Below are positions 1 through 64,000 of a DNA stretch of 64,000 bases, piece by piece. The notes below the pieces were generated by a model. The model was not told where the DNA came from. It saw only the letters and a list, made by a program, of their open reading frames with translations, and did no database searches. Both the position numbers and the translations under genes were made by a program. This DNA comes from Negaprion brevirostris (Eukaryota). The stretch covers positions 54,251,894 to 54,315,893 of the forward strand of contig JARDVH010000106.1 in the NCBI GenBank assembly GCA_030324005.1. Reading direction: 5' to 3'. Position 1 is the stretch's first letter. Every line of letters begins with the position of its first letter.

Positions 1-133
1 TTATTATTTAGTGTCACAAGTGGGCTTACAATAACATTTCAATGAGGTTAGTGTGAAAATCCCCTAGTCGCCTCACTCTGGCACCTATTCGAAGACACTG
101 AGGGAGAATTAGCATGGACAATGCATCTAACCA
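1..133 (-). mobile_element. V-SINE (HE1-like) 3' half, 'TAAA-tail' subfamily; split by a CR1 insertion
   Basis: Matches the full copy at 46738-47041 (tagtgtcacaagt...gtgaaaatcccctagtcgcc...gagggagaattagcatgg...ctaacc). It resumes at ~1166. Confidence 0.85.
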
Positions 134-1165
134 AATAAGAATTAGAAGCAGGCCATCTGGCCCCTCGAACCTGCTCCGCCATTCAATAAGATCGTGGCTG
201 ATCTTTTCGTGGACTCAGCTTCACTTACCTGCCCAATCACCATAACCCTTAATTTCTTTGCTGTTCTATCCTTGTATTAAAAACATTCAATGAAATAGCC
301 TCAACTGCTTCATTGGGCAGGTAATTCCACAAATTCACAACCCTGTGAAGAAGTTCTTCCTCAACTCAGTCCTAAATCTGCTTCCCTTATTTTGTGGCCA
401 TGCCTCCTAGTTCTAGTTCATCCATCAGTGGAAGCTACTTCCCTGCTTCTATCTTATCTATTCCCTTCATAGTCTTGTGTTTCTATAAGATCTCCCCTCA
501 TTCTTCTGAATTCCAATGAGCATAGCCCCAGTCTATTCAATCTCTTCTCATAAGCCAACCCAGTCAACACCGAAATCAACCTAGTGAATCTCCTTTGCAC
601 TCCCTCCAGTTCCAGTATATCCTTTCTCAAGTAAGGAGACCAAAACTGGACATGGTACTCCAGGTGTAACCTCACCAGCATTTTATACAGCTGCAACAAA
701 ACCTTGCTGTTTTTAAACTCCATCCCTCTAGCAATGGAGGACAAAATTCCATTTGCCATCTTAATTACCTTCTGCACCTGCAGACCAACTCCTTGAGGTT
801 CCTGCACAAGGACACCCAGGTCCCTCTGCACAGCAGCGTGCTGCAATTGTTTACCATTTAAATAATAGTCCATTTTGTTGTTATTCCTACCAAAATGGAT
901 GATCTCATATTTACCAATATTGTACTCCATCTGCCAGAGCCTCGCCCATTCACTTAACTATCNNNNNNNNNNNNNNNNNNNNNNNNNNNNNNNNNNNNNN
1001 NNNNNNNNNNNNNNNNNNNNNNNNNNNNNNNNNNNTTTTGACACCTGCATTTGGTCCCCAACTCTGAATCATCTATGTAAATTGTAAACAATTGCAGTCC
1101 CAACACATCCCTGAGGCACACAACTAGTCACTGATCACCAACCAGAAAAACACCCATTTATCCCC
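134..1165 (-). mobile_element. CR1-clade LINE 3' fragment (ORF2 RT C-terminus + 3' UTR)
   Basis: ORF 454..930 reads 'QRDLGVLV...[39 protein letters not shown]...RRMRGDLIE'. A CR1 tail lies at 134-200. Confidence 0.92.
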
Positions 1166-1323
1166 AACTAGCACATCTTTTGGATTGTGGGAGGAAACTG
1201 GAGCACCCGCAGCAAACCCACACAGACACAGGAGGAACGTGCGGACTCTGCACAGACAGTGACCCAAGCCGGGAATCGAACCTGGGTCCCTGGCGCTAAG
1301 GTAGCATTGCTGACCACTGTGCT
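1166..1323 (-). mobile_element. V-SINE (HE1-like) 5' half: tRNA-derived head + V domain
   Basis: gtgggaggaaactggagcacccg...gacccaagccgggaatcgaacctgggtccctggcgct...gctgaccactgtgc. The minus strand carries the B-box GGTTCGATTCC. Confidence 0.88.
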
Positions 1324-3019
1324 GTCTATTACCCAGGCAGCATTTAACAGAAGAAGAATTAATAAAATTACATTAGCCCCTGTTGTAGTGACAGTGAGGG
1401 AAAATGTCTTAATTTATTTTACAGGAAAATATCAGTTTAACATAAATAAAAGAACCCACAGAAGACTTAAGATGGTTAACAAGTATTCAGAAAGAGCAAG
1501 TATTTGTAATTGAGATCCAATGGACACGCGGCTATGAATATGTAGTCTGAGTGCAGCAGATGGGATCATGGCTCTGGTATGTTGTGTGTTCTTGTCCGTT
1601 GTGTGGGCATTGAGCTGTAGTGTGAAGTTGGTTTATTTAAACACCATTTCCAATGTTCAATATATGCTCCACTGGGTGTGCCCAAAGATTGAGCTTTGGG
1701 TAAAGGATTTGTTATCCAGCAGCAGTTTTGGTCAATCTAGAAGCAACAATGACATTCCAAGATGCTTGTTCAGAGTTAGTAAAGGGAAATGTGTATAGTT
1801 TGTTGGGAATCTGTATTGTTTGGTTCTAGTTTCATTCAGAGAAAAGGAACACATTAACTAAGATTTATCTGGTCTTTGGCAATCTGGAAGTCTGATGTTC
1901 ACCACTGTGTGTCTGACAGATTTCTATGACCTTTGGACAACAGTAAGACTCAGGAATTTTAGTTTTATAAATGGATATTATTTGAAAATGATGTAATCAT
2001 ATTTTGTCCTGCTGTACTGCTTGATAATGTTGCATCTTATGTACCTTAGTGTGATTAAATCATGAAGTTTAATACAGTTGAAAACTTTCCAATTATGCCA
2101 ATCATCCCTTAATGTGTGGCACTGTAAACCCAGTACATTTTCCTCAAGCTCACACATGCAGTAGGAAAGAAACTGAGCTTAGTGAAATGTTATAAAACAT
2201 TTCAAACTGCCAAGTGAATTTAAATTAATGAAATACATTATTTAAATAGGGCTGTTACAAGAACATCTAATCCAGGCGTATGCTTCATGAATGTTCATAT
2301 GGCAGCTGTGAGCTCCATGGTAATGCTTACATTTTTTGGCAAACACGTGTTTTTCAATCGCTGATCTGATTGTTGGTGGAATTTGTTTTGGAGACGTCCT
2401 GCCTATTAGGACCATAAATGTCTGTCCTGACAACTAATAATTGAACTGGATGAAATTAATCACTGTAAACAAATGAACGAGTCTTAATATAAAAACTACA
2501 TGAACTTCCTCCCTTGTGTCACTAGAGAGACTTTAGTGGCTGTGCACTGCAGATTACATAGATTGGGAATTTACTTTTAAGGGTGACATATAATTGCTAT
2601 TGTTTCTCTCTATGAACACTGTCAAATTATTCCAGATTTTTTGGAACATTGATGCATTTTGTAATTCAGTCAGTCCAAAATGTGTATGTTTCTTCATAGG
2701 CTATAGTTGCTTTTAGTCTGATGTTTGTACTTGAAGCAAAATGCCATTGAATAGTGGGTGGTATAGCCGACTAATGGTTCTATTTAGGAAACACTATTTC
2801 AATATTGTCATATGCTTATGCAATAAGTCCCAAACAGCTTAAAAATAGCTCTTACAAATGGCATTAATGCTTGCCTGATAATTCCAAGCTACACGTGTAT
2901 GAGGCAGGAATTGACAAATTCAAGTTCTACTGACCTGAAGTTTCTATTGGAACGCAGGTTTGTTGTTTAGCGTGTGTCATTGGAATATGGTTTATTTATT
3001 ACTGAGCAATACCACTGCA

Positions 3020-3183
3020 GCTGGAACAGCATCAGTTTTGTATTTGAAAGTCGGGAGGTTATGATTCAGTTGTACAGGGCACTAACGAGGCTACATCTGG
3101 AATACTGTGAATAGTATTAGTCACCTTATTTAAGGAAGGATGTAAATGCATTGGAAACAGTTTGGAGAAGGTTTACCAGACTA
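3020..3183 (+). mobile_element. CR1 LINE ORF2 fragment
   Basis: Translates to 'REVMIQLYRALTRLHLEYCE*Y*SPYLRKDVNALETVWRRFTRL'. Confidence 0.8.
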
Positions 3184-3204
3184 AAAACCTGAAGTGAGCA
3201 GGTT

Positions 3205-3900
3205 GCTTTGAGGGTGGTTGCCCTTGAGAAGGTGATGGTGAGCTGTCTTCTTGAAATGCTGCTGTCCACGTGCGATGGGTTGACCCACAGTGCTGTTGGG
3301 GGGGAATTCCAGGATTGTGACGATTGTGAAGGAATGGCAACATAATTCCAAGTCAGGATGGTGAGTAGCTTGGAAGGGAGCTTTCAGTGGTGGCGTTCCC
3401 ACGCATCTGTTGCCCTTGTCATTTTAGATTGAAGTGATTGTAGGTTTGGAAGGTACTGTCTGAGGATCTTTAGGGAATTCCTGCAGTGCATTTTGGAGAT
3501 AGTACACACTGCTGATACTGAGCGTTGGTGATGGGGTGAGTGGATATTTGTGGATGTGGTGCCAGTCTAGTGGGCTGATTTGTCCTGGATGGTGTCAAGC
3601 TTCTTGAGTGTTATTGTGGAGCTACACTCATCCAGGCAAGTGAGAAGTACCCCATCACACACTTGACTTATGCCTTGTAGATGATAGACTGGCCTTGGGA
3701 GTCAGGAATTGAGTTGCTTGTCGTAGTATTCATAACCTTTGACCTGCTCTTGACGCCATGTGTTTATGTAGTCCAGTTGAGTTTCTGGTCAATGGTAACC
3801 CCAAGGATGTTGATAGTGGGGGAATTCAGTGATAATAGCACCATGGAATGTCAAGGAGCAGTGGGTATATTGTCTCTCGTTGCTGATGGTCATTGTCATG
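3205..3900 (-). mobile_element. CR1/L2-group LINE 3' end, second family (clade not resolved)
   Basis: Minus strand gives 'IYKA.VKCVMGYF...KKLDTIQDKSAH' and a 3' UTR ending ...caccttctcaagggcaac. The same family occurs at 18620 and 53040-54495. Confidence 0.7.
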
Positions 3901-5339
3901 TTGTTTTCTCAACCAAATGAAATCAGATGACACAATGACTATTGATATGAATTGTTGGAACATTGAATGTTCCTACATGAAATAGTGACAGGAATATAAT
4001 CCATCATGTGTTTCACATCTGAAATAAAGAGTATGGGAAATAGGAAAAAATGGATTGCTCTTTCTTGTAGCTGTACAGTTACAATGCTTAGCTAAGTTGC
4101 TTCCTTCTGTGCTGTGAAGTTCTATGGTTCCCACATGGAAGTAAAATCTCAGGAGTACTTCCCAACATGTTGAGCAATTCTTTCCTACATCCTCAGCTAT
4201 CTTTTCCCTGCTACGCTATCTATTAAGTAAGATAACACACCTGTTATTTCTTGCTATTATCATTATTTTGTCATGTACTTAGCAGTTTCATTTTGGGTAT
4301 TGCAGTTATGCTTTAAATGGGATAAATGAAATGATTGACAAAACTTCTGGTGTCAAAAGAAACCCTTATATTCCCAGAGCTATTCCATTGACTTAATTAT
4401 GACCAGTCTTGATCCTTACAAAGTTTTTTTTGGATTCAAAAATGCAGGCCCTTGCTGGATTTGCTCCAGCTTGCAATAATACAAAGGAAGAAAGGACATT
4501 CCTTGACAAGCGGAATACGTTGTTCTTTCTGAGAGAATGAAGGCTTTGAATAGACTGATTTGGCCTCACCTCAGTGCTTGGGTAGGGTGAAGGATTTACC
4601 TGCAGGTGGCATACTCTGTCTGCCATATCCTACAGTGATGGCGGCTGACGTTGAACACTTCCAGTAGACAACTGCATCACAATGTCAGGTGGCACTTCCC
4701 CTGGTGGAGGCTGCTGTCAGGAATGGCTCAATCCTGTTGAAGCATTGCTTATTTCCCAGGTATAAATGGGTCATGCACCTTTGCAACATTCACTGCTGCA
4801 AACCTAGCTGTTATCTGTGGGGGTGTCCCAACTTGGAACACCAGTTTGTGGTCGTGTATAATTTTGTTTATGGGAATGGTATGAGGAGTTACGTGGAAGA
4901 CCCAGTGCGAAGTATCCAGCTCAGTATAGTATAACACTTATTAAAAATTACTTATTACAATAAAGAGCAGACATGTACACAAACAGAACTATAATGATCT
5001 AAGACAGCTAAAAATCATAGAGTCCCTACAGTGCAGACAGGAGGCCATTCAGCCCATTGAATTTGCAGTCCCCACCATTATTTGGATCATGAAGCTAACC
5101 TTTTTTGAAGCTAACCTTTTTTTCCACAGGGCTCCAGGTCTTCTTCTTAGTTTTGGAACCTATAAGGGTTGTGCCAGAAGTTGCCTTACCTACAATTGTG
5201 CAGAAGCAAACTTGGCCACTGGGACAAGATGCAGTTTATGGGCTCTTGCTGCTTGTGTGAAGTGGAGGGGAGATGGGCAAGAGGTCAGGATTGGAAGCAT
5301 TCTGAAGAGTACTCTTGTTTCCACCTGCCCTTTCTTCCA

Positions 5340-5910
5340 TCCTCTTTATGACACACCTACACTTACCTGCTCGCTATCAGTTGGAAAGCACTTTGCTGCA
5401 CTTCAGTCAAATGCTGAATGGCCAAGGCAAGGTTTCCCTCAATCATCAGAAGGTGGAACTATGAGTATGCAGGCTATTGGTGGCTGCCATGCCTGATGCT
5501 CCAGGCAGTGGCCAGTCTTTCCATGACTGTAAACTCTCTTTTATTCAATTGTGTATGGTGCTTCTGGAAATGAGACAGCCTCACGTACATTCAACTGCTG
5601 CTCCTGAATAGTCCATTTTGTAAATGTTCCCTAAGACTTAATATCTGCATCCAGCTGAGCAGAGCTTGTAGGGTCCCACGCTCTCCAACAGGAACTCTCC
5701 ACTACAATACCTCTAACATCTATTCCAGCTCATTTGTGATGTGTGCTTTATTTTGGTATGGATATATCCCAGCTTCTGCCACCATACTTTGGCATTTTGT
5801 GNNNNNNNNNNAAAGTCAAGCATTGGTGAAGTTGCACTATGCTATCTTCACTTGCCTAACCTCGATGAGGCTTTGTTTCCCTTTAGACAGACTTGAGATA
5901 GTCAGTATGG
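5340..5910 (-). mobile_element. Highly decayed LINE fragment, possibly RTE clade
   Basis: Only patchy RT C-terminal-like residues on the minus strand (YGGRSWD; VG PYKLCSAG region) with many stops. Confidence 0.3.
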
Positions 5911-6779
5911 TTTAATTTCAAACCCCCATTACAAATAATTTACTCTGAGCAAGTATACAGGACATGGGACACAATGTGTGTGGTGCTGAATTGGTGGAAT
6001 ATGTGCATGGGTTGTCTGATAATACTTCCTCGGAGTGAGTGACCTGCTCTGAGAAATCTTCATCTTCATCTAACATCAGCTCTTGAGGGACAAACCTGCT
6101 CCCCATCCCCCACCACCCTGCCCCCCGTCTGATGTAAGTGGCCACGTTAAAAACCATAGACAAATATGCTGCTGAAACCTTTGGGTTTGTGACATGCTTT
6201 TGGACTTTCCTCACTGTGAGCAGGTCTGACAGTTAAAATGCAGCCTTCTGTTTCAATGTCTCACATGGTTGCCTCTTGCAGCTCAATTCAATCTTGGCAT
6301 TGTGCTCTGAGTATAAATTTGGATTTATAGCAAGCATTAAATAATGGATCATTAATCATTCCTGCACAGTCAGATATTTGGTCCCTCTGGTCAAAACTAA
6401 AATATAGCTGAGGTAAATCCAATACCTACGTGGTGTCTGCACATTTCAGTGTAGGCAGTGTGGTTACCAGGAATTGGAGCTCTATTTTTTGTGGTACCTC
6501 TTAATTTTTAAAGAATTGTTTCCACAAAATCCCCCAGAGTTTGGTGCTGTGCCTATTTAATAATCTTATTATTGATCTTTTTAAATAAATTTTGCCCTGA
6601 AATTAAATTCTCTCTTGCACAAAGGTTGGACTGAGAATAAGGGATAACTTATTTCAAGGACAACTTTATTTTAAAGGGGAAACATTGGACTGGATTGATT
6701 TTCTGGAATAAATGGACATTTCAGCTTTAATGCTGCCATGCTTCCTTTTTTTGCAGTCTTCTACCTTGAAAAAACTCTT

Positions 6780-7163
6780 AGAATATAAAAGCAGGGAGGT
6801 CTTGCTGCAACTGTACAAGGCAATGGTGAGGCTGCAACTGGAGTACTGTGTGCAGTTTTGGTCCCCTTATTTGTGTAAGGATATATTGGCCTTGGAGGGA
6901 GTACAGAGAANNNNNNNNNNNNNNNNNNNNNNNNNNNNNNNNNNNNNNNNNNNNNNNNNNNNNNNNNNNNNNNNNNNNNNNNNNNNNNNNNNNNNNNNNN
7001 NNNNNNNNNNTTAAGTCACGGGTAGATAGATTTCTGATAGACAAGGGAATTAAGGGTTATGGGGAGAAAGCAGGAAAGTGGAACTGACCTTATTGAATGG
7101 CGGGGCAGGCTCAAAGGGCTAGATGGTCTACTCCTGCTCCTATTTCTTACGTTCTTATGTTCT
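6780..7163 (+). mobile_element. CR1 LINE 3' fragment with tail
   Basis: '[43 protein letters not shown]', then a gap, then the tail ...ctcctgctcctatttcttacgttcttatgttct. Confidence 0.9.
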
Positions 7164-9054
7164 GTCATTCCTGAAATGAAAGCTTTCAAGTACAGGATTC
7201 AAGTTTATGGATAAGAGCAGTGATTACAGGGGAAGATTCAAAGGTTGGATGAAGGATGGTTTGCTTATCCCTTCTTAACCAGTTCTACATTATCATGAGT
7301 GTGCCTTTTTGTCGATGGCATCCAGGCTGAGTAGATTTGCCAAAGAATCAGTCCCTCCTATAAAAATGAATTGGGCTGACACAGGGAACAACTGAGCAAT
7401 ATCAAGATTGCTGGCGAAGCACTTGTACCTTTATTGTGAGAAGGTAATATAGTCACAAAAAGTCTTGATCTGTGGAGGAAGCAGTCTAACTCCTTGGGCT
7501 AGATTTTCATTTACTGGTGGAGGTGGGAATGGGGTCAGGAATCCTGGAATCCTGAAACCCTGAAGTTATTGGCTGAAAAAACAAATTTCTTCATCCTTCC
7601 CAAGCCTGCACTGTTTTTATGTGGCCTTTTCACAGGTTAAGAAAGCTATGATTCATGACCGCGTACACACCTCTTCTGAGATTGGGGTCAGCATTGTGAG
7701 CCATATAGGACATTTGAATTTTCTGTTCTACATTTTTTACGTGTGCTGGTGCAGTGTTTGGAAGCACAGTTTAAAAAAAAATCTGCCTTACTGTAGGGCT
7801 CCTGTTCACTGGGGAAAGCCTGCTGAGGGCCTGTGACATTCCGACAGGTAAATGTTTTGACAACTTCAATTGTCACTATTAGGTGCTGTATTGGAATGTA
7901 AATGTGTTTTATCTGCAGTGACTTTTTTACTGGATCATAGGCCTCTGTTTTGGAAAGGTTAGTTGATCATTATGTTGGTCATTTATTGCTCAAGTGTTGA
8001 GAAGTGTTAGTGTACTTTCCCTTATGCATTTAAAACTGAAGAAAACACTGCTTCTCATCTCTAGTGTAATAATTTTAAATGATTTAAATGCTCAGAGCCC
8101 TGCTAAGTTGGAAATAAAAGCTTGACTTAAAAAGCAAAAGTAGCCACGTGCTCTAGGGCTGCTTTGATTAACATGGCATCTAGTGTAGCTTAGAGAAACT
8201 AATTTTTCCCTGGTTTTAATGAACTCTACTGATTATACTTCCCAGGGTTTGGTTTGACAGCTGAGACCAGTTTGAATGTTTTGCTGAGTTTTAAAAGCTA
8301 ATGAATGAGGAAACTGCTCTTATTTTGATGGTTTTAATTTTTTTTGTTTAAGGATTTTCTGCCTTTGATTTGAGGTGTATTCTTCTAACACCACATTGGT
8401 CAATTGAGTGGATTTTTAATGGTTTTTGAGTTTTTTTCGGTGTGAAGTGTATTTTATAAGATTTATAGAAGTTAATTTGTTAATTTCATTTCAAAGACAT
8501 CCTGAGGTCATCCCACCGTGATACTGGATAAGTGGCTATGAATGACACATGGAGCATGGAGGGGGCAGATGGAGTATGAAGGAATATGGAGGCAACATGA
8601 GAAGATGAGGGGTCACGGGAGTATAAAGAGACATGGAGGGGGCATGGGAGTGGCTGTGAGGGTTGAAGGGGTGAGTTATGAGATTTAGGGGGCATAAGAA
8701 TGATGTCGGGAGCTGGGCTGGCCAAGAAACATAATGGACCTTCCAACCAATGTGCCTTTACACACACATTTGCACTGTATTTGTGGCTTACAAAACCCAA
8801 CCCCTCTCTGTTCATGATTCTGAGTGGGAAAAGTCTGATGGAAATGGGTTTTTCAGGCTGGGGCATGTTTCAGAAGCTGCCAAGGATCTGACTCACTCTT
8901 TCCTATCCCTAAATGAAAATTCACCCCCTTCAGTTGAAGATTTGAACTTTGTTATTATTCAGAAAGCATTCATTTGTCTTTAAATTACTTTGTTGTTAGA
9001 TAGCAACTCAGTAATATATTAATTTCCAGTTTACACAAAGCAAGTAAAGCTAAA

Positions 9055-9285
9055 GTTTATTTACTAGTCACAAGTAGGCTTACATTAACACTGCAATGAA
9101 GTTACTGGGAAAATTCCATAGTTGCTGGACTCCGGCACTTGTTTGGGTGCAATGAAGGAGAATTTAGCATGGCCAATGCACCTAACCAGTACACCTTTCG
9201 GACTGTGGGAGGAAACTGGAGCACCCGGAGGAAACTCACGCAGACACGGAGAGAACATGCAAACTCTGCACAGACACTTGACCAA
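9055..9285 (-). mobile_element. V-SINE (TAAA-tail subfamily), head truncated
   Basis: tttatttactagtcacaagtaggcttacattaacactgcaatgaagttac...gtgggaggaaactggagcacccggagg...cacagacac. Confidence 0.88.
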
Positions 9286-10549
9286 GCTGTATTTACCTAG
9301 CATAAGATTGCAGTGTCATCAAAAGTGTTCTTCGCAATTCACCTGCTGTGGCACATCAAAAATGTTTAATGCTATTTCACATTTCACAGCTAGTTGGGCT
9401 CTTTGCAAATACCTTACAGTCCTTATTCATCATGCAATAGTTATCATTTATGCTCTGCATAGACAGTAAAAATGTTAGATGTATCAGACTGGAAAGCCTG
9501 CTCAAGGAGTTTAGCATAATTATACATGAGGGGTTGTTGCTATTTGAATTGCATCATCTTGGTGTGAGCTTCATATAATTGGAATATTGCTTCTACCTCA
9601 TTGTTAAAGTGCATTTAGCAATGTAAAGTTCAGGATTTGTGGAACAGCTACAAACTAAACTTGCAATGGAAAGTTAAATCTTGTCCGATCCAGTCTCAAT
9701 GCCCTTCTAACAATGTGATGTGTTAATTATTACCAAACCATCTTTCTGTCACTGAAAATCCAGTATGAAATCTCATTCTTTCAGGGTCCATTGTGGTTGG
9801 AGATGTGAAAAAACATCTACTGTTGCTGTTTTTATTTTTCTCTCCTTAATCCAATATGTATTTTCCCCTCTTTATTTGCACCTGATTTGACATTTTATTC
9901 ACCCAACCTAATTTATACTTTCCTGGCTATCCTTGTGATTTTTTTTTAAAAGTCAGCATTCAATCCGGTTCCCCTGATGCAATGTTGTCAGTTCACACTT
10001 TCAGCACAAAATACCATCATGATTAAATGGACAAATCTAAGTAATGGCTGATGCCATTCATTACCCTCTTTCAACAAAACATGGCTCATGTAAGGCATGA
10101 CGACATAATTGTACCTTGATGAATGTGGCTTTGTAATCAAACAGTGGCAAGAGGAATTAGCTTAGAAAAACATTACAATGACAACCAATATGCAATCAGA
10201 AATAGAACTATGGAACAACTTGGAAAAGAGAAAGGAATATTTCATCAATTGTAGTCAAGAGCTGTAACAGAATTGCTTTCAAACTATCTGGGACTACATG
10301 ATCTGAGCGTTTAATGTATATAGACTGCTTTAACCCCACCCGAGCCAAAAGAATGGGTGATTAAGGACTTGATCTAAAAGAGAGTTTGACGTGAGTAATA
10401 ATCCTCCCCAGAGCAATTGGAGATCTGGTAATATTTATAAAGAGGCTGAAACTTCGGTTGCTGCTTTTATAAAACAAAAAAATCAAGGTAGCTGCTGAAA
10501 ACTCGTCGCAAAGTGCGTATTAGGGAAACCTCTGTATACTAAGAAATTG

Positions 10550-13255
10550 ACAGGGCTTTAGATATCGTGGAACCTTTTGATGAAAATGTGGAACCATAGA
10601 GCTCCTATACTGGGCATTTTGACAAAATGCAAAAGATATTAGGGTGCTCATGTTCCAGAGAGCAATTGGGAGGAGGCAGGGTGGAGGAAAATCTAATCTC
10701 CTCAGATGTTTAGTGCAACTGGGGAAGCCATGCACTAAAACATTTGAACAAATCCCAATATTTTGCAAGCACATTTTTCACTGGAGTCCTTGGTAGTAAT
10801 AGAATGTTTCAGATTCCACAAAACAAATCAAGAGGGGGAATCAAATGTGCAATTCATGGCTGCGTTAAAAGACTTGCAGAATATTGTGAGTTTGGAGATG
10901 TGCCGAATGACACAATTCTGTGGTTTGCAAAGTGAAGTAATAAAGAAATAATTGCTAATCGAGAGCAGCCTAACTGGGAAAAAGGCCGTGGAAATTGCTA
11001 TATTCATGGAACTGGCAGAAAATAAGCTCTGCAACTGAGTTCATGAACTCGTGCACAAAATGTCAGCTGAATCAACAGTTTTAAAACTTGTACATATCAC
11101 TGATGGGCAAAGCCAGGGCACTCAGCTGTGGAATGCTAATGTAAAGATATAGAATGCAGAAGCTGTGATGGTGGGGGGTGGGGGGGGGGGGGTTGGGAGA
11201 GGAGGAAGGGGAAGCGAAGACACAAGAAGCACATCTGCTGGAAGAAAAAGCAACCAAAATAGCACGTAAACAGAAAAAAAGAAAAAGTGTTCATGCTGTG
11301 CAAAAGGGTTGAGAGAAATGAAGTGACTCTAAGGACAAATTATCACTGAATGCACAAGTCATTTTTGATGCTATAAATAGATATTGGGTCATTCTGTTGC
11401 TGGATGGACAGCCAGTAACGTAGGAAGTTGACACTGGGGCGGCAGTCTCTCTGATGCCAGACTGTATATAAAAAATCTCAAACTCACGCTCCCTTGAAAG
11501 CTTCAAGAATAGCGTTGAAGACCTGTACAGGTGACATGATTCCGCTGAAGGGCCGTGTTAAGCGGCACGGTGGAATAGTGGTTAGCACTGCTGCCTCACA
11601 GTGCCAGGGACCAAGATTCGATTCTGCCTTGGATCACTGTCTGTGCGGCATTTTCACATTCTCTCTGCATGCATTGGTTTCCTCCCACAGTCTGGTTATG
11701 TAGATTGGTCATGCTAAATTGTCCCTCATTGTACCTGAACAGGTGCCAGGGGATTTTCACAGTAACTTCACTGCAGTCTTAATGTAAGCCTACTTGTGAC
11801 ACTAATGCATAAAAACGGAATTAACTGTGCAACTTAACGGACAAACAACAGCAGATTTGTCTCTACATGTAGTGAAGAGCAGCATTGACGGTTTGAACAT
11901 GTTTAGGGAAGATTTGACTAGACTGGGCTGAAGTTAGCCTGATGACTAATGGAGAATCAGGCCTAACAAGAAGAAACACATGGTTGTGTTTGGAGGACTT
12001 GGGGAGTATGAAATACATTTCAGTTAAATTTAAGATTTAAAGAAAGAAGGCAAGCAAAGTGCTTGAAGGCAAAGTCGGTATCCTATGCTATCAGGCTGAA
12101 AGTGGAGGCTGACTTGCAAATACTTGTGAAAACAAAAGTCTTGGAACTTGTTGGCATTAATGAATGGGCCACCGCAATATTACCAGTCATCGAGAAGGAT
12201 GGATCTGTAAGGATTTTCGGGGATTTCAAAGTTGCCCTAAATTGAGTAATATGTGTGGAACTATACCCATTACTTCACATCAATAACCTGTTGGCGGGAT
12301 CGGTAGGAGGCCAACATTTTAGCAAATGAAGCTAAACCAGGCTCATTAACAGATGAATATGGACCAGAAGTCGCAGGAACTTCTGACAATTATGACAAAG
12401 GCTTGTTCTGGTTTCAAAGATTGCTGTTTGTCATCACATTAGCTCCTGTGTTTCAAAGAGCAATGGATCAGATCCTGAGTGGACTAAGTGGACTCCAGTA
12501 CCATCTGGATGACATCCTAGTCACTGGAAGTAATGAAGAGGAACATCTTCAGAATTTGGATGCCACTCTTCAGAGATTGGAAGATTATAGGCTGAGAGTT
12601 TGCAAGGACAAGTGAGTTATTTGAGTCCTCCATTGGGTATTTGGGACACTGATGCCATGTGCTATTACAGAGGCACCTGCACCACAGAATATGAACCTTT
12701 TGAACTACTACAGAAGATCTGTCCCAGATTTGGTAACCATTTTAAAACCAGTGCATAACTTGTGCCAGAACAAGAGGTGGAAATGGTCAGGTCAAAGCAA
12801 TAATCTGAAGTCCCTACACATTTTGATCCTACTCTACCCCCGTAGTAAGCATGTGGTGCATCCCCTTAGTGTTGCAGCAGCGGTATCCCACATCCTGCAA
12901 CAGGCAGGTGAAGAAAGATCCATTGCTTTTGCATTTCAAATCTTGAACAAGGCTGAAGGTAACTATGAACCAATTGAAAGAGAAGCATCAGCGACTATCT
13001 TTAGTGTAAAGAAATTCCATTAATTCCTATATGGAAGAAAGTCCACTGACAGACCATCCATTGACCACCATTTTTGGACCACATACGGGAATTGCGTCAC
13101 TGGCAGCAAGTAGAATGCAGAAATGGAAATTGCTGATATCTGCAGATATTTATACTGTCAAGTATCAACAAACAAGTCTATGTTGTAATGCAGATTGACT
13201 GTCAAGATTACTACTACTACCAAGTAGTTTGTCAGCTAGTAATTCATCCAACTAC
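10550..13255 (+). mobile_element. Ty3/Gypsy LTR retrotransposon (Mag-like), decayed gag-protease-RT-RNase H
   Basis: Gag 'EPFDENVE...HFSLESLVVIECFRFHK...LAEYCEFGD...CGLQSEVIKK'. Protease 'LDGQPV.*EVDTGAAVSL' (~11400-11455). RT 'EWATAILPVIEKDGSVRIFGDFKV' and 'YHLDDILVTG'. RNase H 'ERSIAFAF...IEREA' and 'AD*LSRL' (~13190). Confidence 0.9.
11563..11815 (+). mobile_element. V-SINE (TAAA-tail subfamily) inserted in the Gypsy protease region
   Basis: gcggcacggtggaatagtggttagcactgctgcctcacagtgccagggacc...ttcgattc...ggggattttcacagtaacttc...gtaagcctacttgtgacactaatgcataaaa. Confidence 0.88.
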
Positions 13256-13355
13256 NNNNNNNNNNNNNNNNNNNNNNNNNNNNNNNNNNNNNNNNNNNNN
13301 NNNNNNNNNNNNNNNNNNNNNNNNNNNNNNNNNNNNNNNNNNNNNNNNNNNNNNN

Positions 13356-13483
13356 AGCCACATGAACAGACTGGGAATGGAGGGATACAAACAAATGTAG
13401 ACCATTTGTTGGACCTCGGAGCGGCGCAGGCTTGGAGGGCCGAAAGGCCTATTTCCTGTGCTGTATTGTTCTTTGTTCTTTGA
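13356..13483 (+). mobile_element. CR1 LINE 3' tail
   Basis: ...ggagggccgaaaggcctatttcctgtgctgtattgttctttgttctttg, with a (TGTTCTT)n tail. It abuts the start of R2-like copy 1. Confidence 0.75.
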
Positions 13484-16377
13484 TAAATGCAGGCTGTTGG
13501 AGAATAATGCACAAGCTGCAGCATTGGCAGCTATTGTAGAAGAACCCCGGACTCTGAACAAGAACAGGATCTGGATGAGGCAGACGTCATGAACCCGATT
13601 CTGCGTACAGTCTTCATTAGCCAACTCCTGGCCTTAATCCCTAAACACAGGGAGGTAGAGGATCAGGTTACACAGGCCAAGAGGTTCCTGAGCGCGAGGA
13701 ACAACCCTGATGGTTGTGGCCAGGGAAAAGGTTTAATGGAGAGCATCACCAACTTCCTAATGAACGGTGCAAGAACCAGGCAGGAGAAGGAAGGTCCCAT
13801 TAAGGTAAGTGCACATAAGAAGGACAAAAGAAGGCCCAAGAATGATGTGAACACTGGAGAGAAGAAACAATGGGCAAAACGAAAAGCCATTTTCAGAGCT
13901 ACCCAACTGCTCTACAATAACAATGGGCATCAACTTGCTCAACAGATCATGGGGGCACCCACAGCTGTATTATGTCCACTGTCCACTATGGAGCAGGAGG
14001 AAAGTTTTCGAGAGAAACTCTCCAGTAAAAATAACGAATCCAACATCAGTAAATTCGCTATATACAAGGGCAAAACAGATAATGGGGAATTGATTGTGCC
14101 AATTGGAGCTGAAGAGGTTTCCCTGGCGGTTAAGGGAATCAAAGAGGCCAGTGCGCCCAGACCGGATGGTCAGAAAATCAAGGACATCCGTGATATTCAT
14201 GAGGTGGATGAAAACCGGATACCTTGCCTCTTCATCCTCTGGTTGACATCAAAGATGATCCCAGATTGCATGAAATGGAGTCGAACCATTTTGATCTCCA
14301 AATGAGAGGATCAAGAGTGCCTCAAGAACATTAACAACTGACGCCCAATTACTGTTGGTCCTATGTTGCTATGCCTCGTTACAAAGGCCAAGAGGTTGAG
14401 TGACACTGTTGACATTAACCCAAGACAGAAGGGGTTTTTGGCAGCTACACCTGGTTGCAACGAGAACATCACTGTGTTGCAAAACATCATGAAAGGTACT
14501 AAAAAAAAAATCACAAGGACCTGGCTGTTGTCTTTATTGATTTGGCAAAGATGTTCGACTCAATTGGTAATAAGCTTGTTATTAAAGCATTAGAGCGTGT
14601 TAAACTCCCACAAGCCTTTGTGGATCTCATTCACGATCTCTACACTGGCAATACAACGGTGATCGAGGGCGATTAAGTCCAAGACCACTGTAATAAGTAT
14701 AGAGAGGGGTGTAAAGCAAAGAGACCCACTCTCACCCATTCTGTTCAATATTGCAATGGATCTGCTGATTTGCAGTCCCGAAGAGGCCAACTCTGGTGTC
14801 TTTATGACTGTAGACGGAGCAAAAATAAACTGTTCGACCCCAGCTTTTGCAGATGACATTGTCCTCTTGAATGACTCTTACACCAGGACAGGATGGCGCG
14901 CAGCTTGAAGATCTTGCAGTCCTTCTGCAATCTCCCAGATTTGTCTATTAACATCAACAAGACAAAAGGCTTCCATTTTACTTATAAGCGGAAGACCTTC
15001 CTGTACAATCATTGTAAAAACTGGCAGATCCGGAAAGAGGTAATCGCCAATATCCCCCCCAGCTGAAATTGAAATACTTGGGTGCCTGGATAGATCCATG
15101 GGCAGGCGTGGAGGATAAATTTGAAGGTCTGGATATGCATCTTGCAGGCCGCAGGTCTCCGGTCAAGACAACGCGTGGAGATTTTAACTGCCTATGTCAA
15201 CCCGAGACTGTGTATTTTCACTTGATCCTCTCTGAGGCATCGCAAAACATGCTCATCATATTAGACTGAATCATCCGGAATGCTGTCAAACGATTCCTAC
15301 ACCACCTTCCACCACATATAACGGATGGCATCCTCTATTCCCCTATGAGGAATGGAGGCTTGGGGATTCCCAAACTGGAAATACAGATGCCACCGGCAGT
15401 TATTCATAAATGGTAATCATCATCTGCCTCCACTGATCGAATCATTTGTGCTTCATTCCAGTATTGTGAGCAGAACATAGGCGACAACATCCAAGAGCTG
15501 AGACCTCTCAACATCCTGAGGGAAATAGAAGATTTTCTGCCCGACGCTGGCGAGGTAACAATGATGCTACAGAGTCAGTGGATATGATCAGGGTGGTAAT
15601 GCCAATACTTGGGGAAGAGGAAGCAGTTCCCAGGAAGCCACCGAACATGTATGCAGGATGGGGGGAGTGGGAATTTGACAAATGGAGACAGTTACAATGC
15701 CAAGGAATCCATTACTACAATAATGACAAGATATCAAACTGCTGGGTTAAAACTGGATTTGAGCTGGACTGCAATCGGTTCATTAACAATTTACTCTTAC
15801 AATGCAATCTGTATCCCACGAGGGGCGACCCTAACAACAGGTAAATCCCTTGCCAATAAAACCCGCTGACGCTGTGAAGCAGGGACTGAAACACTTGGAC
15901 ACTTTTCCGGTTTTGCCCATTTCATTAAGAATTGCAGGTTTAAACGCCACGATAAGATCATGGATCAACTGTACAAGTTTGTTGGACAATATGGATGGAC
16001 ATCCTACCTACAACCACAACTTTACGCCAAGGATGGCTCTCTCTGGAAGCCAGATATCATCATCTTGGGATAAAGATCAGCGTGTTGCGGTGGTAGACGT
16101 GACCATCCGGTTCGAAGACAACTGCGGCAGTTTAGAGAAGGCGTGGGAAGAAAAGTGTGTGCAAAGTACAACCATCTGGGACCCGAAATCATGAAGTTAA
16201 CTGGAGGCCTGGGAATACGATACTTTGGATTTGTAATGGGCACCAGGGGCAAATGTCTCAAAGAACAACAGCCTTATGTTCGTGGGGATTAAAAAGTTTT
16301 AATCATTCGCCCAATAAATCTCAAGACTCACTCTGTCATTAACGTTGGAGTTATTAGCTATCTTCAACGACAGGTGA
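13484..16377 (+). pseudogene. Disrupted R2-type RT-RLE polyprotein ORF (copy 1)
   Basis: ORF pieces 13589..14305, 14363..14593, 15069..15269, 15578..15844 and 15850..16194 are joined by stops and frameshifts. Confidence 0.88.
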
Positions 16378-16892
16378 GAGACATCTCTATTATCAACAGA
16401 GTTAACTAGCTCTGCGCTTATTGACTATTCGGCCCTTTGAGCCTTAGGAGACCATATGAACTTTATATGGTGGACTCCATTATTTGTTTGATTTTGTACT
16501 AGAATTGTTTGTCTGTTGCTTATCAAAATAACATGCCTTTCCATCCTAAGATCTTGGTCCCCCTTGGCTCAGTCGGCGTGGGAATGCCACCACCAAGGAC
16601 CGCCCATGCATTCAGTTGCGTTGGTGGCTTCAGGACATCATGCACGCAATGCCTGTGCTGTTGGAAGGGCTTCACCATTGTGTTGCACATAATGCTACAG
16701 GGTGTCTTTGCAGTTTGCCCTTGGGGTTGGGGTGCTGCTGATACTCCCTCGTCCACGTGGCTTCTGCCTAGCCTGCTGGTTGGTGCGATATCTTCAGCAT
16801 CCGCACCAATCCTCGGCGCGGCACGGTTGTGCGTTTCTGTTGCCACTTTGTGCTCCATGTCCGTGCGGGTTTACCATGTTGGACCCTGTTAC
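13484..16892 (+). mobile_element. R2-like RLE non-LTR retrotransposon, copy 1 (5' part missing; includes the shared 3' trailer)
   Basis: RT 'APRPDG', 'INPRQKGF', 'GVKQRDPLSPILFN', 'AFADDI' (~14845). Knuckle '*RCEAGTETLGHFSGFC', then 'RHDKI'. RLE 'LWKPDII' and 'VVDVTIRFED'. The ORF ends 'SRLTLSLTLELLAIFNDR*' at TGA 16375-16377. Collinear with 19835-23140. Confidence 0.9.
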
Positions 16893-17192
16893 GGGCAGCA
16901 CGATAGCTCAGTGATTAGCACTGTAGCTGCACAGCCCTAGTGACCTGGGTCCGAATCGTGGTCTGTGGGAGTTTGCACACTTTCCTCGTGTCTGCGTGGG
17001 TTTCCTCCAGGTACTCCAGTTTCCTCCCACAATCCAAAGATGTGCAGGTTAGGTGGACTGGGCATGCTAAATTGCCCCTTAGTGTCAGGGGGATTAGCTC
17101 GGGTAAATGGGGATAGGGCCTGGGTGGGGTTGTGGTTGGTGCAGACTCGATGGGCCAAATAGAATCCTACAGTGCAGAAGGAGGCCATGATT
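16893..17192 (+). mobile_element. V-SINE fused to R2-like copy 1 (variant head, CR1-type HE1 tail)
   Basis: gggcagcacgatagctcagtgattagcactgtagctgcacagccc...gggtccgaatc; V domain ggagtttgcac...gtctgcgtgggtttcctcc...tcctcccacaatccaaagatgtgc; tail gcagactcgatgggcc. Confidence 0.88.
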
Positions 17193-18204
17193 AAGTTGCA
17201 TGAACCTACAAGTACTCAACTTCAGAGTTACACTGATGAAAGCAATCTGACCATCTGTGGATGTGTAAAGGAACGTAACCAGATCCTAATGTAGCTAACA
17301 ATCTAGTCAGCGTTTGGTGGTTGATACAGAGTGAACTTTCTACTGTAGAGATACATATGCTGATGTTCATATACATAGATGTAGGCTCATGATTCCTGCT
17401 CTCCAACAGAGTATTTGTGTTGTTTACAACAATGGGCATGACATGTAAGTGATTGGTTGTTTGCTTCCTTCAATCTAGTGTCAGAGTACAGCTGTAATCA
17501 TATTTCCTGATGCATCTGTTATGACATATGTTTCCACATGTTGAAATGCAAGAGGACTGGCAGAAATGATATCTTCTCCTTGAACATATCAAACAGCATT
17601 TACAGTATGATTGTCCATTCCCATTGCATCGTACCTTCCGAAGAGACTCCACAATCTGTGCATATTTAGTAATCAACTTGTGACAAATGTTGGTAGTACC
17701 AAGGAATTATGTCAAATCTTTCATGTTAGACAGGTTTGGAAATAAAGGAACAGCTGTAATGTTGTGTGTAAGCTTTACTCCAGCTGCTGTCACTCTGTAC
17801 CCTAGAAAGTCAATATGAGATGTCAAAATGTGCATTTGGCTTTGTTGAGTGTCAAATTGTGTTGTGTGAGCAGAGTGAGCACTGCTATTACCAGCTGATC
17901 ATTCCGGTTTTGTCCTGTCGTGGACAACACTATTATCAAACAGGTTGAGCATCCTCTCAGTGCCTGATGTAATGGTTTTCTGGAATGTGCTAAGTGCTGA
18001 ACTTAGTCCAGAGGGCGGTACTGAAATATACCTTCATGGGGAACAAAAGCTAAAAAAAAAGCAGCTTTGCTCTATTAAAATATCTGGACAGAGTTCCTGT
18101 GCACATCAAGCCTTGTGAGTCATGAAATCATACCGATAGTTTTTGAATTGTAGGAAGTGAATACTTGTCGTGGATGATAGCATTGTTCAACACTTTAACA
18201 TCAA

Positions 18205-18357
18205 TACCATAGAACCACACAATCCCTACAGAGCAGAAGGAAGCCAATCGAGTCTGCACCAACTCTCCAAAAAAAGTCTTATCCAGACTGTATCCCCACC
18301 CTAGCTCCATAACACTACACAGTTACTTTGGCTTATCCACCCAACCTGCATACCTTG
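18205..18357 (-). mobile_element. V-SINE 3' fragment (CR1-type tail) within the Gypsy RT
   Basis: catagaa...aatccctacagagcagaaggaagccaatcgagtctgcacc...tatccccac...atccacccaacctgcatac. Confidence 0.7.
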
Positions 18358-18360
18358 GAT

Positions 18361-18493
18361 GGGTAAGTTTTCTGGTCTCGCCTCCAGGAATCATTACTGT
18401 TGGGACAGGACAATTTGTTGGACTGTTTAAAAATCTGTTGACCTCAGACTAGAATTTCTGGTCTCGGGTCAGGTGTGACCAGAAAATCCCACC
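18361..18493. mobile_element. Short MITE-like element
   Basis: Inverted termini ggtaagttttctggtc / gaccagaaaatcccacc. It interrupts the Gypsy RT. Confidence 0.55.
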
Positions 18494-18619
18494 TCTGGTC
18501 TAAGTTCACCATTTTGTGTTGTGCAATGACTAAGTTTGATTCCATGGTAATATATCTGCTTTTAGTCATTTCAGCTTGTGTGACACTTTGACACAGATTG
18601 CAAAAGACAATTGTCCCAG

Positions 18620-18762
18620 CCTTTAATATCCATTCCTAGTTGCCCTTGAGAAGGTGATGGTGAGCTGCCTTTTTGATCCAGTGATGTCGACATGATATTG
18701 ACACACCCAGAATGCTGTTCGGGAGGGAATTCCAGGATTTTGACGTATTTCCAAGTCAGGAT
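18620..18762 (-). mobile_element. 3' tail of the second LINE family (as at 3205-3900)
   Basis: gttgcccttgagaaggtgatggtgagctgcc...gctgttcgggagggaattccaggattttgac...ttccaagtcaggat. Confidence 0.75.
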
Positions 18763-18862
18763 NNNNNNNNNNNNNNNNNNNNNNNNNNNNNNNNNNNNNN
18801 NNNNNNNNNNNNNNNNNNNNNNNNNNNNNNNNNNNNNNNNNNNNNNNNNNNNNNNNNNNNNN

Positions 18863-21800
18863 ATCTGTGGAGATTGGGTACTGTTAGTATTGCCATCGAA
18901 AGAATGAATAGTCTGCCTGAAAAGGAGTCCGGATGGGTTGTGTCCTGGATTAACAACAACCCCTCAGACGAGTATGTAGCCGCTCTCTGGGAACAATTTA
19001 AAAAGCTAGGTTAACAAGGTCTAACTGGAATGAGCTAATGACAAGATCCGTCTCCAAACAGAAGAGGCTGTCTTGAAACCCGGAATATACTATTAGCACT
19101 ATTGGGTGGTGCACTCTGGCCCCAGACCAAAAGAGTCAACCGCCACAATAGTGGAAGACAATGAACCTATAGTAGAAGAGCCTGTGTGGACAACCCATCC
19201 AGCGGATGATGTAGAAATAACTACACTTACCTTCTACAACAAGGCATATCAAGCCCAGATTACGGGAACGGGAACTTTGGCAAACATCGCCATTACCGAA
19301 AGCGATGTGGGTACCAATAATAGATACCTTCATCGAGACTGGTAGCATTGAACCATCTCAGGATCAGACAGAGGTTAAGGAGGAGGTCATTCATTATCTT
19401 GATGCGTTATTCTGCAACTCCTGTGATACCATTCTTCCAACGGTCAGAACGTTCAGTAAACATCTTAAGGCAGTGCATAGGATCAAAAATATTCGAACCA
19501 AACGCTCACAATGTGGTAAATCCGGGGAGTATCACTCTATCGCTTGTCACTACGCGAAGTGTAAAGGTGCGAGGCCTTTGACAGTCGGGCAACACCACTG
19601 CAGCGCATGTAAACTCGTGTTCACAACGGGAAGTGGACATCAACATCCAGCTCTTTGCAATACCAAACATTTGAAGCAGGGACTGCCGGCTCCGACCAAA
19701 CAGGGAAGGTTGCCATCTGTACGGTGTGAGGAGGAAGAAGCACTCCACACAGAACCAGGATGAGGTTTGCTGGGTCCCGGCGCATCAATAAGGACATCAG
19801 CGTGGACTTAAAAAAAGGCTGAAACAAATCTCCGATAAACGTAAGGCACAAGCTGCAGCACTGGCAGCTGTTGTGGAAGAACCCCTGGATTCCGAACAAG
19901 AGCAGGATCCAGATGAGGCAGACGTCATGGACTCAATCCCGCTTACTGGCTTCGTCAGTTGACTCCCAGCCTCAACCCAGGCTGAGGTGTTCCTGAACGC
20001 TAGGAATGACCCTGATAGTCGTGCCTGGGGAATAGGTTTAATGGAGAACATCACCAACGTCCTTATGAATGGTGCAAGAACCAGGCAGAAAGAAGGTCCC
20101 ACTAAGCTAAGTGCGCATAAGAAGGATAAAAGAAAGCCAGGAATGATGTGAACACTGGAGCGAAGAAATGATGGACAAAACAAAAAGCTGTTTTTAGAGC
20201 TACCCAACTGCTCTACAAAAATAATAGGCGTCAACATGCTTGGCAGATCATGGGGACGCCCACAGCCACATTATGTCCACTGTCCACACAGTGCAGCTGG
20301 AGGAAAGTTTTCGGGAGAAACTCTCCAGTAAAAATAACAAATCCAACATCAGTAAGTTTACCACATACAAGGGCAAAACAGGTAATGGGGAATTGATAAT
20401 GCCAATTGGAGCTGAAGAGGTTTCAGGCCAGTGCACCCGGACCGGATGGTCAGAAAAAATAGGGGACACCCATGATATCCATGAGGCGGATGAAAACCGG
20501 ATACCTCGCCTCTTCACCTTCTGGTTGACGTCAAGGATGATCCCAGATTGCATGAAACGGAGTCAAACCGTTTTGATCCCCAAATGCAAGGATCAAGAGC
20601 GCCTCAAGAACATTGACAACTGGTACCCAATTACTATTGGTCCTATGTTGCTACACCTCTTTACAAACATCATGGCCAAGAGGTTGAGTGACACTGTTGA
20701 CGTTAACCCAAGGCAGAAAGGGTTTTTGGCAGCAACACCCGGTTGCAACGAGAAGATCACCGTGTTGCAAAATATTATGAAGGGTGCTAAGAAAAATCGT
20801 AAGGACCTGGCCGTTGTCTTTGTTGATTTGGCAAAAGCGTTCGACTCCATCAGTCATAAGTTACTCATTAAAGCATTAGAGTGTGTAAAACTCCCACAAG
20901 CCTTTGTAGATCTCGTTCAAGATCTCTACACTGGCAATACAACAGTGATCGAGGGCGCGAAGTCCAAGACCGCTTCAATAAGTACAGAGAAGGGTGTAAA
21001 GCAAGGAGACCCACTCTCACCCATCCTGTTCAATATTACGATGGATCTGCTGATTTGCAGTCTTGAACAGGCCAATTCCAGTGTCTTTATGACTCGAGGC
21101 AGAGCGAAAATAAACTGCTCAACCCTGGCTTTTACGGATGACATTGCCCTCTTCAGTGACTCTTACACTGGGACAGCATGCAATTTGAAGATATTGCAAT
21201 CCTCCTACAATCTCACATGCTTGTCTATTAACATCAACAAGACAAAAGACTTCCATTTTACTTATAAGAGGAAGACCTTCCTGTACAATCATTGTAAAAA
21301 CTGACAGATCCAGGAGGTAATCGCCTGTATCCCCCCAGGTGAAACTGAAAAGTACTTGGGTGCCTGGATAGACCCATGGGCAGGCGTAGAAGGCGGCGCT
21401 TGGGAGGAAAAACCTGAAAGCCTGGATATCCAGCTTATAGGCTGCAGCTCTCTGGCCAAGATAACGCATGGAGATTTTAACTGTTTATGTCATCCCAAGA
21501 CTGTATTTTCACCTGATCGTCTATGAGGCATCACAGAACATGCTCATCAAATTAGATCTAATCATCCGGAATGCCGTCAAACAATTCCTACACCTTCCCC
21601 CCCCATATAACAGACGGCATCCTCTATTCCTGTATGAGGAAAGGAGGCTTGGGGATTCCCAAACTTGAAGTACAGATACCATCAGCTGTTATTCGTAAAT
21701 GGGAATCATTTCCTGCTTCCACTGATTAAATCATTCATGCTTCCTTTCAGTATGGTGAGCAGAACATCGGAGACAACATTCAAGAACTGAGATCTTGCAA

Positions 21801-22638
21801 CGTCCCGAAGAAGATCAAGGATTTTCTGCCTGATGCTGGTGAGGTTAACAATGATACTACTAAGTCAATTAATATGATCAGGGCAATAATGCGAATACTC
21901 GGAGGGGAGGAAGCAGGTCTCAAGAAGCCACTGAACATGTATGCAGGATGGAGGAATTGAGAAGTTGACAAATGGAGACGGTTACGATGCCACGCTGTTG
22001 GAATTCACTACTACAACAATGATAAGGTGTCTAACTGCTGGATTAAAGTTGCACTCCAGCTCAAATCTAATCGGTTCATTAACAACTTACTTTAATGATG
22101 CAATCTGTATCTCACGAGGGTGACCTTAACAAAAGGTAAACCCCTTGCAAATAAAACCGGACAACGCTGTGAGGCAGGTACTGGAAGACTTGGACACGTT
22201 TCTGGTTTTTGCCCATTCGTGAGAATTTGCAGGATTAAATACCACAATAAGATCTTGGATCAACTGCACAAGTTTGTTGGAAAATACAGAGGGACATCCT
22301 TGCTAGAGCCACGACACATTGCCAAGGATGGCTCCCTCTGGAAGCCAGATATCATTTTCATAAGGGATAAAGATCAGCGTGTTGTGGTGGTAGACGTGAC
22401 TATCCAGTTCAAAGATAACCGTGGTAGTTTAGAAAAGGTGCGGTAAGTTATGGAGTTAACTGGAGGCCTGGAAATATGTTACTTTGGATTGGTAATGGGC
22501 GCCATGGGCAAATGGCTCAAATAACAACAGCCTTATGATGTTCCTGGGTATCATAAGTTACAATCATTCGCCCAACAAATCTCAAGACTCACCTTGTCAT
22601 TAATGTTGGAGTTTTTAGATATCTTCAGCGACAGGTGA
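18863..22638 (+). pseudogene. Disrupted R2-type polyprotein ORF (ZF x3, Myb, RT, CCHC, RLE), copy 2
   Basis: ORF pieces 19106..19345, 19305..19763, 20240..21304 (354 aa RT), 21468..21668 and 22120..22446. Confidence 0.9.
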
Positions 22639-23140
22639 GAGACATCTCTACAATCAACATTCTAGCTCTGGGCTTGTTGACTATATGGCTCTTAAAGCCT
22701 TAGGAGACCATATAAACTTATATGGAGAACTCCTTTACTTGTTTTATATTACAATTGTTTGCCTGTTTCTCATGAAAATAACTTGCCTTTCTATCCTAGG
22801 TATCTCAATCTCCCTTGGCTCGGTCAGGGTGGGGACACCACCACTAAGGTGCTCCTATGTGTTCAGTTGTGCGTCGGTGGCTTCAGGACGTGATGCTCGC
22901 AATGACTGTGCTGTTGGAAGGGCTTCGCTGTTGTGTCGCACATAACGCCACAGGGTGTCTCTGCAGTCTGCCCTTGGGGGTGGGGTGCTGCCAGAACTCC
23001 TCTGCCCATGTGGCTTCTGCCTAGCCCCCTGGTTGGTGCCACATCTTCGGCGTCTGCACCGATCCTCGGCACGTGTGTGCGTTTCTGTTGCCACTTCGTG
23101 CCCCTTGTCCATGTGGGTGTACTGTGTTGGACCGTGCTAT
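18863..23140 (+). mobile_element. R2-like (R2-A architecture) RLE non-LTR retrotransposon, copy 2, near full length; 5' end lies in a gap
   Basis: ZF1 'CNSC...FSKHLKAVH', ZF2 'SQCG...HSIACHYAKC', ZF3 'CSACKLVFTTGSG..H'. Myb-like 'RCEEEE...INKDI...KQISDKR'. RT 'DLAKAFDSISH', 'GVKQGDPLSPILFN', 'LAFTDDI'. Knuckle 'QRCEAGTGRLGHVSGFC', 'YHNKI'. RLE 'LWKPDII' and 'VVDVTIQF'. Stop TGA 22636-22638. Confidence 0.92.
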
Positions 23141-23330
23141 GGGCAGCACGATAGCTGTGATTAGCACTGTAGCTGCACAACCCCAGTGACCTGGGTCCGA
23201 CTTTCGGCTCAGGTCATGGTCTGTGGGAGTTTGCACATTCTCCTCGTGTCTGTGTGTCTCCTCCGAGTACTCCGGTTTCCTCCCACAACCCAAAGACGTG
23301 CTCTCCAAATTGATTGGCAACACTAAATTG
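23141..23330 (+). mobile_element. V-SINE fused to R2-like copy 2 (same variant head, no recognisable HE1 tail)
   Basis: gggcagcacgatagctgtgattagcactgtagctgcacaaccccagtgacctgggtccga...ggagtttgcacattctcctcgtgtc...tccggtttcctcccacaacccaaagacgtgc. Confidence 0.85.
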
Positions 23331-23749
23331 ACACTGATTCATTTGGCTGGTTTGCATTGCATGCTGCAAGCTGGCCTATTTGTAGTTTGGATTGTCTGGT
23401 CATACTGCATGTTGTAGTCCCACACAATCCTTTTGTTCTAATATTTCAATTTGATTTTCATCTGTTTTATTTTATTATTTCATTAAAATTTAAGTATTCA
23501 CTTTTTCTAATTCAGCTTGCCCCATCACTCCCAATCATTTATTCCCTTTCCTGATAGTGGAGTTTCGTGCGCTGGTAATTGACAACCCGGCTCATTAGGC
23601 CCAATTAGATCTCGGGATGTTAGTGTAGCTTAGCTGCCTTTTAATTTGACCTTATAAATCTGGCCTCAATTTAGACCAGCGGTCCCTTGGCTGTGGACTC
23701 GCTAGAGGTAGGCAACCACATTGAGCGACGTAAAGACTCGAAATTGGCA

Positions 23750-24710
23750 CTCCTTTTGAGTGTGTTAAGATAGACAGTACACCAGTCACTCTGGACAAAT
23801 GAGGAAGGTCATTTGGAGCGATCCGACACTCTCAGAAGTGACGGACATTGTATTACGAGGGATGACTTCAGAACTAACATCTGACTTGAAATCATACTCT
23901 AGAAGATTGGAGCAGTCAATACAGTCACAGTGATTTATTTGGGGGTTCAGTGGTCATTCCACCACCACTGAGAAAATGAGTGTTACATGAAGGCCATTAC
24001 AGAATTGTACACTAAGGAAATAGCCAGGAATTTTTTTCTGGTGGTCTGAATTAGACACAGAAATTGAAGAGACTGCTGGAAGATGTTCTTCATGACGAAG
24101 GTAAGAAACCTGCCACCTTTTAGCCTTCCATGGGTGCCTACACCCATGGAAATAGCCAGATGAGACTTGCCAATGATCGCGTGTAGACTCTGCAGGACCT
24201 TTTGAAGGACATGCATTCTTAATAACAGTCCAAGTACCCAGAAGTCACCATAATAAAATTTACTTAATTGAGACTAGAAGAAGTCTTTAATATGGATTCC
24301 CCAAATAAGTAGCAAATGAGCAGACATCAATTTTTCTCCCAAGAATTTGAAAAGTTCTTGAGAATGGTATTCAACACATTAGGACTGTAACGTACCATCC
24401 TGCTATGAACAGACTAGCTGAACATTTTGCCCAACAATGAAAAATATATTGGGAAACTAGGGAAATGTCTTAGCCAATTCCTACTGTTGTATAGGAATAC
24501 CACTCAGTCTATGACCAAAACCTCTCCTGCATTATTAATGATGAGGAATCAATTATGACCGGAATTCGATCTGTTGCATGGACAGAGAGAAAGGTGGGAA
24601 GGCAAAGTAAAATGTTGTGTGGGTTCCTACTACAAATGTCGCACAGACTAAACCTGTCTCATATACCGTCCAAGACAGAGATGAGGCAAGTGGACCAGTT
24701 GTTGGCAGGA
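23750..24710 (+). mobile_element. Ty3/Gypsy integrase region; likely continuation of 10550-13255
   Basis: 'DSTPVT...SDPTLSEVTDIV', 'VIPPPLRK', 'HEGH', 'EIARNFFWWSELDTEIE...RCSS', 'VDSAGPFEG', 'YHPAMNRLAE', 'FLLLYRNTTQS', 'RQVDQLL'. Confidence 0.85.
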
Positions 24711-25605
24711 AATGGAACCTGCTGAAAATCTGGGTTCATCTGTGCAAAGCCCTGACCTGAATCTCCCTGTAACCCTGACACTGACTGACACTGGTTTACA
24801 GGTGAGGTGTTGCTTTCCACGATCAGAGTCAATCTCTAGTTACAATGTCAGTCAGTGTTCAGGTCAGGGCTTTGCACAGATGAACCCAGATTTTCAGCAG
24901 GTTCCAGCTTAAATGAGCAGGACTGAGGAATGGCCTTTAGTTCAATGTAAAAACATTATTTTGTACAAGCTCTCTTGTCTTTAGCACTTTATCTCTCCCT
25001 AAGCCCTTTCCTGAAGATGGCTGCCTTACTTGCAGCTGTTCCCTTAGCACCTCATCTGTGTCTAAACTTCTTTCTTGCTCACAGCACTCTAACTACAAAT
25101 TGTATCAATTGCAAAGACCACCCTGTTCCCTATTCTTTTGTTCTCTTAGATGGTGCCCAGACATGGTGTATCAAATACATGGCAGATTGATTTTACTTGT
25201 GTCAAAATAATATTAATTTTCATGGGATCCTACCATTTTGTGACACCACACAGTGAACGCCACCCTGTAAATAAAGCTCCTGGTGTCAATTCTCCACTGT
25301 ACAACACAACCTGTCCTTATTTAACTCTATTGACCCTAACACTTGTTTCTTTGTTCCCCCATATGCTTACCTTGCCTCCACTTAATTCATCTTTACTATT
25401 CACTTCAATCACTTCCAAACGACCATCACTTTGGGTAACAAAGATTTTTTTTCTGAATTCCTTAGTTCTTGGTGAGCGTTTTGTCTCGATTATCCTAATT
25501 TTTTGTTTTCCCACAATCAAAATATTTTCTGTGTCCGCTGAATCAAAACCTTTCCTGATTTTACGGAACTCTAAGTCACCCCTCACCCCACGTTCCTGAT
25601 ATAAT

Positions 25606-26341
25606 GAGCCTCATTTTCCCATCACTCTGCACCCGTTTTCGGGCACAAAAACTTCGATAAATTTGCATGCATTTAAATTGACTTGATAGGCTGCATGCCC
25701 AACCTTAATGGCACTTCCCTTTTTACCACCACATTTGCCCATTCAGAATTAGTGTGAAACAGACATGCTCCATAGAAATCCAATTCGGGTGCTTCAGTTA
25801 GTGAGGAGGTAGGTCCATCAGATGGTCGGCACCTAAGAGGAGATGCAGGGGGAGAAGGTGGGTCCACTGCCACTCTGATTGAGATCAGTGGAGGAAAAGG
25901 GGGATCCCCTGCCACAGTGCCTGAGATCAGTGGAGGGAAAGAGGGGTTCGCTGCCATTCTGCCTGAGATCGGTAGGGAGAAGTGAAGAGGGGCCCTCGAT
26001 TAGTCTAGGTGATGTTGGGGTAGGGGGATAAGGGGGTCACTAATGTTGTGCGGGTGGGGCAATGTCTGTGGGGCCAGAAGGAGGCATTATCCAGCCCGGA
26101 GGAATGTGGCAAGGGAGCAGCATTCTATCACGCGCAGTTGGAGGCGCCGATCAGGGCTGCAGGATTTCTGGCACGTTAAGCTCTGCGCCACAGGCTTCTG
26201 CAGCACGATTCAGAATGGCTGATGTTTTTGCAGGCAGAGTGCATATGGTGGTGTCTGAGAATGGCTCTAAAAGTCGGATTTGAAACACTCCCAGTTTCAA
26301 GTCTGCGCAGCACTTAGAATCCAAATGGTAAAATAGGACCC
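25606..26341. mobile_element. Non-autonomous TIR element (PIF/Harbinger-like MITE)
   Basis: Imperfect TIRs gagcctcattttcccat / atggtaaaataggaccc, with a 3-bp direct repeat AAT at 25603-25605 and 26342-26344. Confidence 0.7.
25867..25980 (+). repeat. ~42-bp tandem repeat x ~3 inside the MITE
   Basis: ctgcca..ctg..tgagatcagtggagg..aag.ggg.tc units. Confidence 0.75.
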
Positions 26342-27829
26342 AATGTTTGTAAAACTTTCTGGCACAGTGCCTTGACACATTTCTTTATAACATGGTGACC
26401 AGAATTGTACACAGTACTTGGTCTAATCAAGATTTGATCCAAGTTTAACACAACTTCAGATTATTCTATCATTCTACAAATAAACCTTGTGGACAATTTT
26501 GAGCCTGTGTTCTCTGTCAGTTTAAATGGTGACATGGGCTTAATTTTGACCCCCAGTGCTTGTGTGGTTGGAGGGAGGGGTAAGGGAGCATGGTGAGATT
26601 GCCTCAATACTCGCGTGGTGAGTGAAGTGGGCATTAGCCCTGATGCTTNNNNNNNNNNNNNNNNNNNNNNNNNNNNNNNNNNNNNNNNNNNNNNNNNNNN
26701 NNNNNNNNNNNNNNNNNNNNNNNNNNNNNNNNNNNNNNNNNNNNNNNNATTCATTTTCAACTCCAATTGGGGTGCCCTCTCTGTGAACTCTGTCTTGCCA
26801 GCTCTATCAGGCTCCATCCAGTCAGAGTGAACAATGCCCCCAGATTCTCTATGCATTGAGTGCCAGAAAATCTAATCTGCTGACACTCGTACTCTGACAA
26901 ATTTTGGTAAAATTCCACCCATTGTTTCCTTTTCTTGCCATTGTTAAGTGTTCCCTTTTAAAATTCTGCTCAACCTGTTCTTTCCAGTGTATGGCTCCTT
27001 TTAAATATCAGCCATGCACAGCATTATTTCCAGAGAGCCCTGTTTGTTCATTTACTGGCCCAGTTGTTGTGGGCCTGTGCAACTTAGAAACATTTCTTGT
27101 TAATCTGTGGTTTGTATATTTGTTCTCCAGATCCCTTTTGTGTCTCTATCCAATTTAAAATCTTATTTTCTTAGTGGTTATGTAGTGTCCTTACTTACTG
27201 ACTTATTTTATATATGTTGAAATACATTCACCAACAATGTGCCCATTTTACAAGTTTGTTTGTATCTTGTTTTCCTCAGTATTGACTATTTTCCCCCCAC
27301 TCCCAGCAACAATTTTTGGTGTCGCATGTTAATTCAGTAATTGTAATTTTGATACCAAAGTCTAAGTTGTTAATATCAATTGTGAACACCACTTCCCGCA
27401 TCTGTTACCCTGAATTGCTACTCTTCAATCCTACTCTCTGCTTTCTGTTTTCAAGCCAGATGGCTGGCCATTCTGCTGCTTGTATCCATCATTAAGTGGC
27501 CCTTTTCCCATCCTGAATCATTTTTCTTATTTATGTGCCTGTAAAATATTCTACTATTTTGTTTTATGTTCCTTGATGATTAAATGATATAGTTTTTCTT
27601 TGCCCTCCTATTGTATTTTTGGCATTTATTCCTACCTCTTCATATTCTCAATGCCAATACTTTGCCTTGGAAGAAATTACTGTATGTCTCTTCACTTACT
27701 CTCAATTCTTTCACTCTGTATTTATTCATATGGTGACTCTGTATGAATTTAGATTGGTCTTTTTTTTTAGTACAATGTATTTCCTGGACTTTGAACACAT
27801 TTTAAAAGTTCACCATTGATACTCTACAT

Positions 27830-28800
27830 TTTTTGTTGGCATGTGCTAATCACCAAGCCAGACAATAACTTCCACAGTGGCTGAATAGATCTTTCTGAGG
27901 CCTGTGCTGAATTTTGTCAGAGGACAGTCTTCAATAATGAGAATCATTGGGGTACAACACAGCTACAGTCTAGTTTCCCTACAAGGTCCCACTTGTGCTG
28001 ATTGCCACAAAAAGTCCTTGGCTATTGTGGAAATGGTTGCCCAATGTTGAGGCAGGTTGAAGCTGGTGGGTTGGACTATGAGATCGGTGATGAGGAAGTG
28101 GTTTTTACTGATGGCGTGTTGGTTCCATTCCTGCTGCCCCATGGCTTCTGCTGCTATTCTTTGGTATGGGGTCTTAGTCATACAAGCTGGCATGATGGGA
28201 GGTGAGCAGCAGGTAGATTGGTAATGTCCTTGTGTTGTGGCTAACTTGGGTTGATGTAAACCCTCTCCAGGAGCTTTCTTGTCGCAAGCAATCTCCCTCC
28301 TTATGTGAGGGAGTGGGATATTGCTCAGGACTCTGAGTCAGGGGATGTGAGTTGATTGGAGGATATCCGAGATGATACTTATTGTTGTGTTGAGCCGCAT
28401 GCCTCCAAGACTGGTATGGGATGAGTTGTACTAAACTGGTGCACACTACAGTTGAGCAAACAAGGACAAGAACCGAGGATTTTAAGCATCTACACCACAT
28501 AAAGAGCCAGTACGTTTGCTGAGGAGGTTGTTTCAAGTTTTGATCTTTGCTGCTGTCTTGCTCAGAAGTCTTTAAGTGTTCAGTCAAGGGTAACATCATG
28601 ATAAACAGGATGTTGTTTGTAATTCAGTCTCTTGCCATTCAAAGAGATGTTGAGTTCCCTCTTGGCGCTGGCATTGTGAAAGTGGAATATACTTGAGACT
28701 ATTTTGTTGCTGCTGATGCCATGTCTTGCAGTGACTGGCCAGCTTTGTAACATTTAGTGTTATTCTACATCATTAATTGTCAATATCATTGCCCATTTTA
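27830..28800 (-). mobile_element. Vingi/Ingi-like LINE 3' region, decayed
   Basis: Minus strand: 'LKSSVLVLVCSTV', 'PTSFNLPQHWATI', 'HKWDLVGKLDCSC', 'IEDCPLTKF...VWLGD*'. These resemble Vingi C-terminal motifs. Confidence 0.6.
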
Positions 28801-29763
28801 TTTTCCCAAGTGCTACTCTTAACATCCTCAGAATTGGCTTTTTTTCCAATCTGTTCTAGTCTTTATCATTATGTCCTTCTCTATCTAAAGTGTATGGTAT
28901 AATTGTTGGTATTCCTTCGGTATTTCACAACTTTTACTACTTTTATCTGCTTCAGGTTATTCCCCAGTATTAATTCTAGCATCAGATCCTCCTTGTTGAT
29001 CTCTATAGTAACTGATTTTTTGAAGGGTGTTTTGCACACATTGTAGGAGCTCTATTTTCTTATTGTCCCCTTTACCAGTCTCTTCTGGCCAATTAAAATC
29101 ACTCAAATTATTGTAGTATGTTTTTGTTTACTTATTTCCTCTAATTCATTGGCATACTTATTCCTCCACCTACCTCTCACTGTTAAATGGTATACAGAAT
29201 GCCTCTANNNNNNNNNNNNNNNNNNNNNNNNNNNNNNNNNNNNNNNNNNNNNNNNNNNNNNNNNNNNNNNNNNNNNNNNNNNNNNNNNNNNNNNNNNNNN
29301 NNNNNNNNNNNNNNNNNNNNNNNNNNNNNNNNNNNNNNNNNNNNNNNNNNNNNNNNNNNNNNNNNNNNNNNNNNNNNNNNNNNNNNNNNNNNNNNNNNNN
29401 NNNNNNNNNNNNNNNNNNNNNNNNNNNNNNNNNNNNNNNNNNNNNNNNNNNNNNNNNNNNNNNNNNNNNNNNNNNNNNNNNNNNNNNNNNNNNNNNNNNN
29501 NNNNNNNNTTTGTGGTTCAAAAATGTTTATCACAATTGTATAATTTGTATAAGACATTTTTCATTAGTTATCATTAATAGTTTTAGTTGATAGATTTCTA
29601 GATAGTTTAACATGTGAGTTGCGGAATTTGAAATGTTAAGTCTCCAAATCTAGATGTTCCTTTATGTGCCAAAAGTGATACATCTTAAAGAGAACAGTTT
29701 TAGTAGTTTTCTGTACCTTAATGTACACATTTACAAATTCTAATAAAAAATAATTTAAGGATG

Positions 29764-30574
29764 TGTTGTGCCTGCTGCATACTCTGTTTTAATCCTTATA
29801 CGATGGACAAAGAATTGCAAGTGGACTTCTTGTTAGTACAACCAATCAATAATCACTCGCGCAACCAACAATAAGTTATCTTAAAGAAAATACTGAAGTT
29901 CAAGTTCAATATTAGACCTTGACTTGACTTTGCTTGACTAGCGAGTACCCAAGCAGAGATTGGCCTTTATCTGTGCGCTGGTCTTGGTAGTCCTCTGCAT
30001 AGCCTGCCCCTTTGGTCTGGTCTGGTCTGGCACTCTGGTTCTGGTCGTCCTTCCTGCTCAGATGTTGTGGCTCTCCTTGTATTGGTCACTGCTGGTGATG
30101 GTCACCATTGTTCTAGCTCATTCGTGGAGAGAGAGAGGGGTAGCTTCTTCTGTTGTGCAGCACCTTTTTATCCCTCCTTGGTTTTGTGACTTTTTTTGGG
30201 TGGTCTCCTGAATCTTGTCAATCAATTGATCAGACCTTGATCATTCTGATCAATAAGAGTCCAATCAGGTGCTGCTGCACTGATCTGTAGGTGTGTATCC
30301 ATTGGCCATGCCTATATGTGCCTCCAGCACTTAAGACACATACCTCCTTCCCAAATAAGGGGTTAAGTTCCCCAGACACAGAGGAGCCAAGTATGTTTGA
30401 CCACAGAGTGTCCATTGTCTTTGGGATAGCCTATTCCCAAATCCAGTATCCAGTCATCTGAGCTGCAGCCTGTTTAATCCCTTTCTTTAAGGCTTCAGCC
30501 TGTTGTTTTAGTTCTTGCCCAATTATCCCAGAGTGCTTTATAAATCATCATTTTAGGTGGCCAGTTTGGCCACA
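29764..30574 (-). mobile_element. Solo LTR
   Basis: Starts TGTTGTG and ends GGCCACA, with a perfect 4-bp TSD GATG (29760-29763 / 30575-30578). A minus-strand TATAAAA lies near 30165 and CCAAT-like boxes are nearby. Confidence 0.8.
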
Positions 30575-32399
30575 GATGTAAGCATATCCCAGATATTTAT
30601 GTTCGTCATAGAGAAATAATGAGCTGAATCTGTTTATTAATGCAAAGTTTGTGTCATTGAAAACAGTACTTACTTGCCTAGCATTATTGATTTGTATTTT
30701 ATTGCTCTTTAGAGCTTCACATGTTGATTTGCAACATTTTCACCCATGGATCTAAGCAAACACTAATCCCCCCTTCCTATTGTTGGTTTTGACTTGGATT
30801 CTCCAGGCGTTGTGAATCTGCATGTGGGTTTCAATGCAATGCTGCAAATGTTTGGTGCTGTAAGCACAATTCTTATTATTTTTGGATATGTCAGAAAGCT
30901 ATATGTCTTTTTGCAAGTCCTGCAGAAATAATGGATCGCATAAGTGGATTTGATGAATTTTTCATGGCCTGCTGAACTTTATTGAACTCTGAGCAGCATA
31001 CTAAGATGCCGGGTGTGCATCTTGCAGCCACTTCATTCATCACCATCGCTGGCTTGTGTTCCTGCTCGGTTGGTGCAATCAGTCAGTGCCGGCATAATCG
31101 AATCCAGTCACATGACAGAGCACCACCCACGGCAGTGTTTCAGGTTGCACTGTTCTACACAGGACACCTAGTGATTATCAATGTACATTGTTAGTCATTT
31201 CCACATTTTTTTGTTCTTGCTGCATATGCACCAATCCATTTTTAAAACAAAATATATTATTTTATTTCACTTCAGAACGCCACCATGAAGATCTGCATTC
31301 CACAGTCTTCCTTGTACACGTTTAATGCTGATAAGTGTAACCTCCATGAGGAATCTGGAAATAGAGCACTGTACTCTGAAAAATGTTGGCAGTAGGACAT
31401 CTGTCTGCCTCATTCACTCCAAAATATCTTATTATTGAAGAGAAATAGCTTAACATAGAAAGATTTTCCAACCAACATATATGACGACCTGGAACACGCT
31501 CTACATTTGAGGAATCATATCATGAATTTGATTTGGGCACTGATTTCACACTTAGATTTTTTTGATGTTGTATACATTATACTGATATATGAATTATTTA
31601 GGCACCGTTGTTGCTTTACATCAGTCACATAATTTATTATTTTAATGGTATCAACTGTGGAGGATGATATAAAGCAAATTCTCTTGATATGACCAGAGGA
31701 GTCTTCAGACGGAATGACCCTGAAAATCCTGTTGCCTCTCAGCACTGCTGGATAGGCAATAGGATAACACTTCTGCCTGCCAGTTTACCTAGACCCTCTC
31801 TCAAATCTCAGGGTTTTCAATCATTGGAACAGAAGGATGTGTCTCCTTCTATATTAAATATTTCTAGGACATTTTCCCTGTTGATGGTGAGAGGCTGCGG
31901 ACCTTGTGTTTACCCACTTGTCTGAATGTCAAAACTTGCAGGAACTGGCTCAACCAGAGATGGGACAAAGACGAGTAATTTTAAAGATGCCACATTTGAC
32001 TATGTTGGCGCCACTTCAGACAGAATCTTATCTTGGCACTCAGTTTGTACTGGGGAATAGCAATGCAATTGTTTAAACCTCAAGTTGATATTGTCAACAT
32101 TAGACTTGCTTGCAATAACACTTTGATCTACATAAGCATTGCCTGCTAGCCTATAGGTGGAGGTTTGTAAATAGGAGATTAACCTGTAGAGTTTCTATAT
32201 CCCCTAAGAAGATCAGAATGCTGGTGGATCTAGATCATGTCTAAATGCTGGGCCCTGGCCAGCCTAATCTGGTAAAGTGCCCTTCCAGGAATTTCTGAGT
32301 CAATACCTTTTGGAAATTCAGTCTAATTCCAAGTATACAAAGCCTGCAGACAAAATGAATGAAAAATTGAACAAAAAAAATCTTATTTAGGCTGATTAT

Positions 32400-32620
32400 A
32401 GTGTAATTTGAGCCAATCAGATACCAATATTCAGAAAAGGGGTAGTGGAGCCACTGCGAAATGCAGACCCACCAGTCTCAGTTTCATTTCATGTAAGATT
32501 ATGTAATTGATTATGGGGAGTCAACTTTTGAATATCTGTGCACTTATAATCTAGAAGACTGTAGCCAACATGCATCTCAAAGAGGGACATCATGTCTGAC
32601 AAACGTTTTCAAGTTCTAAC
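32400..32620 (+). mobile_element. Old CR1 RT fragment
   Basis: 'SQHASQRGTSCLTNVFKF' resembles the CR1 motif SQHGF..GRSCLTNL. Confidence 0.5.
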
Positions 32621-32912
32621 GTTGACTTCGGAAAACTCTACATTTTGCTACAACTTGAGTGGCAATTTTTAGCCCACGTTTACCATCAGAGAAAATGGTG
32701 GACAGGATGAGCAAGTGGAGAGAATAGGGAAATGGATTCTGCCCGGAGAGATTGTGTTCCATGAATTTCCCTGCTCCTCACTGGTGATGTCATGAAGTTT
32801 ACACCCACAAAGGGCAAGAGCTTCATTTAAATGACTTTTAATATTTGAATCTGATTAAACACCCACCTTTGCTGCATTTTTAAACTTCACCAACCAATTT
32901 CAAACCTGGGAG

Positions 32913-32946
32913 TACCTGACGAAGGGGCTAACCCCGAAAGCTTGTG
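32913..32946 (+). ncRNA. Minimal hammerhead ribozyme motif in a Penelope-like pLTR remnant (remnant extends to ~32990)
   Basis: tac-CTGACGA-a-gggg(ctaa)cccc-GAAA-gc-TT-gtg. It is followed by aataaa..gttggacta.aacctggtgttgt. Confidence 0.65.
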
Positions 32947-33949
32947 AGTCTATTATCAAATAAATCGGTTGGACTAAAACCTGGTGTTGTNNNNNNNNNN
33001 NNNNNNNNNNNNNNNNNNNNNNNNNNNNNNNNNNNNNNNNNNNNNNNNNNNNNNNNNNNNNNNNNNNNNNNNNNNNNNNNNNNNNNNNNNNNNNNNNNNN
33101 NNNNNNNNNNNNNNNNNNNNNNNNNNNNNNNNNNNNNNNNNNNNNNNNNNNNNNNNNNNNNNNNNNNNNNNNNNNNNNNNNNNNNNNNNNNNNNNNNNNN
33201 NNNNNNNNNNNNNNNNNNNNNNNNNNNNNNNNNNNNNNNNNNNNNNNNNNNNNNCCCCCCCCCCCCGCGTCTAATTCTGGCAGCTACAGTGGTGAAAATG
33301 GGGGATAATAGTGATGATTGCTAGTCGGGGGAGGTGTGAGCAAGAGAGAGGGATGCCAGCATGTTATGAGGGCTGGGGGAGCGGGCACGTTGGTTTTCAT
33401 TCTTGGAGGGGATGGCAGATGCCAACTTTGATCGCAACGGGATCGTGCAAGGTTTGATTGTTGGAGGGAGGCAGGGTGATGAGAGAGCCGGGTGTGGTTC
33501 TGGCTTTGATTCTGGGGGGCAGGGAAGAGAGACAGAGATACTGGCTTTGATTGTGGGGTTAGGGGTGCCCCTTAGACCTCTCTTGGGATGGGGGGGGTAT
33601 TTTTTCCCCCTGATAAAAACAGCACCCTGATCTCAGTGCAGCTGGCTTTGCTGGCATGTTTAGACCTTTCAACATGGCAATGATAAACACTTTTTTTTGA
33701 TGAGGTGTCATAAGGCCTGGTGAGAAAATCGACCTGTTTTCAGTCAAACCCTGATACTTTGCCATTTATTTGGTAACATTCCATCTTGAGCATTATGGAG
33801 CTATGCTTTATGAAAAAAAAAATTACTTTGAATTTACTGGCTGGAAGCCATTAATAAAAATTTTTAAAAGCAAAATTCCGATGAATTGAAATCATAGTCA
33901 AAGACTGTTTAACATTTACACCATTCTATTTTCTACATCCGGAACCCAC

Positions 33950-34720
33950 TGAAATGGAGATAACCAATCTGCAAAGCCTCAGCTGGAACAAATGCCTTGA
34001 AGGAGTATGAATGGAACACATCTCCTAACCCATTAGCAAAGCATCTAAACCATCACGTGGGTACTCAACTGGGTGGAGACAAACTACTAGATGAAATCAG
34101 TTGGACAATGGATTTCTGGATATTAAAGGAATCTGCCCAGATGTAATCCAATCATGTAAGCAAGGCAACTGGAATCCACCAGACATGCCCATATTTGGGT
34201 CACTGGGTGATTGGAAAGAGAAGGTCACAGGACAAGCCATCTAACCCTTTGTGTGGTTTAACACCTGTTTCCTCTGCAGACCAGCACGTGAGCAAATGAG
34301 AAGAAGCAAAACCCTGAGTGGGTTCATTATCTCTTTTTTTTCTCTCTCTCTCTCTCTCTACCCCCTCCCACTTCCAGCACCGTCAGCATGCAAGTTTTGA
34401 ACTCTGCCTGCTGATTTTGATCATCCATGTACTACAGGTGGAGACCTTTTTAAAGAACTCAATCCAGCAGCTGCTTTCTCCAGAAGAACAGAGAGATACA
34501 TTTGTCCTCATCTTTTGCAGAATTCAGAAGGACCACCAAGTACACCTTTAAAGTCAGGAACCTTCAGGAGCCATATGCCCTAAACTTAACTTTAATGAAC
34601 ATTAAATTGCTTGATCTATTCTCCCACTCCGCAATCTATTTGTGTGTGTGCGTGCGTGCGTGATGGAGTATCCTATTTTGTTTAGACTGGGTTAAGTGTG
34701 ATGTGTACTATTCCCTTTTC
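33950..34720 (+). mobile_element. Possible LTR remnant
   Basis: LTR-like composition (CCAAT boxes, (CT)n, (TG)n/(TGCG)n). No TG..CA ends or TSD were confirmed. Confidence 0.3.
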
Positions 34721-35224
34721 ATGAACCCTGTCCTTGTCTTTTCTAGTCACAGCTTGCAAACAATTAAACACTCGTTGAATTGGGAAGTGCCTTTGCATTT
34801 AAAAATAAACCTGTTAGTAGGACTCCAGCCGACCCCGCATCAGGGTTTTCGAGGTCCAGGTCGTATTCACATGTGGCCATGGACTCCTCTGCCACTGTTT
34901 GCCTGTGTGTGTCTTTCATCTGCCAAGGAAGACCGCATCCAGCTGCCTTTGCTTCAGTAGACTTGCAGGACTCTGCCATTCCCACTTCACATCAGAACCT
35001 GTGTGAGACACAAGAAGAGGCCTCGGATTGTACTGCACCCACTTTCTTTATATTTCAGCAGGAATTCCCAACTATTCTTCCCTGATTTGGTCCTTGAGAT
35101 CTCCTTGGCCTCCTTCTCCAAGGTAGTCACTGTAAGGAGAGGGGTCACCCTCTGCCTATGAGAGCGCCTCTTGCACTCCTGCAAAGGTGAAAAAGGAAGT
35201 GAAGTAAGGCTTAGAGATCTCACA

Positions 35225-35725
35225 TCCTCATTACGGGAAGGATGTGGAAGCCATTGAAAGGGTACAGAGGAGATTTACAAAGATGTTGCCTGGATTGGGT
35301 GGCATGCCTTATGAGGATAGGTCGAGAGAGCTTGGTCTTTTCTCCTTAGAGAGACGAAGGATGAGAGGTGACCTGGTAGAGGTGTATAAGTTGTTGAGAG
35401 GTATTGATCGGGTGGATTCTCAGAGGCTTTTTCCCAGGGCTGAGATGGCTGCCACAAGAGGACACAGGTTTAGGGTGCTGGGGAGTAGGTACAGGGGAGA
35501 TTTCAGGGTTAAAGTTTTCCCTCAGAGGGAGGTGGGTGTGTGGAATCAGCTGCTGGCGGTGGTGGTGGAAGCGGATGCGATAGGGTCTTAAGAGACTTCT
35601 GGATGAGTACGTAGGACTTAGTAAGATTGAGGGTTATAGGTAAGCCTAGTAGGTAGAGATGTTCAGCGCAACCTGTGGGCCAAAGGGCCTGTTTGTGCTG
35701 TAGTTTTTCTATGTTCTATATTCTA
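35225..35725 (+). mobile_element. CR1 LINE 3' end
   Basis: ORF 35244..35591 'ERVQRRFTKMLPGL...RRMRGDLVEVYKLLRGID...RGHRF'; tail ttctatgttctatattctat. Confidence 0.92.
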
Positions 35726-38379
35726 TCATCTCTGACTAATGTTAGCTGCTCATTGATATCAGCACTGATATACAAGTCGTCAACAGCATTAAAGTTCTAG
35801 GCCTTGCTTAGGAGTCAGTAGGTAGCCTGAGCACATATCACTCCTGGTTTCAGGGGCTCCATGGACTCCTCTGCTTAACTATTTAGAGGCTTATCATGAC
35901 GGTCTGCCACTGACTCTCTGNNNNNNNNNNNNNNNNNNNNNNNNNNNNNNNNNNNNNNNNNNNNNNNNNNNNNNNNNNNNNNNNNNNNNNNNNNNNNNNN
36001 NNNNNNNNNNNNNNNNNNNNNNNNNNNNNNNNNNNNNNNNNNNNNNNNNNNNNNNNNNNNNNNNNNNNNNNNNNNNNNNNNNAGAGTGAACCCTGCCCTG
36101 GTGCCAGTCCTCAGTCTCTCTTCCTTGATCCCTGGTGATTGCAGTTTCTTTCAGAGTAATAGTTTAAATGGGCACTTAAACCCCTGTTCTATTCACCAAC
36201 TGCTGTCAAGAATTGGTCACCAACCCACTTCTAGCCAGTTAACCCACTTTCATAAAAATCATGGGCTGAACTCCTTCACCCCCCAGGCTGGAGTCAGGAT
36301 CCAGAGAATGATTCTGGTATCAGTTTTCCAATCCTGTATGAAAGGTCCTATCCAAGAATGCCTTNNNNNNNNNNTAAAAAATAATTGAGTGCTGCAATGA
36401 GGGGACTGCAATGTGCTTCTGGTTAGACGAAATAATGTGGGTCAAATCGACTTCGTCATCCATAATTATCTTATGATCTTGTAACAGACACAATTGAGCA
36501 TTGACCCTGAAACTGTGAAAATATCTGGAATGAACAATCAGCCTAGTTTTCAGCATGTGTAGACCCACTACACAAATCTTCCTCTAATTTGGCATAAATC
36601 GCATTAAATTGGCAATCTTACTGCACTGAACCAGATGGACAACTATTATGGGAAATGGAAATGTTTAAACTTATGCAGCGTGGTATTTTTACAGGATGGT
36701 GCGGATACGACTTTTTTTGTATCCAACCACGCTGCACCTGACTTAGGAATACTCAATACATAACACTAGGTGAGGAAAGGTGTCTTTCACTGGCATTGAT
36801 ATCTCTTAGGTTAGTCTCCACAAAAATGTAAAAGAAACTGAATAAGATTTTAAACTAGTAATGCTGATAATTGAACAGCAATAGATTCAAAACGTACTGT
36901 TTTATTCAGTCATGGGATGGGGGCAGTGCTAGTAAGGCCACTGTTTATTATCCATCCTTGATGGGCGAAATGGGCTGAGTGTCTTTGACGAACACACAAA
37001 TTCACTGAAGAAAATTCAAGAGTTTCCCCCCAAGCCATGAAACACAGCATAGGTATCCGACGAACAGGTAATGAAGAATGATTAATTAATGGGTGCACAC
37101 TTAATTCACTTTATAACTATGTATTTGTCTTTATTGCAGGTTAAGATGGGCCAGCTGGCCTTCTGTTTCCGCACCATTAAACAAACTAATATGCTTATTA
37201 TTAATGACCTTGCGATTGCCAGCAAGTGTATCTGCCTCCTATTCAATCACAATAAATACAGATTCCTCGTTTGTCACTTGAGTATGATTTTTAGCTATTA
37301 GCTACTTGAAATTTTTTTTAGGTTACTTTTTCTCCCCGTTCTCATCCAATAATTAAATAGTGATCATTGTCTAAAATAAGCGGATTTGGTGAATATCCCA
37401 CTGATGTTTCAGCAGGTATTGGCTTGTTTTTCTGACTCCAGATAACTTATTTTGGGCATTTTTTTATTGGCTACCATCGGGTCAAGTGTCAGTAATCCAG
37501 CAGAACATGTATTCAGTGTATCCCAACTTGCTATTTCCAGCCATTTTAGGCACTTTTCATCAGTAATGCGCAAAGTGCATAGGTCACTAGATGGTTCAGC
37601 TGCTGTGTAGGATTCAGTGACTGGATATGGTTTTGTCTTCAAAGACATTTGTCATTGTCACAAAGGCCTTGCAGGTAAAGATTTTAGATTTTCCAATCTG
37701 CAATTTTACACAAGGCAGATTGGCAACATATGCAGAAGGCACGCCCAATCCTGCCAAATCCCATGGTCAGGCTGCTATTATGTGCTAGATGGCAAGTTAA
37801 CAGCTGAGCAACAGGAATGCCAACAAATTGGAGGATCAGGGCAGGAAGTAAGGCAGTGAATGTGGCAGGCGATGGCCAGGGAGGAACTGCTGTCAGGTCG
37901 GCTAAAGGTCTGCTGGCAGCAGACCCTCTGAGCAGCAGCATCAGAAGGGCAGGTGTACTGAGTGAGTAAGTGCTCCAGATAAAGGGGCCAACGCCATCTC
38001 TGACAGCTCAAATCCTGCTCAGATTCTCACCATGATTGTTGATTATTCCACTTGCATAACCATTGGTTAACCAAATGAAAAGGCCATGTAACCACCTCGC
38101 GGAGCAATCTCAGACAAATGGGCATGGCTGCCTCTACAGTTTGATAATGACTTCCTACTCTCCTTTAGGTTATGACTGAATGGCAAGAGCTTCTCCTCCC
38201 ATAGCAAGGGAAGAGGAGATGAATGTGTCTGACCAACCAACCCTGGACGGAGGTCACAGAAGGTCAATAGCCATGGGGTCATCCATAGGATCTGCTTCAT
38301 TGTCACAAAAGATGAATAGATTTCTCTGTGCTGTAAAGGAATGAGAGCATCCTCAATATTAAAGTGGGCACACACCTCT

Positions 38380-39200
38380 GGGAGGGTATGCTGTGTTGTG
38401 CATAGAAGTATTAGCCAGGAGCGTGGATGAGTGCGTCACACCTACCTGCAATGGCAATTCAAGGATTCAAAAAGGACCCACAATGCATGTGAGGAGATGT
38501 GGACCACTGGGTGAGAAATCTGATCTTTCTAACAAAATGGAGAAAGGCATCCTGGATCTGAAGGGAGCAGATGCATTGGACAAGAAGATCCAAAGTTAAT
38601 GCGGGGTGTTGAGCATCTGAGGGAATTGCACTTGGCGTGTGTGCGTGCATGCATCTCTCTGAGATGTAGCAGTGTTACCTTCGTTCTCTCTTCAACAGAT
38701 CATCTTCAGCTACCAGCCCTGAGGCACTGGTGTTCATCTCTGAGGAGGCCCTGTAAGGATGAAATATCCCATCCCCGCTCTACACCTTCCACATCACAGA
38801 TACTGCAGCTCGGTGGTTACGCATGTGTCAGCCAGTAAGGGTGCACAAATTGGTTTTAGCATCACAAGCCCTGGACCAGCTGCAGAGATTATGACATTCC
38901 AGCCCTCTGACCTAGACCAGAAAGATGCGGAGCCCCAGGCAATTGAGACACAGTCATCTGTGAGGGGGCATATTTTGGATGTCCAAGAGGAAGTATGTGA
39001 AGAATATGCATGTCCTGGCAAGGACAGTGGAGGAAGGCATCAAGGTCATGAGTGCTTTAAACTCTCCCTCATCCACATGTGTAGCTTCCTACATTGAGAG
39101 ACTAGCAACTTTCACGGAAAGCCACACCCAAGCGATCAATCAATGGATTCTGGGTTTAGATGCAGACCTTCAAGTTATTCCATTAATATTGAAGATAGTG
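38380..39200 (+). mobile_element. Possible PIF/Harbinger Myb/SANT-protein gene remnant
   Basis: Patchy 'EVLARSV...QFKD...GEKSDLSNKMEKGILDLKG' and a coiled 'LARTVEEGI...ASYIERLAT'. Heavily decayed. Confidence 0.35.
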
Positions 39201-39773
39201 TAGCGCAAGAGAGGGATCAGGTACCTGGTTTCACCATCAGGTCCCCAGCCAGCTCAGCTAAAGAGGGACAGCCATTTGGACTGCACGTTGATGGATGAGC
39301 TACAGTGTTCAGCATCTGGGAGTTTCCCTTGGGCGCATCTGATGGTGATAGTGTCTCCTCTGTCTCTCTGCCAGTGACGCAGTGCCTCTGGGTACCATGG
39401 CAAACCACTGGGCAGAACTCATGCAGAATTCCAGAGCCCTCAAGCAATCAGAAACCAAGCTACTCAAGTAATGCTGTTTAAAGCGCTGTGAGAATATTTT
39501 ATGACATGAGAGTAAACTGTTTGGTGATTAGTCAAATCTAACAAGATGACTTGAGTTTGTGGATCTGAATCCCTAAAACAAAGTGACACCACAGGATGCT
39601 GTTTATAACAGGAACTTGATGAAACAGCTGCAAGTGCCCAGATATAAGCAACAGATTTGTCACAACTATGAAGAAAGAACATAGATTAACATTTAGGTTT
39701 GGATCCTTTTGATTTTTCTTTGCATTGTGTGCTGGAGCAGACGAGTGAAGGAGCAGAGAGACAGATAAGAAAT

Positions 39774-40012
39774 TAAGAACATAAGAACATAAGAAATAGG
39801 AGCAGGAGTAGGCCATCCAGCCCTTCGAGCCTGCCCCGNNNNNNNNNNNNNNNNNNNNNNNNNNNNNNNNNNNNNNNNNNNNNNNNNNNNNNNNNNNNNN
39901 NNNNNNNNNNNNNNNNNNNNNNNNNNNNNNNNNNNNNNATTGAATGGCAGGGCAGGCTCGAAGGGCTAGATGGCCTACTCCTGCTCCTATTTCTTATGTT
40001 CTTATGTTCTTA
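39774..40012. repeat. Two outward-facing CR1 3' tails forming a ~63-bp inverted repeat around a gap
   Basis: taagaacataagaacataagaaataggagcaggagtaggccatccagcccttcgagcctgccc and its reverse complement, with one mismatch. Confidence 0.85.
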
Positions 40013-41479
40013 AATTGGTGACTTTCAGTTTTATTTTGATTACAGGGAAAAGCCCATTCTATTTGTAACTTAAATTAAGTATGTAAATTAGCTGCATGTG
40101 TTTATTTTTCCAGGATCAAATCAAGTTGGTTGCATCATGAAAATAATGTACTTACACATGTGCAATTAAATCCTGATGAATGTTTACTGAAACTAATTTC
40201 ACAGGGAAATCTTACAGTCAGTAGACTGATGAGTTCTATCCCATGGGCTGAGATGGATTTGAAATAATGTACCAGGGATGACACAAATCCACTGCACATC
40301 CTTCCACTTGACAATGAATCCTATTTAAAACATTGCTGTCCTCCAAAAAATAGAAGTTGCAGCATGAGCAAAGCTCCATGTCAAACTGCAGCTGCACTTT
40401 GAACTGTAATGTAAATAGAAATTAAAATAAAACTCAGTTCAACCATTAAATCCCAATGAGTTAGGATTTCATGTTCAGTTCTAGTATCTTCCCCATTAAG
40501 TCTAAGTGACAGTTACATGAATTTGTTTATTCTATTTGGTAAAACATGAGGCTAATATATATTTATCCCCTCGGCTGTAGTTCATTGGAGGGATATTTGT
40601 GAATTATGCTGCAAAATACAATAGCATTTCATTTAAACTTTAAGTTGACCCCTCACTGTTACGGTACAGTTTTTGCAATCTCTGCCGCTAACATCCACAA
40701 GAACTATAATTTACAGATTACATTCAGTGAATGAACATTCACAACCCGGAGGAACCGCCTCAGAATCTTCCAGGATGATATGGCCTCAGAATGTTCCCAG
40801 ATACCCATCTTCTTTTTCAGGAACTCCACCTTCTTTCTTGAATGGTGGGTCAGTGATGTTGAATGTCTTTTCAGTTGGGCACTTGGACACAATGGTGGAC
40901 AGCACACCATCCAGGCCTGTCATGCCACTGAATATGGCATGAAACACCTGATGGTGCATAATTAATAAGGTCAGGGCTGCAAAATTCGACACGTTTTTCT
41001 GCCAGCTTCCAGTGCAGGAAGCATTCCATGTTCCCAACCTGCCACATTACTTAGTCCCAAATGGAAGAATTCCCTCCATTTTGTGGATCAATATACATCT
41101 CTTTCATGTCTAGGATGTTATTTGAATACAGCCCTGACAGATGGGATGAAATTCTCTCATCTGCTGGCTTTCAGGATTATTCCATGCAGGTTTAATCTTG
41201 TTCGTGTAGTAATGAATCAGTTGGTCAAGAACCAGATGTTTAGCTCTGTTCAATCCTCACCCTTGCTCTTCAAATTAATTTTACTCCTGCTCCTTTACCC
41301 TCAAATCAAAAGATAATTAAAAAATATTGCAGGCAAATCATTACTGGTTCCAACTGGCATCTGTCTCATTGGCCTTTGGTGTGGACAGGACTGTATGTCA
41401 ACCACAATGTATGAGATTTATGTATTTTTAACACACAGTGGCAGTTGAGTTAGCCTGTGTGCGTGTAAATATTTTTGCT

Positions 41480-42057
41480 CCCCAATGTGCTACTACTTTC
41501 TCAGGAGGCTAAGGAAATTTGGCATGTCCGTTACAACTTTCACCAACTTTCACAGATATTACCAGAAAGAATGCTTTCTAAGGTGCATCACAGCTTGGTA
41601 TGATGCCTGCTCTGTCTAAGACCGCAAGAAACTACAAAAGGGTTGTAAACGAAACCCAATCCATCATACAAACCAGCCTCCCATCCATTGACTCCACCTA
41701 CACTTCCTGCTGACTCAAAAAAGCAGCCAGCATAATTCAGGACCCCACACACCCCAGACATTCTCTCTTCCACCTCCTTCTGTCAGGGAAAAAGATACAA
41801 AAGCCTGAGATCATGTACCAACTGACTCAAGAACAGCTTCTTCCCTGCTGCCATCAGACATTTGAATGGACCCACCTCACATTAAATTGATCTTCCTCTA
41901 CACTCTAGCTATGACTAAAACACTACATTCTGCACCCTTTCCTTTCCTTCTCTATGAACAATATGCTTTGTCTGTAGGGTGCGCAAGAAACAATACTTTT
42001 CACTGTATACATGTGATACATATAATACATGTGACAATTATAAATCAAATCAAAATC
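41480..42057 (+). mobile_element. Rex1/Babar-clade LINE 3' end
   Basis: 'YFLRRLRKFGMSVTTFTNF', 'CITAWYDACS..DRKKLQ', 'SIIQDPTHP...LLSGKRYKSL...LKNSFFPAAIR'; tail ...catgtgacaattataaatcaaatcaaaatc. Confidence 0.85.
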
Positions 42058-43429
42058 AGCTTAGCTGGACTTATGCATACGGAGGTGTGAAACAAATATT
42101 TGTAGGACTGTGACTTCCAGCTTGATAAGACATCTGATATGCTCAACATATACACTTCCACTAATACCCAAGCAACCTTGCACTAAAAGAAGGCTGATGA
42201 GCACACCTCCCACAATGACCATGTAAACATTCTGTGCAATGACTTTGTGACATATGTCTGAATGTTAATGCCTGAAAGTTTTAATTGGAAAACAAAATTC
42301 TAACTTTTGTTTACCACAAGGTGGTAGGGAGATCTCCATGTGCAATTTGATACAGATTGATAGTGGTGCTACAAAATGGCTGCACATTCATGCCCATGAG
42401 TACCTACACACACAATTGCTAATCTGATTTGAGTAAGTTGCTGAAATTTAGAACGGAGAAGCTAACCCAGAGAGACTGGAACACCTAAGGGAAAAATTGG
42501 AGTGTTAACCATAGTGGTGTGATTTTAATGTACCTTCAAGCAGCTGTCAAAAAGTGACTTAAGCTGAGTACTGAAAAGGCTACCATTCAGCCTCCAGATC
42601 AGATATTACTGCAGCCAAAAACAATAGCAAAATAATTAATTTATGTTTTTAGTAAAAAAGCTAGGTTGTCTATAATGAGAAATGTATGTAAGGCATTAAA
42701 ATGTAACTAAATTATTGATTATATTTGAGCACCATTGCACAACATTAAATAGGGAATATTCATGCATTTTTCAATAAATTTATACCATGATAATTTGCTG
42801 AAAAGTTCATATTTTCAATTACAATCAAAAGAGCGAGCTAGCTGTTTAATTTGGATCTAAAGTTTTTACCTGCATCTATCCTTCAAATAGCATCTTAAAC
42901 TTAAATTACTGTATTGCCTGCCCCCAAGTTAGATTTGCTCATTTTGGTTTTAAAATAACTGATTTTGATGTACATCACTCATAAGCGCAAGTGAGATTTC
43001 ACAAGTTTAAAGACATCTCTAAATCATGTTTCTTTTCCTATCAAAAATGTCCATTTTATTTCTCTATGTAGACATGCCTGATCCAATTGTGGCAATGGGA
43101 ATATCAAGTGTATACCCGGGGCATGATCTTGTCCTGAAAACATGTACAATTTACCACTTTAAACCACATACATAACACAGGGGCCATATGGATCTGTATG
43201 TGCTTCACTGTCCAATTATCATTAATGAAATGGCTGAACATCCCATTGTCTTCTTACCAAAGCTTTGTGTTTTCTGTTGAGCAGTTAAAGAAGTACATAG
43301 AGGATTGGAGGCCATGGTATATATACATATGCACCAGCATGAGTCTCTCTTAGTCAACTTCCGAATGTAGTTTTTTGCTTTTATCCCTTAAGCATTTCCC
43401 AAGCACAATGCAGAGAGGAGAAAAGATCT

Positions 43430-43535
43430 CATAAGAACATAAGAAATAGGAGCAGGAGTAGGCCATCCAGCCCTTCGAGCCTGCCCCACCATTCAATAAG
43501 ATCATGGCTGATCTGTCGTGGCTCAGTTCCACACT
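43430..43535 (-). mobile_element. CR1 3' tail
   Basis: cataagaacataagaaataggagcaggagtaggccatccagcccttcgagcctg...tcaataagatcatggctgatctg. Confidence 0.85.
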
Positions 43536-44132
43536 CCCACCCTCTCCCCATTCCAGTAACAGAGTCTGCCTGATTTTGATTCCATTTAACTTAATGATTG
43601 GAAAATAGGATGGGCTCCATTCCCATCGTGTGCACATACCCTACTCACCTTTTTGTCTGTTCTGCCTTAGTAGTGGTTTAATGTAAAAATGAATAGCCAC
43701 TCAAATCTCTCTTTTTTTCTTGCTTGATATCTTGCTTTCTGACACATTTACAGAATTGGTACTAGCAGGAGGAGGTTATTTGGCCTATTGTGTTTGTACC
43801 AACTCTTGAGATGAACGTCATGACTTAGAGCCATTCCCCTGCCTTTTCCTCGTACCCCTGCACATTGTTTATATTATGTCCCTCTTTCACTTTTTCATAA
43901 TGGTATTCTTTATCTGTTATTCATATCTGTGGAAAATGATGGAGTATGTAGATCAATAAAAAACGTCCAAGATATTCAACTGCTAATTATTTGTGTATTT
44001 CCTCATGATGTACTCGGCAATATATGTCTATGAGATCCCTGGATCTAAAAATCAAAGGCAGATCAAATTGAAAACTAATAAGCAGATTAGGCTTTTTGCA
44101 TTGTCCCTGAATGAGTGCTGTGCCCTTTGGTT

Positions 44133-44460
44133 AAAGTTTATTTATTATTGTCACAAGTAAGCTTACCTTAACACTGCAAAGATGTTATTGTGAAAATCCT
44201 CTAGTTGCCACACTCCAGTGCCTGTTCAGGTATACTGAGGGAGAATTTAGCATGACCAATCTGCCTAAGCAGCACGTCTTTTGATCTGTGGGAGGAAACT
44301 GGAGCATCCAGAGGAAACCTATGCAGACACAGGGAGAATGTGCAAACTCCACACAGACGGTGGCCCAGGTCGCAAATCGATCCTGGGTCCTTGGTGCTGT
44401 GAAGCAGCAGTGCTAATCACTGTGCCACCGTGCCACCCCCACCACTGTGCTACCGTGCTG
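44133..44460 (-). mobile_element. Full-length V-SINE (TAAA-tail subfamily) with a duplicated 5' terminal ~20 nt
   Basis: Tail, V domain and head are present. cactgtgccaccgtgcc is repeated as cactgtgctaccgtgct at ~44442-44459. Confidence 0.88.
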
Positions 44461-45194
44461 CTGTATATTGATAGACACATAGAAAATAGGTGCAGGAATA
44501 AGGCCACCTGGCCTTTGAGCCTGCACAGCCATCTCGCTCTCTCTCCATGCCCTTGATCACTTTAGCTGTAAGGGCCATGTCCAGCTCCCACTTGAACATA
44601 ATTTGAGCCATAATTTGCTGTAGAAAGACATCTAGCTGCAGCATTTGCCATCAGACAGACTTGCCATTGCATGTTTAGGTTTTAAATTGTTTGAATGACA
44701 AATTGCTGGAAGTGTTAATGCTGATCAAACAAAACTGGGCATCTGCTACCTGAGTGAGCAAAGCAAGCAACCGTGTACCTCCTTAGCTAATTAAATCGAA
44801 AGATTTTGAAACAGAAGCTAGTATAGAGTGAAATCTATGCCAAATCATTTATAGAAACAAAGAAAAAGAGACATGAAGTGGGAATCAATTAAGCTGGACA
44901 GAAGAAAAGTGATAGGAAGGAAATGTTCAAAACATCTAGAATTTAAAATTCAACATTTATTTTAAAATCTCCAACAAACAATTAAATGCTGAAGAAATGA
45001 TAGTTAACTTTCAGTACCAGATAGGTTAACTGGCAGTAATTAATCTCATCATTATAAAAAGTACTTTGACTTAAAATTACTTGCCAACTTTTTGTGATGA
45101 GTTTAATTTGTATCTACCACAGAGTACTGCAATTTCACGCTACTCAGTGAATTTAGTTCATTCGGTAGAGAGCCAAAGTGCCATTTTCATGGCA

Positions 45195-45838
45195 GCGGTA
45201 CATGCCCAGCAAATGAGGAAGGCAAATGATTTGTTGGCCTTTATATCAAAAGAAATGGAGTATAAAAATATGGAAGTCTGGTTAAAACTGTACAAGGCAC
45301 GAGTTAGGCCACACCCAGAATACTGTGAACAGTTTTGTTCCCCTTATCTAAGGAAAGATGTACCTGCATTGGAGGCAGGCCAGAGAAGGTTCATTAGGTT
45401 GATCCTGGGTACAGAGGGATTTTCTCTTGAGGAGAGGCTGAGTAGGTTGGGTCTGTATTCATTGGGGTTTAGAAGAATGAAAGCTCACCTTATTGAGAAC
45501 AGGATTCTCAGGAGGCTTGACAGGATGATGCTGAGAGAATTTTACTCTTGTGGGAGAGTCTAGGACCAAAATCTCAGAATAAGGGATCACCTATTTGTAA
45601 CAGAGATGAGGAGGAATTTCCTCTCTCAGAGGGTGGTGAATTTGTGGAATTCTTTACTGCAGAGAGCTGTGGAGGCTGTCTCTTTAGGTATGTTCATGAT
45701 CAAGATAGATGTTTAATCAGTAAGGCAATCAAGTGTTATGGGGATAAGGCAGGAAAGTGGAGTTGAGGATTATTTTATCAGATCAGCCATGATCTCATTG
45801 AATGGTGGAGCAGACTCGATGGGCTGAATGGCCTACTT
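45195..45838 (+). mobile_element. CR1 LINE 3' end
   Basis: ORF 45081..45563 'LYKARVRPHPEYCEQFCSPYLRKD...RRMKAHLIE'; tail gatcagccatgatctcattgaatggtggagcagactcgatgggctgaatggcctac. Confidence 0.9.
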
Positions 45839-46034
45839 CAACTAAAACAAATCTTAGACAGCAACACTTTGAGTTTTGAGTTTAACTGTACATCTTCCCT
45901 TGCTGGAAGTTGCCATGCCATGTGTACATGACTAAGAAAATGTATCTTTATCCTGGCCATTATTTTGACAATGAATTCTAGGTCACCATCTATGCTTCTT
46001 TCAGGCCACTTCCAGGTCACTGTCTATGCCTTTT

Positions 46035-46140
46035 AGTTTTGACAAAAGGCCATCTGGACTCGAAACGTCAGCTCTTTTCTCTCCTTACAGATGCTGCCAG
46101 ACCTGCTGAGATTGTCCAGCGTTTTTTCTCTTTTGGTTCC
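46035..46140 (+). mobile_element. Penelope-like pLTR remnant with a degenerate hammerhead
   Basis: ttgacaaaaggccatctggactcgaaacgtcagct...cagatgctgccagacctgctgag...tccagc. The CTGANGA core is mutated. Confidence 0.6.
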
Positions 46141-46204
46141 AGTTGACCATTCTGGGTTAACTGTCTGTATCTAATTAGGCAATGTTAAACATATCCTTAG
46201 CTTC

Positions 46205-46424
46205 CTCATGCAGGAAAAGTAATGGAGGACATGCCCCTGTCTACATCATTGGGGACGAAATGGCGATCGCCGAGAGCTTCAAGTTTCTAGGTGTCCAGAT
46301 CACCAATGACCTGTTCTGGCCCTTCCATGCCAACTCCATAGTTAAGAAAGCTTACCAATGCCTCCACTTTCTCTGAACACTAGGGAAATTTGGAATGCCC
46401 ACAATGACTCTCACCAATTTTTAT
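46205..46424 (+). mobile_element. Rex1/Babar LINE RT C-terminal fragment
   Basis: 'HAPVYIIGDEMAIAESFKFLGVQITNDLFW...IVKKAYQCLHFL*TLGKFG'. Confidence 0.8.
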
Positions 46425-46737
46425 ATGTTCCACTCTGGGACTGCCCAGTAGTAACGTCGGTTGGAATTGTAACAACGCAAATTTCACAATCTGCCATGGT
46501 GGGATTCGAAACTGGATCCCAAAGTGCGGCGGCAATGCAACTAGAGCACCCCAAAATCAGATCCCCTTCTCAGATGGCTGCTCCTTTTTACAAATGGAAT
46601 CCCAGACTTGTTTATTTCGATGTACCCAAAGAATCATTAGTCTTTTGAACTCTCTATCACAGAAAGAGTGGAAGTTGGGACAATGGATATATTCAGGGCT
46701 GAGTTAGACAGATCAATACTCAAGAGTTAGTTTAAAA

Positions 46738-47041
46738 AAGTTTATTTATTAGTGTCACAAGTAGACTTACATTAACACTGCAATGAAGTTATGGTGAAAA
46801 TTCCCTAGCCGCCACACTCTGGCGCCTCTTAGGGTACGTTGAGGGAGAATTTAGCATGGCCAATGCACCTAACCAGCATGTCTTTCAGACTGTGGGAGGA
46901 AACCAGAGTACCGGAGGAAACCCATGCAGACACAAGGAGAACATGCAAACTCTGCACAGACAGTGACCCAAGCCAGGAATCAAATCCGGGTCCCTGGTGC
47001 TGTGAGGCAGCAGTGCTAACCACTGTGCCACTGTGCCACCC
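46738..47041 (-). mobile_element. Full-length V-SINE (TAAA-tail subfamily)
   Basis: Complete tail, V domain and tRNA-derived head (gtggcacagtggttagcactgctgcctcacagcaccagggacccgg). Confidence 0.92.
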
Positions 47042-47359
47042 GAGAGGACCAGTCAGGAAAGTGAGGTTAAGTCCACAATCAAATTGGCCACATCCTTTAA
47101 ACAAACTTGATGGGCCAAAAGGCCAAATCCTCTTCCTACTTATGGCCTAATAATGTGATGAGAACACAACGCTAAACAGTAGACAATTGAAGCTCCTGCT
47201 CCGATATAATGGAGGTTAAAAATGACAAAATGAACCAGAGGAATTAAATTTAGAACAAAAAAATGACGTTAGATTTTGGAATCAGCAATATATTTAAACC
47301 ATAGGAAGTAACACAAACTGCATGTGTAATGATATTCTGGCAATAAGAAAGGATTCTGA

Positions 47360-48000
47360 TAGACATTGTAGCACAGCTAAACAGGCACTATTGGATTAAT
47401 AAATTAAGGGATGAATGGGCACGGATGATCAATGCATTAATAGAGCAGGTGGCATCAGTATATATATAAATTGATATTCCAGCAAGCGCATAAGAAAATT
47501 AAAAAGAAATAATGGAGCAGCAAGCATCAGTAGCTGATAAATGAATATAACAATCAGCTCCAGTGAACTCAATGGAAAAGTGGACAGCATTGAAATAATA
47601 AATTCATACAGCGGTGGGCAACCAACAGTTCAATAGATTAATGCACAATCAGCAGAGCAAGAAATCAATGAACTAATGATGCAGCAGGCACCAGTGAGAG
47701 AACAACAAATCCATATGTCAATGAAGCAACAGGTAGAGCAAGGAATCAATAATTTAACAGAGCGCTGGGCACCGGACAAGTTACACATTTATGGAACAAC
47801 GAAGCAATCAAGTTAACAGAGCAGAAGCCCTTCAGTGAGGCAAAGCAACAAGGAGAACACCAAGAAATCAGTGCCCATAGCAATCATGGAAATCATCAAA
47901 AATTTAAGACCATTCTGCCCATTGTGTACATGTCAGCACAGTGGGTGCCAGCGAATTACTGAGGGCACTCAATAGACAGTGAAACACTACCAGATAAATA
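47360..48000 (+). repeat. Degenerate minisatellite-like array (~40-bp unit)
   Basis: Recurring (a)atcaat.aattaa(t/c)agagcag.(a/g)ggca(c/t)cag motif. Confidence 0.5.
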
Positions 48001-48589
48001 GGGTAGTGAGGAATGGGCATGTCAGTNNNNNNNNNNTCTACTTTTCAAAGTGGCTTTAAAAATGTGATTATAAAGATTCTTGCTGTATTAAAATTCAATG
48101 TATGGCTCAGTTACCAGAGGGGAAGGCCACTGGAGGAAAGTTCCCAGAATGCTGCAGCTAAGTATAGGGTCAGAGGTCATAGTGTTGAGTGGTGTTAAAC
48201 GGGCTGCAGGTCTGAGGTAGTAACGTTGAATGCTGTCACAAATTTGGGCGGTCAACCATTTGCACTAACAAGAAATACAATCAGGGTGTGCAGGCCAGAA
48301 TGGATAGCTATGTGAGGGATGTCCTATGAGAAATTGAAAATTTGGTTCCCAACTCCTGACAAACAAATGGGGAAGACTAAACAAACCTGTGGAAAAATCA
48401 AAATGGCTTCAGAACCCTCTGGGGAAAACGTAAAGTTCTGACCTGTTTGCCTTTAACAAATCTGTGCTGATTTTCCAATCGCCAGCTAACTTTGGCCCGG
48501 ATTATTGTCTCTGAACGTTTCTCCATCACTGATGTTCAGCTGCAGTTTCACCCTCTGCCCATTTTCCAACAGTGCAGTGGACACCTTGT

Positions 48590-49173
48590 TGTCCAAGTGA
48601 TGAGGACCATCAGAGGATACAGCAGGATATAGATCGGTTGGAGACTTGGGCGCAGAGATGGCAGGTGGAGTTTAATCCGGACAAATGTGAGGTAGTGCAT
48701 TTTGAAAGGTCTAATACAGTTAGGAAATATATAGTAAATGGCTGAACCCATAAGAGGATTGATAGGCAAGGGGATCTGGGCGTACGGGTACACAGATCAC
48801 TGAAAGTGGCAATGCAGGTGGAAAAAGTAATCAAGAAGATATACGGCATGCTTGTCTTCATTGGCCAGGGCATTGAGTTTAAAAATTGGCAAGTCATGTT
48901 GAGCTTTACAGAACCTTAGTTAGGCCATACTTAGAGTATAGTTTCAATTCTGTTGCCACACTACCAGAAGGATGAGAAGGCTTTGGAGAGGGTACAGAAA
49001 AGATTTACCAAGATGTTGCTGGTATGGAGGGCACTAGCTATGAGGAGACATTGGAGAAACTTGGTCTGTTCTCATTGGAACGACGAAGATTGAGAGGCGA
49101 ACTAAGTCTACAAGATTATGAGAGGCATGGACAGAATGGATAGTCAGAAGCTTTTTCCCAGGGTGGAAGAGTC
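48590..49173 (+). mobile_element. CR1 LINE ORF2 fragment
   Basis: 'QQDIDRLETWAQRWQVEFNPDKCEVVHF', 'QGDLGVRVHRSLK', 'LERVQKRFTKML'. Confidence 0.9.
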
Positions 49174-52069
49174 NNNNNNNNNNNNNNNNNNNNNNNNNNN
49201 NNNNNNNNNNNNNNNNNNNNNNNNNNNNNNNNNNNNNNNNNNNNNNNNNNNNNNNNNNNNNNNNNNNNNNNNNTTGTCAAAATTCAAGGACTATGTGCAG
49301 ACTTGAAATTGATCGTTTTTTAACAGAGCCAATTTCAGTTTATCTGCCTCATGATTTCTGGGTGAGCAATTCAAATTGTATGGAAAATTATCTTCAAAAT
49401 GTTGTCAATCCCCTTTCACAGATACTACACCATGGGTGGAACATAAGCTGGCAAGAACTTTCAGTCAGATTTGAAGAGCTTTGTGTTACACTCTGGCTAA
49501 CAGATTGGTGGCTCAAACCAATGTTTTGAGATTGAAAGAATCTATTGCATGTCAAGTGTTTGGATTGAATATTGAGTTACTGGTTGATCCTTTCTAATCT
49601 GTACATTTCATAGTTACACTTTGACAGCAAAGTGTTTCTGCCAAGTTATACTTAGATGGTCACATAACATGGCAGACATGTGCATGTTTATTGTTTATCT
49701 GCATGACAAGTTAATCTGGGTGTTTTTCTCTCAAGTTTGTACCAATGCTATATTTGAGACTTAACCCTAAACTGACTGTCCAAAGCAAAGTGGAGTGAGG
49801 CTCCACCATCTCGGAATTATCCATGCAATTCACTGTAGTGTTGGATCGACTTTGAATTCAGATTGCAATTACACTGTAACTGAACCTTGATGCAAAGTGA
49901 GACAACTTCACGTGGATGCTATAATTATAATGCAAATACTTGTTTCGATGGAGAGGAAAAAAACTGACTGCTGGTGTAAAATTAGTATTTCTTGACTCTG
50001 AAGGGTTGTCAGATTCAAAAATCCTAGAATTATATTTTCACGGCAAAAATCCTGCCAAAACGATAGAAACACAGCTGCGTATGGCTGTGATGAAATCACA
50101 GTGTTCTTACTGAACAAGATATCTGCTAATTCTGACTTAGATTGATGTCCTGAGGTTAGAAAAGATGTCAAAGACTCAATAAAATCCATTTTGTGCTGCA
50201 AATCCATCAATATTCAATTGAAAATAGTAATTTGTAGCTTGTGTTTACTCACCCAATACTTAACAATATGCCCATCAAACACACCACCCAGTCTGGTAAT
50301 TTAAATAATTTTAGTCAGGTTCTTTTTTTGGCTAAAATTTGAATCATGGTAACAGAAAAAGGTCAGAGCTTGTAGCAACCTTGTGACTGTCTCCTGCAAC
50401 TCTACAAGTACTTCTGTGCTCTAGCCAGCATTGAATTTATCACCGACGGGATGATTTTTGTCTTGGAGCCAGGACTGACTGCAATTTTAACCTGTTCAGC
50501 TGAAAAATTGGCAGATGATACCACTGAGGCTCAATTGCTATTATTATTCATAGGCAATCTGAACAGAAATTGAGTGGGTTTCCTGTCAGGTCTGTCCAAT
50601 CAGGAAGCAGATCATGGCAATAGCACCAAAAGTTATGGCACTGTCATTGCCTACTGTCAACAGACAGCCTGTGCCACTTCCCTTTAACTTTTCTCATAGA
50701 ATGAGAATCAGCCAGTGTCCTTTTAATTAAGGCCCAACCATTAAAATGGACCTTAGCTGGATTTCTCCATCTCATACACCCTGCCACCGCTGCCAATGAG
50801 AGCAGGGAATTTGGCGCTTGGCCAAAGCTTCATTCACATGAATCAGAGAAGCTAAGACAGTTCATAAGTCTACACACTCTCATGGGAGCAATTTTAAGTC
50901 CGCATTAGCCGTGCACAGGATTGCTGACACGGGCACAGAATCTGGCCAGGTATGGAAAATGCAAATTTTGCCAGTGAGATTGTGATTTCCGATTTTCAAC
51001 GTCTTCACTGATGGAGTAACGTGAAAAACATCACGGATCCTGGGAACCTCACTTTAGTACATTAGCATGTTATTAATGAGTACTCAATCCGGCACTTCCC
51101 CCTAACTGAATGTTCAATGAGTTTGTAGCAGCTTTATAAGAATGTGAACTTGGCAATAGGGGAAGGGGATATTGGAGGTGAGCGCTCAGATCACCCTTAC
51201 ATTCATGGTGCCTGTTGCAGAAGAAGAAATGAAGAGGACGTGAGGAACCCAGATAAATTCAAGTCAGGGTTCAGAAGAGTGATGTTGCAAGGGTTGGGGG
51301 GGTGGTGGGGTCACTCACAAGCCATACCTTCCCTTCATGTCGGGGCACATCTGGGTATAAAAAGGTCTGGTGGCTGGCATGCAGGCATCTCCTCATATGT
51401 CCTTCTTGCTGGATCTGTGTTGCTATCGATGCTGAGAGCCTTTCCAAAGTCGGAGCTGGAAAGCAGGTGGGAGGAGGCACTGGGGGCGATGTGAAGTTCT
51501 TGGGAGGGGTTCCATGAGAGGCCAGGCTGCAAGGTCAGAATGGGTGACTCAGAAAAGGCATGCCTCCCTGTCTCATGAGGTGTGAAGACTTTTTCACTTG
51601 GGCGAAGAATGACTGCTGTGAGATTTTAAACCCACACTGAGATAGCAGTGAAGCCAAAGGGGATAAGCTGCTGGAAGTTCAAGCTCATTGCCTATGGAGG
51701 TTTGACTGTCAGGGATTAGTGTCAGGAGAGAAGGGTGCAACAGTTGGATGGCTCCTTTCTTCTGCAGTCCTTGAGCTCGGGGAATGAGGGAGCCCTCCAA
51801 GGATGAGATTGACAATCTAATTGCTGTCTTCACACAATTAGATGTGCCTTGCTTTCCACAGGGGAAAGCTGGTTGCCTGATCAGTCCCCTGGCCTTTCCT
51901 TGAGCCATTTGTGCCAAATAAGTCAGCATAGCAATACAAAGTGTGTCACTGATTGGAGTTGAGTTCTTAGCCCTTTTCCCCTCAGTTTGTTTAATTGTTT
52001 ACCAAGAAAAAAAGTAGGGAACCGTTGGTTCCAAGCATTGAACTCCAAGAAAACTCCAAAACTCATTCT

Positions 52070-52262
52070 TTGGTGGATTGGCCATGCTAAATAGCCCCTT
52101 AGTATCCAAAGATGTGTAGGTTTGGGTTGATTAGCCATGGTAAACGCACAATTTATGTGGATAGGGCAGGGGGCGGGGGTGCATCTGAGTGAGATGCTCT
52201 TTCAGAGACTCAGTGCAGATTCAATGGGCCAAATGGTTTTCTGAACTGTAGGGATCTATGAA
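52070..52262 (+). mobile_element. V-SINE 3' part (CR1-type tail)
   Basis: ggtggattggccatgctaaatagccccttagtatccaaagatgtg...gtgcagattcaatgggccaaatgg...ctgtagggatctatg. Confidence 0.75.
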
Positions 52263-53039
52263 TTGTATACTAACATCGACATTGGAGAGATGACAAATGT
52301 GGACCCCAATGCAAGACATTATGAAATTTGTCCTCACTGAACCCATTCCAAAGTGGTGATAGAGGTCATTATAGAGGTCTGCCATGAGGTTACAATACTG
52401 GCCTCTTGCATGCGTTTAACTTCTCTAATACCGCATGCTTATGGATGTGAATGGTTGGGGCTGTGGTTCCACTGAGCTTCTCAGCACGGGGAGCCTGTGC
52501 CTGCCGTGAGTCTGTACTGCATCACCCGTGTGGAAGCTGGCAGAAACATAGCAATTCATCGGATTGAAGCATCAAGTGTGCACAGGAGTTTGCAGAGCAT
52601 GGTGCCGTGAAATGACAGGTTGGAGGATCTGTATGGATGAACAAAATGATTTTAAATTTTAGAGCAGTACTACAAACCTTGGGGTGGGGGAATGTTCAAT
52701 GCACTGAAATAAAGTAACTAAGGAAGCTCAATTAGGACTCGGACAGCAAGGTAAAGTCAGTGTTTTATTAATGCAAATTTCAATGTTATTTGATTTTTTA
52801 AATTTGAAGCAATAACCGTGAACAGCTGTCCCATTTTACACTGATGCCTTTGATCTTTGATTTCTCATGAAAGAACACTGAGGTAGATTTTCCTTTCTTT
52901 TACTCGGGATGGATGCACTTTAATTGAAATGGTTCTCCACTCAATTGGAAATGAGAGTTACTTACAACTAAATTTATACTTTAAGTCAGCCAATGATTGC
53001 AATCATTCGTGAATTTTATTGATAGTGACAATTAAAAGT

Positions 53040-54495
53040 ACCAGGCAATGGTTATCTCCCCTTGACAATCAGTGGCATTACCATTACTAAATCCCCCAGC
53101 ATCAATGTTCTAGGGATTATCACTGACCAGAAACTTTAACTGAACCATAAATACTGTGGCTACAAGAGGAAATCAGAGGCTGCAGCATGTAACTCACCTC
53201 CTGATTCCCAGAGCCTGTCCAGAATCTACAAGTATTAGGATGCCCGACCAGAACCCCAAGTTAAAGTAGGACACCAGGCTAGACCCCAACAATTTTCTTT
53301 TTAATTTGGCATAAATGTGAGGATAGGATGCTTTGTTCTAGGGGAAATCCACTGATAAATTAGATACATTTTATAATAAAACAAACTTTTATTTAATCGT
53401 TTATAGTTATAGTTTAACTATAACTCTAACAAATGGAACAGATTAACTATTAACAATTCAATGGTACTTTAAAAGTGAAAGGGAACAATTTTAACTTATC
53501 ACTGTTTCAGTTCCAAATAAGCAACGTTCCTCTTACAGACTTACAATGCCACTTTAAATAATTATCAGCCATAAATATGCTTGCTGTATTGAATATAAAC
53601 AGTCTTGAAGCTTTCAGAAAGAGAATGAGTTTCAGCACAGCTTGTAGACCTCTGGCTTCAAACAAACCCTGAACAGAATTGAGAAGTTGTTTCTTTCTGC
53701 TACAGACCTAGCACCTTCCATTTACCACATCATCATATGATCCTACCTAAACCTACATTCCATTCTTTTAATCAAAAACCCCGGCGCCCTCTTTTTGTAA
53801 ACAAAAGACCATTAGCTCTATCATGTAGCTCAAACACTACATGGCTAAAATGAGTAATTATCCTGCCCTCTCAGCATCTGAACTAAATGTTTTCCGAACA
53901 TACCAACTACCTGCAACAAAGAGCTGAATTTTAAACATTAAACATTCTCTTTAAACAGAACAATAGCACATGATCATCAGACAAGACACACGTCAGGATT
54001 GTGATAGAATACTCCACAGTTGCCTGCGTGAGTGAAGCTCCAAAACACTTAAGTATCTTGATCCAATCAACACAAAGCAGCCCACATGATTGGCACCTAT
54101 CCACCACTAAATATTCACCTATACCAGGAAAACACAGTTAAAATAGTATCACCAGCAAAATGCACTACAGCAATTTGTCAAGCCTCCTCGGACAGCACTT
54201 TCCAAACCTGTGATCTCTACAATCTTGAGGGACAAAGGCAGCAGATGCATGAGAACAATATGATGGCAAGTTCCCCTCTGAGCCACACAGTACCCTGACT
54301 TGGAAATATACCACTGCTCCTTCAATGTTGCTGGGTCAAGATCATGCAACTCCCTCCTTTACAGCTGTGCAGATGTTCGTAAATCACATGGACTGCAACA
54401 GTTCAAGGCAGCAGCTCACTATCACCTTCTCAAGAGCAAAGAGGGATGAGCAATAATTGCTGGATTTGCCGGTGATGATCAAATCCATGAACGTA
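53040..54495 (+). mobile_element. Second LINE family 3' end, interrupted by an LTR-like insert
   Basis: 'INVLGIITDQKL', then 'SRIYK|THVRIVIEYSTVACVSEAPKHL'; tail caccttctcaagagcaaagagggatgagcaataa. Confidence 0.75.
53233..53980. mobile_element. Solo-LTR-like insertion
   Basis: Interrupts the LINE cleanly, with direct repeat ACAAG at 53228-53232 and 53981-53985. The ends (tattagg / catcag) are decayed relative to TG..CA. Confidence 0.65.
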
Positions 54496-54929
54496 CACAG
54501 GAAACCACTGAGTATTGTTTTGTAGCAGTGAATTGATACCGGTGGAAAGTGTTATTCTTACTGCCTTCAGCTCTGTTAGTCTCCAAAGTGATTTATGTGT
54601 TCAAATTAAGTAGCTGTTACAAGAAGTTGCAATTTAATTTATTGTCTATCTCCAGAGACTAGCTGCATGAATCTCAAGTTAATTATACATTGTTAGTGTG
54701 GGTTGAGATGCATGAACCCATTCGAGCTTCATTTATTAAATATATTAAATATAATTTATTGTTTTTATTTTGGTGCAGAACTATTCAACTAATGTTTCTT
54801 AAGGTATGATTTTGTTTTAAACTGGGATCTTTCACTGCCCACTTTGCTGTTTGTAATTAATTCCTTGAGCTGTGAATCTCCTCCATCTAGAGACTGCAAA
54901 TGTGAGGAGGAGGCAACCTGCCCCAAGCC

Positions 54930-55330
54930 TTTGCCAATGCCCTTCCTCAACTAGCTGCCAGCAACCATGTAAAAGTGCCTTTAATTTCAGCCTGGCAATT
55001 GTTCCCCTCTCATCTCTGGCTTCTACAACTTATCCTTGGCATCACATGGAAAGACAAAGTCACTAATATAATCGTCCTTTATAGAGCAAACACACCAAGC
55101 ATGCTGGTGCTAATTAAGCAAAGGCTTTGTTGGATTGGCCAATGGCATAGAATGGGTGATGTCTGCATCCCCAGGCCCCAAGGAAATATGATATCAGGAG
55201 TTAGCCTTACCAAGCAACCAGCAAGGTGCTGTCAAAAGGGACATGAGATCCCTCAACATCAATCATGGCAAGGAAGAAACTCTAGCTGATGATTGATGCA
55301 AATGAAGATACCAGATATGGACAGGAGTTT
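54930..55330 (+). mobile_element. RTE-clade LINE 3' fragment
   Basis: 'ILGITWKDKVTNIIVLYRANTPSMLVLIKQRLCWIGQWHRMGDVCIPR'. Confidence 0.8.
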
Positions 55331-57749
55331 GCCACCACAATAATGTGATTTCAAAAGCTCCAAAGCAGTCACTAGCCCTCCCAATAAGTCATCAGCACAG
55401 AGCAACCCACACCACTGGCAAGGGACAACTCGTATGTGGCACTTGTGATTGAACTTGCCTTTTCAGAAGGGCAGTAGATGATTACCAAAGTTCAGAAGTT
55501 GCACTCATGTCTGACAAATGGAAGAATAGCAATCATTTTTGCCCCTCCCCCAACATGTACACCAACCATGCCCATCCCATAACCATTCAACTTCATAACT
55601 TCCCTGCAACTGAGATTAAATGTCCCTTTAGAGGTATCAAAGATTGGCCAATTGCTCCTGATGTACACATAATTAGTCTTTGGATGTGCTTATAATGGCC
55701 ATTGATTGGACTGAAAATACATCTTGTGATTCTCCAAATTGGTGACCATTATCAAAGACATGTTTATTAATAGCAGGAGATTTCCTTTGGTATTGATGAA
55801 TTGACTTGAATATGCACTGTTTCTTAATGATGACAGTGTTATGCCACATAACTGTGCATTATTCTGCTGCTAAAGTGGAGCTCAGTGTAAAGCGGACAAT
55901 TCTTAAGATACCTGGCTGAATTTTCAAAGAGGTTTGGGGTCAGGGTTGAAAGTAGGCTGGCCTGACGCTGTTGTCTGTCACGTCAATGTGATGGCATGAT
56001 CTTGACCTCAAGTCATTCAGAAAAGTTAGGTCAACCATGAATAGCTATCTGCAGCTTGCTAATGGGAGGTCAATTTAGATCAATTTCATCAAATTAAATG
56101 ACCTATAAATACTCTGATATCTGTTGGCATTGCAGGCAACCCACTTCAGCCTGGAACACATAAAGGCTAATGTGGTGGACTCAAATCCGGAAAGTGAGAG
56201 GACATGCCTGAACTTGTGAGGGATCCTTCTACCCTTGTAATTGACACTGGGCCAGAGTGGCAGCCAATAGTTGGCTTGTGGAGGAGTAGCCCCTCCAGGG
56301 CTCTCCCTCTCTTCATCTTCAGATTGGCAGCTCCCACCTTGACCAGTAGGGTTGTCGATATGCCAGTGCTGGAGCTCACCTGTCGTCCCTAACGGGATGA
56401 CCTTCAATTGTTTGTTTCTCTAAAAATGGATACTTCCTTTACAAAATAGCCATGTAAGTGTCCGGAACTGTACCAAAGTTGGAACCTGGAACTGGTCTCC
56501 ATACTGAGCTCCCAACACCAAAAGGAAGGTTCAACCCACAGACTCCCTGCAGAGTCACATGCTTAGGTCAGCAGGTTCATTCTTATGCACTGCCTAAGGA
56601 TAATGGGAAAGACCATTCTTTCCTTATGAATTGAAAACTGCTGATTCATTCCTCAATCCTTCAAAAGGTTAGAAAAATATCAGGAAATAATTGGCAACAT
56701 TTTCATTTTAAATTTAAAGGGGTGAATCTTGTAGGGGTCTGGGAGCGTATTACTTGGCACTCAGTAATGGCCATTGCTGGCACTATAAGCAGTCCCACGT
56801 GGGAATCCATGGATGTTGGACTTAACGGGTGAGTTCAGGATTTTTGATCAGGGAGGCATCAGGAATACTAGGGGTGGCGGGGGGTGGGGAGGGTTGTGGG
56901 TGGGAAGGGAAAGTGGCTGAGGGGTGTTGGGAACTGGAGATCTGGCTTAGAGGGACGAAATGAGGTACTACTAGGATGTACACTCCTTTCTTCCTGCCTT
57001 TCAGCCCCATCACTTAGCGGGTTAATAAAAGTTTCTCACATGAAATGCAAATTATGTCCACAGTTTATTTCACATCATTGATACTCAATTCAGGGTCTGG
57101 ATGTTATAAAAGCCCTGGTTATGACATTGGCAGTAGAGCACACTGAATGAAGGCTCTCACTACACACACACGGAGATGTCTTGGCTACCCCAGCCAAGAG
57201 TTAGGAATCAGTATGCGGGAGCAGATTGTCGCAAACTTAAAGAAAAGAGTTGCAGACCACATCAGTTGGATTTGGTTTAGTCTCAGTTTCTTGGTTCTTC
57301 CAAGAAAGAGAATAAAATCAGTTTTTGGTTAATATTCTGTTTAATGTCAGGACAGCATTGGCACTGACCAATAGAACCCACCACTAACCAGATCAGACCA
57401 TGGAGAAAGCGAGTGATGACTTGAAGACAACCATGTTCAATCCATCCTATTTGATGGACCTGGCAGGAAAATTCCTTATTAAGCAATCATCAGCAGCACC
57501 CGTTCTCTCTCTCTCTCTCTTCCCCGCCACCTCCAGGGTGAACCTGGAATCCCAGTCTGGGGGCTAAATGGCCATTAACACTGAAAAACCTGGAATCATT
57601 TTATGCTTTGAATGTCTGCAAGACCTTAAATTCTATCTAATATTTCTTTTTAATTAGCATATGATTTATACAAATACATAACAACATCTCGTATGCATGT
57701 TTAAGGAAGTTTGATATCTAGGGTGCATCTGTGTCAGTCTTACTTTAGT

Positions 57750-57844
57750 GCCAGAATTTTACCGCCTCACCTGCCCGAGGCTCGTAAGATCCCACCTGAG
57801 ACCAAAAGAGAATGCCGTTCTGCAAGTGGCAGTAAAATTCCAGC
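57750..57844. mobile_element. 95-bp MITE-like element
   Basis: TIRs GCCAGAATTTTACCGCC / GGCAGTAAAATTCCAGC (14/17 complementary). Confidence 0.6.
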
Positions 57845-58429
57845 TAGCCAAGCTGTCACATTTTGACAGGAACTGATGTTCCCCACCTCAACCGCCAGCA
57901 TATTTGCTCATGTTTTTCAACATTATTCACATTGTACTTCAACTAGAAGCAGAAACAGGGAGTGTGATTTATTTACTTGGGACGTTATCTGTATCCTGCA
58001 GACAGAATCTACTTTCTGTGTATGTAAGAGAAAGAAAGAGGAGTTTGTATAGTGCTCATTAGGATTTCAAAGAGGAGCTGGGGGATACCAAATAACAATA
58101 CCCAGGAAACTTAGGTATATCTCTCACTAGAGATCTGTGGCAGATATATCGCAATAGTGATGTAAATCACACTGAAGAAATGCTGCATCATAATTTAACA
58201 GTGGCTTGCTAGAATATAATAACACAGTTTATTGCTATGTTAATAGTACAGTTATCCCTTCATACAATGCATTATTTTTGGAACACTATTTCTGACACAC
58301 TGCTTCTTTTCTGAAGATACTCTGAAAATTTGTATTTTGTCTCCTTTAACTTTCAAAAAATAGACAGGTAGCTGTTCATGATCAGTTAGTCCCTGCACCC
58401 ACATGCCTTGCTTTGTTGTCTTCATGAAT

Positions 58430-58740
58430 GGCATAACGAGTGGCAAAATTTATGAAGGGTTTGGGTAAGAGTGAATGAGGAGACACTTTATGTTATGTGG
58501 GGCTTGTTAAATAGAGGGCAAAGATTTAAGATAAGGAACCAGAAAGATGATGAAGAGAATTGTTTTAAGCAGTGTGTGTTGTGATGTGGAATGCATGCCT
58601 GAAAGGATGGGGGAAACATTCACTAATAACACTCTGAAGAGAATTTCATATATATCTGAAACAGAAATAATTGCAGGACCATGGGGAAAGAGAGGGGACG
58701 TGGGAGTAATCCACAGACATGATACTGCTTTCTGTGCTGC
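58430..58740 (+). mobile_element. Old CR1 3' fragment
   Basis: 'KIYEGFG', 'RGQRFKI', and gtggaatgcatgcctgaaagg (WNA.PE). Confidence 0.5.
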
Positions 58741-59289
58741 AAAATTCTTGGTTTGATCTGAGAACGGGATGTGGGAATCAAATGCTACCAAGGAAATGCA
58801 CTCATCCAGATGCATCCTTTCCCGATATGGGTGAGTGGTAGCTATGTGAGCCTCTCAAGCTATGTTCCAAAGTGATGGAACCAGCAGCACACTAACCGCC
58901 ACCAAGAAGAGTGAATGGGGAATAAATTGTATGGAAATTCTCAGCTGGACAGACAGCATCTGTAGACAAAGAAACCAGAGGTAACTTTTCAGGTCAATGA
59001 TCTTTCATTACAGCCCTGGAAGCGAGTACATCCACAACTAAGAGGTGTTGATGTCCGATTGCACTGCATTCCCAGCGTCTGGGAAGGACCAATTCTGATG
59101 TATGGAATCGTGGATGAAACAGGATAGGAGGAAGGCAGGAGGAGTTCTTTAAAAGAACTATATATTAGTCCTACTCACCAATCCTTTCTCTTAGCCCTAC
59201 AATTTTTTCCTTTCAAATATTTACCCGATATCTTTTGGAAATTCATTTTGACCTCTCAGGAACTTCATAAGCTTGAGATCAAAGTGCTG

Positions 59290-59570
59290 CTCCTTGTGGC
59301 CTAAGTCACACCACATTCCATTCATTCATTACCAGTGCTTACTGATCCACATTAGCTCTTGCAAAAGCACTTTTGTCTGTAAATTTTCATCTTCATTTTC
59401 AATCCATCCATGGTTTACCACTTTTAACATACTATAAACCTAGAAACCTCCAAAATAGTTGTGATTCTCTAATTCTGGCCTCTTGTGTATCCCTATTTTA
59501 ATAGTTCAATTGATGGGCATGCTTTCAGCTGCCAAGATCCTAAACAGTGGATTGCTCCCTACATCACTCC
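59290..59570 (+). mobile_element. L2-clade LINE 3' fragment
   Basis: 'PVLTDPH*L', 'IFNPSMV' region, 'DGHAFSCQDPKQWIAP' resemble L2 ITPVL..LHWLP ... GGRAFS..GP.LWNSLP. Confidence 0.55.
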
Positions 59571-60689
59571 NNNNNNNNNNNNNNNNNNNNNNNNNNNNNN
59601 NNNNNNNNNNNNNNNNNNNNNNNNNNNNNNNNNNNNNNNNNNNNNNNNNNNNNNNNNNNNNNNNNNNNNNNNNNNNNNNNNNNNNNNNNNNNNNNNNNNN
59701 NNNNNNNNNNNNNNNNNNNNNNNNNNNNNNNNNNNNNNNNNNNNNNNNNNNNNNNNNNNNNNNNNNNNNNNNNNNNNNNNNNNNNNNNNNNNNNNNNNNN
59801 NNNNNNNNNNNNNNNNNNNNNNNNNNNNNNNNNNNNNNNNNNNNNNNNNNNNNNNNNNNNNNNNNNNNNNNNNNNNNAATGTTGGTGCAGACTCGATAGG
59901 CTGAATGGTCTCTTTCTGCACTGTAGGGATTCTATGAAATTACACTTTCCTCACTGTTGCAGCACTATGGTCTTTTATCTCCCATTTCCTCGACCTGTAC
60001 TGCAGACTGACTACTGTGCTCAAACCAAACTGACTTCTTTGCTTCCCAAATTAAAAGTTTTGCTGTTTCACTACTTGAAAAACCAAAATAATCAGTATAT
60101 GAGACTTTGAAATGGAAATGAATTACATACAAACACACTGTACATGCTCTCTAATCCCAATTCAGCTGTCGATTGTACTACTGCACAAGCATTTGATCTG
60201 GGTTCAGTAAACCAAAGTATAGAAGACTGCCCAGTCACCATGCGAGATTACAGCTACACCTGAAGTTAGAGATGGACCTCCATCAGAAGCAACACAATAG
60301 TTATATATTGCAATTATCCATTTCTACACTGGCAGGCCTAGGGAAGGCATTCGTTGGCCTGTTTCATGCATTATATCTTTCCCATGGAACACGTTCCAAA
60401 GCTAGCAAGAGACACAAGTCAACAACGGTGAATAGTACTTGCCTCGTGGAAGACATAATCCTCCAGACTGGAAAATGGAGACTTTATGCACTGCATCACG
60501 CAGGCATCCCAGGCTTCAAAAAAAGCAGCAAGGTGAGCCAAGACTTGGTGAGGCAGGTCATCAAAGTTCATCATTCCTGAAAAACAAAATAAAGACTTCT
60601 TTACAATTTCAAAAAGTTCTTATTTTCCTTGCATGTAGTCATCCTTGCGATTATTTGTATGGAACCACTTATACATCAATTAACACGAG

Positions 60690-60936
60690 AGGATTTGTCT
60701 GTGTGGAGTTTGCACGCTCTCCCCATGTCTGCTTGAGTTTCCTCCAAATGCTCTGGATTACTCCCACAATTCAAAGATGTGCAGGTTATGTAGATTGGCT
60801 ATGTTAAACTGCCCCTTAGTGTCAGGGGGTCTAGCTAGGGTATGCATGGGATTATGGGAGCGGGGCTTGGGTGGGTTTGTAGTTAGTGCAGACCAAATGG
60901 GCCGAATAGCCTCCTGCTACACTATATGATTCTATG
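60690..60936 (+). mobile_element. V-SINE lacking head (CR1-type tail); a similar tail lies at 59878-59937
   Basis: tgtctgtgtggagtttgcacgctctccccatgtctgc...aaagatgtgcaggtt...gccccttagtgtcagggg...gtgcagacc..atgggccgaatagcc...gattctatg. Confidence 0.85.
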
Positions 60937-61714
60937 GTTAATTAGCTAGTTTTAGATAGCAAATTACATTCTATATTAACAGCTGCTGAAGCATTACTTA
61001 AAGATTCACTTCCAGGTGTCACAGCAATTGTCAGGCAAACAGGAATTGACAATGTGATTGCTTCTTCTGTTATTACTCCCAAGTGCCAGGGTTGACATAA
61101 ACAGATCAAAAAAATGAAACTGGCTGTCTTATGGATAGAAGAATTTCCTTGCCTGATTTTATCAGTTCACTGGACACACATTTGAAATCAATAAAGCAAA
61201 CTTACTTAATGCTAAAAATGGAGAAAACATGTTATGGAACACAAGGTCATTTCTCTGTTGACAGGAGTTCTTGTCTGGTTACCTTTCTGGAATGCAATGG
61301 ATACCCTTAAAGCACTCCTCCTGCCCGATTTCTTTGCAGCATCAGAAGCCAACAATGCTTTCTCCATGTATCCTCTTTCCTCTCTGTCCATCAGAAGTGC
61401 CAGCCTATAAAAGCAAACCATAATGAGCATGGAACTGTCTATGTGCAGAATCAGAGCAAGCATAGAGCACTGTCAATTCATAAAATCTCAAAGACACATT
61501 AAAAGTTCAACATGTCTCAGAATGCCCAAAGCAGAGTAGATACATTTCATGAATGGTTAGGTGAGTTTTTTCATGCTGCATGATATTGAGCTTCTCAGGC
61601 AATTGGAGTTGCACTTATCCAGGCAAGGAGAGAACATTCCACCACAGGCAATGGAGATGGTAGACAGGCTTTGAGGAGACATAGAAGAAGAAGTCACAAG
61701 TTGCACTGATGATA

Positions 61715-62468
61715 TCCCTACTACTAGGCCTACCTATAACCCTCAATTTTATTAAGTCCCATGTACTCATCCAGAAGTCTCTTAAAAAGACCCTATCGAA
61801 TTTGCCTCCATCACCACCGATGGCAGCCTATTCCACTCACCCACTACCCTCCGAGTGAAAACCTGTATCTACTCCCCAACACCTTAAACCTGTGTCCTCT
61901 CGTAGCAACCATTCCAGCCCTGGGAAAAAGCCTTTGGAGAATCCAACCAATCTATACCTCTCAACATCTAATGCACTTCTATCAGGTCACCTCTCATCCT
62001 TTGTCTCTCCAAGGAGAATAGACCGAGCTCCCTCAACCTATCCTCAAAAGGCACGCCATCCAATCCAGGCAACATTCTTGCAAATCTCCTCTGCACCCTT
62101 TCAATAGGTTCCACATCCCTCCTGTAATGAGACAACCAGAACTGAGCACAGTACTCCAAGAGGGGTCTGACTAGGGTCTTATAAAGCTGCAGCATTATCT
62201 TCCAACTCCTAAACTCAATCCCTCGATTGATGAAGGCCAGTACACCATATGCCTTCTTAACCACATTCTCTACCTGCGAGGCTGATTTAAGAGTCCTATG
62301 GACGTGGACCCCAAGGTCCTTCTGATCCTCTATACTGCTAAGACTCTTACCCTTGATATTATACTCCTTCATTTGACCTGCCAAAATGGACCACTACACA
62401 TTTATCCGGGTTGAAGTCCATCTGCCACTTCTCCACCCAGCCTTGCATCCTATCTATGTCACGCTGCA
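61715..62468 (-). mobile_element. CR1 LINE 3' fragment
   Basis: ORF 61968..62384 'QKDLGVHVHRTLK...LYKTLVRPLLEYCAQFW...ERVQRRFARMLPGL...RMRGDLIEV'. Confidence 0.92.
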
Positions 62469-64000
62469 AACAACTTTGCATGAGACTCTCTTGGTGGACA
62501 TGGAGCTTCATTGTTAAGTTGGTGGCCTCGCCATGTGGCAGTGGCTCTTGTCATGCACTGGCCAAATGCCGACAGCACTGAAAATGGCTTCTAATTGCAG
62601 CCTTGATTATGCAAATTGACAGCCCTTCTCAATACAGAATGTTGCAGCGATGGGATAGATGCTCTGATGAGAATATTCATCAAGGGAACCTGACAAATTT
62701 TCAACCCCTCTGCCATTCACGGAATTGTAAAGTTTACTGGCTAATGTTTAGTTAGGAGAGAATAATACCTAAATTTGGCTAATTGAACTGGCTTCTGTCA
62801 AGAATTCAAATTGCATTAACATTTGCTCCACTGTTCTCCCATCAGGGTTCAAACGAGCTGAGAGAATGAATGACCCTTAAGTGTCAATTATCAAAGATCC
62901 CTGACATCAAAGCTATGAATTAACAATTCTCAATTAACTTCAGAATCGTAATCAGTAGCACCTAAGCTTAAATGGTGAATAATTAGTAGATAGGGTTACT
63001 TGAAGGAACAAAGACAGTTCAGTTGTTTTAAAGGATTTCAACTTCATTTGTGATCTGCACATAAATTTACAGCTAAGATCAATGTCTAAGATTAATAGAA
63101 ATTGGTGAGATGAATTCAGAATTAAAGCCTATGGACAGATGACAATTTAACAACATTATATCATCTATTAAATAATTTTAATCCATATGCTTTTGGTTAG
63201 CAATGTTTCCAAAATGACCTTGTCCTTGTTAAATGGAATGCTTGAATAGGTTGCCTCACCTTCCTCTGGGAGGATGATGCTAGCCTTCTGAGACTACAGT
63301 GATAAACTTCTACCTGTAAAAATCCTATTTATTCTCCTGGATTCTCTGCTTCGAGGTAAATGTACCTTTCTAGCCTAGCTGCCTTTATTCTCACCTCCCT
63401 TGAATTCAGGGAAACTTCTAAATCCAAGTGACACATTTATATCTGACCATGTGTTTACATAACTGTGTAATCTTAATTTCTATAATGGTCTTTGCAAGGT
63501 AATGCAATGTGAAATGCGATATCTAATCATAGCTGATTTGTCTTCAGTACCTTTAAGACATGATATGATGCATGAGATAGTGTTGAGTCACGGGGTGAAT
63601 TTTTCAGGTGTATTTGAAGATGAAGTCCTTTAAATAAAGCGGATAGCTTTCCCTGAGCCTACCCACCCGCCGCTAATCTGTGTCCCAAATTATGGACAGG
63701 GGGTAAGGTGTCTAATAGCTCGCCCACATCTAGGCCAATTAATGCTTTTTAGTGGACATTTAACTACCACTTATAGGCCTCATTGCACCTCCACTATCCT
63801 TTTCTGGTCCATGTGGGGAAGACAGATGCAAGAGGGACAGCTTTGTCAGTACAGGCTGCTGTCAAGCAGGAAGGAATAGTACCGCCTTTTGGGGAGAGTT
63901 CCCTGTTCCTATTACGAACACCCCCCAAAATGGTACCCCTCCTTTGTCTCTCCCCTCTCTAACCTGACTCCCACTCTGCACACCTTTCCCACCCCCTCCC

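Follow-up and report, generated by a model that had tools for sequence, protein, structure and literature searches.

Copies A and B, the two R2-like elements of the window (the whole 64,000-nt stretch of Negaprion brevirostris DNA analysed), most probably (about 80%) belong to a dead, dispersed family of lineage-A R2 elements. Its 3' UTR contains an internal cassette comprising some 200 nt from the 5' end of a V-type SINE, which we take to be V-SINE/HE1, and likely a piece of rDNA ITS1, likely captured once by template switching of the reverse transcriptase (RT) and then eroded. Copies of the family located outside rDNA start at or within a 28-nt leader of 28S sequence, and most of them end just before TAG.

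Copies A and B and their affiliation

In a self-alignment of the window, A (13505-17045) and B (19842-23301) form one long repeat with 80.7% identity over 3597 columns, and homology is absent from their flanks. The repeat crosses both stop codons (Table 1), and both ORFs are disrupted by stops and frameshifts; the first ~190 nt of copy B, including the 28S leader, lie inside an N gap (18763-18862). Beyond the stop codons, the AT-rich part (GC content 0.37), the GC-rich part (0.57-0.59, with a CpG observed/expected ratio of 0.55-0.58), and the shared start of the SINE were all confirmed as described in an earlier note on this DNA, but its statement that both copies end in this trailer proved incorrect: B runs to 23770, and A turns at 17046 into the tail of a free V-SINE and ends at ~17190. 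ARAGORN called no tRNA gene within 16300-24000, and the three Rfam matches within 11000-25000 were all far from the cut-off.

Table 1. Features of copies A and B (positions in the window)
Feature	Position	Strand	Remarks
Copy A, ORF (RT, zinc knuckle, RLE; 5'-truncated, broken)	13505..16377	+	stop TGA 16375-16377
Copy A, AT-rich proximal 3' UTR, native R2 UTR part 1	16378..16550	+	
Copy A, GC-rich segment, likely an eroded rDNA ITS1 piece	16551..16892	+	assigned via longer relatives
Copy A, SINE: tRNA-like head and V-domain with family-specific changes	16893..17045	+	
Copy A only, tail as in ordinary free V-SINEs, replacing the R2 3' end	17046..17190	+	recombinant or template-switch chimera
Copy B, R2, near full-length, broken	18863..22638	+	stop TGA 22636-22638
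Copy B, three N-terminal zinc fingers	19413..19647	+	CCHH, CCHC (one Cys -> Ser), CCHH (short deletion)
Copy B, stop-free RT stretch	20504..21301	+	best solved relative R2Tg
Copy B, AT-rich proximal 3' UTR	22639..22801	+	
Copy B, GC-rich segment, likely ITS1-derived	22802..23140	+	
Copy B, captured SINE piece: SINE 5' end through V-domain, without SINE tail	23141..23335	+	
Copy B, distal 3' UTR: last ~120 nt (conserved) and family 3' end	23336..23770	+	TAG at 23771

Compared with solved structures, the RT of copy B scores 208 bits against R2Tg, 111 against R2Bm, and 72 against L1, and the database proteins nearest to it are shark R2s (Scyliorhinus, Chiloscyllium; 67-68% identity). The finger region is 43% identical to that of the turtle R2 P0009 (E 1e-24) and is followed, in a different frame, by a broken Myb-like motif, read by eye. 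The motifs of the C-terminal zinc knuckle and restriction-like endonuclease, likewise recognized by eye in the translations, are present and partly degenerate, and the alignment with homologues extends to the C-terminus. In protein trees the genome's own copies form one group inside the shark R2 clade. The family is classified as a 28S-derived lineage-A R2, and the R2-A-type assignment proposed in the earlier note is borne out by the three zinc fingers with the Myb-like motif, the RT closest to R2Tg, and the clade shared with shark R2s. Three zinc fingers with Myb also characterize the lineage-A shark elements R2-1_STig, R2-1_SAc, R2-1_CPu, and R2-1_SCa, as does a 28S site, which in the family is evident at some of the ends, as far as the visible text of PMC13188248 Table S2 goes.

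The surroundings of copy A contain remnants of other elements: a decayed piece of an LTR-retroelement pol (RNase H-like, PF17919) at 11900-13255, upstream of copy A and stopping at an N gap, and a LINE-type 3' tail, presumably of CR1, at 13356-13483, immediately upstream of the truncated 5' end.

The composite 3' UTR

The 515-bp trailer has at least 16 matches in the genome and the 5' part of copy B at least 48; relatives were read from 40 genome stretches, each of up to 10 kb. The homology between copy B and its relatives continues ~435 bp beyond the SINE piece, to ~23770, a sharp common 3' end in 11 aligned ends, and because it passes the SINE to reach one shared end, the SINE is internal. 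The UTR is ordered as native part 1, the ITS1-like piece, the SINE head with the V-domain, and then native part 2, which carries the conserved end. Of the two options considered in the earlier note, capture of a SINE as a permanent 3' module of the element is thus upheld as to the capture and not as to the module, since the SINE proved to be a passenger inside the UTR, truncated at its 3' end and accompanied by the ITS1-like piece, whose nature the note had not recognized. Nor is it permanent: in a census of 28 ends, 16 were distinct with the stop codon in view, and among these the SINE is whole in 10, partial in one (beside a gap), and absent together with the GC segment in five. Among the remaining 12 ends the SINE is visible in seven, and five are truncated, deleted, or gapped.

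The same junction was found on at least seven other contigs. The 3' UTRs of the family are 512-1306 nt long, most with the ITS1-SINE cassette, and the length of their GC segment varies: loci L076 and L078 have a long one, A and B one of medium size, the L138 group a short one, and L092 none. Folded as a consensus, the terminal 120 nt of 18 copies give nine pairs and a covariation term of -0.17, a weak result.

The SINE piece spans the SINE 5' end to the end of the V-domain; the tail is missing from B and the relatives compared, chimeric copy A alone having one. Identity between the embedded SINEs and the free ones of the genome is about 72-85%, with lower values for two truncated copies. Of the changes regarded in the earlier note as absent from free SINEs, AGCTCA/TAGCTGTG (10 of 16 embedded and none of 24 free SINEs) and TGTGGGAG (8/16 and 0/24, respectively) retain this status, unlike GTGATTAG, which also occurs in three of the 24 free SINEs, one of them inside the window (44133-44438). 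The diagnostic changes are characteristic of the A/B branch. Loci with the GC segment and a SINE in the absence of R2, which the earlier note had suggested looking for, did not appear, the GC segment being absent upstream of all 21 free SINEs that come closest (scores 20-30 versus 187 for the control).

The GC segment of L078 is collinear with positions 9048-9205, 11258-11431, and 11462-11592 of contig C50 (72%, 67%, and 64% identity; E 1e-19 to 3e-5), stretches located by Rfam between 18S and 5.8S, and a search from the ITS1 side recovers the same link (C106:28815627). The scores against ITS1 of L078 (290), L151 (165), L137 (103), L076 (135), and L143 (115) are reached by 0/200 shuffles and also exceed the ITS2 control. 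Those of A and B (80 and 82.5) are above 200/200 shuffles, with nearly as high values against ITS2 (68 and 76.5), and for the short remnants of L138 and L149 the match to ITS1 is no better than that of shuffles. A descent of the GC-rich segment from the ITS1 of the host rDNA is well founded for the family and transitive for the window copies, because A and B barely beat ITS2 while the five longer relatives clear both shuffles and ITS2. The ITS1 homology reaches the SINE start and stops at a GGGC common to the first bases of the SINE.

C50 comprises three rDNA units, of which the middle one alone was taken as that of the host, owing to its dispersed chromosomal copies; fragments of C50 ITS1 are scattered on several host chromosomes. 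The units, each represented in part on this 17.5-kb contig, are unlike one another, and the third ends just beyond an empty R2 site. As its 28S differs from that adjoining the R2 copies, the third unit may be foreign DNA or a mis-join.

It is worth mentioning that in many copies a splice-donor-like motif overlaps the stop codon (16370-16385 in the window) and a pyrimidine tract with AG precedes the ITS1 piece (16540-16552); no spliced copy was found among the loci read. A SINE-less R2 copy (L094:6600-7070) has within its 3' UTR a retrocopy of ribosomal protein S19 (PF01090, E 4e-28) with a polyA signal and an A-run, a second foreign RNA in a UTR of the family, seen in one copy only. At L142, L138, L097, L075, and L077 a pair of family copies is found in head-to-tail or nested arrangement; assembly duplication could account for some of them.

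Insertion sites and 28S flanks

The 24 distinct 5' ends cluster at -28 to -21, and every classed one has a 28S leader, of up to 28 nt and preceded by unrelated DNA in 18 and longer in four; two were not classed. Position -28 is given as the commonest R2 self-cleavage position in the available text of PMC3774820. A match to the HDV ribozyme lies at the expected place and is sub-significant in Rfam (17 bits, E 4.1). The 3' ends comprise 35 distinct ones, of which 33 were anchored; (A)TAG follows 20/33 and (A)TA[AG] 25/33, against a background of 1.7% and 3.9%, respectively, and real 28S (at least 15 nt; 21 to about 85 nt) follows five of the 33.

SINE-bearing copies with 28S flanks are found at L137, L138, and L139. 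The young copy at L138 has retained open frames of 683 and 381 codons, and at L139 the R2 lies between two pieces of 28S (28S-R2-28S), outside which there is a duplication of 15 bp. Among ten two-ended copies, two have a long target duplication (84 and 105 bp), and their targets, TTAAT/TACTG and TAATATG/TAAGCC, resemble the 28S sequence TTAAGG/TAGCC. No target duplication was detected for A or B (scores 19-23), which have no 28S flanks, and no copy inside an intact rDNA array was seen among the copies read. Two ends lie inside V-SINE tails (L094, L098) and five within a motif that is presumably that of a CR1 RT, in both cases at TAG/TAA look-alike sites; on the whole the flanks are diverse, with no single fixed new target sequence. 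A non-specific, R2NS-type element was also considered and is ruled out by the 28S leaders, the TAG bias, and the 28S tails at 3' ends.

At 23685-23720 of the window, and in relatives, a ~33-nt stretch is seemingly complementary to 28S ~70-105 nt downstream of the insertion site. Antisense pairing of the terminal UTR, tried in nine copies with a decayed copy of 28S as partner, did not stand out, the value of the real sequence being reached by 22-253 of 300 shuffles.

Origin of the cassette and relation to known elements

The ORF DNA tree of 16 copies has the form of a ladder, in which a single clade of SINE-less copies is rejected (p-AU 0.001), and in the outgroup-rooted protein tree these copies are nested among the SINE-bearing ones, so that a single gain needs later losses or recombination; the second protein tree was anchored on L138, which may draw the root there. 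The zebra shark element R2-1_STig has a short 3' UTR with the same terminal motif, SINE-free in the visible text of PMC13188248 Table S2, and because of this outgroup the cassette is read as a gain. In public contigs compared with L138, the SINE head and the ITS remnant are bridged in two of four runs, from two organisms: one piece of run X1 spans the SINE head, the ITS remnant, and the stop codon, and one of run X13, from the other organism, spans the SINE head and the ITS remnant; the pieces listed for the remaining two runs show no such bridge. A metagenome pattern scan gave 0 matches.

We infer that the cassette was captured by template switching. Master copies would reside in 28S genes and be transcribed along with the pre-rRNA, and a 5' HDV-like ribozyme would cut the RNA at -28, after which it would be copied back mostly into 28S but often into TAG/TAAG look-alikes, on occasion with duplications of 84-105 bp. 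In the course of a single insertion in the nucleolus, the RT would have moved from R2 RNA to a SINE RNA, reaching its exact 5' end, then switched at the GGGC microhomology to an ITS1 fragment, and returned to R2 RNA. Since then the cassette would have been carried as a passenger upstream of the conserved end, a likely neutral one, given that the end bound by the protein is situated downstream of it and that, along the lineage, its SINE and ITS1 portions erode and become shorter. Both the SINE/ITS1 switch and the enzyme responsible for the dispersed copies are what we infer, and for each there is a tentative, rather unlikely alternative which would alter only one step of this explanation. For the switch, it is an origin at the DNA level, with a V-SINE that had entered the ITS1 of one rDNA unit and the ITS1-SINE piece later moved into an R2 3' UTR by ectopic recombination or gene conversion in the array. 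The presence of R2 and ITS1 in one tandem unit would make such recombination easy, and the ITS1 homology does reach the SINE start; moreover, insertion of a V-SINE into another element is a known route, as for MER6 (PMC6887750, in the text available). However, the SINE piece has neither a tail nor ITS1 behind it, and L153, the sole other ITS1 copy across the position, aligns through it unbroken. For the enzyme, the abundant CR1/L2/L1 machinery could have made the dispersed copies in trans from R2 or 28S-R2 RNA, with no loss of specificity by the R2 protein; L139 with its outer duplication resembles a processed pseudogene, the five 3' ends with 28S fit such an origin, and copy A and L014 finish in SINE/CR1-type tails. 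Against this, most copies end precisely at the R2 end, both duplication-bearing targets resemble the 28S site, and the long duplications are reminiscent of R9, a member of the R2 clade.

The other option of the earlier note, in which the R2 lineage would have acquired a new fixed target immediately upstream of a repeat containing a SINE, is very improbable. The junction is identical in many copies and two ends do lie within V-SINE tails, but these hits are at the tail and not the head of the SINE, the element ends hundreds of bases past the SINE, the flanks beyond that end are unrelated or 28S, and the GC segment is missing from the closest free SINEs; the SINE-bearing copies with 28S flanks refute retargeting. 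Hardly credible at all is the idea that a single R2 adjoining a SINE by chance was duplicated locally long ago, named in the earlier note as the refuting case. A and B are only 6.3 kb apart, yet their flanks are not duplicated, their identity (~82%) is not above that to a copy on another contig (84-85%), and the junction recurs on many contigs. A bolder, decidedly improbable reading gives this vertebrate lineage-A R2 a double life, with a home in 28S and insertion by its own protein throughout the genome at TAG/TAAG look-alikes with R9-like duplications of 84-105 bp; the SINE would serve as a homology handle for swapping templates with free V-SINEs and borrowing a CR1-type tail, as in copy A and L014. 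If this were true, the borrowed V-SINE tail would provide a second route out of rDNA.

The captured-cassette family can be set beside several known systems. The 3' UTRs of the shark R2s in PMC13188248 Table S2 are ~215-565 nt long, compared with 512-1306 nt in the family, and show no SINE motif in their visible text (the first 400 characters); the table lists no UTR for SCa, CCar, and CMax. That study sampled rDNA-embedded copies, and its accessible part yielded no passage on dispersed shark copies. The visible 28S-flank cells of R2-1_CCar from the great white shark are empty in the same table, and several shark R2 proteins sit on contigs of 0.25-4.4 Mb; R2 dispersal may be common in sharks. 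A published R2 also has rDNA-derived sequence in its 3' UTR, in that case 28S from beside the target, whereas the family's piece appears to be ITS1, kilobases away and joined to a SINE. R2-type elements at non-rDNA sites are represented by R2NS-1_SMed, R2NS-1_CSi, the sponge R2 homologues, and BLAG1-6, described as non-specific in the parts available of PMC5035012, PMC13188248, and PMC7650587. Unlike them, the family keeps the -28 28S leader and 28S-flanked copies, and is for this reason leaky rather than retargeted.

A long target-site duplication is also a feature of the rotifer element R9, according to a title cited in PMC13580325. R9 is, however, specific for its 28S site and has a fixed duplication, whereas that of the family is found off target, in two of ten two-ended copies and in two sizes. 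The duplication of R9 is reportedly 126 bp. As in the MER6 MITE, a V-SINE fragment is a passenger of another transposon, but MER6 is a DNA transposon in which the SINE head was lost, in contrast to a non-LTR element with the head kept and the tail lost (PMC6887750, as far as available). A parallel in insertion sites is that of the Drosophila extra-rDNA R1 and R2 copies, mainly R1, which are off target, carry downstream 28S bases, and occupy look-alike sites; R2 copies of this kind come from five species and are 1-2% diverged from rDNA copies (PMC2718515, in the text available). The dispersed copies of the family, unlike those of Drosophila, number dozens, with 65-90% mutual identity and a long history. 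In the literature searched, with Repbase and most subscription papers outside its scope, neither an R2 3' UTR containing ITS1 or SINE sequence nor dispersed shark R2s were found to be described.

The finding does not represent a new targeting system. Old R2 copies are normally wiped out by rDNA turnover, and the scattered copies preserve a series of 3' UTRs with the cassette absent, long, medium, or short, so the genome likely holds a rare record of foreign-RNA pickup and off-target insertion by such elements. Foreign RNA of 300-700 nt is evidently tolerated in an R2 3' UTR upstream of the conserved end, and the junctions are footprints left in vivo that agree with a switch of templates between nucleolar and Pol III RNAs. 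For gene insertion into rDNA, use is being made of lineage-A R2 proteins (PMC13580325, in the part available), and these off-target junctions, a natural set that combines leaders from -28, priming at TAG, and long duplications, would offer a direct test of what loosens the specificity of lineage-A R2.
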